Assembly (NCBI RefSeq): GCF_037013405.1
Contig: NZ_CP146064.1
Coordinates: 210,001-242,000, forward strand
Source: Candidatus Nanosynbacter sp. BB002
Lineage (GTDB): Bacteria > Patescibacteriota > Saccharimonadia > Saccharimonadales > Saccharimonadaceae
Reading direction: 5' to 3'
Length of the DNA: 32,000 nucleotides
Shown: piece after piece, positions 1 through 32,000 of the stretch
Position numbering within the stretch: the stretch's first letter is position 1
Layout of the letters: each line of letters starts with the position of its first letter
The notes under the pieces: model-generated
The model's database searches: none
The model's input: the letters and a program-made list of their open reading frames with translations, nothing else
What the model was told of the DNA's origin: nothing
Program-made: the position numbers and the translations under genes

Positions 1-357
1 CAAGAGGTGGCGAGGACCGGTGCTCAGGCTATTGGCTATGAGATTAATCCGTTTTTAGTGCTAGCGTCTCGCTGGCGGCTAAGAAAATATGCCAAGAACG
101 TGCGCATCAAATGGACGAATGCGTGGACGACGCAGCCTGCCAAACACATCACGGTGATATACGCGTTTGGTGCAGGGCTGCATTTGAAGAAAATTTATCA
201 ATTGGCTCGGCAACAGGCGACCCACCAGGGTAGACCGTTACGATTGGTCAGTTATGGCTATCGGCTAGATACCACGAAGAACGACCGACTACTGAAAGAA
301 GCTGGTCCGTATTTTCTGTATGAAATACGCCCTGACTTTACAGGAGACAAAGCATAA
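1..357 (+). CDS. class I SAM-dependent methyltransferase-like protein, C-terminal part (5-prime end outside window)
   Basis: Frame 1 is open from base 1 to the TAA at 355-357. AIGYEINPFLVLASRWRLRK...VIYAFG resembles the core of small Rossmann-fold (FAM173/ATPSCKMT-like) methyltransferases. Family assigned from memory only. Confidence 0.45.
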   Translation, partial: QEVARTGAQAIGYEINPFLVLASRWRLRKYAKNVRIKWTNAWTTQPAKHITVIYAFGAGLHLKKIYQLARQQATHQGRPLRLVSYGYRLDTTKNDRLLKEAGPYFLYEIRPDFTGDKA

Positions 358-363
358 GCTATA

Positions 364-1029
364 ATGCAAGATATGAAAAGAAGACAATTTGAACAGGGGT
401 CAATCAACGGCTGGATGGTCGGTACGATTGGTTTTTTGGTGTTAACGTTAATCGCTGGAGCTGTGGCGGCTTGGATGTTCGTGGAGTACACACGAGAGAA
501 GACTGGCGTTGACGCAAAGGTCGCCAGTGCGGTTGCCAAAGGCAAAAATGAGCAGGCAGAGCTTGACCAGAAGCGATTTTCTGAAGAAGCCAAGAATCCG
601 CGCGTTGAGTTTGTTGGGCCAAATGAATTTGGTCGAGTTTCGTTCATGTATCCAAAGACCTGGAGTGCATATGTTGACCAAGACGGTACTGACCGCGGTG
701 ACTACAAAGCGTACCTACATCCGGGCACTGTGCCGCCAGCACGCTCAAACACCAGCCGCTTTGCTGTTCGTTTAGAGGTGTTGAATAGTGACTTTGATAA
801 GGTGCTGAGTCAGTATGCCAACCAGTTGAAGAAGGGTGAATTGACCTCCAGTAGTGTTGAATTTAACGGTAACGCAGCTACTCGCTTGGACGGTGCTTTC
901 TCTAAAGAATTGCGCGGTTCAGTGGTCTTGATGCGAGTGCGAGACAAAACGATTCGTTTCTCTACTGATGCTGACGTCTTCAAGCCAGATTTTCAGGCAG
1001 TTCTCGACACGGTTAAGTTTGTTCAGTAA
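364..1029 (+). CDS. membrane-anchored hypothetical protein (one N-terminal TM helix, soluble C-terminal domain)
   Basis: Long ORF with hydrophobic helix WMVGTIGFLVLTLIAGAVAAWMF. The ATG at 364 overlaps the TATAAT at 360-365, so the ATG at 373 (7 nt after the box) is the more likely leaderless start. Confidence 0.6.
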   Translation: MQDMKRRQFEQGSINGWMVGTIGFLVLTLIAGAVAAWMFVEYTREKTGVDAKVASAVAKGKNEQAELDQKRFSEEAKNPRVEFVGPNEFGRVSFMYPKTWSAYVDQDGTDRGDYKAYLHPGTVPPARSNTSRFAVRLEVLNSDFDKVLSQYANQLKKGELTSSSVEFNGNAATRLDGAFSKELRGSVVLMRVRDKTIRFSTDADVFKPDFQAVLDTVKFVQ

Positions 1030-1038
1030 TACGCCAAT

Positions 1039-1047
1039 TGCTATACT
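1039..1047 (+). promoter_or_regulatory. extended -10 promoter (TGcTATACT), 10 nt upstream of the kinase ATG
   Basis: Read directly: TGCTATACT at 1039-1047, ATG at 1058. Confidence 0.5.
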
Positions 1048-1057
1048 GTAAGTAGGT

Positions 1058-1774
1058 ATGGCGGAGGTAAGATGGAATAATGCTGAATTTGGGCAGCTGC
1101 CAAGTGTAGCAGTGGCTGCCCATGAGTTGAAATCTCCGCTGGCACTCATCAGGCAACTGAGTCTACTACTGGAAGAGGGGCTGCTAGATGCAGCTGAAAC
1201 GCGTCACATTGCTCAGCAACTGTCGAGTATCAGTGATCAGTCGTTGGCGTTGGTACAGGACTTGGCGCAAACGGCTCACTTGTCACCAACGTTATTTCCT
1301 CTGGAGCCCATCAACCCACTGGCGTTGTGTCAGCAAATGGCCATGGAATTACACCCGATGTTGCGTTTGTACGGTCAGTCAATCGACTGGCCGAAAAAAC
1401 AGTCGGCGAAGCATTTGGTGGTGGCAAACAGGGCGTTATTGTCGCGGATTTTAGCTAACTTTTTGAATAATTCGCTCAAATACAGCGAAAAAGATATGCC
1501 CATACGGGTGACAATTCGCCAAATTGGCTCGACGCTGAGGATCTTGATCCGTGACCACGGCCCGATGATGAGCCGTGCGGATTATGCGCGGCTTATCGAT
1601 GAGATGGAGCAGCGAAAATCAGTTCGCACACGCCCTGACAGCAGCGGCTTGGGCGTATACGTGGCGTCGCAATTTGCAAAAGCCATGGGCGGAACTATTG
1701 GTTTGATCAGGCATCGTGATGGGCTGACGTTTTATGTAGAATTACCCATAAGCCAACAGATGAGTTTGCTATGA
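1058..1774 (+). CDS. sensor-less histidine kinase (DHp + HATPase_c only)
   Basis: H-box AAHELKSPLALI at residues about 20-32, N-box LANFLNNSLKYS, G-boxes IRDHGPMM and SSGLGVYV. No TM or sensor domain precedes the H-box. Confidence 0.85.
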   Translation: MAEVRWNNAEFGQLPSVAVAAHELKSPLALIRQLSLLLEEGLLDAAETRHIAQQLSSISDQSLALVQDLAQTAHLSPTLFPLEPINPLALCQQMAMELHPMLRLYGQSIDWPKKQSAKHLVVANRALLSRILANFLNNSLKYSEKDMPIRVTIRQIGSTLRILIRDHGPMMSRADYARLIDEMEQRKSVRTRPDSSGLGVYVASQFAKAMGGTIGLIRHRDGLTFYVELPISQQMSLL

Positions 1775-2130
1775 AAAAAGTGCTGATTATTGAGGACGAT
1801 CCAGTGTGGGCAAAGCTGATACAGCATTATATCTCGGAGGCTGGCGCTGAGTCGCGGATTGTTATTGCTCCGGGGCAGGCACTGGAAATGATTGATGATT
1901 GGCACCCAGATGCGTTGGTTTTGGACATGCTCTTGGCGAGTGAAACGGGCATGGCCCTGCTGAATGAATTGAAAAGTCATGAGGACTTGGCTAATTTGCC
2001 GATCATCGTGTGTAGCAATGTTGGTATCACTCATGACGATATGGAGCCGTTTGGTGTGCGGGCGGTGCTTGATAAATCAACCATGACGCCGGCGCAGGTG
2101 CGACAGGCGTTGACGGAGGTGCTACTATGA
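1771..2130 (+). CDS. stand-alone response regulator receiver domain (CheY-like)
   Basis: KKVLIIEDDP acidic pocket, phospho-acceptor context ALVLDMLL, conserved K in VLDKS. 119 aa with no output domain. ATGA overlap with the kinase stop at 1771-1774. Confidence 0.85.
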   Translation: MKKVLIIEDDPVWAKLIQHYISEAGAESRIVIAPGQALEMIDDWHPDALVLDMLLASETGMALLNELKSHEDLANLPIIVCSNVGITHDDMEPFGVRAVLDKSTMTPAQVRQALTEVLL

Positions 2131-2804
2131 GCCAGAGCGAGCGCTTGCAGGCAATCGTCCTGAGAAGAACTGACTACGGCGAGGCGGATCGAATTTTACA
2201 TCTGTTGACTTCGGCGGGGCGGTGCAACGTGATCGCCAAAGGTGTGCGACGCGAAAAAAGTAAATTGGCAGGCGGTATCGAACTATTTGCGCTGTGCGAC
2301 GTGGTGGTGCGACGCGGGCGCGGCGAGTTGGGGATTTTGACCAGTGCGCAGCTGCAGCAATTTTATCGGCACATTTTGGACAGCTATGAGCGGATGCAAT
2401 TTGGCTATGAGATGTTGAAATTGGTCAATCGAGCGAGCGAGCAGGTCGACGAGCCAGCCTGGTTTTCGGTGGCCCAGCAGGTTTTGGCTCAATTGAATAA
2501 CATGAAGGTTGAGCAGAAATTAATTGAAACTTGGTTCTATTTGCAATACGCTGGGCTATTGGGCGATGAGCTGAACTTGCGCACTGACGTGGCGGCCCAG
2601 ACTTTATCGCCTGACAAAACATATATGTACGACAGCACGGAAAAGGGCTTGCGGCTGGCGGAGCAGGGTGATTTGTCAGCGGACGCCATCAAGCTGCTTC
2701 GGCTCATCCAGGCAAAGCCTCTGGCGAATGTGGCACAAATTGGCGGGATAACTGAGGTAATCAGTGCTTGCTGGCTGGTCGCGCGGCAGCACGCGGCGGT
2801 GTAA
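2127..2804 (+). CDS. recO: DNA repair/recombination mediator RecO
   Basis: N-terminal OB-fold signature AIVLRRTDYGEADRILHLLT...GRCNVIAKGVRREKSKLAGGIELF. ATGA overlap with the receiver stop; GGAGGTG SD upstream. Confidence 0.85.
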   Translation: MSQSERLQAIVLRRTDYGEADRILHLLTSAGRCNVIAKGVRREKSKLAGGIELFALCDVVVRRGRGELGILTSAQLQQFYRHILDSYERMQFGYEMLKLVNRASEQVDEPAWFSVAQQVLAQLNNMKVEQKLIETWFYLQYAGLLGDELNLRTDVAAQTLSPDKTYMYDSTEKGLRLAEQGDLSADAIKLLRLIQAKPLANVAQIGGITEVISACWLVARQHAAV

Positions 2805-2876
2805 TATTGCCCATAAAAATGGTATACTGTAGGTAATAATTGTGAATCGCCATGTTGCCAACATGGAGAAAGGTTT

Positions 2877-4223
2877 TTGATGAGTCAAGCAAAAATGGAA
2901 GATATTATCAGCCTGTGTAAGCGCCGCGGCTTTATTTATCAGGGGTCGGATGTATATGGTGGTCTTTCTGGTACGTGGGATTACGGCCCGCTGGGTGTGC
3001 AGCTGAAGCGTAATATCATGAACCTATGGTGGCGCCGGTTTGTTGACGAGCGTGACGACATGTACGGTGTTGATGCGGCGATTTTGATGAATCAGAAGGT
3101 CTGGCAGGCGAGTGGGCATGTCGATACCTTCGTCGATCCGCTGTGTGAAGACACGGTTAATCACCGACGCTACCGCACCGATCATATTCTCAAGGACAAC
3201 GGCGTTGACGCTGATGGCATGACCATGGAGCAGATGGATGCAGTAATTGCTGAACAAGGCATCAAGAGCCCCGATGGCAATCCGTTGAGTAAATCACGGA
3301 CGTTTAATATGATGTTCAAAACGCATGTTGGTGCGACTGAGAGTGATGACAGTATGTCCTATCTCCGCCCAGAAACTGCTCAGGGAATTTTCACCAATTT
3401 CAAAAACGTCGTCGATAGTTTCTACCCTAATTTGCCGTTTGGTATCGCTCAGCAGGGCAAGGCGTTTCGTAATGAAATTGCACCGCGCGACTTCGTGTTC
3501 CGCTCTCGGGAGTTTGAGCAGATGGAGATTGAATATTTTGTCGACCCTGAACATTGGCAGGAAGCGTTTGACGAGCTACTGGCGTCAACGCATGCGTTTT
3601 TGGTAGAGCTAGGCTTGAGGCCAGAGCACATTCACGAGCTGGACGTGCCGGTGGAGGATCGGGCACACTACAGTAAAAAGACGATCGACATTGAGTACGA
3701 CTATCCAATTGGCCGTGAGGAGTTGATGGGCATCGCCTATCGAACTGATTTTGACCTGATGAACATCCAGCGCGCCAGTGGCAAGAGTATGGAGTACACT
3801 GTCAAGGGAACGAACACAAAATTTGTTCCGCACGTCATCGAGCCGTCGTTTGGTGTCGAGCGAGCGCTGATGGCGGTACTGTCGGGCGCGTACCGTGAGG
3901 ACGAGCAAAACGGTGAAAAGCGGGTGTACTTGGTGTTGCCAGAGCATTTGGCGCCAGTCAAATTTGCCGTGTCGCCGCTACTGAAGAATAAGCCAGAATT
4001 GGTGGAAAAAGCTCGCGAAGTCTACGCGAGCCTCGCCAAAGCCAACCCCGGACGTGTGATGTGGGACGACAACGGTAACATCGGCAAGCGCTACCGCCGC
4101 CAAGACGAAATCGGCACGCCGTACTGCGTAGTCATCGACTTCCAGACGCTGGAGGACGGCACGGTAACGGTGCGTGAGCGGGATACGACGGAGCAGCGGC
4201 GGGTGAAGGTTGAGGAGCTATAG
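2877..4223 (+). CDS. glyQS: glycine--tRNA ligase, dimeric class II type
   Basis: SLCKRRGFIYQGSDVYGGLSGTWDYGPLG, YLRPETAQGIF, FRNEIAPRDFVFRSREFEQMEIEYF, and anticodon-binding C-terminus GKRYRRQDEIGTPYCVVID. The track start is a TTG at 2877. The ATG at 2880 behind SD GGAGAAAGG (2865-2873) is the probable start. A TGGTATACT promoter lies about 55 nt upstream. Confidence 0.95.
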   Translation: MMSQAKMEDIISLCKRRGFIYQGSDVYGGLSGTWDYGPLGVQLKRNIMNLWWRRFVDERDDMYGVDAAILMNQKVWQASGHVDTFVDPLCEDTVNHRRYRTDHILKDNGVDADGMTMEQMDAVIAEQGIKSPDGNPLSKSRTFNMMFKTHVGATESDDSMSYLRPETAQGIFTNFKNVVDSFYPNLPFGIAQQGKAFRNEIAPRDFVFRSREFEQMEIEYFVDPEHWQEAFDELLASTHAFLVELGLRPEHIHELDVPVEDRAHYSKKTIDIEYDYPIGREELMGIAYRTDFDLMNIQRASGKSMEYTVKGTNTKFVPHVIEPSFGVERALMAVLSGAYREDEQNGEKRVYLVLPEHLAPVKFAVSPLLKNKPELVEKAREVYASLAKANPGRVMWDDNGNIGKRYRRQDEIGTPYCVVIDFQTLEDGTVTVRERDTTEQRRVKVEEL

Positions 4224-4267
4224 ATACTAGAGATGAAAAAGTAAATTGGGTTTAAGGAGCTACAATA

Positions 4268-4885
4268 TTGACAAAAAGTAGACCTGAGTTTGATAAAATT
4301 ACATCGTTTGACGAGTTTAATAAATACTATTGGTATCGTGAAGAACTTTCGCAGATATGCAAGTCATTAGGATTAGAATATAAAGGCACAAAACAGGAAC
4401 TCAATCACATTATTGAGCAGTACTTTAAGGGTAATTTGATTAAAAAGTCATCAATAAAAAATGAAAAGAAACGAGTAGAAACTATTACCTTAGATACTCC
4501 ATTACTTGAATGTGGGTTTTCCTTTAACGTAAAATTTAGAGAATATTTCTCCGCCGTAACAGGTATTACACCTTTTAAATTTACTGCTGATATGGCTACT
4601 GCTTGGAGAAAAGTAAAGAGAGAAAATGATTTGAGTTTTACCATTCAAGATATGCTAAAAGTTTATTATGGAGAGTCAGATTATGCCAAGTATGATAATT
4701 CGGCTTGTCAATGGAATCAATTTTTAAAGGATTTTAGTGCAGACGAAAATAGTCGCAACTATTCGAACAAATTAAAAGTAGCTTCTATTCTTTGGAAAGA
4801 AGTTAGAAATTCAAGAAATGAAAAAATTTATTCAAAGAATCTTTTGACTGAATATGCCGGTAAAATAAAAGAGTATCACAATTAG
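4268..4885 (+). CDS. SAP-domain-like hypothetical protein in an AT-rich islet
   Basis: N-terminal helix-extended-helix EELSQICKSLGLEYKGTKQELNHIIEQYF resembles a SAP motif. TTG start 9 nt after AAGGAG (4253-4258). Composition is much more AT-rich than the flanks. Confidence 0.5.
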   Translation: MTKSRPEFDKITSFDEFNKYYWYREELSQICKSLGLEYKGTKQELNHIIEQYFKGNLIKKSSIKNEKKRVETITLDTPLLECGFSFNVKFREYFSAVTGITPFKFTADMATAWRKVKRENDLSFTIQDMLKVYYGESDYAKYDNSACQWNQFLKDFSADENSRNYSNKLKVASILWKEVRNSRNEKIYSKNLLTEYAGKIKEYHN

Positions 4886-5014
4886 GTAATTTAGGTAATT
4901 CCCAACGTGTTAACACCCAATGAGCAGTTAATCATGAATATTGGAAAGACAGAAATATACGGTAGGTGAAATGGTGTCAGCTATCTAGCGCTCAGGTGTA
5001 GTATAATGACTTTC

Positions 5015-5497
5015 ATGTCAAACACTATCAAAGGACATATCATTACGCAGAATTTAGATGGCACAGATCATCTGGATTGTCTGTATCGCATCTCTCTCAA
5101 AGCGCTAATTTACAACGACGTTGGGCAAATTTTGGTCGTCAAAGAAATTGATCGGACGTATTGGGATTTGCCGGGTGGTGGCATGGACTTCGGTGAGACG
5201 ATTGAATCGTCACTGAAACGTGAGCTACACGAAGAAGTTGGCTACAAGGGTGATCTGCGTTATCAACTTTTTGACGCGTCGGATGAGATGTACATTGAGC
5301 GGATTGACGCTAATCAAATCTGTTTTTATTGTCGTGTCTGGCCGGAGAATTTTGACTTTGAGCCAGGTGAAGAGGGCGATGAGGTGATGTTTATTAACCC
5401 AGAGGAATTACTGCTTCAGAAGAGTGAGGTTGACGCGCCAGCTCGAGCGCATGGGGCGCATATGAAATGGCAGGAAATCAGTGGCTGTATGAAATGA
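5015..5497 (+). CDS. NUDIX hydrolase
   Basis: Complete Nudix box GGGMDFGETIESSLKRELHEEVGY (Gx5Ex7REUxEExGU). The track ATG at 5006 lies inside the TATAAT at 5002-5007. The ATG at 5015 is 7 nt past the box. Confidence 0.85.
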   Translation: MSNTIKGHIITQNLDGTDHLDCLYRISLKALIYNDVGQILVVKEIDRTYWDLPGGGMDFGETIESSLKRELHEEVGYKGDLRYQLFDASDEMYIERIDANQICFYCRVWPENFDFEPGEEGDEVMFINPEELLLQKSEVDAPARAHGAHMKWQEISGCMK

Positions 5498-5503
5498 TAT
5501 AAT
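5495..5503 (+). promoter_or_regulatory. extended -10 promoter (TGaTATAAT), 6 nt upstream of the ATG at 5510, overlapping the NUDIX stop codon
   Basis: Read directly; the TGA stop at 5495-5497 forms the TGn of the extended -10. Confidence 0.55.
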
Positions 5504-5509
5504 TACTCC

Positions 5510-6238
5510 ATGATGAGACCGTTTTTACTACTGCAATCGCGCCCTGAGACTGAAGCATCAGATGATGAATATCAAGCATTTTTGAAATTTGGTGGGCTAG
5601 AGGCTGATCAATTGGTGCGGCTGAGGCTAGAACGCGGTGACAAGCCAGCGGTGAATTTGGATGATTATGCTGGGATCATCATGGGCGGCGGTCCGGCTAA
5701 TTTCGCGTATGACGAAGCACAAAAATCGCCCGAGCAGAAGCGATTTGAAAGCTATATTTTGCCGTTGATGCGTCGAATCATTGAGGTAGACGCGCCATTT
5801 TTGGGAGCTTGTTTAGGTGTTGGCGCGGTGGTGACGGCCATGGGTGGACAGATGAGCTTTGACTATCCTGAGGCGGTTGGCGCGGTAGATATTTCTGCAA
5901 CGCCTGACGGCGAGCAAGATGACTTATTTAGAGATTTTCCAGCAGTTTTCCGCGGCTTTGTCGGGCACAAAGAGGGTATAATTAACCCACCAAGCGGTTG
6001 CACGGTACTGGCTCGTTCAAACACTTGTGTGCAAATGCTGCGCGCTGGCAATAATGTTTACGCCACACAATTTCACCCTGAACTTGATGCTGATGGCCTG
6101 GCGTTGCGCATCAATATCTATAAACACGCTGGCTATTTTGCCCCCGAAGAAGCCGACTTATTGATAGCTAACGCCCAGCAGGAAGTTATCACTTGGCCAG
6201 AGTTGGTACTGCGGCGGTTTGTGGAGCGATATCATTAA
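5510..6238 (+). CDS. class I (type 1) glutamine amidotransferase-like protein
   Basis: Nucleophile-elbow context PFLGACLGVG and the His/Glu pair in YATQFHPELD. Size and order match the GATase1 (GuaA N-terminal-like) fold. Confidence 0.75.
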   Translation: MMRPFLLLQSRPETEASDDEYQAFLKFGGLEADQLVRLRLERGDKPAVNLDDYAGIIMGGGPANFAYDEAQKSPEQKRFESYILPLMRRIIEVDAPFLGACLGVGAVVTAMGGQMSFDYPEAVGAVDISATPDGEQDDLFRDFPAVFRGFVGHKEGIINPPSGCTVLARSNTCVQMLRAGNNVYATQFHPELDADGLALRINIYKHAGYFAPEEADLLIANAQQEVITWPELVLRRFVERYH

Positions 6239-6266
6239 AAAAGTAAATCTGAGATATAATAAAATC

Positions 6267-6830
6267 ATGCGTATAATTCGTAGTGTTCAAGCCACAAGGT
6301 TTCGTCATATTGGGGTATTGCTTGTGCTTTTTCTCCTTGGTATGATGGCGATGCGGTTCGCGGCTAGTTATGTGTCGTCGGTTGCCAGTGGTGCGGGGAT
6401 ATTTGATCTTAATTTTGGTAATGATGGTATTTATGTTCACGATAACCTTTTGGCGCTAGGCGACGCTGGTAGAAACGTCTATCTGTACGCTTTTCTACCC
6501 ATTGACACCATTTATGCGGCGATATATGCGGTATTTTATGTCTATACTTTGGCGTTTTTCCTGCGGTGTACTGTGCCCAATTGGTGGAACCATACTCGAT
6601 GGCTGGTATTGCTTCCTGTTCTAGGTGCTATATGTGACTGGTTAGAAAATATGTGTTTTGCTTTCATGCTTATCCAGCCTTCAACATCCGTAAATCTGTT
6701 ATTAGTAACAAGCACTTCGCTACTAACTAAAGCAAAATTTGTCTTGGTGTATTTGTCGTTATCAATTGTGTTAGGGCTAGTACTAGGCTGGTTAGTGTGT
6801 TGTGCTCGTGTCAAGCGACGCCAGGAATAG
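6267..6830 (+). CDS. multi-pass membrane protein, function unknown
   Basis: Several hydrophobic helices (IGVLLVLFLLGMMAM, IYAAIYAVFYVYTLAFFL, WLVLLPVLGAICDWL, FVLVYLSLSIVLGLVLGWLV). TATAAT at 6255-6260 is 6 nt before the ATG at 6267. The track start at 6219 overlaps the previous gene. Confidence 0.6.
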   Translation: MRIIRSVQATRFRHIGVLLVLFLLGMMAMRFAASYVSSVASGAGIFDLNFGNDGIYVHDNLLALGDAGRNVYLYAFLPIDTIYAAIYAVFYVYTLAFFLRCTVPNWWNHTRWLVLLPVLGAICDWLENMCFAFMLIQPSTSVNLLLVTSTSLLTKAKFVLVYLSLSIVLGLVLGWLVCCARVKRRQE

Positions 6831-6878
6831 TAGGTGTTTTAGTTTACATATCGTTAAGCGTACAGCTGGAGCCTTGTG

Positions 6879-6931
6879 TGCTATAATAACCATATACATA
6901 TTATTCTTGGTGGGGATATAGTCAAGCTATG
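6879..6931. repeat. composite duplicated segment: copy of 8797-8832 (SDR promoter plus first 7 codons, ATG mutated to ATA) fused to a copy of 9492-9508 (YvcK-like promoter plus ATG)
   Basis: Direct comparison. 6879-6914 matches 8797-8832 at 35 of 36 positions (A6896 vs G8814). 6915-6931 matches 9492-9508 at 17 of 17. Confidence 0.9.
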
Positions 6932-6939
6932 TATCTAAT

Positions 6940-7536
6940 AAAACCTCGGAGATATCTAGTCAATTTCCACTCTTTATTCTCGAAAGCGAAGATGGTCGGC
7001 GGGCGAATTTTGATATCGAAAAATTGCAGCAGTTATTCTCTGAAGTTGAGCAGCCAACTGAAGAGTCGCGCAAAGTTTATCCTGAGGATATTTTTGACTA
7101 TATTTATGCATCGCTACACAGCCCAAGCTATCGCGAGAAATATAAAGAATTCTTAAAAACTGATTTTCCGCGTGTACCACGACCAGAGTCATGGGCGGAG
7201 TTTTGGCGCAAAGCAGAGTTGGGTGGTCAGCTGCGTTAATTACACTTGATGAAAGCGTCACAAATTGGTGATTATGATACTACTTATCCTGAGATTGGTG
7301 ATAACATAGTGGAAAAAGTAGTGCGTGATAGCAATCGAGTACGTATTAATAAGGATCAGTATTTTGGTAATATTCCAGATTTGGCGTGGGATTTTTACAT
7401 TGGTGGCTATCAGCCAGCGCAAAAGTGGCTCAAAGATAGAAGAGGTCGTACATTGACTGCTAATGATATTGACCACTACCAGCGTATTATCAAAATCCTA
7501 ATAGAAACGTATAGAATAATGAAAGAAATAGGGTAA
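6940..7536 (+). pseudogene. remnant of the C-terminal about 190 aa of a type ISP / type IIG-like restriction-modification enzyme, with an in-frame TAA at 7237-7239
   Basis: Frame 1 reads ...PEDIFDYIYASLHSPSYREKYKEFLKTDFPRVP...LGGQLR*LHL...FGNIPDLAWDFYIGGYQPAQKWLKDRRGRTLTANDIDHYQRIIKILIETYRIMKEI. This is typical of the C-terminal domain of large fused methylase/helicase RM enzymes. The methylase and ATPase parts (over 800 aa) are absent. Confidence 0.6.
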
Positions 7537-7754
7537 ATATGGCAGGATACTTGTCAGATAAACTGCATTTGGCTCAAAATAATCATCTACTATACCAGAG
7601 AAAGAGGAGGTAGTAACGGCTGCGTAGCTTGAAGCAGCGAGCGGGGTAAAATTGGCGCAAGGGAGAAAATAATGCTAGGTAACTTACGAGAGAAGCCCCA
7701 ATGTGGTATAATCTCCCCATATCAACAAAATTACAAAAGGCTAGGTGTATACGG

Positions 7755-8756
7755 ATGAGTAACCCTACAGAAAAAGCACAAAATTCGCTCCCTCTTATTA
7801 AAAAAGAGCATCGTACCAAAGTACTAATCACCCTCTTTGTCTTGACGGCGCTAGCCGGAGCAGGCTATTGGGCGGTTATAGCTGTGACGAGTGGTAGCGC
7901 GCCGCCAGTAGCGCTAGCATTGCGCTTGGTGTACATCGCGGCTTTGTATATGCCAGTGCCACTGTATACGCTCTTACTGAGTCGATTGATGCTTGGCATA
8001 CCAATACCATTTCGTGCGTTGTTGTCATTGAGGCACATCACCGTGAAGAAGTATGCATTGGTCGCTGGACTGTTTTTGGCCTGGGCAGTATTGATGATTG
8101 GCTCCGTTGTGATTCTTGGCTGGCTGTGGCCAGATACTTTTGGGCACATGGCAACGACTAATGGACACTTGGTGCACAACCTCGAGAAGCTTATCGGCAC
8201 GTCAGTTGATGCCAGCGCGATAAACTTACCGCCGACGCCGCTTGTCATGTTGCCGCTTGGTATCGTCGGTGCATTGATGGCCGGGCTAACGGTAAATGCG
8301 ATCTTTGCGATGACAGAGGAGATACTGTGGCGTGGTTACCTTGCGCAGGCATTTGCTGGACGGCCATTTTGCAAGAAATATGCGACGATTGGCGTGCTAT
8401 GGGGACTGTGGCATATTCCGCTGATTGCCCTCGGGTATAACTATGGCGCAGCGAATGCACTTCCGGGAGTAGTGCTGTTTGTGGGATTTTGTGTAGTTAT
8501 GTCGCTTATGCTTGGTTTCGTCGTTGAGCGGACCCGAAGTGTATGGCTCGCTGCAGTACTGCATGGGACATTTAATGGCTTCTCGAATGTTATGTCGCTT
8601 TTGGTCGTTGGTGGGAGCTCACTACTCGCCAGCTCGGTAGTGGGTGTTGTCTCGCTCGTGGTATGGTTGGTAGTATTTCTCGGCTGCTACATAAGCACTA
8701 CTTTTATACCTGCCACAGATCAATGTGCCAAAGACGTCAAAGCCAAAATATCTTAA
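7755..8756 (+). CDS. CPBP family intramembrane glutamic endopeptidase (CAAX protease / Abi-like)
   Basis: Motif 1 EEILWRGYL, motif 2 LWGLWHIP, motif 3 AAVLHGTFNG, within a polytopic membrane protein. The track ATG at 7701 overlaps the TGGTATAAT at 7704-7712, so the ATG at 7755 is preferred. Confidence 0.8.
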   Translation: MSNPTEKAQNSLPLIKKEHRTKVLITLFVLTALAGAGYWAVIAVTSGSAPPVALALRLVYIAALYMPVPLYTLLLSRLMLGIPIPFRALLSLRHITVKKYALVAGLFLAWAVLMIGSVVILGWLWPDTFGHMATTNGHLVHNLEKLIGTSVDASAINLPPTPLVMLPLGIVGALMAGLTVNAIFAMTEEILWRGYLAQAFAGRPFCKKYATIGVLWGLWHIPLIALGYNYGAANALPGVVLFVGFCVVMSLMLGFVVERTRSVWLAAVLHGTFNGFSNVMSLLVVGGSSLLASSVVGVVSLVVWLVVFLGCYISTTFIPATDQCAKDVKAKIS

Positions 8757-8796
8757 CTAGCCATACGCTAGAAATCTACAGACAGGCAGCACGATA

Positions 8797-8832
8797 TGCT
8801 ATAATAACCATATGCATATTATTCTTGGTGGG
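8797..8832. repeat. master copy of the 36-nt segment duplicated at 6879-6914 (contains TGcTATAAT promoter 8797-8805 and SDR codons 1-7)
   Basis: Direct comparison with 6879-6914. Confidence 0.9.
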
Positions 8833-9480
8833 ACGAGTGGGCTTGGCCTGGAAATGGCGCAGCAGCTCAGGGAAAATGGCAAGCGTGTACTGGTACTGGG
8901 AAAGACGCATAATACCCAGGAGCACGGCGAGGGATTCCCGTTGGATGTGTACTATCCCGAGCAGGTTGAAGCAGCGCCAGCGCGGATTGAGCAGATTTTG
9001 GGTGGCGACGCAATTGAACAATTTGTGTGGGCAGCGGGCTATGGCTGGCGTGGTAATTTCGAGGATCAGCCTGACGCGCGCTCCATGGCTGAGGTGAACT
9101 TCGCTGGTGCGTTGCCGTTGGTACAGTGGGCGTGGCGCAAGATGGCCCGTCAACATCAGAAGTCAGTGTTAACCATCATCGGTTCAACCAGTAGCGTCAA
9201 AGCTCGCGGGGACGAAGCGGTATATGTGGCGACCAAACACGCCCAAGCAGGACTGGCGCGCAGTTTGGGAATGCAGGCGGATGAACAGAAATTGCCAGTG
9301 AAAGTCGCGCTGTTTTTGCCTGGCGCCATGAAAACGCCGTTTTGGAATGGCCGAGAGCTACCAGTTGATTATTTGTTCTTCAATGACCCAGCCAAAGTGG
9401 CCGCGCACATCATTAACGCGGTTAATCACCAGCAGCAACCATTCCTTGAATGGGCGCTACCAAAGGGTACGTTGACGTAA
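8812..9480 (+). CDS. short-chain dehydrogenase/reductase (SDR) family oxidoreductase
   Basis: Cofactor motif ILGGTSGLGLEMA and catalytic YVATKHA (YxxxK). TATAAT ends 6 nt before the ATG. Confidence 0.85.
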   Translation: MHIILGGTSGLGLEMAQQLRENGKRVLVLGKTHNTQEHGEGFPLDVYYPEQVEAAPARIEQILGGDAIEQFVWAAGYGWRGNFEDQPDARSMAEVNFAGALPLVQWAWRKMARQHQKSVLTIIGSTSSVKARGDEAVYVATKHAQAGLARSLGMQADEQKLPVKVALFLPGAMKTPFWNGRELPVDYLFFNDPAKVAAHIINAVNHQQQPFLEWALPKGTLT

Positions 9481-9490
9481 GTTTTTTTCG

Positions 9491-9499
9491 TGATATAGT
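9491..9499 (+). promoter_or_regulatory. extended -10 promoter (TGaTATAGT), 6 nt upstream of the ATG at 9506
   Basis: Read directly. Confidence 0.5.
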
Positions 9500-9505
9500 C
9501 AAGCT

Positions 9506-10504
9506 ATGGAACTAATGGGTATAAACATTGTCGTTATCGGCGGCGGTACGGGTAGCTTCACATTACTGAGTGGATTAAAAAATTATACACACAACATTAC
9601 AGCCCTGGTTAACATGGTGGATGATGGTGGATCAACAGGGCAGCTGAGGGATGAATTGGGGGTTTTGCCGGCTGGTGATGTCCGGCAGTGCTTGGTGGCG
9701 CTGAGTACCTCACCAAAGGTGAGAGACCTGTTTAACTACCGTTTTGATGAAGGTAGTATGAAAGGACACGCGTTTGGCAATCTATTCATGGCAGCCCTAG
9801 AAAAAATGACCGGTAATTTTACCGAAGCTGTCAAAGTAGCCGGAGAAGTGCTCAATATCCGAGGACGAGTAGAGCCCATCACGTTTGATAATATAACGCT
9901 TGTTACGCGACTGGCTGACGGCACGGTTGTCAGGGGTCAGCATGAGGCTGAATCATTGATCATTCCTGTTGGCGAGCGTCCATGGTTGGACTTGGAGCCG
10001 ACTGCTCGCATCAATCCGCAGGCACGGCAGGCGATATTGAGTGCGGATTTGGTGGTGATTGCGCCAGGGTTGTTGTACGGTAGCCTGGCGCCAGCCCTGT
10101 TGGTTAGTGGTGTAACGCGTGCCCTCGCTGAAACCAAGGCCAAAAAGGTGTATGTTTGTAATTTAGTGAACAAGCCTGGTCAGACTGATGAGTTCACGGT
10201 TGCGGATTATGCCAGTGAAATTGAACGGTTTGCAGGTGTTAAATTGGACCACGTATTGTATAACAACCATCGTCCGTCGCAGGAATTGATTGATCGGTAT
10301 GCTAAAGATGGCGAACTACTGGTCGAATGGAACAAAGAAGAGCTAAAAAAGAAGCATTTTTACGCCTCAGGTAAGCGATTGATCGCTGATGAAGTCTGGG
10401 AAAATACTAACGCTGCTAGCGACCCGTTGGCGGCACAGCGTAGTTTGATTCGGCACGATGCTGACAGAGTGGCGCGTGAGTTGATGCGAATTTATTTTGC
10501 CTAG
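9506..10504 (+). CDS. YvcK/CofD-like (UPF0052, gluconeogenesis factor family) protein
   Basis: IVVIGGGTGSFTLLSGLK...LVNMVDDGGSTGQLRDELGVLPAGDVRQCLVAL is the family signature. Confidence 0.85.
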   Translation: MELMGINIVVIGGGTGSFTLLSGLKNYTHNITALVNMVDDGGSTGQLRDELGVLPAGDVRQCLVALSTSPKVRDLFNYRFDEGSMKGHAFGNLFMAALEKMTGNFTEAVKVAGEVLNIRGRVEPITFDNITLVTRLADGTVVRGQHEAESLIIPVGERPWLDLEPTARINPQARQAILSADLVVIAPGLLYGSLAPALLVSGVTRALAETKAKKVYVCNLVNKPGQTDEFTVADYASEIERFAGVKLDHVLYNNHRPSQELIDRYAKDGELLVEWNKEELKKKHFYASGKRLIADEVWENTNAASDPLAAQRSLIRHDADRVARELMRIYFA

Positions 10505-10579
10505 ATGAATTAAAGCCGTGACTGGAGGCGCTATACTTGCAAAATATTATATTTTGTGATATAGTGTAATCTGTTAACC

Positions 10580-12283
10580 ATGACGGACAATACACAAAAT
10601 TCAGCAAAGATGATTGATAATTCTGGCAACTTCTCTCGGAGAGGTGAGATATTTTATCATTCTGAAGCCTTATCTAAGGAACTAGTGGAGACGTTCGGTG
10701 GTCATCATATGACGCCAGCGCGTCGTTCGGCGGCAAGACTGATCATAGAGATGCCGACGGACATTGAGGGGAACGAACGGATTGATTACATCACCTCGGC
10801 ACTTGATAATAATGAAACGATAGTCAGTGAGACCCAGCGAGACGTAGTGATTGGTATCCTTGAGGATTACGAAGTCTTACAAGGTTTGTTTGAATCATAT
10901 ATTGAAGGAGTTGACGAGACGACACTGCAAGGTAAAGCATTGCGGCTGGAGGATGGTCAGCAAATCCCTGGTGACTTAGGAGAGGACAATACACAAAGTC
11001 CATGGTCTGAGAATCCGCCAATCCCGGCGCCACGTATTGATGATTTGATCAAAGCCTTTTCGACAAAAGGTGAGGGTGCTCAGGGTGTTGGGCTGGAGAC
11101 GGCGATGATCGTCGGGGCGGTAACACTCGCTAAATTAAAGACTACGCCGTATCACGACGCAGCAGTTTACAAACAGGCAGTGTTTGCAAAAAACTTTTTG
11201 ATCCCGGTATGTAGTATTGTTGGGCTTGATAATCTAGAGTCTGAGTTGAATGACGAAGTAGATATCATTACTGGGCGAAATATTGGTGATGGTATGGATG
11301 GTAGCGATTTGAGCAACGACATTGATCCATTAATTGATGAAGTCGATAGGGTTGAATCGCTACATTTTGGCCCTAAGGACTCGGTTGATCCTGAGCGATT
11401 TAATTTTGCCATGAATAATATTAATCAAATTTTTTCTAGGTTGCTTGGTAAGCCAGATTTGCGGCCAGCCGTGGAGACAACGTCACCTCACAATACGCTG
11501 TTTGAAGTTGGTACTGTGACCCTGCAAAGCGGTAGTAAGGTAGAAGCGCGAGCTCGCGGTAAGGGGCGAGGCTCGTATCTGAAAAAGTTACTAAGGCGCA
11601 TAGGATATTATGAGCCACATTCTCAGCCACTGAAGGATGAAGGAGAGCTCCATCCGATTGACCTGTACGGCATGGTGGTGATCGCTGAGGATGATACGCA
11701 GATGGCCGATGCATATGTTGAGGCAGTGGTTAATGCTTTGAATGATGAGAATATTACGCCATATCCGTCACCTGGACGAGACAATGAATGCTTTGTTATC
11801 AAGGGATCTCCAGAGTTTCAGGAAAATATTCGTAGAGCAGTTCTTGAGAGGATTCCTGATGCTGACATGGAACTGTTTAGTTTTAAAGATAGCGGTAGGG
11901 ACTTTACCGATGCAAAAATTACTGGTTTTTCTGAGACGGGTGACAAGCGAGTACCATTTGCACCATTTGAGATGCAATTCTCGACGCCAGATGCCCGTTT
12001 GGTGGCACGAACTGGTAAAAAGGCGGCGCACTTCTTCTTTAAACTGCGTAAGGTATATGGTGATTTGGTGAGTATGACTGACGAGACGGCTGATGCGATA
12101 ATCGATATTTGGCAGCGTAAGCAGGATTACTTTACGAGCCCTGAAGATGGTTCTAAGGAAGATCATCTGACGAACCAGAGCCGTGAACGAGTGGTTCACT
12201 TTAAGGAGAAGGCATTAGACAGACGCAAATCTTTGTTAAAGCGTGTTCGCGAGATGGCTAGACGAGCGCTGAATGGTATATAA
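10580..12283 (+). CDS. large hypothetical protein with a divergent RelA/SpoT-like (RSH) nucleotide pyrophosphokinase signature in residues about 320-490
   Basis: R326-x-K328-x3-S332-x3-K336 has the same spacing as GRxKxxxSIxxK. D361-LY-G364 resembles DxxGxR, E464-M-Q466-F-S-T469 resembles ExQxRT, and AAH483FFFK487 resembles AAHWxYK. Two canonical Arg residues are replaced (V366, S468). The N-terminal 300 aa are acidic with no recognised motif. Confidence 0.45.
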   Translation: MTDNTQNSAKMIDNSGNFSRRGEIFYHSEALSKELVETFGGHHMTPARRSAARLIIEMPTDIEGNERIDYITSALDNNETIVSETQRDVVIGILEDYEVLQGLFESYIEGVDETTLQGKALRLEDGQQIPGDLGEDNTQSPWSENPPIPAPRIDDLIKAFSTKGEGAQGVGLETAMIVGAVTLAKLKTTPYHDAAVYKQAVFAKNFLIPVCSIVGLDNLESELNDEVDIITGRNIGDGMDGSDLSNDIDPLIDEVDRVESLHFGPKDSVDPERFNFAMNNINQIFSRLLGKPDLRPAVETTSPHNTLFEVGTVTLQSGSKVEARARGKGRGSYLKKLLRRIGYYEPHSQPLKDEGELHPIDLYGMVVIAEDDTQMADAYVEAVVNALNDENITPYPSPGRDNECFVIKGSPEFQENIRRAVLERIPDADMELFSFKDSGRDFTDAKITGFSETGDKRVPFAPFEMQFSTPDARLVARTGKKAAHFFFKLRKVYGDLVSMTDETADAIIDIWQRKQDYFTSPEDGSKEDHLTNQSRERVVHFKEKALDRRKSLLKRVREMARRALNGI

Positions 12284-12291
12284 TTAATCAT

Positions 12292-12717
12292 ATGACAATT
12301 TACTACACTGACGGTTCTGCTTCGCCAAATCCCGGTCCGGGTGGCTTTGCAGTGATTCGTGATCTCCAGCCGTGGATCTTGGGTTCCGAGGACGGCGAGA
12401 CAACCAATATTCGCATGGAGGGCAAGGCGCTGATTGCGGCGCTTCAGGACGCGGACGGTGCGCCGTGTGTGATTTATACTGATAGTGAATTTTGGATCAA
12501 CGTGGTGACCAAGTGGGCGCCAGGCTGGGAAAAGCGCGGCTGGACAAAGAAGGGTGGCGAGATCAAAAATCTGGATATTGTCCAAGAACTGTATGAGCTA
12601 TATTCAAATTCTCAAGCGGAGCTCCGCTGGGTGCGCGGCCATGAAGGCGACGAAGGAAATGAGCTGGCGGACACTTGGGCCAACCGGGCGCGTGAAGGCG
12701 AACGATTGACTAGATAA
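12292..12717 (+). CDS. rnhA: ribonuclease HI
   Basis: YTDGSASPNPGPGGFAV, EGKALIAAL, IYTDSEF, WVRGHEGDEGNELAD give the DEDD catalytic pattern of RNase H1. TATAAT at 12279-12284 is 7 nt before the ATG and overlaps the upstream stop. Confidence 0.9.
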   Translation: MTIYYTDGSASPNPGPGGFAVIRDLQPWILGSEDGETTNIRMEGKALIAALQDADGAPCVIYTDSEFWINVVTKWAPGWEKRGWTKKGGEIKNLDIVQELYELYSNSQAELRWVRGHEGDEGNELADTWANRAREGERLTR

Positions 12718-12725
12718 CATATTCA

Positions 12726-12734
12726 TGATATAAT
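12726..12734 (+). promoter_or_regulatory. extended -10 promoter (TGaTATAAT), 6 nt upstream of the ATG at 12741
   Basis: Read directly. Confidence 0.55.
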
Positions 12735-12740
12735 ATAAAC

Positions 12741-13016
12741 ATGAGTGAATTGCATTTGCCAAAGCACGTGCAGCTGGATTTACATCCATTTTACTGTTAT
12801 CCAGATCCGGCTGATCGGTTGTACTCGCGCATTGGTGTTGTTACGCAGGTTGAATTGGGTAAAGACGCGCTATGTGTTAAGGCGGGTGTTAGTGATGATA
12901 GCACCCATGACATATTGGCAGCTCGGATTGGTCCGGGCAGAGACCAACGTATGGCGCTGCCACCTGAGATGTATAGTAAAGATGGGCTAGCGTTACGTGG
13001 TATTATCCCAACATGA
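12741..13016 (+). CDS. small hypothetical protein (91 aa)
   Basis: The ORF sits exactly 6 nt after a consensus extended -10. ATGA overlap with the next ORF. No recognisable motif. Confidence 0.5.
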   Translation: MSELHLPKHVQLDLHPFYCYPDPADRLYSRIGVVTQVELGKDALCVKAGVSDDSTHDILAARIGPGRDQRMALPPEMYSKDGLALRGIIPT

Positions 13017-13249
13017 GAGACAGACTTGAGGGAAGGGCTGAGGTCAGCAAAAAAGATATTAACCCAGAGGCCAAACTGACACATGAACAGACGACTCAGT
13101 GTTTAAAAATGGCTGCCTTGGCAATCGGTCTATTTGTAGTCAAACCACCACATGAGGTATTGAAACAGGAAGATCTCAGTAAGATCGTGGTTGATGAGAC
13201 AATGTTGACTGAAGCAGATAAACAATTTGGTCGATATATAACCTCCTAG
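13013..13249 (+). CDS. small hypothetical protein (78 aa)
   Basis: 4-nt overlap (ATGA at 13013-13016) with the preceding ORF. One short hydrophobic stretch, MAALAIGLFVV. No recognisable motif. Confidence 0.45.
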   Translation: MRDRLEGRAEVSKKDINPEAKLTHEQTTQCLKMAALAIGLFVVKPPHEVLKQEDLSKIVVDETMLTEADKQFGRYITS

Positions 13250-13270
13250 CTGGCGGCGACTGGCAAAAAT

Positions 13271-13279
13271 TGCTATACT
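13271..13279 (+). promoter_or_regulatory. extended -10 promoter (TGcTATACT), 6 nt upstream of the ATG at 13286
   Basis: Read directly. Confidence 0.55.
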
Positions 13280-13285
13280 AGGGCA

Positions 13286-14263
13286 ATGGAAGAAGTGAGG
13301 GAAACGACTGATATTTTTTTGTGGGCGAATCAAACTGACGCGAAGAAGAATGATTTACAGATAGAGCTGTTTTTGTTTAATAAAAATTACACGCCGTATG
13401 TTATGCCTCTAAAGGGCGATGTCGAGCAGCAGCTCCGGCCGCTATTTTTGTTTGATTATATCAATCAAGTTAATTTGGGGGCGGGTACCGGCCTTAGCGT
13501 GCGGGATTATGAGCTGAGCGAAGCGGAAGACAACGTACTACTGCGGACAGACCTCGCCAAGGTTGGCCGAGCGGAAACCTTGATTCATTTGATTGAACAT
13601 GAGCGCGGCGACATCGTGGAGTTTTCGGAAACTGAGCATGAGTTTAAGCGAATGAAGGGAATTGTGGCGCGATTTACCGATCCAAATGATCCAGAAAAAA
13701 TCTTTTACACAGCCAAGCTGATCCAGCAGGGGCAGACACTCAAAAGTGCACTGGCGTGGGAGTTTTCTGATGGCATGTTTGGTGCGTTTAAGGCGGAGGT
13801 TGGTTTTAAAGTGCCAGATGATAACCAGGTGCTGATCATCGGGCAGGATATTTTCGCCTTTAATCCAGGCAAGTTTGAGCGGATGTTTGGCTATGAGTAC
13901 AAGAAGCAGGTGATTGCCGATAAGAAAGTGGCGGAGATCGAAAAGGAATATAAATTGAGTTTCCCAGAGGGCTTGGATCTGAACACGCTGGTCAAGGAGC
14001 GCAAAAAGACCATCAATAAACTACAGAAATTGGAGATCGGCGAGGTCAAGCAAGAGCAGGTGCTGGACTATGCTGATGAGATGCAGCTGGAGCTAATGAG
14101 TGATGATAACGGCGCGATTATCATCATGGACGGCAATGATCTGGATATGTTTGTGAACTTGATCAATGAGGACTACATTGAGAGCAAAATTACTGGCAAA
14201 CGCTACGAAATTAAGTCGAAAAAACTGCTGGGTGAGCCTGAGGGTGAACCGCCGCGAGGTTAA
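13286..14263 (+). CDS. hypothetical 325-aa protein, possibly DUF4868 (KwaB-like); partner of the downstream helicase
   Basis: Long clean ORF with no enzymatic motif. The beta-rich N-terminal half (IELFLFNKNYTPYVMPL...LRPLFLFDYI), the central VLIIGQDIFAFNPGKFERMF and the C-terminal DMFVNLINEDYIESKITGKRYEIKSKK recall DUF4868 proteins. This is recollection only and is unverified. Confidence 0.3.
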   Translation: MEEVRETTDIFLWANQTDAKKNDLQIELFLFNKNYTPYVMPLKGDVEQQLRPLFLFDYINQVNLGAGTGLSVRDYELSEAEDNVLLRTDLAKVGRAETLIHLIEHERGDIVEFSETEHEFKRMKGIVARFTDPNDPEKIFYTAKLIQQGQTLKSALAWEFSDGMFGAFKAEVGFKVPDDNQVLIIGQDIFAFNPGKFERMFGYEYKKQVIADKKVAEIEKEYKLSFPEGLDLNTLVKERKKTINKLQKLEIGEVKQEQVLDYADEMQLELMSDDNGAIIIMDGNDLDMFVNLINEDYIESKITGKRYEIKSKKLLGEPEGEPPRG

Positions 14264-14265
14264 GT

Positions 14266-15786
14266 ATGGACCAAGAGTTGGCGCTGGCGATTTTGATGAG
14301 CGGTCGGTCGGCGCTGCTGACGGGTGCGGCTGGTACGGGCAAAACGCACCTGCTGAATACTTTTATTGCACAGGCGCGTGACCAGGGTAAAAAGGTGTCG
14401 GTAACAGCGACGACGGGCTTGGCGGCGACGCATTTGGGCGGCAATACCATTCACAGTTGGAGTGGTATTGGTGTCAGTGATCACTTGGCGAACAACTTTT
14501 TTGATCGGCTGTCAAAAACGCGACGTGAGGTAATTACTAAGACTGATGTGCTGGTGATTGACGAGATTTCCATGCTGCATGATTTTCGGCTGGACATGGT
14601 CGATCGGGTGTTGCGTGGTGTCCGGGAGAATGACCAGCCATTTGGCGGTATTCAGCTAGTGATGAGTGGTGACTTTTTCCAATTACCGCCGATCAATCGT
14701 CCGGGTGAGCAGGGCGGTGGTTTTGTGGTATATTCGGAAGCGTGGCAGGAATTGCAGCCAGCAGTGCTATATTTGGAGCGGCAATATCGGCAAAATGACG
14801 AGCAGCTCCTCGAGATTTTGACGGCACTGAGGAATGACGATATCAGACGGCATCATGCCGAGACCTTGCTAGCGCGGACGGAGGTCGAATTGCCTGATGG
14901 TGATATCACCGAACTACACACCGTCAATGTTGATGTCGACGCCATTAACAGCCAGAAGCTGGCGGAACTGGCGGGTGGGGAACGAACGTACCAGCAGACG
15001 ACGACCGGTTCAAAAGTATATGTCGAGAACTTGCAGCGGTCGGTACTGGCGCCGAGCGAACTCGTGTTGAAACTGGGTGCGTTGGTGATGGCGGTGAAAA
15101 ATTCGCCGCAGAAATTGTACGCCAATGGTAGTATCGGCACGGTGGTGGATTTTGAGCCGCTGACCGATTATCCGATTGTGGAGTTTTGTAGTGGTCAGCA
15201 AGTGACCATGGTGCCGGATGTGTGGGAGCTGCGTGACGGTGAGCGCAAGCGCGCTAGTATTTCTCAGGTGCCGCTGCGGCTGGCGTGGGCTATTACCGTG
15301 CATAAAAGCCAGGGTATGACGCTGGACGCGGCAAAAATTGACCTAAGAAAAGCGTTTGTTGAAGGTATGGGTTATGTGGCCCTCAGTCGGGTGCGAGATC
15401 TTGATAATCTGTATCTATATGGAATTAACCGCAAAGCATTGGCGGTCTCGCCTGATGCACTGGCAATTGACGAGGTGCTGCAGCGGGCAAGTAGTGAGGT
15501 GGCCAAGCATTATCGTCCAATGTTAGAGGAAATGAAGCGAAAACAGTCAGTTCCGAAAAAATCCGGTAAGAAATCTCAGTCCGGCAGCTGGCAGCAAAAA
15601 ATTGCCAAAATGCGCGAAACCTATCCCAAAGCCTACATGCCGTGGGAAAAAGCCGACGACGACATTCTCAAACAGGAGTTCTTGCAGGGCGCAACCATCC
15701 AGCAACTTAGTCAAAAACTTGGTCGCCATGAAGGCTCAATTCGCATGCGACTACAGAAGCATTTTGGGGAAGATATCGTAGCGTAA
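14266..15786 (+). CDS. Pif1/RecD-family SF1B DNA helicase with C-terminal helix-turn-helix extension
   Basis: Walker A GAAGTGKT (14323-14346), Walker B VLVIDEISML, Pif1-type motif SGDFFQLPPI, motif V/VI AITVHKSQGMTLD...YVALSRVR. The C-terminal 70 aa (PWEKADDDILKQEF..ATIQQLSQKLGRHEGSIRMRLQK) look like a small HTH. The ATG is 2 nt after the upstream stop, with a GAGG SD. Confidence 0.85.
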   Translation: MDQELALAILMSGRSALLTGAAGTGKTHLLNTFIAQARDQGKKVSVTATTGLAATHLGGNTIHSWSGIGVSDHLANNFFDRLSKTRREVITKTDVLVIDEISMLHDFRLDMVDRVLRGVRENDQPFGGIQLVMSGDFFQLPPINRPGEQGGGFVVYSEAWQELQPAVLYLERQYRQNDEQLLEILTALRNDDIRRHHAETLLARTEVELPDGDITELHTVNVDVDAINSQKLAELAGGERTYQQTTTGSKVYVENLQRSVLAPSELVLKLGALVMAVKNSPQKLYANGSIGTVVDFEPLTDYPIVEFCSGQQVTMVPDVWELRDGERKRASISQVPLRLAWAITVHKSQGMTLDAAKIDLRKAFVEGMGYVALSRVRDLDNLYLYGINRKALAVSPDALAIDEVLQRASSEVAKHYRPMLEEMKRKQSVPKKSGKKSQSGSWQQKIAKMRETYPKAYMPWEKADDDILKQEFLQGATIQQLSQKLGRHEGSIRMRLQKHFGEDIVA

Positions 15787-15812
15787 GCAGAGTATACGGT
15801 ATAATGATAGAT

Positions 15813-17075
15813 ATGACGGATGCAAAACGATCGAATCCAAGCTTTCCAAAACGATTTTTATGGGGTGCGGCTATTTCGGCGCACCAGACGGAAGGAGGCT
15901 TGAACAATCAGTGGACCGCCTGGGAACTAGAAAATGCTAAAACGTTGGCCACGCAGGCGCCATACAGTTTTGGGCGGACTGCCATGTGGTCACATGTGGA
16001 AAAAGAGGCTACCAATCCTGACAATTATGTTTCAGGCACTGGAGTTGAGCATTATTCGCGGTATGAAGAAGACTTTCAGTTGTTGGAGCAAATGGGGCTT
16101 AATTCATTTCGGTTTGGGATCGAATGGGCTCGTGTGGAGCCAGAAGAGGGTGCTTGGGATGCGTCGGTGATTGATCATTATCGCACCTATTTGAAACGGT
16201 TGAAAGAATTGGAAATCACCCCTGTAGTAACGCTGTTTCATTTTACCTTGCCAGTTTGGTTTGCCGAGAAAGGTGGCTTTGAGAGGCGAAGTAATGTAGC
16301 TTATTTTGTGCGATTTGTGGAAAAAATTCTGGATGAATTGGGCCGTGATTTGGAGTGGATTATTAGTATCAATGAGCCGCTGGTGTATGTCGGGGAAAGT
16401 TATTTTCAGGGGGCATGGCCGCCAAATCAAACCAAAAAGCTGCTTGGTTTTAAGGTGTTACTAAATCTGATACGGGCGCACAAGAAGGTTTATCAGCTGG
16501 CGTGCAAAAATCGCCGCCACAAGGTGTCGATGGCGCATAATCTATCGTACATTTATGCTGGAGATGATGCGTGGGTATCGCGGTTGAGCGCTCGAGTAAC
16601 TGACTATCTAGTCAATCAGTGGATTGTGCGGCGAGTGCGCAAACACAGTAATTTTTTGGCGATCAATTATTACTTTGCGCAACGGTTTTTTGGGTATCGA
16701 GTGCATAATTCTGAGAAGAATCCAGAGAGCGACTTAGGCTGGGATATGCAGCCAGACAAATTGTATGAGTTGCTAGTCGAGACGTACAAAAAGCACCAAT
16801 TGCCAATTTTTATCACAGAGAATGGGTTGGCTGATGCGACAGATCAACACCGTAAATGGTGGCTGATGGAAACGATTCGAGCTATGGACAGGGCACTCAA
16901 AGAAGACGTCAAGATTATCGGCTATCTGCACTGGAGTCTACTAGATAACTTTGAGTGGGATAAGGGTTATTGGCCTAAGTTTGGCCTGGCAAAGGTTGAT
17001 AGAAAAACCATGGAGCGCACGCTGCGGGCAAGTGGTAAATGGTATGGTATGGTTGTGAAGCGATTGCGATCATAG
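15813..17075 (+). CDS. glycoside hydrolase family 1 (beta-glucosidase-like)
   Basis: N-terminal signature FLWGAAISAHQTEGG, acid/base INEP, nucleophile ITENG. The track ATG at 15804 lies inside the TATAAT at 15800-15805. The ATG at 15813 is 7 nt past it. Confidence 0.9.
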   Translation: MTDAKRSNPSFPKRFLWGAAISAHQTEGGLNNQWTAWELENAKTLATQAPYSFGRTAMWSHVEKEATNPDNYVSGTGVEHYSRYEEDFQLLEQMGLNSFRFGIEWARVEPEEGAWDASVIDHYRTYLKRLKELEITPVVTLFHFTLPVWFAEKGGFERRSNVAYFVRFVEKILDELGRDLEWIISINEPLVYVGESYFQGAWPPNQTKKLLGFKVLLNLIRAHKKVYQLACKNRRHKVSMAHNLSYIYAGDDAWVSRLSARVTDYLVNQWIVRRVRKHSNFLAINYYFAQRFFGYRVHNSEKNPESDLGWDMQPDKLYELLVETYKKHQLPIFITENGLADATDQHRKWWLMETIRAMDRALKEDVKIIGYLHWSLLDNFEWDKGYWPKFGLAKVDRKTMERTLRASGKWYGMVVKRLRS

Positions 17076-17103
17076 TGTTTAGCTAGCCACACAGTACACT
17101 AGA

Positions 17104-17136
17104 CTTTTCCACAATTTTGTGGAAAAGTTTTCGTTT
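17104..17136 (+). terminator. rho-independent terminator after the GH1 gene
   Basis: Perfect 11-nt inverted repeat CTTTTCCACAA / TTGTGGAAAAG (17104-17114 and 17117-27), followed by TTTTCGTTT. Confidence 0.6.
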
Positions 17137-17170
17137 GGGGATAAAATGGGTAAAAAGTACTAAAAAAGAC

Positions 17171-17214
17171 TTGCAAGTGGGTAGTTGTGGGTAGTATTAT
17201 GAAGTCAGTGGTAA
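17171..17214 (+). promoter_or_regulatory. dcw promoter with candidate MraZ operator repeats
   Basis: TTGCAA (17171-76), an 18-nt spacer, then TATTAT (17195-200). The spacer consists of two GTGGGTAG repeats at 17177 and 17187 (10-nt period). A third, GTGGTAA, lies at 17208. TGGGG/TGGGT also occur at 17136 and 17147. Confidence 0.5.
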
Positions 17215-17293
17215 CGGCAACGAGCCGTTGAACAATAACAAACAACCACTAACATTAAAAAATCAATCTAATTCCGTCAGGGAAGGAGCCTCA

Positions 17294-17668
17294 GTGCAAG
17301 TAGATTACTTTGAGCGAAAGCTGGACGACAAGCGTCGTTTGACGATGCCAGCTGAACTCAGAGAGGAATTTGCGTCTGGTGTGGTTCTGACCAGAGGGTT
17401 TGGCAAATATCTCCACCTATATCCACGGCGTGTCTGGGATAAAGAAGTCGAGAGCGCTTTGCAGGGCAGTATCCTGGATGAGCGAATTGCCGACCTGAAC
17501 GTTAAATTCCGACGGGGTAAAACAGCATCCACGCTTGACCAAAAACAAGGTCGGGTGACGGTAGAGCAGCATTTGCTGGACTATGCTGGCATTGATCGGG
17601 AAATTGTGGCGGTTCGCGCCGGAGCATATTTCCGAGTGATGGCAGCCGATGCAGTCGACGCGGATTGA
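17294..17668 (+). CDS. mraZ: transcriptional regulator MraZ
   Basis: FERKLDDKRRLTMPAELREEF and a second half-repeat LDQKQGRVTVEQHLLDYAGI (duplicated SpoVT/AbrB-type motif). GTG at 17294 lies 5 nt after GGAAGGAG (17281-88). The track TTG at 17228 adds 22 non-homologous residues. Confidence 0.85.
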   Translation: MQVDYFERKLDDKRRLTMPAELREEFASGVVLTRGFGKYLHLYPRRVWDKEVESALQGSILDERIADLNVKFRRGKTASTLDQKQGRVTVEQHLLDYAGIDREIVAVRAGAYFRVMAADAVDAD

Positions 17669-17701
17669 TGAATTGTACGCACATTAACAATTAGGAAACC
17701 T

Positions 17702-17920
17702 CTCGAGATCAACTACCTGGGTATTTGAGAAGAGCAATCGTGGCTATTTGCTCCACAATAAAAACGGCAATGCACCTTCCTTAAAACACCTCCCAAAAAA
17801 ACTCCACCTCACACATAAGTCTCTTTTGGAAAACACGCTTTTCCTCTCTTAAAGACATAAAAAACAAACACAAAACAAACACAAAAGCTCAAATTAAATA
17901 TCCAGATAGGTGATCTCGAG
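17702..17920. repeat. G-depleted CA-rich spacer bounded by a 15/17 inverted repeat (17702-17718 / 17904-17920), containing a tandem 11-mer CAAACACAAAA x2 (17865-17886)
   Basis: Read directly. CTCGAGATCAACTACCT compared with the reverse complement of AGATAGGTGATCTCGAG. There are 9 G in the 150 nt from 17751 to 17900. Confidence 0.5.
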
Positions 17921-17931
17921 CATTATTCCGT

Positions 17932-17937
17932 TATAAT
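17932..17937 (+). promoter_or_regulatory. -10 box TATAAT, 6 nt upstream of the rsmH ATG
   Basis: Read directly: gttATAATggagtaATG. Confidence 0.5.
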
Positions 17938-17943
17938 GGAGTA

Positions 17944-18861
17944 ATGATGAGTATTAAAGAACATCCACCACAGCCGGGTTTGTCGAACGACGCTCCGGTT
18001 CATGTTCCTGTACTCTTAGAGGAGACCGTGCGTGCGCTCGCCCCTCGTCGGGGTGAAGCGTACCTTGATTTGACTGCTGGGTATGGCGGTCATGCGCGGG
18101 AGATTCTCAAGAGGACAAATAACTATTTGAACGCTGTATTGGTTGATCGTGATAGTAACGCGATTCAAACATTAGGCGATTTGACAGAACAAGGTGTCGA
18201 ATTGATGCATCAAGATTTTGCGTCAGCGGCACGTGATTTGGTCAAGCTTGGGCGAAAATTTGACGTGATTTTGGCTGATTTGGGGGTGTCGTCACCGCAG
18301 CTTGACAGAGCAGAGAGGGGTTTTTCATTTCGTTTTGACGGTCCATTGGATATGAGAATGGACGACACAACGGAGATGACGGCGGCTGATATCATCAATC
18401 ATGCTTCAGTGGATGAGTTGGTTCGGCTGATAACCCTGTACGGCGAGGAGACTCGTTCGCGCGCTATGCATATTGCGAAGGCAATTGTAGCGCATCGTCC
18501 GATGACGCGAACGTCTGAGCTAGCTGAGCTGATTGAGCGAACCGTTGGTCGCGGTGGCCTAAAAAGACATCCAGCGACTCGCACTTTTCAAGCCCTCAGA
18601 ATTGAAGTTAACCAAGAACTTCAGCAGGTGAGAGATGTATTGCCATTATTGCCTCAGCTGCTCAATCCAGGCGGTCGTGTCGGTATCATTAGCTTTCACA
18701 GCCTGGAAGATCGATTGGTTAAACATTTTTTCAAGGAACAATCAGAAGCGGGGTATGAGGCCGAGCTGATGATTCCTGATAAAAAAGTAATTCTAGGGAC
18801 TGCAGATGTTCACAATCCGCGCAGTCGAAGTGCCAAGCTTCGCTGGGCCGTAAAAACATAA
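17944..18861 (+). CDS. rsmH: 16S rRNA (cytosine1402-N4)-methyltransferase RsmH
   Basis: HVPVLLEE, YLDLTAGYGGHA, LADLGVSSPQLD, RGFSFRFDGPLDMRM, ISFHSLEDR. Confidence 0.95.
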   Translation: MMSIKEHPPQPGLSNDAPVHVPVLLEETVRALAPRRGEAYLDLTAGYGGHAREILKRTNNYLNAVLVDRDSNAIQTLGDLTEQGVELMHQDFASAARDLVKLGRKFDVILADLGVSSPQLDRAERGFSFRFDGPLDMRMDDTTEMTAADIINHASVDELVRLITLYGEETRSRAMHIAKAIVAHRPMTRTSELAELIERTVGRGGLKRHPATRTFQALRIEVNQELQQVRDVLPLLPQLLNPGGRVGIISFHSLEDRLVKHFFKEQSEAGYEAELMIPDKKVILGTADVHNPRSRSAKLRWAVKT

Positions 18862-18879
18862 CACAAAAAGGAGGCAATT

Positions 18880-18951
18880 ATGCCAGTACACATCAAAGTT
18901 CAGTTCCAAGACGCAGACCGCTCCGAGAGCGTTGCTGTTCGCCGCGGCTAA
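18880..18951 (+). CDS. candidate 23-codon small ORF (MPVHIKVQFQDADRSESVAVRRG) behind a consensus SD
   Basis: AAGGAGG at 18868-18874, a 5-nt spacer, ATG at 18880, TAA at 18949-51. Below the ORF-track cutoff. No homology assessed. Confidence 0.3.
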   Translation: MPVHIKVQFQDADRSESVAVRRG

Positions 18952-19098
18952 TCAGTCGTTCGTAGAATAGCTGACGCACTATCCGGACAGTGTATCAGTC
19001 GATGATCTGGTCCGTCCTTAGGTTTTGAGACGGGCCAGGTTATCTTGGAATGTCACGATTTTAGAGAAATTATATACCAACATAACATAGAAAACAGA

Positions 19099-19443
19099 AT
19101 GTACGCACGATCCACCACTTTCACACCTCGACGGCAGCAACAGATGCGCCGCAATCAAAATGCAACTCGTTTTCGGTCTAATGTCAAACTCGGCCCAGTG
19201 GCTCATACAGTACTGGTCGCGCTGATGGTTGCTGTGCTTGGCTTGATTTACTTGACGCAGGCGACTAAAACGTCCGCGTACAGTAGAGAGTCTCAGGGCT
19301 TGGACAAACAGATTAGTGAACTCCATGCTAAAAAGTCTGAACTTGAAGTACAAAATGCTCGATTGACCGCTCTTGATAAAGTGAAAAATAGCAACGTGGC
19401 ATCAGCCATGAGCAAGCCGTCACAAACTGATTACGCTAATTAG
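19099..19443 (+). CDS. FtsL-like cell division protein (bitopic, coiled coil)
   Basis: Basic N-terminus, one TM helix (VAHTVLVALMVAVLGLIYL), then a heptad-like segment LDKQISELHAKKSELEVQNARLTAL. It sits between rsmH and ftsI. The ATG at 19099 is preferred over the TTG at 19045. Confidence 0.55.
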   Translation: MYARSTTFTPRRQQQMRRNQNATRFRSNVKLGPVAHTVLVALMVAVLGLIYLTQATKTSAYSRESQGLDKQISELHAKKSELEVQNARLTALDKVKNSNVASAMSKPSQTDYAN

Positions 19444-19450
19444 ATAAAAG

Positions 19451-19459
19451 TGGTATAAT
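19451..19459 (+). promoter_or_regulatory. extended -10 promoter (TGgTATAAT), 12 nt upstream of the ftsI ATG
   Basis: Read directly. Confidence 0.5.
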
Positions 19460-19471
19460 TTAAGAAGCACT

Positions 19472-21217
19472 ATGAAGGGGCGACTTGCGCAATCACGAAC
19501 GAGTCTACTCGCCATTATTCTGCTGGGGATAATGGCAGTTTTTGTGTTGAGATTATTTCACTTACAGGTGCTGCAGCACGGTAAGTATGTCGAGCTGGCA
19601 GCGCGCAATCAGCAGCGCACGTTGGTGATTCCGGCCACGCGAGGTGAAATTTACATGATGGACGGCAAGACGCCGGCTCCGGTGGTGCTGAACCGTATGA
19701 TATTTAATGTGGTGGCTGATCCACAAACCGTTTCTGACAGTCAGCGTCATGAGATCATCCAAGCGCTGCGTCAGATAGCTGGCGATAAGCTCATGGAGAA
19801 TGCTGAGGGGCGACTTGCTAATAAAAAGTCACGCTATGAAGTTTTGGCGCGCGGTTTGACGTTAGATCAGGCTGAGCAGATGAAGAAGAAGGATTTTTCA
19901 GGCGTATTGTATCAGCTCAACTCGGTTCGGAATTATCCAGAAGGGGCTTTAGGCGCGCAGGTACTGGGCTTTGTAAATGCGAATGGTGAAGGTCAGTATG
20001 GCGTAGAGGGCGCGTTGGACAAGCGACTCAAAGGTAGTGATGGGCTGCTACGAGCAGTGACAGATGTGCGAAATGTGCCGCTGATGATAGGTAAGAATGA
20101 TGTAAATATTGAGGCGAAGGCGGGCGAAGATTTAGTGTTGTCAATTGATCGCAACGTTCAGAGTTATGCCGAAGAAGCCCTCAAACGTGGCCTGCAAAAG
20201 GCAGGTGGTACCGAGGGTAGTGTAGTGGTGATGAATCCAAACAATGGCCGAGTGCTGGCCATGGCGAATTACCCGACGTTCAATCCTGCCGAGTATAACA
20301 AGGTTCAAAATGCTGCTGCGTTCATCAACGCCGCGACCATGACGCCGCAAGAACCGGGGTCAATCATGAAATCATTTACCATGGCGATGGGAATTGACAA
20401 AGGCGCGATCACTCCAAACACGACCTACCAAAACACTGATTGTACCCAAGTCGGTGACCGTAAAATTTGTAATGCAGTGCGCGGTTTGACTGGTACGACC
20501 ACCATGCAGCAAGCGCTAAACAACTCTCACAATGTTGGTACAGTGACAGTTGGGCGAAAATTAGGCGACGGCTCGTATATCAATAACGCTGCACGACAGA
20601 CGATTTATCAATATTTCCATGATAAATATGGTTTTGGTGAGAAAACAGGAATTGAGCTTGCAGAGGCGCAAGGGTTGATCACTAGTCCGACTGAACAAGA
20701 GGGAAATGAAGTTCGGTACGCAAACATGACGTTCGGTCAGGGAATAAATTTGACACCAATTCAAGTTACCTCGGCGTTTTGCTCAATCATCAACGGAGGA
20801 GTGTACTACCGTCCAACGGTTGTCGCTGGGGTGAAAAAGGGCGATGCTGTCGAGTGGTCAAAACCACAGCCGCTACGCCACACAGTAAGCGCGGAGACGT
20901 CTACTCAGATGCGCACGATGCTAGATACGGCGCGTCATTCGTTCTATGTCGGCAAAGATGACAAGCCGGGCTATCTGATCGGTGGTAAAACGGGTACGGT
21001 GGAGTTGTTGGTGAATGGTGCATATAGCATGAAAGAAACGGCTGGTACCTATGTTGGTTTTGGTGGCACAGATAAGCCAGAATATGTCATAATGATAAGG
21101 GTATCGGCACCAAATAAACATGTTGCGCTGGAAGGTAGTGTGCATGCGTCGCCAATTTTTACTGATATTTCGAACTGGATGATTGAGTATTTGAAATTAT
21201 CACCGAGGAGATCCTAA
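19472..21217 (+). CDS. ftsI: penicillin-binding protein (class B transpeptidase, FtsI/PBP2-like)
   Basis: N-terminal TM anchor, SxxK (GSIMKSF), SxN (NNSHNVG), KTGT (GGKTGTV). Confidence 0.9.
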   Translation: MKGRLAQSRTSLLAIILLGIMAVFVLRLFHLQVLQHGKYVELAARNQQRTLVIPATRGEIYMMDGKTPAPVVLNRMIFNVVADPQTVSDSQRHEIIQALRQIAGDKLMENAEGRLANKKSRYEVLARGLTLDQAEQMKKKDFSGVLYQLNSVRNYPEGALGAQVLGFVNANGEGQYGVEGALDKRLKGSDGLLRAVTDVRNVPLMIGKNDVNIEAKAGEDLVLSIDRNVQSYAEEALKRGLQKAGGTEGSVVVMNPNNGRVLAMANYPTFNPAEYNKVQNAAAFINAATMTPQEPGSIMKSFTMAMGIDKGAITPNTTYQNTDCTQVGDRKICNAVRGLTGTTTMQQALNNSHNVGTVTVGRKLGDGSYINNAARQTIYQYFHDKYGFGEKTGIELAEAQGLITSPTEQEGNEVRYANMTFGQGINLTPIQVTSAFCSIINGGVYYRPTVVAGVKKGDAVEWSKPQPLRHTVSAETSTQMRTMLDTARHSFYVGKDDKPGYLIGGKTGTVELLVNGAYSMKETAGTYVGFGGTDKPEYVIMIRVSAPNKHVALEGSVHASPIFTDISNWMIEYLKLSPRRS

Positions 21218-22255
21218 ATGAAAAGCTATATACAAACGGTAACAAACGAAATGACATATATATTCGTGTTGAGTCTAGCAGCGTTCCTACTGGCAATGTT
21301 TTTGACGCCAATTTATACGTTCTTTGCTTATAGATATCAGTTCTGGAAACGGCAACGCACTTCTGCGGTGACTGGCGAGAAGTTGCAGGTGTTTGATAAA
21401 CTTCACGAGGAGAAATTGCGTCGCCATATCCCTACGATGGCTGGCATTATTGGTGTAGTTTCCATCGTCTTGATCACGCTGTTATTTAACCTGGACCGCC
21501 GGCAAACATGGTTGCCGTTGGCAGCTTTTGTTGGTGGCGCGGCTGTGGGATTGATCGATGATTATTTGAACATCTTTGGTAGTAATAAAAAAGACGCTGG
21601 CATGCGGGCGCCAGTTAAGTTTGCGCTGATTACGCTGATTGGTTTGGTGCTTGGATGGTTCTTCTTTGCTAAATTGGGCGTTAGTAGTTTTCACGTACCG
21701 TTTTATGGCGATCTATCAGTTGGTTGGCTGATCATACCTCTGTTCGCGTTTGCGGTCGTCGCTACGGGTAATGCGGTTAATATTTCAGATGGCCTGGATG
21801 GCCTGGCGGGCGGACTGCTGGCTATCAGTTTTGTGATGTTTGGCGTGATTGCGCTACTGCAGGGAAACTTCTTGCTGGCTGGCTTTTGTTTTACGGTCGT
21901 TGGCGCGCTACTCAGCTATCTGTGGTTTAATATCTATCCAGCGAGGTTCTTTATGGGCGATGTAGGTGCTTTTGCCTATGGAGCAAGCTTGGGCGTGGTG
22001 GCGATGCTGACAAACTCATTACTATTACTCCCGATCATCGGTTTGTTATTTGTGGTCGAAGCAGGTTCTAGCGCGTTACAAATTGCCAGCAAGCGACTGT
22101 TTGGCCGAAAAATTTTCAAATCTGCACCAATTCACCATCATCTGGAGGCTAGTGGCTGGCCGGAGACCAAGATTACCATGCGTTTTTGGGTGATTGGATG
22201 TGTGATGGCGTTCATCGGTTTCCTCGTGGCTTTGGCAGGAGGGCATATTGCGTAA
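21218..22255 (+). CDS. mraY: phospho-N-acetylmuramoyl-pentapeptide transferase MraY
   Basis: NAVNISDGLDGLAGG, FMGDVGAFAYG, SAPIHHHLE. The ATG abuts the ftsI stop; GAGGAG SD. Confidence 0.95.
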   Translation: MKSYIQTVTNEMTYIFVLSLAAFLLAMFLTPIYTFFAYRYQFWKRQRTSAVTGEKLQVFDKLHEEKLRRHIPTMAGIIGVVSIVLITLLFNLDRRQTWLPLAAFVGGAAVGLIDDYLNIFGSNKKDAGMRAPVKFALITLIGLVLGWFFFAKLGVSSFHVPFYGDLSVGWLIIPLFAFAVVATGNAVNISDGLDGLAGGLLAISFVMFGVIALLQGNFLLAGFCFTVVGALLSYLWFNIYPARFFMGDVGAFAYGASLGVVAMLTNSLLLLPIIGLLFVVEAGSSALQIASKRLFGRKIFKSAPIHHHLEASGWPETKITMRFWVIGCVMAFIGFLVALAGGHIA

Positions 22256-22259
22256 TACT

Positions 22260-23534
22260 ATGCCTAGTGTGCCAGCCGGGACGATTCGTAAGCATCGGCC
22301 GGTCTATCAGGTGGCGTTATATGTCAGCCTATTGTTGCTATTGGGTTTGGTGGTGATGTATGCTTTGGGGCCGCAACGAGCCAATGTCATGAATTTTGCA
22401 TACGGCACGAACTATAGCGATATGTTCTTCTTTAACAAGCAGCTTATTTCTGTTGTGATTTCCTTTGCAGCGTTTGCTGCATGTGCTATTATTCCATATA
22501 AAATTTTCACTGAAAAATACGCAAATTGGCTATTTGTCGGTGGCTTGTTTTTCTGCTTTTTGCTGGTGGCGTTGGGTATGCTGGGCGTTTCGTTTGCGCA
22601 GGAAACCAATGGTGCGTATCGCTGGTTTTACCTCGGCGGGCTGGGAAGTTTTCAGCCGGCTGAATTGTTAAAATTTGGTATCTTAGTGTTTATCGCTGGA
22701 TTTTTGGGTAAACGTATGCGACAAGGCAAAATCAACGACGTGGAGGAAACGCTCATCCCGCTCGGTATTGCAGCAGCGATAGCCATGTTCATCGTGGTAG
22801 TGCTACAAAAGGACCTGGGAACTGGATTGGCGTTGGTCGCCATCGTTTTGTCTATGTTGGTGGTCTCAGGTATGCGGTCAGATATTCTCTGGAAAATAGT
22901 GGGCGTTCTGTTGGCGGCGGGCGTCATGCTCATCCTCATCGCGCCGCACCGCTTGGAGCGCGTCATGACGTTCTTTCAGGGTGATCACTCGAACACATCG
23001 TCTATGGATAGCAGCAGCAACACTTATCACGTGCAGCAGGCACGCATCGCCATCGGTTCGGGTGGTATCTTAGGACTGGGTATCGGGAAGAGCGTGCAGG
23101 TGTCGGGCTACCTGCCCGAGGCTATCAACGACTCGATCTTTGCCATCATGGGTGAGACATTTGGTTTTGTTGGACTGCTGATCATTTTGGGGCTATTTAC
23201 CGCCTTGCTGCTTGGTATTTTGCACATTGCTGCGCGACTGCCTGACCCTAGACTTCGATTAGTGGCAGCTGGTGTGTTTGGTTGGGTTGCTTCTCACGTG
23301 ATATTGAATGTGGCAGCTATGACGGGGGTGGCACCATTGACTGGTATCCCATTGCCACTATTGAGTTATGGTGGAACCAGCATGCTGTTCATCGCTGCGG
23401 CCCTTGGATTAGTTTTTCAGCTGTCTTGCTACACATCGCACAAGCCATTAACAGAAGGGAAGGATAGCCATGCGGATCTTAGCGGTCGGCGGCGGTTCGG
23501 GCGGACACGTTACGCCCGTGGTCGCCGTGTTTAA
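22260..23534 (+). CDS. ftsW: SEDS family peptidoglycan polymerase FtsW/RodA
   Basis: RWFYLGGLGSFQPAELLKF, EAINDSIFAIMGETFGFVG, GIPLPLLSYGGTSML. The ATG at 22260 follows a GGAGGG SD. The 3-prime end overlaps murG by 65 nt. Confidence 0.9.
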   Translation: MPSVPAGTIRKHRPVYQVALYVSLLLLLGLVVMYALGPQRANVMNFAYGTNYSDMFFFNKQLISVVISFAAFAACAIIPYKIFTEKYANWLFVGGLFFCFLLVALGMLGVSFAQETNGAYRWFYLGGLGSFQPAELLKFGILVFIAGFLGKRMRQGKINDVEETLIPLGIAAAIAMFIVVVLQKDLGTGLALVAIVLSMLVVSGMRSDILWKIVGVLLAAGVMLILIAPHRLERVMTFFQGDHSNTSSMDSSSNTYHVQQARIAIGSGGILGLGIGKSVQVSGYLPEAINDSIFAIMGETFGFVGLLIILGLFTALLLGILHIAARLPDPRLRLVAAGVFGWVASHVILNVAAMTGVAPLTGIPLPLLSYGGTSMLFIAAALGLVFQLSCYTSHKPLTEGKDSHADLSGRRRFGRTRYARGRRV

Positions 23535-24633
23535 GGAGTTAAAGAATAGGGGAGAGCACGAGCTACGATTTTGGTGCGACCGCAAGTTTGGGCCAACGGC
23601 AAAGAAAGTGGTTGCAGAATCCGACTATGATATTCCGGTTTCGTTCATCACCGCCGGTAAATTGCGTCGCTATCACGGTGAGAGCAAATTGCAGCATTTA
23701 GCACCCTCAATCCTATTTCCTAACTTATACGACTTGTGCAAGGTTATCATTGGTTTTGTGCAGAGCTTTTGCAAGCTGCTAATGTGGCGCCCTGACGTCA
23801 TCTTCATCAAAGGTGGTTATGTTTGTCTGCCAGTTGGCTATGCTGCGCGATTACTGAGAATTCCATTGGTGCTGCATGACTCTGACGCTCATCCAGGGTT
23901 GACTAACAGGCTGCTGTCGCCATTTGCTAAGCGCATTGGTACGGGCGCACCGCTCGAGTATTATCGCTATTCTCCTCAGATAGCAACATATGTTGGGGTA
24001 CCAATTTCAGATAAGTTCCGGCCGTATACTGACGTGGAAAAGCGAGACATCAAGGCACAGTTAGGGTTTGACCCGTCACGGCCGCTAGTGGTTGTCACTG
24101 GTGGCGGGCTGGGTGCTGTGCGCATCAACAACGCTGTGGCGAAGAATCGTGATAGGCTTCTGGAGGCCGCCTCGGTATTTTTGATATCTGGACAACATCA
24201 ATACAACGAGCTGAGCAAAACTTTGGACCGTCGTGATGGTTGGCGCTTGGAATCGTTTTTGCATGGACCACAAATGGCACAGGCGTTAGCGGCTGCAGAT
24301 GTGGTCGTCGCGCGAGCTGGGGCAACAACGCTATTAGAGTTGGCGGCGCTGGGTATGCCAACAGTCATCATCCCAAATGGCAGGCTGACAGCCGGCCACC
24401 AGCTGAAAAACGCTAAGGTCTATCAAGACGCCCTGGCTGCGGTGATTGTGAACGAAGATCAACTAGATAAGAACCCTGATCTACTAGGCGATACACTAAT
24501 CAAACTACTCAGATCCCCGAAGATTCGTCATGATTTGGGTAGTAATTTCCTCAAATTTGCTAAACCGCATGCTGCTGGTGATATGGCTGAAATGATCCTG
24601 GAAGCTGCTGGTAAACAGGGGAGGCGACAGTAG
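23470..24633 (+). CDS. murG: undecaprenyldiphospho-muramoylpentapeptide beta-N-acetylglucosaminyltransferase MurG
   Basis: ILAVGGGSGGHVTPVVAV N-terminal G-loop; C-terminal ARAGATTLLELAALGMPTVIIP...HQLKNA. Confidence 0.9.
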   Translation: MRILAVGGGSGGHVTPVVAVFKELKNRGEHELRFWCDRKFGPTAKKVVAESDYDIPVSFITAGKLRRYHGESKLQHLAPSILFPNLYDLCKVIIGFVQSFCKLLMWRPDVIFIKGGYVCLPVGYAARLLRIPLVLHDSDAHPGLTNRLLSPFAKRIGTGAPLEYYRYSPQIATYVGVPISDKFRPYTDVEKRDIKAQLGFDPSRPLVVVTGGGLGAVRINNAVAKNRDRLLEAASVFLISGQHQYNELSKTLDRRDGWRLESFLHGPQMAQALAAADVVVARAGATTLLELAALGMPTVIIPNGRLTAGHQLKNAKVYQDALAAVIVNEDQLDKNPDLLGDTLIKLLRSPKIRHDLGSNFLKFAKPHAAGDMAEMILEAAGKQGRRQ

Positions 24634-25536
24634 ATGTCACTGCTTGGCAGGAAAAAAATAAAACAGCGGTCACCGGCCAACAATAGTCCGCGTCGAATGC
24701 GTGATGATATCATCAAAGAATCGTCCGCCTTCCAGCTCAACCGTACCATCAGTAGCTTTCGAAAGCAGCAAGATGAAGTCTCTGAGCGAACCATCCACCA
24801 TAAACGCCAGGATCTACAAAAAGCTTTCATGCAGCGGATAGGTATGATATTAGCTGCTTTGGTGGTGTTGATTCTATTGTCTTTCCAGCTGTCGCTATCA
24901 ATCTCCATACAAACGCCTGATACAGCCAGCGGTCAGCAAGCTGCGACCTACAAGAAGGTTTTAACTGATTATTATGCTTCACGCCCTGCTGAGCGATTCA
25001 AGCCATTCCTCAACCAAGACGCATTGCATCAATATTTCCTTTCTCACGCGCCAGAGGTCAAAACCGTGCGCATAGAGACATTTGGCGCTGGTATGGCGAC
25101 CGCTAAACTCACGTTTCGCCAGCCGCTTGCGCAGTGGTCTTCTGGTGAAAAGACATATTTTGTTGATGAATCGGGCGTAACGTTTGAACGTAATTATTTT
25201 GCACCACCAAAGCTGACTGTTAAAGACCAAAGTGGTGCACCGCTTTCTGGTGGGCAAGAGGTGGTCAATCAACGTTTTTTGAGCTTTTTGGGGCAGGCTG
25301 TTTCGCAATTTACCAAGAACAAGCTATCCGTTTCAGAGATTGTCTTGCCGCAAGATACCGTTCGTCAAGTGCTGTTCTTGATTGAGGGTAAGGGCTATGC
25401 AGTCAAGATGACCGTCGACAGGGCAGCAGTGGCACAAGTTGAGCAAGCCATTAAAGCTATGCGCTTCATCGACGAGAGGCGACTGCGACCAGAGTATCTC
25501 GACGTGCGGGTAGACCAACGAGTATTTTATAAATAG
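24634..25536 (+). CDS. FtsQ/DivIB-like cell division protein (TM + POTRA)
   Basis: TM helix IGMILAALVVLILLSF. POTRA-like VKTVRIETFGAGMATAKLTFRQPLAQWSSGEKTYFVDESGVTFE. The ATG abuts the murG stop; GGGGAGG SD. Confidence 0.65.
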   Translation: MSLLGRKKIKQRSPANNSPRRMRDDIIKESSAFQLNRTISSFRKQQDEVSERTIHHKRQDLQKAFMQRIGMILAALVVLILLSFQLSLSISIQTPDTASGQQAATYKKVLTDYYASRPAERFKPFLNQDALHQYFLSHAPEVKTVRIETFGAGMATAKLTFRQPLAQWSSGEKTYFVDESGVTFERNYFAPPKLTVKDQSGAPLSGGQEVVNQRFLSFLGQAVSQFTKNKLSVSEIVLPQDTVRQVLFLIEGKGYAVKMTVDRAAVAQVEQAIKAMRFIDERRLRPEYLDVRVDQRVFYK

Positions 25537-25726
25537 GGGATATAGGTTAGTGAAGTGGGGTATCACCCAGCCTGATGCCTTGTTCTCTTTTTGTTCTAAA
25601 ATGAGAATGGCAAAAATATATATTACAATATGCAAAAACCAAAAAGTCAAATGTAGGGAATCCACAAAAAAACAGAGCGGGGGAATAAAAAAAGAAAAAA
25701 GTCAAATACAGGTCGATCATCCAAGA

Positions 25727-25759
25727 TGTTATAATGTGGAAAACTGATCACGGTATAAT
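25727..25759 (+). promoter_or_regulatory. two tandem -10 promoter-like elements (TGtTATAAT 25727-35; cggTATAAT 25751-59) with no ORF behind them
   Basis: Read directly. The downstream 680 nt contain no ORF of 60 aa or more in any frame. Confidence 0.4.
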
Positions 25760-26420
25760 GTAGTAAATACTACGTTGGGCGCTTGTAGTTTTACTGCATG
25801 GGTCTTTCAGAAGCCATACAAGCGTGTGGGTATATACTTATATTTCAAGGCACAGTGTGTGATGAGTAATGATAAGAGCAAAAGTTACAATTTGTTCGCG
25901 CAGTAGAAGATGGTAGACTCCAAAGCCCCTGCTTAGTTAGCTGGATATATCCTTATATAGCTATGTGTGCCGCACTCATTATCATACATGGTTATCTCCT
26001 ATACAGTTCGTAAAACATACATTGTGCGACATTAAGAATATTTCTCTTTTATGAATACACACTCATTGATTTTGATATGTTACAATTGGATTTTAGTTGC
26101 CTGTGGCGTTTGGTCGGTTAAAAATTACTTAGCTTGCCCTTTGCCATATGTCTGTTGATCATTTTGTCTATATCGTGAATTTCTAGCTTCTGGATCTTGA
26201 GCCTTGAGGCTCCTTGTTTACCGAACCATAGCAATATATCAGGATGCTATGGCTATGTGCTGGCGTACGGTATATGCTAATATTTTAAGTTCCCTTTTTG
26301 TTCTATAATCCTTCAGTGACTAACGCATGTGAGGTTTGACGGAAGGCGAGGTTGGTGCCGTGTCAGCTGGGCAGGGATCACTTCTCTGCCGCCTTAGATA
26401 CGGTTGCTGTTTTTGCTGGA

Positions 26421-26429
26421 TGATATTAT
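26421..26429 (+). promoter_or_regulatory. extended -10 promoter (TGaTATTAT), 9 nt upstream of the ATG at 26439
   Basis: Read directly. Confidence 0.45.
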
Positions 26430-26438
26430 CATAGGGAT

Positions 26439-26894
26439 ATGAGAGTTATTTCACCTGACAATAGGGGTTTGCACGAGATAGTACCGTCGGTAGATTTGTT
26501 TTTAGCGGGAGGTATTACCAATTGCCCAGACTGGCAAGCGGAGGCGCTCGCGCTGCTACGCGATCAAGACATAGCAGTGGCCAATCCACGTCGTAAGAGA
26601 GCACTAGCCCTTCAAGGCAAAGGAGCAACGCATCAGATAGAGTGGGAATATGGATACCTCAAGCGGGCGCGAGTGGTGTTGTTTTGGTTTCCAAAGGAGT
26701 CCCTCTGCCCTATCGCGCTGTTTGAGCTGGGTAAGGAACTTGAGAGCGGATCGCGTGTGGTGATTGGCGTACATCCAGAGTATTCGAGACGATTTGATAT
26801 CATTACACAGGTGCGCTGTTATGACCCTGATTTTCCAATATATAGTGAGCTTGCTGATGTGGTGCAAGCTGCTGTAGGTGCGCTTAGTATTTGA
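26439..26894 (+). CDS. nucleoside 2-deoxyribosyltransferase-like protein
   Basis: VDLFLAGGITNCPDWQ, then IEWEYGYLKRARVVLFWFP...PIALFELGKEL. This matches the flavodoxin-like NDT/DNPH1-type pattern (LAGG...W, W-E, FELG). Recollection of the family pattern only. Confidence 0.6.
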   Translation: MRVISPDNRGLHEIVPSVDLFLAGGITNCPDWQAEALALLRDQDIAVANPRRKRALALQGKGATHQIEWEYGYLKRARVVLFWFPKESLCPIALFELGKELESGSRVVIGVHPEYSRRFDIITQVRCYDPDFPIYSELADVVQAAVGALSI

Positions 26895-27023
26895 TAAAAT
26901 GACATCAACCGCATAGCTGGACAGCGTTATAGTTCCCTAATAATTTAGATATTGGTATAATCCTTACTTAAGGGACTGTAAAACTATTGTAGCTGAAGGT
27001 GTCGGCTATTGTAATGGTTTGTT

Positions 27024-29666
27024 TTACGCAGCACTCTTCTTCCGCCTACGTCGCCGCTTTTTTGGTGCGGTGGTAGCAGTTGAGTCAGCTGTGGTGTTTG
27101 CGCTATTGCCGCGGATCTGCAAAACGACTTCATTGCTGTTTGGGGCTGGTTGCGGCTGGGCTGGACGGGCATTGGCAGTAGCAATAGGTTGCTGAGCTGG
27201 CTGTTTGGTAATTGGCTGAGCGGCGGGCCGAGGCGCCTGCTTCTGCGGCTGTGGTTGCGGCATGATAGCCGCATTGATTTCTTTTTCAACATCCTCCCTG
27301 CTCCGTGAGTACATGCGTCGTGAATGCTCGATGATGTGCAGGGTATTATCGGCCTGGCTTGGCGGAAGTTCGAGGGTGCGTGCGGAGAAGGCTGGCGTCT
27401 TCTCTCCCCCGATGACCATGTTGATGACAAAGTTACGATTGTGCATCTGCAAGAGGTCGACGGCTTCAAAATTCGGCTCAAATTGTTTGGCGAGAATTGG
27501 TGCGTCATCAGCAGACACGCGGAATGAGATCATGGTGCCGACGTTGCCAAAGACTGCATCGCGCACGGTTTCATTCATCTGTGAGATGTACTGGTTGGCG
27601 ACGGTCAGGTTAAGGCCGTATTTGCGGGCTTCGGACAGGATGGTGGCGAATGAGTCGGTGGCGAAGTTCTGGAACTCGTCAACGTAGAGGTAAAATGGGC
27701 GGCGGTCGCGGATATCTGGGATGTCAGAGCGCGACATAGCGGCCAGCTGAATCTTGGTGACCAAGAATGAACCGAGGATGGCGGCGTTGTCCTCGCCGAT
27801 GAGGCCCTTGGATAGATTCACGATGAGGATTTTGCCCTCGTCCATGATTTGGCGGATATTGAAGGTGGATTCGGGCTGGCCGATGATGTTGCGGATGATG
27901 GGGTTGGCAGTAAAGGCGCCGACTTTGTTGAGGACTGGCGCGACCGCCTCGGCGACGAACTTGTCGTTCCAGCTGGCGAATTCGACGTTCCAGAATTGCA
28001 AGACCACGGTGTCGCGGCAATAGCCCAGCGTTTCTTTGCGGAAATTTTTATCAGTTAGCATGCGGGTGATGTCGAGCATGGTCGTCTCTGGCCGGTCGAG
28101 CAGCGCCAGGATGGTGTAGCGCAAAATATACTCCAGTCGCGGCCCCCAACTCTCGCCGAACATGCGCTTCAAAACGCCGATGACCTCTGATGAAATGTTC
28201 GTTTTTTGGTTCGGGTTGGTGACTTCCAGCGGGTTGAAGCCGAGTGGATAGGCGGTGTCGGCCGGGTTGAAATAGACGACGTCGTTCAGGCGTGAGCCGG
28301 GGATAAATTTCATGTTGTTGATGGCGAAGTCGCCGTGCGGGTCGATGATGGCGTAGCCTTGGTTGTGAAAGATGTCACTGAGCGCGAATAATTCAAGCAA
28401 CCCAGACTTACCTGCTCCGGTCTGACCGATGATGTAGACGTGGCGCGAGCGGTCGTAGCGCAGCATGCCGAATTGGTGGTTGATACCGCGGAAATTGGTG
28501 ACGCCAAAGGCGGAAATCTGGTCGTCATTGGCGTCGCTACCAGTCAGGACAGGTAGCTTGGACGGCGGTTCGGCGGTTTTAGCACTGGCCCAGACGATGT
28601 TTGGCGTCTCAACATTGGTGTGTGGCAGGTGAAAGACAGAAGCCAGCTCTTCGATATTGAGGATGAAACCATCGCCAAAAAATGCACGACGACGATATTT
28701 TTCTAAAAATTCTTTGCCGTAGGCGGCTTTGATGGGCTTAAAGCCGTTTAGGTTTGTAGAATTAAACTGTTTGAAAGTCCCCACCAAGGCTTGCATGCGC
28801 AGCTTGGCGTTGGTTTGGTTCTCTCCCAGATATGCTAAGCGGATTTTTACTTCGTAGCCCAGTTTGGTGGCTTTCTTTTCAGCTTCAGCGATGCGAGTTT
28901 TATTGCGCTCAGATATTTCTGGACCCTTGCCGCCAGCCAATCCTTCCTCTGGTGGTCGCCACAAAGCAGCAAACAAACCACCGAGCCACCGCATGCTACC
29001 ACCAACACTTGGTAGGATGCTGGCAGAGCCTTCACGCAGGCGTGATATCCAGTGGTCAGCTTCGATTTGCCATGAGTCCTCAACTGGTTTAGCCAGCACT
29101 TGAATCCACAATTCTTCGCCTGTTGACTCTAGCTTTGCTAATGTTCCCGTGATGCCAGCCAGCGGGTCAACTTCAAAGGTTTGGAATGTTTTGATTGGTA
29201 AAAATTCAGACGCCGTCAAAGTCATCTCAGTAGTGTATGTTACTGAATGATCACGTTCGTGCTCGGTATAATCTTCACTAGCCTGGTGAATTTGGACGGT
29301 TGGGTATTGGGCGTAGATTTGCCCCTCGACGAAGCTCTGCAGAGACCGCGGTGTCCAGACATAGAACCGGATTTGCCCATTGACCGAAGCCACCTCAAAA
29401 CTCAAATGTTCCTGCGCTCCCCTGCTCAGTTTGAGTTCACGTTTATCACGCAGGATGCCGTGCAAGCTGGCAAACAACTGCTCAGCAGCAAGCTCTTTCT
29501 TATCATTGGTTTTTGGGATCTCCAAAATGAGCAAAACGTTGTCGCTCGAGATAAATTCATTGAGCTGTTGATAATTGCGCCACGTCAAAAAAGATAACAA
29601 AATAACCAGCGGCAACCAAACATACCACTGCATCAATAATGTTATAGTCCAGGAAAATATTTCCAT
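27024..29666 (-). CDS. VirD4/TraD-like type IV coupling-protein-family ATPase with a large unique N-terminal domain and a low-complexity basic tail
   Basis: N-terminal TM helix (WYVWLPLVILLSFLTW), Walker A GQTGAGKS (28404-28427), GYAIIDPHGDF, Walker B FYLYVDEFQNF (DE at 27675-80), ARKYGLNLTVANQYISQM (TraG/TraD C-terminal-type motif). TGGGATAAT lies 8 nt before the ATG. Confidence 0.75.
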   Translation of the reverse strand: MEIFSWTITLLMQWYVWLPLVILLSFLTWRNYQQLNEFISSDNVLLILEIPKTNDKKELAAEQLFASLHGILRDKRELKLSRGAQEHLSFEVASVNGQIRFYVWTPRSLQSFVEGQIYAQYPTVQIHQASEDYTEHERDHSVTYTTEMTLTASEFLPIKTFQTFEVDPLAGITGTLAKLESTGEELWIQVLAKPVEDSWQIEADHWISRLREGSASILPSVGGSMRWLGGLFAALWRPPEEGLAGGKGPEISERNKTRIAEAEKKATKLGYEVKIRLAYLGENQTNAKLRMQALVGTFKQFNSTNLNGFKPIKAAYGKEFLEKYRRRAFFGDGFILNIEELASVFHLPHTNVETPNIVWASAKTAEPPSKLPVLTGSDANDDQISAFGVTNFRGINHQFGMLRYDRSRHVYIIGQTGAGKSGLLELFALSDIFHNQGYAIIDPHGDFAINNMKFIPGSRLNDVVYFNPADTAYPLGFNPLEVTNPNQKTNISSEVIGVLKRMFGESWGPRLEYILRYTILALLDRPETTMLDITRMLTDKNFRKETLGYCRDTVVLQFWNVEFASWNDKFVAEAVAPVLNKVGAFTANPIIRNIIGQPESTFNIRQIMDEGKILIVNLSKGLIGEDNAAILGSFLVTKIQLAAMSRSDIPDIRDRRPFYLYVDEFQNFATDSFATILSEARKYGLNLTVANQYISQMNETVRDAVFGNVGTMISFRVSADDAPILAKQFEPNFEAVDLLQMHNRNFVINMVIGGEKTPAFSARTLELPPSQADNTLHIIEHSRRMYSRSREDVEKEINAAIMPQPQPQKQAPRPAAQPITKQPAQQPIATANARPAQPQPAPNSNEVVLQIRGNSANTTADSTATTAPKKRRRRRKKSAA

Positions 29667-29675
29667 GCTATTAAA

Positions 29676-29684
29676 TTATCCCAT
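29676..29684 (-). promoter_or_regulatory. extended -10-like element (TGgGATAAT on the minus strand), 8 nt upstream of the ATPase ATG at 29666
   Basis: Reverse complement of attatccca, read directly. Confidence 0.45.
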
Positions 29685-29703
29685 ATTTGATGTAACAATA
29701 CAA

Positions 29704-30759
29704 TCAGGCTTGTTGCTGTTCAAACACGTAAGTGGCTTTGGCGACACGCTTGAACTGTGATTTTGACTGCAGGTTTAACAAAATAGTCGTTTCTTTGACT
29801 TGGCGTTTGTCCAAAACTCGTTTGATGATCTCGTCGCGGTGCAGTGGCTGATCAGCTTCTTTGAGGATGTCGGTGATGATATCAGCAACAGTGCCGCGGC
29901 TGTAGCCCCATGAGTCCAGCGCATAGATACCGCGACCGATCAGCACGAAGCGGCTATCTTTGATGAGTTCGTTGTGAATCGCTTGTGTGGTGACGTTTTT
30001 GCGCTTAAAATCGCTGTCTTTGATGGCCTTGGCGATCTCTGAAAAGTGCATTGGTTTGCCGTTGTCGTCCAGGATGACAAAAATTTTGTCGCGAATATTT
30101 TTCGGATTGACGGTTGGCCACTTGATGAGTCCCCAGTTCCCTTTCAGCTCAGCCAGCTTCTTGCTGATGGACGCCAGTGCTGCGATATTCTGTGGATGCT
30201 CATAGTCCATGGACTCGTGAATTGCTTCAGCGGTGATTGGCTGGCCGTGTTTTTTGATGAATTTAACAATTTCTTCAACTTGTTTTTTCACTGACTTTTC
30301 GTCACCGACGGATGAGATGACCGCGGACTGATAGAAATCGTCATTTTCATTGATAACAGTCAAGCCTGGCGCTAATTCTGCCAAGAAAGCGACAGCTGAG
30401 CGCTCCAGGAGTGTCGCATCACGACCCAAAATGTGCGATGTCAAGTTTTGCATACGAGCACCACGGCCCATTTCTGACAGATGCGAAACGATGAGCTTTT
30501 CGGCAGAATTAACAGATGGCAATTTGTCTTCTGCTACTGACGCACGCAGTTTGGTGAGGATGGCTTTTTCAAGTTGACGAACGCGCTCACGAGTAATGCC
30601 CAGCATCTCACCGATCTGTTCCAATGTCTCTTTCCTGTCTTCCAGCCCAAAGCGACGTGAAATGATTTCACGCTCACGCTCTTGAGAAATGCTACCAAGA
30701 ATATCCGCAACCGCTGTATTCAAACTCTCTGCCGCGTCAGCTATTTCTGGTTTGCTCAT
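29704..30759 (-). CDS. sigma-70 region 4-like HTH protein with two C-terminal HARE-HTH-like domains (not a complete sigma factor)
   Basis: REREIISRRFGLEDRKETLEQIGEMLGITRERVRQLEKAILTKLR is a region 4 / LuxR-like HTH; no region 2 is present. The C-terminal repeats IRDKIFVILDDNGKPMHFSEIAKAI...RFVLIGRGIYAL and VADIITDILKEADQPLHRDEIIKRV...FKRVAKATYVF fit the HARE-HTH pattern. The track TTG at 30846 contains the TATAAT at 30828-30823, so the ATG at 30759 is preferred. Confidence 0.65.
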   Translation of the reverse strand: MSKPEIADAAESLNTAVADILGSISQEREREIISRRFGLEDRKETLEQIGEMLGITRERVRQLEKAILTKLRASVAEDKLPSVNSAEKLIVSHLSEMGRGARMQNLTSHILGRDATLLERSAVAFLAELAPGLTVINENDDFYQSAVISSVGDEKSVKKQVEEIVKFIKKHGQPITAEAIHESMDYEHPQNIAALASISKKLAELKGNWGLIKWPTVNPKNIRDKIFVILDDNGKPMHFSEIAKAIKDSDFKRKNVTTQAIHNELIKDSRFVLIGRGIYALDSWGYSRGTVADIITDILKEADQPLHRDEIIKRVLDKRQVKETTILLNLQSKSQFKRVAKATYVFEQQQA

Positions 30760-31003
30760 GGTATATTCCAAGTATCCTCTCTGCCACACCCTGCATATAT
30801 TTTTATCATCTCTATGTGCTTGATTATACAACAATATGTAACTCAAGTCAAATATTTGTGCTGCTTTTACAAATTATAGCACGTTCTTTACGATTTTTGC
30901 AATGGGTTGTTTGATGTATATACAATAAGCGGTTTATATGGTATGGCACTAGTGATTACGGCTATGCTTTGTAAAATATGAGCTATATTATATAGTTATC
31001 ATT

Positions 31004-31654
31004 ATGAATGAATTAGGAAAAACCTCGATGGAAACAACAGCGTCTCTAGAAGACTTGAAAGCGGTGCAAAATTTCATCATTGACTGCTTGGCAGATGGGC
31101 AATCAATGACGGTGCCGCAGCTATCTCAGCAGTGGTGCGAAGCTCACGGCTCCAAGTCTCTCATTAAAGCTGGTCTGTTTAATGAAACAATTCGACAAGC
31201 ACTAAGTGAAATTGAAGCTGAGGAGGACGGGTCTTTTGAATGTTTGAAAAAAACGGTTGTTCAAGATACTAATACGACCGTCACGTACTACCACCTTAGT
31301 GGTGCGTCTGAAGGATATCAACCAGCCGTAATGGAGCCTGTTAATTCGGAGAGGTTTGTGCCTCCGCTTCAGGCTGCCATTAATGAGGTTGTTGGTAATC
31401 ATGATGCAGTAAATCCAGACTGGGATATGCGCAAACTATGTGCTAAGAGAGCGGTTGGTACATTTACTACTAAGCTGTGTGAAAAATGTCCAGTAAAGAC
31501 TGACTGCCTGAAGACTGCGCTTGCGGAAGAGGCTCGATTTAGTACTAAGGATGTTAAAACGTTAGGTGTCAAGGGTGGTTACGCTCCTCGTGATCGGTTA
31601 GGACTCTTAAAGGAAATCAAGGAAAAAATACACGAGACTGACCAAAAGTCATAG
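31004..31654 (+). CDS. WhiB-like (Wbl) Fe-S cluster protein with a 140-aa N-terminal extension
   Basis: C146-x12-C159-x2-C162-x5-C168 within LCEKCPVKTDCLKTAL, followed by GVKGGYAPRDR (compare GIWGG...R). TATAGT at 30991-96 is 7 nt before the ATG. Confidence 0.55.
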   Translation: MNELGKTSMETTASLEDLKAVQNFIIDCLADGQSMTVPQLSQQWCEAHGSKSLIKAGLFNETIRQALSEIEAEEDGSFECLKKTVVQDTNTTVTYYHLSGASEGYQPAVMEPVNSERFVPPLQAAINEVVGNHDAVNPDWDMRKLCAKRAVGTFTTKLCEKCPVKTDCLKTALAEEARFSTKDVKTLGVKGGYAPRDRLGLLKEIKEKIHETDQKS

Positions 31655-31676
31655 TCATCCCTAAATGCGAATATCA

Positions 31677-32000
31677 TTACAATTGGCTAGCGATGCGGCT
31701 GAGGGTTTTGTCTTTGCCAAACAATGCCAGCGTGTCGTTGAGCTGTGGACTGAAAGGTGCCCATGTCGTGACGATGCGAATGAGACTGAACAGTACGCCA
31801 GGCTTTTGACCAGTGATTTCTAGTAGCTGGTTTAGCGTTTCTTGGATGGTTTCAGGGCTCCAGTCGGCCAACTCTGCCAGCTTGTCATGTGCGGTTTGCA
31901 GTAGCGCGTGAATTTCACCATCAGATAATTTTTTCAGCTGCTTATTACTGGTGATCAGTTCCCAGTTGACTTCTGGCTCTTCAAAGAAAAAGTGACTCAT
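31677..32000 (-). CDS. gltX: glutamate--tRNA ligase, C-terminal anticodon-binding part (5-prime end outside window)
   Basis: C-terminal pattern ...GQKPGVLFSLIRIVTTWAPFSPQLNDTLALFGKDKTLSRI matches the GluRS tail (k.g.lf.plR.A.tG...sP.l...l..lGk...l.Ri). The ORF runs to the window edge. Confidence 0.55.
   Translation of the reverse strand: MSHFFFEEPEVNWELITSNKQLKKLSDGEIHALLQTAHDKLAELADWSPETIQETLNQLLEITGQKPGVLFSLIRIVTTWAPFSPQLNDTLALFGKDKTLSRIASQL

Follow-up and report, generated by a model that had tools for sequence, protein, structure and literature searches.

A KwaB-like protein without KwaA is encoded beside a Pif1-family helicase in Saccharibacteria

Kiwa is among the commonest bacterial defence systems and, to our knowledge, its effector KwaB has so far been analysed solely together with KwaA. 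The Kiwa preprint describes E. coli KwaB as a dimeric DNA binder without sequence specificity and reports that approximately 54% of Kiwa systems co-localise with mobile genetic elements. A KwaB-family (DUF4868) gene has also been listed beside a helicase gene in Southlakia epibionticum ML1, where SEML1_0264 and SEML1_0265 are annotated as helicase/DUF4868 (Wang et al. 2023, Table S2, PMC10633639). Both Southlakia genes are non-essential by Tn-seq at every time point, with flat insertion counts, in a co-culture without phage challenge (Wang et al. 2023, PMC10633639).

We analysed a 32-kb stretch of DNA (the window) that contains a comparable pair. The original prediction had proposed a protein of possible KwaB type followed by a helicase, and both open reading frames are present at the positions it gave, 2 nt apart (Table 1).

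Table 1 Positions of the KwaB-like/Pif1 locus features within the window.
Feature	Position	Strand	Description
RNase HI gene	12292..12717	+	PF00075 E 9e-33
Extended -10 promoter TGcTATACT	13271..13279	+	6 nt 5' of the KwaB-like ATG
KwaB-like gene	13286..14263	+	325 aa, Saccharibacteria (TM7) chromosome
Gene junction	14256..14268	+	GAGG, stop TAA, 2 nt, helicase ATG
Pif1-family helicase gene	14266..15786	+	506 aa; SF1B; core = residues 1-~417
Helicase C-terminal three-helix HTH-like module	15628..15783	+	residues ~455-506

The suspected resemblance of the first protein to KwaB extends over its whole length. It matched the Pfam KwaB family PF16162 (DUF4868) over residues 153–303 with 34.8 bits, above the cutoff of 26.3, and seven PADLOC KwaB models (all E ≤ 0.0063). 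The best of these, PDLC00233, aligned over residues 18–313 with a model of 320 positions (E 9e-12). The score against the NCBIfam KwaB equivalog NF041623 was 42.3 bits, under the 200-bit cutoff. A single-sequence phmmer search against PDB sequences returned zero matches; a family profile was required, and matched the PDB KwaB sequences with an E-value of 1e-10. The AF2 model (pLDDT 88.8) was compared to the PDB using Foldseek and retrieved KwaB structures only (E 5e-13 to 1e-11, probability 1.00). The structural alignments to KwaB crystal and cryo-EM chains cover around 330 columns with a global TM-score of just 0.46–0.50, indicating that the domain arrangement differs from the known KwaB structures. 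The predicted architecture comprises an N-terminal α/β domain, the DUF4868 domain (~153–303) and a disordered, conserved tail, EPEGEPPRG. The two blocks that had suggested the resemblance, IIGQDIFAFNPGKFERMF and NLINEDYIESKITGKRYEIKSKK, lie at residues 184–201 and 291–313, respectively. Judged from the profile matches and the predicted model, the protein is a full-length KwaB/DUF4868 homologue with the two-domain KwaB fold.

Comparison with E. coli KwaB (PDB 9mtn, 9nyu, 9mrx, 9o0i) shows similarity over the whole length and in both domains, with some basic DNA-contact positions common to both proteins. The family-conserved K175, K196 and K245 align with the basic DNA-contact positions R167, K187 and R233 of E. 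coli KwaB, while the counterparts of R142, N134 and D169 are not conserved in the orphan family, although this residue mapping is unreliable at an identity of just 13–15%. The low identity, the sub-equivalog NCBIfam score and the conserved acidic/proline tail distinguish the orphan from E. coli KwaB. By analogy, the KwaB-like protein may form a dimer that binds single- and double-stranded DNA independently of sequence.

No KwaA was found in the window using PADLOC, which gives E 1e-28 for a genuine KwaA from Saccharibacteria, in agreement with the predicted absence of a multi-TM KwaA partner. The sole 4-TM open reading frame of the window, at 6219–6830, is an improbable cryptic KwaA, since it had neither PADLOC nor Pfam matches, with PADLOC serving as the KwaA test. 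Nor did the flanks of approximately 130 related loci contain a KwaA-like open reading frame, except in one genome. One soil Saccharibacterium encodes an orthologue of the orphan together with a canonical KwaA-KwaB pair (KwaB P0147, L088/L091), and this coexistence identifies the orphan as a distinct paralogue. P0147 belongs to the same subfamily as the orphan (31% identity), shares the N-terminal DIFLWAN motif and the best PADLOC model, PDLC00233, and is located in the same chromosomal block, directly after ProRS. Unlike the orphan, it is preceded by a KwaA gene that overlaps it (PADLOC E 1e-28). The orphan orthologue lies around 5 kb downstream of P0147, in a context of its own, and is 44% identical to the window protein.

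The locus lacks an adjacent 4-TM KwaA, an equivalog-level KwaB score and a patchy, mobile distribution, which are the marks of Kiwa. In contrast to Kiwa KwaB, the orphan is KwaA-less, off mobile elements, vertically inherited and slow-evolving. We read the locus as neither a Kiwa system nor a mobile defence cassette; its KwaB-like gene represents a KwaA-less, vertically inherited branch of the family.

The second protein was described in the original prediction as a complete Pif1-type helicase, and its sequence bears this out. It matched PIF1 (PF05970, E 2e-38, 132.7 bits, cutoff 25.9) and contains Walker A (GAAGTGKT, residues 20–27), Walker B (VLVIDEISM, residues 95–103), the Pif1 signature DMVDRVLRGVRENDQPFGGIQLVMSGDFFQLPPI, which runs through SGDFFQLPPI (residues 110–143), and the VHKSQG motif (residues 345–350). 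Among solved structures, yeast Pif1 (1e-67) is the nearest relative, ahead of human PIF1 (1e-62) and then Bacteroides and Thermus Pif1. Residues 2–409 match the solved cores from S. cerevisiae, human, Bacteroides (BaPif1) and Thermus oshimai (5o6b, 6hpt, 5fhd/5ftb, 6s3e; E 1e-67 to 1e-40), with which the window helicase shares all SF1B motifs and the signature. The 2B/SH3-like insertion domain (PF21530) scored 22.1 bits, just below its cutoff of 23.9, and the helicase core is of low confidence in AF2. ECOD assigns SH3 to the Southlakia helicase orthologue (Wang et al. 2023, PMC10633639). By these motifs the protein is a Pif1-family SF1B helicase, and it would be expected to carry out 5'-3' ATP-dependent unwinding.

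Unlike the solved Pif1 structures, the window helicase possesses an additional C-terminal three-helix HTH-like domain, which is joined to the helicase core by a basic, low-complexity linker. The full-length AF2 model was poor (pLDDT 55) and was excluded from the fold search. We cite from it just the three helices at the C-terminus, which are modelled with confidence (residues 462–473, 478–485 and 489–500, pLDDT ~90). Matches to Sigma70_r4 and HTH_23 were below threshold (E ~0.01), and the orthologous Southlakia region is "tri-helical" in ECOD (Wang et al. 2023, Table S2, PMC10633639). Thus, the C-terminal HTH of the original prediction stands as an extra three-helix module, with its identity as an HTH partly verified. 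Most Saccharibacteria orthologues have the module, which is missing from the 416–436-residue variants of one Nanosynbacter subclade.

At the junction of the two genes, the TAA stop codon (14261–14263) is followed by "GT" and the helicase ATG at 14266, and a Shine-Dalgarno-like GAGG lies 6 nt 5' of this ATG, within the end of the KwaB-like gene. The junction is kept as CGAGGTTAAGTATG or CGRGGCTAAAATG across approximately 80 related species. From the overlapping GAGG, the 2-nt gap and this conservation, the junction is read as translational coupling of Pif1 to the KwaB-like gene in this genome, as had been proposed. Over 80 related loci keep the box TGCTATAMT at the same distance to the ATG but differ in the spacer sequence, which makes a leaderless start plausible; a generic -35/-10 scan did not list the element. 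Of the single leaderless promoter in the original prediction, the conserved extended -10 box therefore holds, and a leaderless or near-leaderless transcript from it is plausible. Two small open reading frames upstream of the promoter, orf91 and orf78 (12741–13249), were rejected as partner proteins since they have no family matches or TM segments and are variable or missing in close relatives. An Rfam search of the window gave zero RNA families, and the window contains no tRNAs.

We next consider the distribution of the locus. A genome scan with a close-set alignment (A2) located KwaB-like relatives in at least 523 GTDB species genomes, and the best 80 of these are all Saccharibacteria with a single locus each. 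All Saccharibacteria loci examined, from those of oral Nanosynbacter to those of the deep clades from soil, share a syntenic block, RecO-ProRS ... RNase HI ... Pif1 ... MraZ-RsmH, and none of them showed a mobile-element context. DNA-maintenance genes surround the KwaB-like gene (XseAB, RecO, RNase HI and Pif1), with RNase HI beside or between the KwaB-like gene and Pif1 in most of these loci. Tight coupling of the pair is confined to the Nanosynbacter-type lineage; elsewhere the two genes are 0.09–9.4 kb apart, giving an overall range of 2 nt to 9.4 kb with 0 to 6 intervening genes. Pif1 is downstream on the same strand, within 0.09–9.4 kb, in 18 of the 21 informative deep-clade loci; L099, L121 and L122 have no Pif1 closer than 10 kb. 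The deep-clade order is shuffled (K-RNH-P, RNH-K-P or RNH-P-K, for KwaB-like, RNase HI and Pif1), and a PDH-like gene splits the pair in L096. In Southlakia, the orthologous Pif1 and DUF4868 genes lie within the same RNase HI ... GH1 interval as in the window, but with the helicase first and a 100-nt gap.

Raw amino-acid identity between species is 93–98%, compared to 72% for RsmH. We discarded the raw identity as a sign of extreme constraint, because dS and pairwise matrices show that recombination accounts for part of it, and used dN/dS instead. The dN/dS of 0.016–0.05 is at or below that of MraY, PBP and RsmH, which indicates that the KwaB-like gene is under strong purifying selection. The segment from the promoter to the Pif1 stop forms a single unit of raised identity in several species comparisons, and there are signs of homologous exchange of the block between species.

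The pair had been proposed as an accessory two-gene system. Fixed synteny, vertical inheritance, low dN/dS and variable adjacency do not support this, and the neighbourhood comparison, which places both genes among those syntenic throughout the lineage and under strong purifying selection, goes largely against it. Nor is adjacency a conserved property of the pair, which elsewhere in Saccharibacteria is separated by 2.6–9.4 kb, interrupted or inverted, or has no Pif1 within 10 kb.

We tentatively favour an explanation in which the KwaB-like protein is a KwaA-independent DNA binder that acts on replication or recombination intermediates, beside RNase HI and Pif1, in an inherited bicistronic operon. 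The first gene would encode an orphan paralogue of KwaB that has kept both domains of the Kiwa effector in the absence of the membrane sensor KwaA, and the second the Pif1-type 5'-3' helicase of the lineage, extended at its C-terminus by three helices of DNA-binding-like type. The two genes and that of RNase HI are part of a conserved, class-wide neighbourhood, bounded by RecO/ProRS on one side and the dcw cluster on the other, from which intervening genes were presumably lost in the Nanosynbacter-type lineage to leave a single leaderless, translationally coupled transcript. By analogy with E. coli KwaB, the protein would be a soluble, non-specific DNA-binding dimer, with stalled forks, DNA ends or RNA-DNA hybrid regions, as processed by RNase HI and Pif1, as possible targets. 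It may cooperate with Pif1 or RNase HI, in a function that is conserved yet dispensable in laboratory co-culture. However, closeness to the Pif1 and RNase HI genes may be plain inherited synteny, since the whole block is conserved, and the non-essentiality of both orthologues would be equally in line with a role in defence or stress and with one in maintenance.

One alternative, which we consider unlikely, is a KwaA-independent anti-phage or anti-plasmid module, constitutive or differently triggered, in which the KwaB-like protein binds invading DNA and blocks its replication. The HTH-targeted Pif1 would then be a co-effector, or a safeguard that strips the KwaB-like protein from host DNA. Defence effectors are the sole characterised KwaB relatives, oral phages are reported with orphan KwaB matches, and RecD/Pif1-like helicases appear in PADLOC candidate systems. 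The tight operon is kept in at least 80 species, the pair is adjacent in two orders (the window and Southlakia), the cassette seems to have been exchanged between species as a unit, and both genes are non-essential in phage-free co-culture. Yet the position is fixed and syntenic, inheritance is vertical class-wide without mobile-element context in the examined loci, and the dN/dS is unlike that of arms-race genes. Adjacency is lost in other lineages, the phage relatives have no Pif1, the KwaB equivalog score is 42 against 200 bits, and the presence of full Kiwa besides the orphan in one genome argues for different roles.

It is also conceivable, though to us doubtful, that the functional link is nil and genome reduction alone made neighbours of two unrelated conserved genes. 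The KwaB-like protein would then have some role apart from Pif1 and RNase HI, such as DNA binding in the nucleoid or in competence, or its gene could have been domesticated from a phage. Because the RecO-to-dcw block is syntenic throughout, proximity of the two genes is expected without selection; their variable spacing and intervening genes are in keeping with this. Their rates differ at depth (44% identity for the KwaB-like protein and 64% for Pif1 in L091), and the loss of the Pif1 C-terminal domain in one subclade left the partner visibly unchanged. Against this, the genes remain near and co-oriented through order shuffling over deep divergence, the coupled junction is kept in at least 80 species, and promoter to Pif1 stop behaves as one higher-identity unit in several species comparisons.

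The nearest other relatives are found in phage RecT/SSB/replication modules, where the same KwaA-less branch recurs. Four DUF4868 proteins from metagenomic Caudoviricetes (P0129, P0138, P0141 and P0193) are KwaA-less, of similar length and 25–42% identical to the window protein, and a rough NJ tree intermixes them with those from Saccharibacteria. Their genes lie in RecT / SSB / DnaD-like organiser / VRR-NUC / PDDEXK-FtsK modules in 4/4 contexts and, unlike in the window, Pif1 is not nearby. Since phage early regions also hold anti-defence and exclusion genes, this context is ambiguous. The phage relatives were found in metagenomic contigs only; tblastn against 50,697 GenBank phage records gave zero matches, and no family covering the KwaB-like protein or its phage relative was found in PHROGs. 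Several of the phage proteins end in QLNMGV- or QTRIGVM-type tails, which the window protein does not have.

A broader and quite unlikely proposal is that the KwaB fold is not primarily one of defence. The KwaA-less branch of Saccharibacteria and their phages would be a conserved accessory factor of replication/recombination that acts alongside RNase HI and Pif1 and could hold or protect forks, ends or incoming transforming DNA, and Kiwa a membrane-tethered exaptation of it. In the reverse direction, the core DNA metabolism of Saccharibacteria would have gained a domesticated protein from a defence system or a phage. The locus carries a KwaA-less KwaB branch that is fixed, slow-evolving and syntenic throughout one entire class of ultra-small episymbionts. 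It bears on a possible exchange of roles between defence effectors and housekeeping DNA-maintenance factors. Both Southlakia and Nanosynbacter can be transformed and so offer a tractable case for the KwaB fold without its membrane sensor. For annotation, counting KwaB-only matches in Saccharibacteria genomes or oral phage contigs as Kiwa systems should be avoided. The DUF4868 label itself is not new: it is already assigned by the NCBI annotation, and was given to the Southlakia orthologue by Wang et al. 2023 (PMC10633639).

We compared the 325-aa protein with known families and structures. It passed the gathering score of Pfam KwaB/DUF4868 (34.8 bits, threshold 26.3) and matched a PADLOC KwaB model along its whole length (E 9e-12); with the NCBIfam KwaB equivalog it reached 42 bits, far under the 200-bit cutoff. 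Its family profile retrieves the solved KwaB chains (E 1e-10), and the only significant PDB matches of its AlphaFold2 model (pLDDT 88.8) are KwaB structures (E 5e-13 to 1e-11), with ~330 aligned columns, 13–15% identity and TM-scores of 0.46–0.50. Thus, the protein is a divergent full-length KwaB homologue, and a likeness that the original prediction had suggested is borne out by Pfam, PADLOC, PDB profile and AlphaFold2 fold. Conserved Lys/Arg residues of this family line up with several of the basic positions by which KwaB contacts DNA, but not with others, a mapping that is weak at such divergence. The protein ends in a conserved EPEGEPPRG. The resemblance itself is not new, since the DUF4868 label is already present in NCBI and in the tables of Wang et al. 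2023 (PMC10633639).

The 506-aa protein belongs to the Pif1 family of SF1B helicases, as had been proposed: it matches PF05970 (E 2e-38), contains all SF1B motifs, including the Pif1 signature, and has yeast and human Pif1 as its closest solved relatives, followed by bacterial Pif1s. The proposed C-terminal HTH-like module is partly supported, with three confident helices predicted in the final ~50 residues and a 'tri-helical' classification in the Southlakia epibionticum orthologue (Wang et al. 2023, PMC10633639); its profile matches, to Sigma70_r4 and HTH_23, are both weak. In a large Nanosynbacter subclade (loci L001–L003 and L050–L084), the linker and three-helix domain (window 15517–15786) are deleted, leaving proteins of 416–436 aa, and the KwaB-like partner and coupled junction are kept intact.

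Both genes lie exactly where first placed. Their junction (CGAGGT TAA GT ATG) has a 2-nt spacer, with GAGG six bases 5' of the second ATG, and is conserved in ~80 related species. The box upstream of the KwaB-like gene was not listed by a generic −35/−10 scan. More than 80 loci share a TGCTATAMT box at the same spacing, with a spacer of variable sequence, so that an extended −10 promoter with a leaderless message is a reasonable, if unproven, reading of the sequence. The following GH1 gene has the same promoter layout and appears to have a leaderless start as well; the ATG at 15804 from the ORF caller shares bases with the −10 box and is unlikely to be the real start. The KwaB-like and Pif1 genes therefore form a separate unit.

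Features of the window and their positions
Feature	Position	Strand	Remark
SAP_new25 protein, 205 aa	4268-4885		
4-TM ORF	6219-6830		
567-aa protein	10580-12283		upstream of RNase HI
Near-consensus promoter TTGACT-17-TATAAT, upstream TG	12706-12734		promoter of the 91- and 78-aa ORFs
Overlapping 91- and 78-aa ORFs	12741-13249		
TGcTATACT box	13271-13279	+	6 nt 5' of KwaB-like ATG
KwaB-like ORF, 325 aa	13286-14263	+	ORF call
Pif1 helicase ORF, 506 aa	14266-15786	+	ORF call
GH1 TATAAT	15800-15805		
GH1 ATG	15813		7 nt downstream of box

The tight two-gene operon (2–4 nt) is found in the window, in 79 of the 80 closest species and at one further locus, L097; the spacing is ~160 nt in L087. As a discrete pair it does not hold beyond that clade. 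The genes are separated by a PDH-like gene in L096 (88% identity), by 2.6 and 4.2 kb in L006 and L004 (75% identity) and by 9.2 kb in L091, and Southlakia has the inverted order of helicase, 100 nt and DUF4868. Among the 21 informative deep-clade loci, 18 carry Pif1 downstream on the same strand at 0.09–9.4 kb, often with RNase HI in between; no Pif1 was found within 10 kb in L099, L121 and L122. This variation in spacing and order outside the closest clade indicates that KwaB-like, Pif1 and RNase HI genes are a persistent neighbourhood with shuffling order, and that fusion into one operon is a compacted, derived state.

KwaB-like relatives are encoded in at least 523 species-representative genomes, of which the best 80 all come from Saccharibacteria, each with a single locus. 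The window belongs to a Saccharibacteria (TM7) chromosome of the Nanosynbacter-related oral group; its best genome match shares 99% protein identity, and related complete genomes span 0.70–0.86 Mb. The subfamily is narrow, since phmmer retrieved only 201 relatives (E <= 1e-3) among 1.84 billion cluster representatives. The surroundings are the same in all chromosomal loci examined: XseAB, a two-component pair, RecO, ProRS ... RNase HI/KwaB-like/Pif1 ... (GH1), MraZ, RsmH, dcw. KwaB-like dN/dS against several species is 0.016–0.05, as low as or below MraY, PBP and RsmH. The high amino-acid identity (93–98% where RsmH has 72–75%) is partly history, not constraint. Against group-B species, dS is ~0.5–0.7 across RNase HI–KwaB-like–Pif1 and 1.2 to saturation in flanking genes, and gene trees conflict, with ((A,B),C) for this block versus (A,(B,C)) for MraZ and RsmH. 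Together these indicate inter-species homologous recombination in naturally competent bacteria. Compared with L011, L021, L026 and L048, window 12285–15785 shows 89–90% nucleotide identity over the KwaB-like–Pif1 cassette and 67–77% in the flanks.

The original prediction saw no KwaA-like partner, and this is upheld: the sole 4-TM ORF of the 32-kb window had no PADLOC match in a search where a genuine Saccharibacterial KwaA scored E 1e-28. The other related loci examined have no KwaA-like ORF, except in a soil Saccharibacterium (L088/L091), which encodes a canonical KwaA–KwaB pair at 3265–4744, immediately after ProRS, and ~5 kb downstream an orthologue of the window protein (L091 10001–11080). 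The latter shares 44% identity with the window protein, compared to 31% for the KwaA-linked KwaB. Thus, the orphan is a separate paralogue and not a Kiwa system with lost annotation. The stretch holding the Kiwa pair, whose KwaA scores PADLOC E 1e-28, is variable and also carries a Zeta-toxin-like gene.

A 2026 survey reported KwaB-only matches in oral phage genomes, some with assigned Saccharibacteria hosts. The closest non-chromosomal relatives here are on phage contigs (25–42% identity), in early replication/recombination regions adjoining RecT, SSB, VRR-NUC, a DnaD-like organiser, MazG or a PDDEXK–FtsK fusion, with no Pif1 beside them in the contigs examined. In L093 (4686–7963) and L094 (5761–10516), one small ORF separates the KwaB-like gene from a ~700-aa PD-(D/E)xK nuclease–FtsK translocase fusion, and in L094 it immediately follows RecT; the surroundings look like a recombination module. 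Six KwaA-less DUF4868 proteins, phage-borne ones included (P0129, P0130, P0134, P0141, P0143 and P0193; loci L090, L094 and L095), end in tails such as QLNMGV, QLNTGL, QLNMNI, QTRIGVM or QTRMDVR. These tails, in place of which the window protein has EPEGEPPRG, resemble QLVLGL, the C-terminal β-clamp-binding hexapeptide of Pol IV. BFVD contains a 217-aa 'viral' fragment (A0A8S5QWK1, Siphoviridae sp. ctQNW6) that matches the window protein with 91% identity (Foldseek E 7e-39). It comes either from a Saccharibacteria contig mislabelled as phage or from a nearly identical copy carried by a phage.

KwaB of E. coli forms a dimer, binds ss- and dsDNA via DUF4868 without sequence specificity and stalls phage replication forks, while KwaA holds it at the membrane (Kiwa preprint). 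A homologue without KwaA would bind DNA freely in the cytosol. We tentatively prefer the view that the protein has a conserved yet dispensable function on replication/recombination intermediates, in common with RNase HI and Pif1, given the fixed position, strong purifying selection, DNA-maintenance neighbours and relatives in phage recombination modules. Tn-seq in Southlakia found both orthologues (SEML1_0264/SEML1_0265) non-essential with flat insertion counts, and a late growth defect for RNase HI (Wang et al. 2023, PMC10633639). A KwaA-independent defence role we consider less likely. That the KwaB-like and Pif1 genes are mere neighbours without functional coupling is likewise less likely. 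Since synteny covers the whole block, the neighbourhood by itself cannot prove a functional link.

The Kiwa study considered only loci carrying both genes. In full-text searches we found no description of a vertically inherited orphan KwaB branch with a wide range among Saccharibacteria, of its occurrence alongside a true Kiwa system, of its relatives in phages or of the lineage-specific fusion with Pif1.

Elsewhere in the window, the interval that separates RNase HI from the KwaB-like gene (12706–13249) is variable. Its two small ORFs had no match in family searches and are 28–99% identical or absent in close relatives; other lineages carry a 170-aa hypothetical gene there. The 567-aa protein had no match in Pfam, NCBIfam or PADLOC and is 24–99% identical among related species or replaced. 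The SAP_new25 domain protein (E 8e-21), ~90% conserved in Nanosynbacter relatives, is a putative further small DNA-binding protein of this DNA-metabolism-rich block.

Follow-up and report, generated by a model that had tools for sequence, protein, structure and literature searches.

What does a coupling-protein-like ATPase do in a chromosome that encodes neither a relaxase nor a secretion channel beside it, and why does its gene follow directly on that of a DNA-binding regulator? The locus in question lies in the chromosome of an oral Nanosynbacter (Saccharibacteria), where the gene for a 351-aa regulator is followed by one for an 880-aa ATPase, both on the minus strand. An earlier sequence-only reading had described this pair, and both open reading frames, their strand and the 37-nt gap between them (29667-29703) are indeed present in the window, by which we mean the whole 32,000-nt stretch analysed. 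The ATPase frame occupies 27024..29666 (-) and encodes 880 aa. The regulator frame extends over 29704..30846 (-), and its true start is the ATG at 30759, giving 351 aa; the alternative start, TTG at 30846, falls within the regulator promoter (30851-30823). The features discussed below are these:

30823..30851, minus: regulator promoter, TTGACT-N17-TATAAT, with 63 nt between it and the ATG (sequence; orthologous loci)
29704..30759, minus: regulator, a 351-aa DNA-binding protein with sigma region 4 and three winged helices (HARE-HTH) (ORF, Pfam, phmmer)
30514..30747, minus: sigma-70 region 4 (4.1-4.2), residues 5-82 (phmmer against SigB 7pp4, E 3e-12)
29905..30114, minus: HARE-HTH winged helix, residues 216-285, pI 9.45 (Pfam residues 226-284; conservation)
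29675..29703, minus: putative internal promoter of the ATPase gene, within the spacer (sequence; orthologous spacers)
27024..29666, minus: membrane-anchored, coupling-protein-like ATPase, paralogue "B" (regulator-adjacent) (ORF, Pfam, PF26449, AF2)
29547..29666, minus: N-terminal hydrophobic helix, residues 1-40, probable membrane anchor (AF2 helix 2-40)
28551..29546, minus: DUF8128 (PF26449), an alpha/beta domain, residues 41-372 (precomputed PF26449 annotation, alignments A1 and A2, AF2)
27258..28550, minus: TrwB-like P-loop motor with all-alpha insertion, residues 373-803 (phmmer, Foldseek)
28404..28427, minus: Walker A, GQTGAGKS, residues 414-421 (translation)
27675..27692, minus: Walker B, YLYVDE, residues 659-664 (translation)
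27024..27257, minus: disordered P/Q/A-rich tail, residues 804-880, and stop codon (pLDDT, composition)

In agreement with the earlier reading, the regulator is not a sigma factor: it carries region 4 alone, together with basic winged helices. Pfam models exceed their own thresholds for Sigma70_r4 (residues 27-73, 56.2 bits) and for HARE-HTH (two stretches, 40.3 bits), and Pfam detects no sigma region 2. The match to region 4 of SigB and SigA covers residues 5-82 and includes the -35-reading helix TRERVRQ, whose conservation across 129 unique regulators is 80% or more; the protein lacks regions 2 and 3, and therefore core-binding and -10 functions. Its most conserved part, the HARE-HTH domain at residues 216-285, is closest to the N-terminal domain of the RNA polymerase delta subunit, RpoE (TIGR04567, E 1e-8, 35.2 bits against a curated cutoff of 42), but the acidic tail of delta is missing and the C-terminal domains are basic. 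The combination of sigma region 4 with HARE-HTH was not found in the literature searched.

The ATPase had been called coupling-protein-like, and comparison with solved structures agrees: TrwB (1e9r) is the best relative both by sequence (phmmer against the PDB, E 1.2e-5) and by predicted fold (Foldseek, TMt 0.63-0.69, rmsd 4-6 A). Over residues 406-718 four Pfam models pass their own thresholds, namely TrwB_AAD_bind (37.9 bits), TraG-D_C (27.6), DUF87 (26.0) and T4SS-DNA_transf (25.8), and the motifs quoted earlier (GQTGAGKS, IIDPHGDF, YLYVDEFQNF and KYGLNLTVANQYISQ) are all in the translation. In alignment A4, of 111 homologues, G414, G417, G419 and K420 of Walker A, V662, D663, E664, F665 and Q666 at Walker B, and many further motor residues are invariant. 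The full-length AF2 model has a pLDDT of 84.5. The helices of the all-alpha insertion lie at about 485-595, and the tail (pLDDT <50, pI 12) ends in KKRRRRRKKSAA. Hydrophobic N-termini are found throughout the family, and the N-terminal helix would be the membrane anchor, with the topology that this implies. A membrane-anchored P-loop motor with an all-alpha insertion is what the ATPase shares with type IV coupling proteins (T4CPs; VirD4, TrwB and TraD). It departs from them in having one predicted transmembrane helix where two are usual, in the 330-aa DUF8128 between anchor and motor, in the lack of a nearby relaxase or type IV secretion system (T4SS) gene, and in scoring 50.6 bits against NCBIfam TraD models whose cutoff is 366.

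The N-terminal 400 residues had been said to match nothing recognisable, which does not hold: they contain DUF8128, a named and very widespread Pfam family (matches at E<=1e-3 in 2,445 50%-identity clusters), fused to the ATPase in some clusters and a separate gene in others, whose C-terminal boundary is a conserved EPPxxLP motif. The predicted fold of DUF8128 (AF2, pLDDT 86.8, pTM 0.82) modestly resembles the N-terminal domain of VirB4: its best 13 Foldseek matches in the PDB are all TrwK/VirB4 (E 8.6e-6 to 4.7e-4), with TM-scores of 0.35-0.38, while hhalign of DUF8128 against VirB4 N-terminal domains gives no sequence-level signal (probability <1%). Chains of TrwK, the VirB4 of R388 (PDB 7o42/8rtd), are also the best matches of the full-length model, which is collinear with TrwK over about 900 columns (E 4e-15), an alpha/beta domain preceding the motor in both. 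It also differs from VirB4: the TIGR00929 score is 26.5 bits where the cutoff stands at 643, global TM-scores are only 0.24-0.38, and the motor half resembles TrwB more than VirB4. In VirB4 proteins the N-terminal domain is responsible for dimerisation, for embedding in the membrane and for contacts with VirB3 and VirB8 (PMC12857230).

Where the family occurs outside the Patescibacteria, it keeps the company of transfer genes. An HMM built from Patescibacteria DUF8128 alone matches phage G gp156 (E 5e-26), which comes after a TrbL/VirB6-like gene and a VirB4-like gene. At E 5e-18 it also matches a protein of a B. subtilis plasmid, encoded ahead of a replication-relaxation protein, TcpC, TcpE and a VirB4-like ATPase of the AAA_10 type, which is the T4CP position of a conjugation cluster. 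DUF8128 is also found on plasmids, haloarchaeal ones among them, and in phages of Bacillus, and homologues of the ATPase family stand on 343 plasmid records. These proteins (the 913-aa protein of B. subtilis plasmid NRS6107_2, phage G gp156, phrog_5156, haloarchaeal split pairs) share the two-domain layout, fused and split forms both occur among them, and phrog_5156 matches ATPase residues 74-808 (E 8.9e-86). The plasmid and phage proteins are 21-30% identical to the ATPase here, and their genes adjoin VirB4-like, VirB6/TcpC/TcpE-like or relaxase-like genes, unlike the present locus. The sigma-R4/HARE regulator, in turn, was absent from every plasmid and phage ATPase locus examined, and therefore the motor needs no such regulator in principle.

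Within the ultra-small Patescibacteria, the ATPase is the regulator-adjacent paralogue of a phylum-wide chromosomal family of T4SS coupling-protein-like motors. Two deeply divergent sets of loci were compared, and a same-strand regulator gene immediately precedes the ATPase gene in 58 of 71 evaluable Saccharimonadia loci and in 51/61 from other Patescibacteria, which is far beyond chance; the doubt that the two genes might not co-occur in other genomes can therefore be set aside. Adjacency is kept across classes whose proteins are about 30-45% identical and through fission and fusion of the ATPase gene, and where the ATPase is split, so that the locus has three genes, these overlap or leave almost no gap, with overlapping start and stop codons. 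In one locus (L087) the regulator sits between both ATPase paralogues, of which the adjacent copy is 46% identical to the ATPase here and the other 34%; one oral TM7 clade (L039-L046) keeps the ATPase without an adjacent regulator. The motor family is already known, and its fixed pairing with the regulator appears to be undescribed.

The description of the pair as an operon is only partly right: the genes are adjacent and on one strand, but the ATPase gene has a conserved promoter of its own within the 37-nt spacer. This putative element consists of a -35 TTGTAT (29703-29698), a 17-nt spacer and TGG followed by GATAAT (-10 at 29680-29675), and ends 8 nt ahead of the ATG at 29666, so that an mRNA initiated there would be near-leaderless. 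A TTGCNN-N17-TGn-GAYAAT layout recurs in 24 of 31 distinct orthologous spacers. In most orthologous loci the regulator promoter reads TTGACA-N17-TATAAT without a mismatch, and a conserved leader, GGTGaGGCAGAGAGGA, follows it.

The sequence-only reading had also called the ATPase an orphan, which is correct locally and misleading for the genome. Pfam scans of the window (about 30 other ORFs) bear out the absence of VirB channel, relaxase and pilin genes, and none of 80 related genome loci has a T4SS gene in its 8-kb flanks. However, Patescibacteria carry an MPF-FATA-like T4SS, usually encoded away from the T4CP homologues (PMC12102498; PMC10633639). Orphans have already been reported among the latter: 5,713 homologues were counted in 2,918 genomes, with virB4 nearby for only 148 (PMC12102498).

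Published Tn-seq in Southlakia epibionticum ML1 (Wang et al. 2023, PMC10633639) bears on function. There SEML1_0294 and SEML1_0293, tabulated without discussion, correspond in gene order and strand to the regulator and the ATPase, an orthology that we judge from architecture and synteny: domain coordinates agree for the regulator (Sigma70_r4 27-72, HARE-HTH 225-283) and for the motor (TrwB_AAD_bind 402-719 against 406-718 here), whereas the spacer is 155 nt rather than 37 nt and the neighbours are topA and cas9 instead of the dcw cluster. Both genes are flagged as core and Patescibacteria-enriched. SEML1_0294 is essential; SEML1_0293 is not, its normalised reads falling from 5817 to 1372 over the time course (Table S1). 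The regulator must therefore have functions beyond the ATPase, which weakens the proposal of a dedicated module. The T4SS of S. epibionticum is essential (PMC10633639), so the dispensable ATPase cannot be its only or obligatory energiser. A second T4CP-like ATPase, SEML1_0142, is also essential (PMC10633639), and its length and annotation suggest that it is the DUF8128 paralogue "A".

How, then, do the two proteins relate? They may form a DNA adaptor and a translocase, a sharper version of the earlier suggestion, with the regulator binding DNA and handing it to the motor for relaxase-independent export or import, much as accessory proteins of the TrwA/TraM type serve TrwB/TraD, and being essential through the same service to the essential paralogue; we regard this as unlikely. 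In the trwA-trwB-trwC (Dtr) operon of R388, too, the coupling-protein gene comes immediately after a small DNA-binding gene of the same strand. TrwA is a DNA-binding accessory protein and a repressor. Besides this gene order, the tight conservation of the pair or triad, the gene overlaps in the split form, the position of the regulator in L087, the pairing of basic winged helices with a basic ATPase tail and the near absence of relaxases from Patescibacteria (109 in 103 genomes; PMC12102498) are all consistent with such a hand-over. The two arrangements differ in that TrwA (121 aa) is unrelated to sigma region 4 or HARE-HTH, R388 has a relaxase gene after trwB where there is none here, and the upstream protein is essential in the S. 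epibionticum orthologue. The regulator's absence from the plasmid and phage loci examined, the ATPase gene's own promoter in Saccharimonadia and the differing fitness phenotypes argue against a hand-over.

Rather improbable, in our view, is that adjacency means little in such compact genomes, the regulator being a general, essential RNA-polymerase-associated factor that joins a flap-binding sigma region 4 to a delta-like HARE-HTH. Its essentiality, its perfect consensus promoter, the closeness of its domains to delta and to primary-sigma region 4, the separate ATPase promoter and the one clade without adjacency would fit. Yet the delta match stays under its cutoff, the acidic tail is replaced by basic domains, and adjacency has outlasted sequence divergence and gene fission, with start and stop codons overlapping in split loci. 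Neutral gene order seldom persists over such divergence.

A membrane translocase independent of the T4SS, engaged in DNA uptake or export, nucleoid handling at budding or protein export with SecDF, strikes us as quite unlikely. The ATPase is encoded away from T4SS genes, beside the dcw cluster in Saccharimonadia or secD-secF in many other Patescibacteria, and exaptation of T4CP homologues "cannot be ruled out" according to the authors of PMC12102498. But these neighbours are read from the other strand or belong to units of their own, and they differ between classes, S. epibionticum competence depends on ComEC and type IV pili, and outside the Patescibacteria the family lies inside T4SS or conjugation clusters; there is, moreover, a canonical FtsK that is essential, which makes the segregation role once suggested unlikely. 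That the pair is left over from an integrated conjugative element or a plasmid is highly improbable despite the plasmid and Bacillus phage homologues and a slightly raised GC fraction at 27-29 kb, as the rise coincides with the P/Q/A-rich tail, flanking repeats and genes for an integrase, a relaxase or a tRNA are absent from the window, and synteny already contradicts it, this being a core chromosomal locus of a Patescibacteria-enriched family, adjoining the dcw cluster and conserved in position over 58 loci.

The reading that we favour, with about as much confidence as doubt, is that the ATPase is an accessory coupling-type motor of the T4SS, and that the regulator, built on sigma region 4, is a transcription factor or a DNA adaptor and has a broader range of roles. 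The ATPase would assemble as a membrane-anchored ring, use DUF8128 to dock on the monoderm-type T4SS, whose genes lie in another part of the genome, and spend ATP on recruiting a substrate, DNA or protein, and feeding it into the channel. We posit an accessory or conditional use for this motor, given that its orthologue can be dispensed with in co-culture whereas the presumed other paralogue is essential. The regulator, expressed from its consensus promoter, would act as a DNA-binding transcription factor whose targets include, and are not confined to, the TTGCNN-N17-TGnGAYAAT promoter of the ATPase gene downstream, and it may also serve the motor as a TrwA/TraM-like DNA adaptor.

The two minus-strand genes that the sequence-only reading placed side by side are there as it had them, in DNA of an oral Candidatus Nanosynbacter of the Saccharibacteria, and the discussion below turns on these features:

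27024-29666, minus strand: gene for an 880-aa coupling-protein-like protein, here the ATPase
29704-30759, minus strand: gene for a 351-aa protein, here the regulator, starting at ATG 30759 and separated from the ATPase gene by 37 nt
TTGTAT at 29703-29698, a 17-nt spacer, then TGG + GATAAT at 29680-29675, minus strand: candidate ATPase promoter, ending 8 nt before the ATG

The earlier domain calls for both proteins are borne out by Pfam and NCBIfam, and every motif quoted from the ATPase is found in its translation, including Walker A (GQTGAGKS, residue 414) and Walker B (YLYVDE, residue 659), so that the P-loop feature of TrwB-type proteins is present. The remaining genes of the window are of a housekeeping kind (a two-component system, recO, tRNA synthetases, RNase H), and a mraZ-mraW-PBP-mraY-ftsW-murG-ftsQ cluster converges on the ATPase gene. 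The window had been described as free of VirB-type channel, relaxase and pilus genes, and our ORF scans agree: VirB-type channel, relaxase, pilin and integrase genes were looked for and not found, nor was a tRNA gene, a flanking repeat or an Rfam match. Upstream of the division cluster, between the RNase H gene and a GH1 gene, a KwaB-like gene (Pfam KwaB, 2.2e-8; PADLOC KwaB, 9e-12) is directly followed by one for a PIF1/RecD-like helicase (PIF1, 2e-38; PADLOC PDC-S68 and typeIV_RecD); these two genes (13286-15786, plus strand) may be a candidate defence pair.

Of the earlier statements on the ATPase, the one that fell concerns its N-terminal 400 aa, said to match nothing recognisable. Precomputed annotation assigns this region to Pfam PF26449 (DUF8128), with PF26449.1 annotated for the window protein and for every close homologue. 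Our own DUF8128 HMM, built from 98 members, recovers all 167 loci collected ahead of the phage and plasmid ones (L001-L167), and an exhaustive search with residues 1-400 as query returned 2,445 clusters (at 50% identity) at E<=1e-3 and 1,304 at E<=1e-10. The domain occurs in two architectures. In the fused one, found in Saccharimonadia, Berkelbacteria, Howlettbacteria and others, a transmembrane (TM) helix, DUF8128 and the ATPase motor form one protein of 800-1,150 aa; in the stand-alone one, found in Yanofsky-, Azam-, Portnoybacteria and similar lineages, a TM helix and DUF8128 make up a protein of about 390-480 aa that terminates exactly at a conserved EPPxxLP motif (window residues 366-372). 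Structure prediction, which had been proposed as a check on this region, gave a confident AlphaFold2 model (pLDDT 86.8, pTM 0.82, from a 98-sequence alignment), predicted as an alpha/beta domain that opens with a beta-alpha-beta-beta-alpha-beta unit. When the model was compared with the PDB by Foldseek, the top 13 matches were all to TrwK/VirB4 of R388 (E 8.6e-6 to 4.7e-4, probability 0.99-1.00), with modest TM-scores (TMq 0.30-0.38), and the others were weak matches to ferredoxin-like folds. Homology to the VirB4 N-terminal domain at the level of sequence was looked for and not found: the DUF8128 alignment profile matched no solved structure among PDB sequences, and hhalign comparison with VirB4 N-terminal domains, namely a Bacillus VirB4-like protein and an MPF-T profile built here from eleven plasmid VirB4 proteins, gave probabilities below 1%. 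We conclude that the ATPase joins a motor of the type IV coupling protein (T4CP) kind to a domain whose fold is probably, though not certainly, that of the VirB4 N-terminus. Through its N-terminal domain VirB4 dimerises, embeds in the membrane and contacts VirB3 and VirB8 (PMC12857230).

The motor half resembles the coupling proteins. Residues 406-718 match TrwB_AAD_bind (37.9 bits, cutoff 20.5), TraG-D_C, T4SS-DNA_transf and DUF87 in Pfam, each over its gathering score, and among solved structures TrwB is the closest by sequence (phmmer, E 1.2e-5). The AlphaFold2 model of the full-length protein (pLDDT 84.5) places helices 485-595 between core strands as a predicted all-alpha insertion, and its C-terminal half superposes on TrwB with the all-alpha domain included (TMt 0.63-0.69, rmsd 4-6 Å). 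The same model is collinear with TrwK over about 900 columns (Foldseek, E 4e-15). The protein fails both the NCBIfam TraD equivalogs (TIGR03743/TIGR03754; 50.6 and 35 bits, with cutoffs of 366 and 647.55) and the VirB4 sequence models (TIGR00929, 26.5 bits against 643.1; AAA_10, 14.7 against 27.5). Type IV coupling proteins are typically anchored by two N-terminal transmembrane helices; the ATPase has one clear hydrophobic helix at its N-terminus. A loop within DUF8128 (28929-29018, residues 217-246; pLDDT 50-67) is weakly hydrophobic in the window protein and clearly hydrophobic, with a TM segment predicted at about 210-240, in many homologues (e.g. P0128, P0141, P0145, P0153, P0160 and P0258). 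This loop could correspond to the membrane-embedded hairpin of VirB4 N-terminal domains; alternatively, it could be a second TM helix, with a change of topology. The ATPase ends in a disordered tail of very basic character (pI 12). Two overlapping ORFs in other frames at the 3' end of its gene, at 26984-27508 (minus strand, 174 aa) and 27262-27687 (plus strand, 141 aa), both coincide with the GC-rich stretch coding for the P/Q/A tail, and most likely are not genes.

DUF8128 is not confined to the Patescibacteria. The phage family phrog_5156 matches ATPase residues 74-808 (E 8.9e-86), and tblastn finds gp156 of Bacillus phage G (residues 42-773, E 6e-56), several further Bacillus phages and homologues in 343 plasmid records (Streptomyces, Bacillus, Staphylococcus, haloarchaea, Sulfolobus). 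An HMM made from Patescibacteria DUF8128 sequences alone matches gp156 (E 5e-26) and a 913-aa protein of a B. subtilis plasmid (E 5e-18), and does not match the VirB4-like proteins of those phage and plasmid loci. In phage G (JN638751.1, 87772-93336), gp156, a DUF8128-ATPase protein annotated as "MsbA-like", closes a small T4SS-like cluster with gp153 (TrbL/VirB6-like), gp154 and gp155 (VirB4-like). The Bacillus plasmid homologue occupies the coupling-protein position, since it lies ahead of a replication-relaxation protein, TcpC, TcpE and an AAA_10 VirB4-like ATPase; pLS20 was rejected as the plasmid type, its T4CP (gene 48) having two N-terminal TM helices and its operon being organised differently, and the match belongs to another type. 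On a Natrinema thermotolerans plasmid (3511-11081 of the locus), a gene for a 1,107-aa T4CP-like protein is followed by one for a 399-aa DUF8128-like protein, which overlaps the gene for a 1,021-aa "TraM recognition" ATPase, an arrangement that echoes both the split form and the tandem paralogues of Patescibacteria described below. A scan of loci L168-L171, of phage and Bacillus plasmid origin, found no sigma-region-4/HARE-HTH gene, and an IMG/VR scan with the DUF8128 alignment gave a single fragmentary locus. Genetic linkage to a T4SS or relaxase, as expected of coupling proteins, is thus seen for the distant homologues on the Bacillus plasmid and in phage G but not in the Patescibacteria loci examined, where no relaxase or T4SS gene lies beside the ATPase; this holds for the window and for the flanks of related loci alike. 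The term "orphan", which had been applied to the ATPase, is apt insofar as no T4SS gene is near, but neither the family nor its orphan status is new to the literature: Quinonero-Coronel et al. count 5,713 VirD4-like homologues over 2,918 genomes of Patescibacteria, of which only 148 lie near virB4, and allow that they may be "exapted for other functions" (PMC12102498).

A feature that most of the Patescibacteria loci conserve is the regulator. Neighbourhood conservation had been named as a check on the pair, and the adjacency is kept across classes. Among 80 species-level genome loci, almost all from Saccharimonadia, the regulator gene immediately precedes the ATPase gene, on the same strand, in 58 of the 71 with enough upstream DNA to be evaluated; the pairing there persists down to about 40% protein identity, with murG and ftsQ converging from the downstream side at many of these loci. 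In other classes the pair becomes a three-gene module in the order regulator, DUF8128, ATPase, with tiny gaps or overlapping start and stop codons; in 80 split-type metagenome loci the regulator is upstream in 51/61 evaluable cases and the ATPase gene downstream in 59/67. Many non-Saccharimonadia loci (L081-L085, L089-L167; L086, L087) have secD-secF directly upstream of this triad or converging downstream, and about 40 loci out of 167 show SecD or SecF; this could reflect either conserved gene order only or a functional link. Two Berkelbacteria-type loci (L086, 2837-8925; L087, 1658-9087) carry two full-length DUF8128-ATPase paralogues in tandem, with a conserved ORF of 168-175 aa between them (42% identity between the two loci) that has no Pfam match and no counterpart in the window or the other loci; the regulator shares this interval in L087. 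The window ATPase is 46% identical to the regulator-adjacent paralogue and 34% to the other. One oral TM7 clade (L039-L046) is an exception, with the order topA, a 676-nt gap, ATPase, cas9 and no adjacent regulator. A pseudogenised regulator was considered for this clade and rejected: the gap in L045 (7322-7998) shows no regulator remnant or coding signal and no Rfam family. It holds a unit of about 190 nt that is present twice in tandem.

The pair had been called an operon, which stands as far as the genes are adjacent and co-directional with no terminator between them, but the ATPase gene also has a conserved candidate promoter of its own. In 24 of 31 distinct Saccharimonadia spacers the sequence reads TTGC[ACT][AT]-N17-TGn-GA[TC]AAT, with the -10 element ending 7-17 nt ahead of the ATPase ATG. 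The position of the window copy, 8 nt from the ATG, predicts a dedicated ATPase promoter and a near-leaderless mRNA. Since no terminator was found between the genes, read-through from the consensus promoter of the regulator is also likely. A longer reading of the regulator gene, from TTG 30846, was rejected because this TTG sits within a TTGACT-N17-TATAAT promoter; orthologous loci have a perfect TTGACA-N17-TATAAT 55-65 nt ahead of the same ATG. In the 5' leader of the regulator gene (30760-30822, minus strand), most Saccharimonadia loci share a block, GGTG(a/t)GGCAGAGAGGA, located 15-25 nt before the ATG and longer than a Shine-Dalgarno sequence requires, which may be a regulatory element or operator. 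Divergent from the regulator gene, at 31004-31654 (plus strand), lies a gene for a protein of 216 aa in which a long N-terminal extension precedes a C-terminal WhiB domain (E 1e-5). It has tblastn matches in the three closest relatives only (L001-L003, 53-92% identity; none in L004-L080). WhiB is typical of Actinobacteria, the hosts of Saccharibacteria.

The regulator itself combines a Sigma70_r4 domain (56.2 bits, cutoff 24.1) with HARE-HTH (PF05066; 40.3 bits, cutoff 25.9) in two stretches. It is not a sigma factor: as had been claimed, region 2 is missing, and so is region 3 (no Sigma70_r2 or r3 match at E<=0.1), the C-terminal region being the only part of the sigma models that aligns. Residues 5-82 align with SigB/SigA region 4 (E 3e-12). 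The alignment takes in the -35-reading helix TRERVRQ, which is at least 80% conserved over 129 unique regulators; the most conserved segment in the same set is a HARE winged helix (residues 216-285).

Published genetics separates the two genes. Southlakia epibionticum ML1 carries the same pair, SEML1_0294 (regulator) and SEML1_0293 (ATPase), with matching domain coordinates, and both genes are flagged as core and Patescibacteria-enriched (PMC10633639, Tables S1, S2). Transposon-fitness data, suggested earlier as a check, differ between the two genes: SEML1_0294, annotated "RpoS", is essential (1-2 insertions), whereas SEML1_0293 is non-essential (87-120 insertions), although in the course of the experiment its normalised reads drop from 5817 to 1372 (PMC10633639), possibly a sign of a slight cost. 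SEML1_0142, another T4CP-like gene, is essential, as is the T4SS cluster SEML1_0006-0019, which contains neither a coupling protein nor a relaxase (PMC10633639). The genome also has a single true sigma factor and a canonical essential FtsK. We therefore set aside, as a main reading, the segregation role once proposed for the pair, and with it the idea of an FtsK substitute, because the canonical protein is present and essential. An anti-phage defence system was likewise rejected, PADLOC giving only generic HerA/mad8 P-loop matches for the ATPase and a sigma-region-4 match to MzaA for the regulator.

Patescibacteria depend on T4SS for epibiotic growth. We posit, with about even confidence, that the ATPase serves as an accessory motor of the coupling type and would dock through DUF8128 onto a T4SS encoded elsewhere, and that the regulator is a sigma-region-4-based DNA-binding factor that would act at the downstream ATPase promoter and at further targets. 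It is possible, if rather unlikely, that the two proteins form an adaptor-motor pair like TrwA/TrwB for relaxase-free DNA transport; the basic winged-helix segments of the regulator, three in number with pI 9.0-9.5, and the basic tail of the ATPase speak for it, the separate candidate promoter of the ATPase gene against it. An extended form, in which the regulator is a DNA-recognition adaptor, instead of or besides a transcription factor, and loads both DUF8128 ATPases for relaxase-free DNA delivery or acquisition via the essential T4SS, seems to us improbable; if true, it would be a mode of substrate recruitment that conjugation systems are not known to use and that is universal in the Patescibacteria radiation. 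We also think it unlikely that the regulator is a general RNA-polymerase-associated factor whose adjacency to the ATPase means little in functional terms. Its essentiality next to a dispensable ATPase can be read that way, and it scores 35.2 bits against the delta model TIGR04567, under the cutoff of 42; RNAP delta (RpoE) has an acidic C-terminal tail, whereas the C-terminal domains of the regulator are basic, and the class-spanning adjacency also speaks against this reading. That the ATPase is a T4SS-independent translocase, a reading favoured by its isolation from T4SS genes in Patescibacteria and opposed by the position of its plasmid and phage homologues, is again improbable. We give almost no credence to a mobile-element remnant, which was rejected, as an ICE or plasmid, on the core status of the family, its fixed position (synteny in 58/71 loci) and the lack of integrase, relaxase, tRNA gene and att or flanking repeats in the window, so that the pair does not lie on an obvious integrated conjugative element.

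Full-text searches returned no paper on DUF8128, PF26449 or fusions of sigma region 4 with HARE-HTH, the TM7x transcriptome papers do not mention the two genes, and neither PMC10633639 nor PMC12102498 discusses DUF8128 or the regulator pairing. As far as the literature searched goes, then, what is new is the identity of the N-terminal domain and its probable, predicted fold; the presence of DUF8128 at T4CP positions in phage G and on plasmids from both monoderm bacteria and archaea; the conserved internal promoter and the division into two paralogues; and a link, specific to Patescibacteria but spanning their classes, with an essential sigma-region-4/HARE-HTH protein. We propose that the T4CP homologues of Patescibacteria resolve into two ancient paralogues with a DUF8128 of VirB4-like predicted fold, one of them tied across classes to an essential protein of unique architecture. 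DUF8128 marks a clade of coupling-type ATPases common to Patescibacteria, monoderm and archaeal plasmids and the jumbo phage G, and this clade bears on how VirB4 and VirD4 diverged. Should the regulator prove ordinary, the pair would be a modest addition to T4SS diversity; were it a substrate adaptor, it would be a pointer to the cargo of the essential T4SS.
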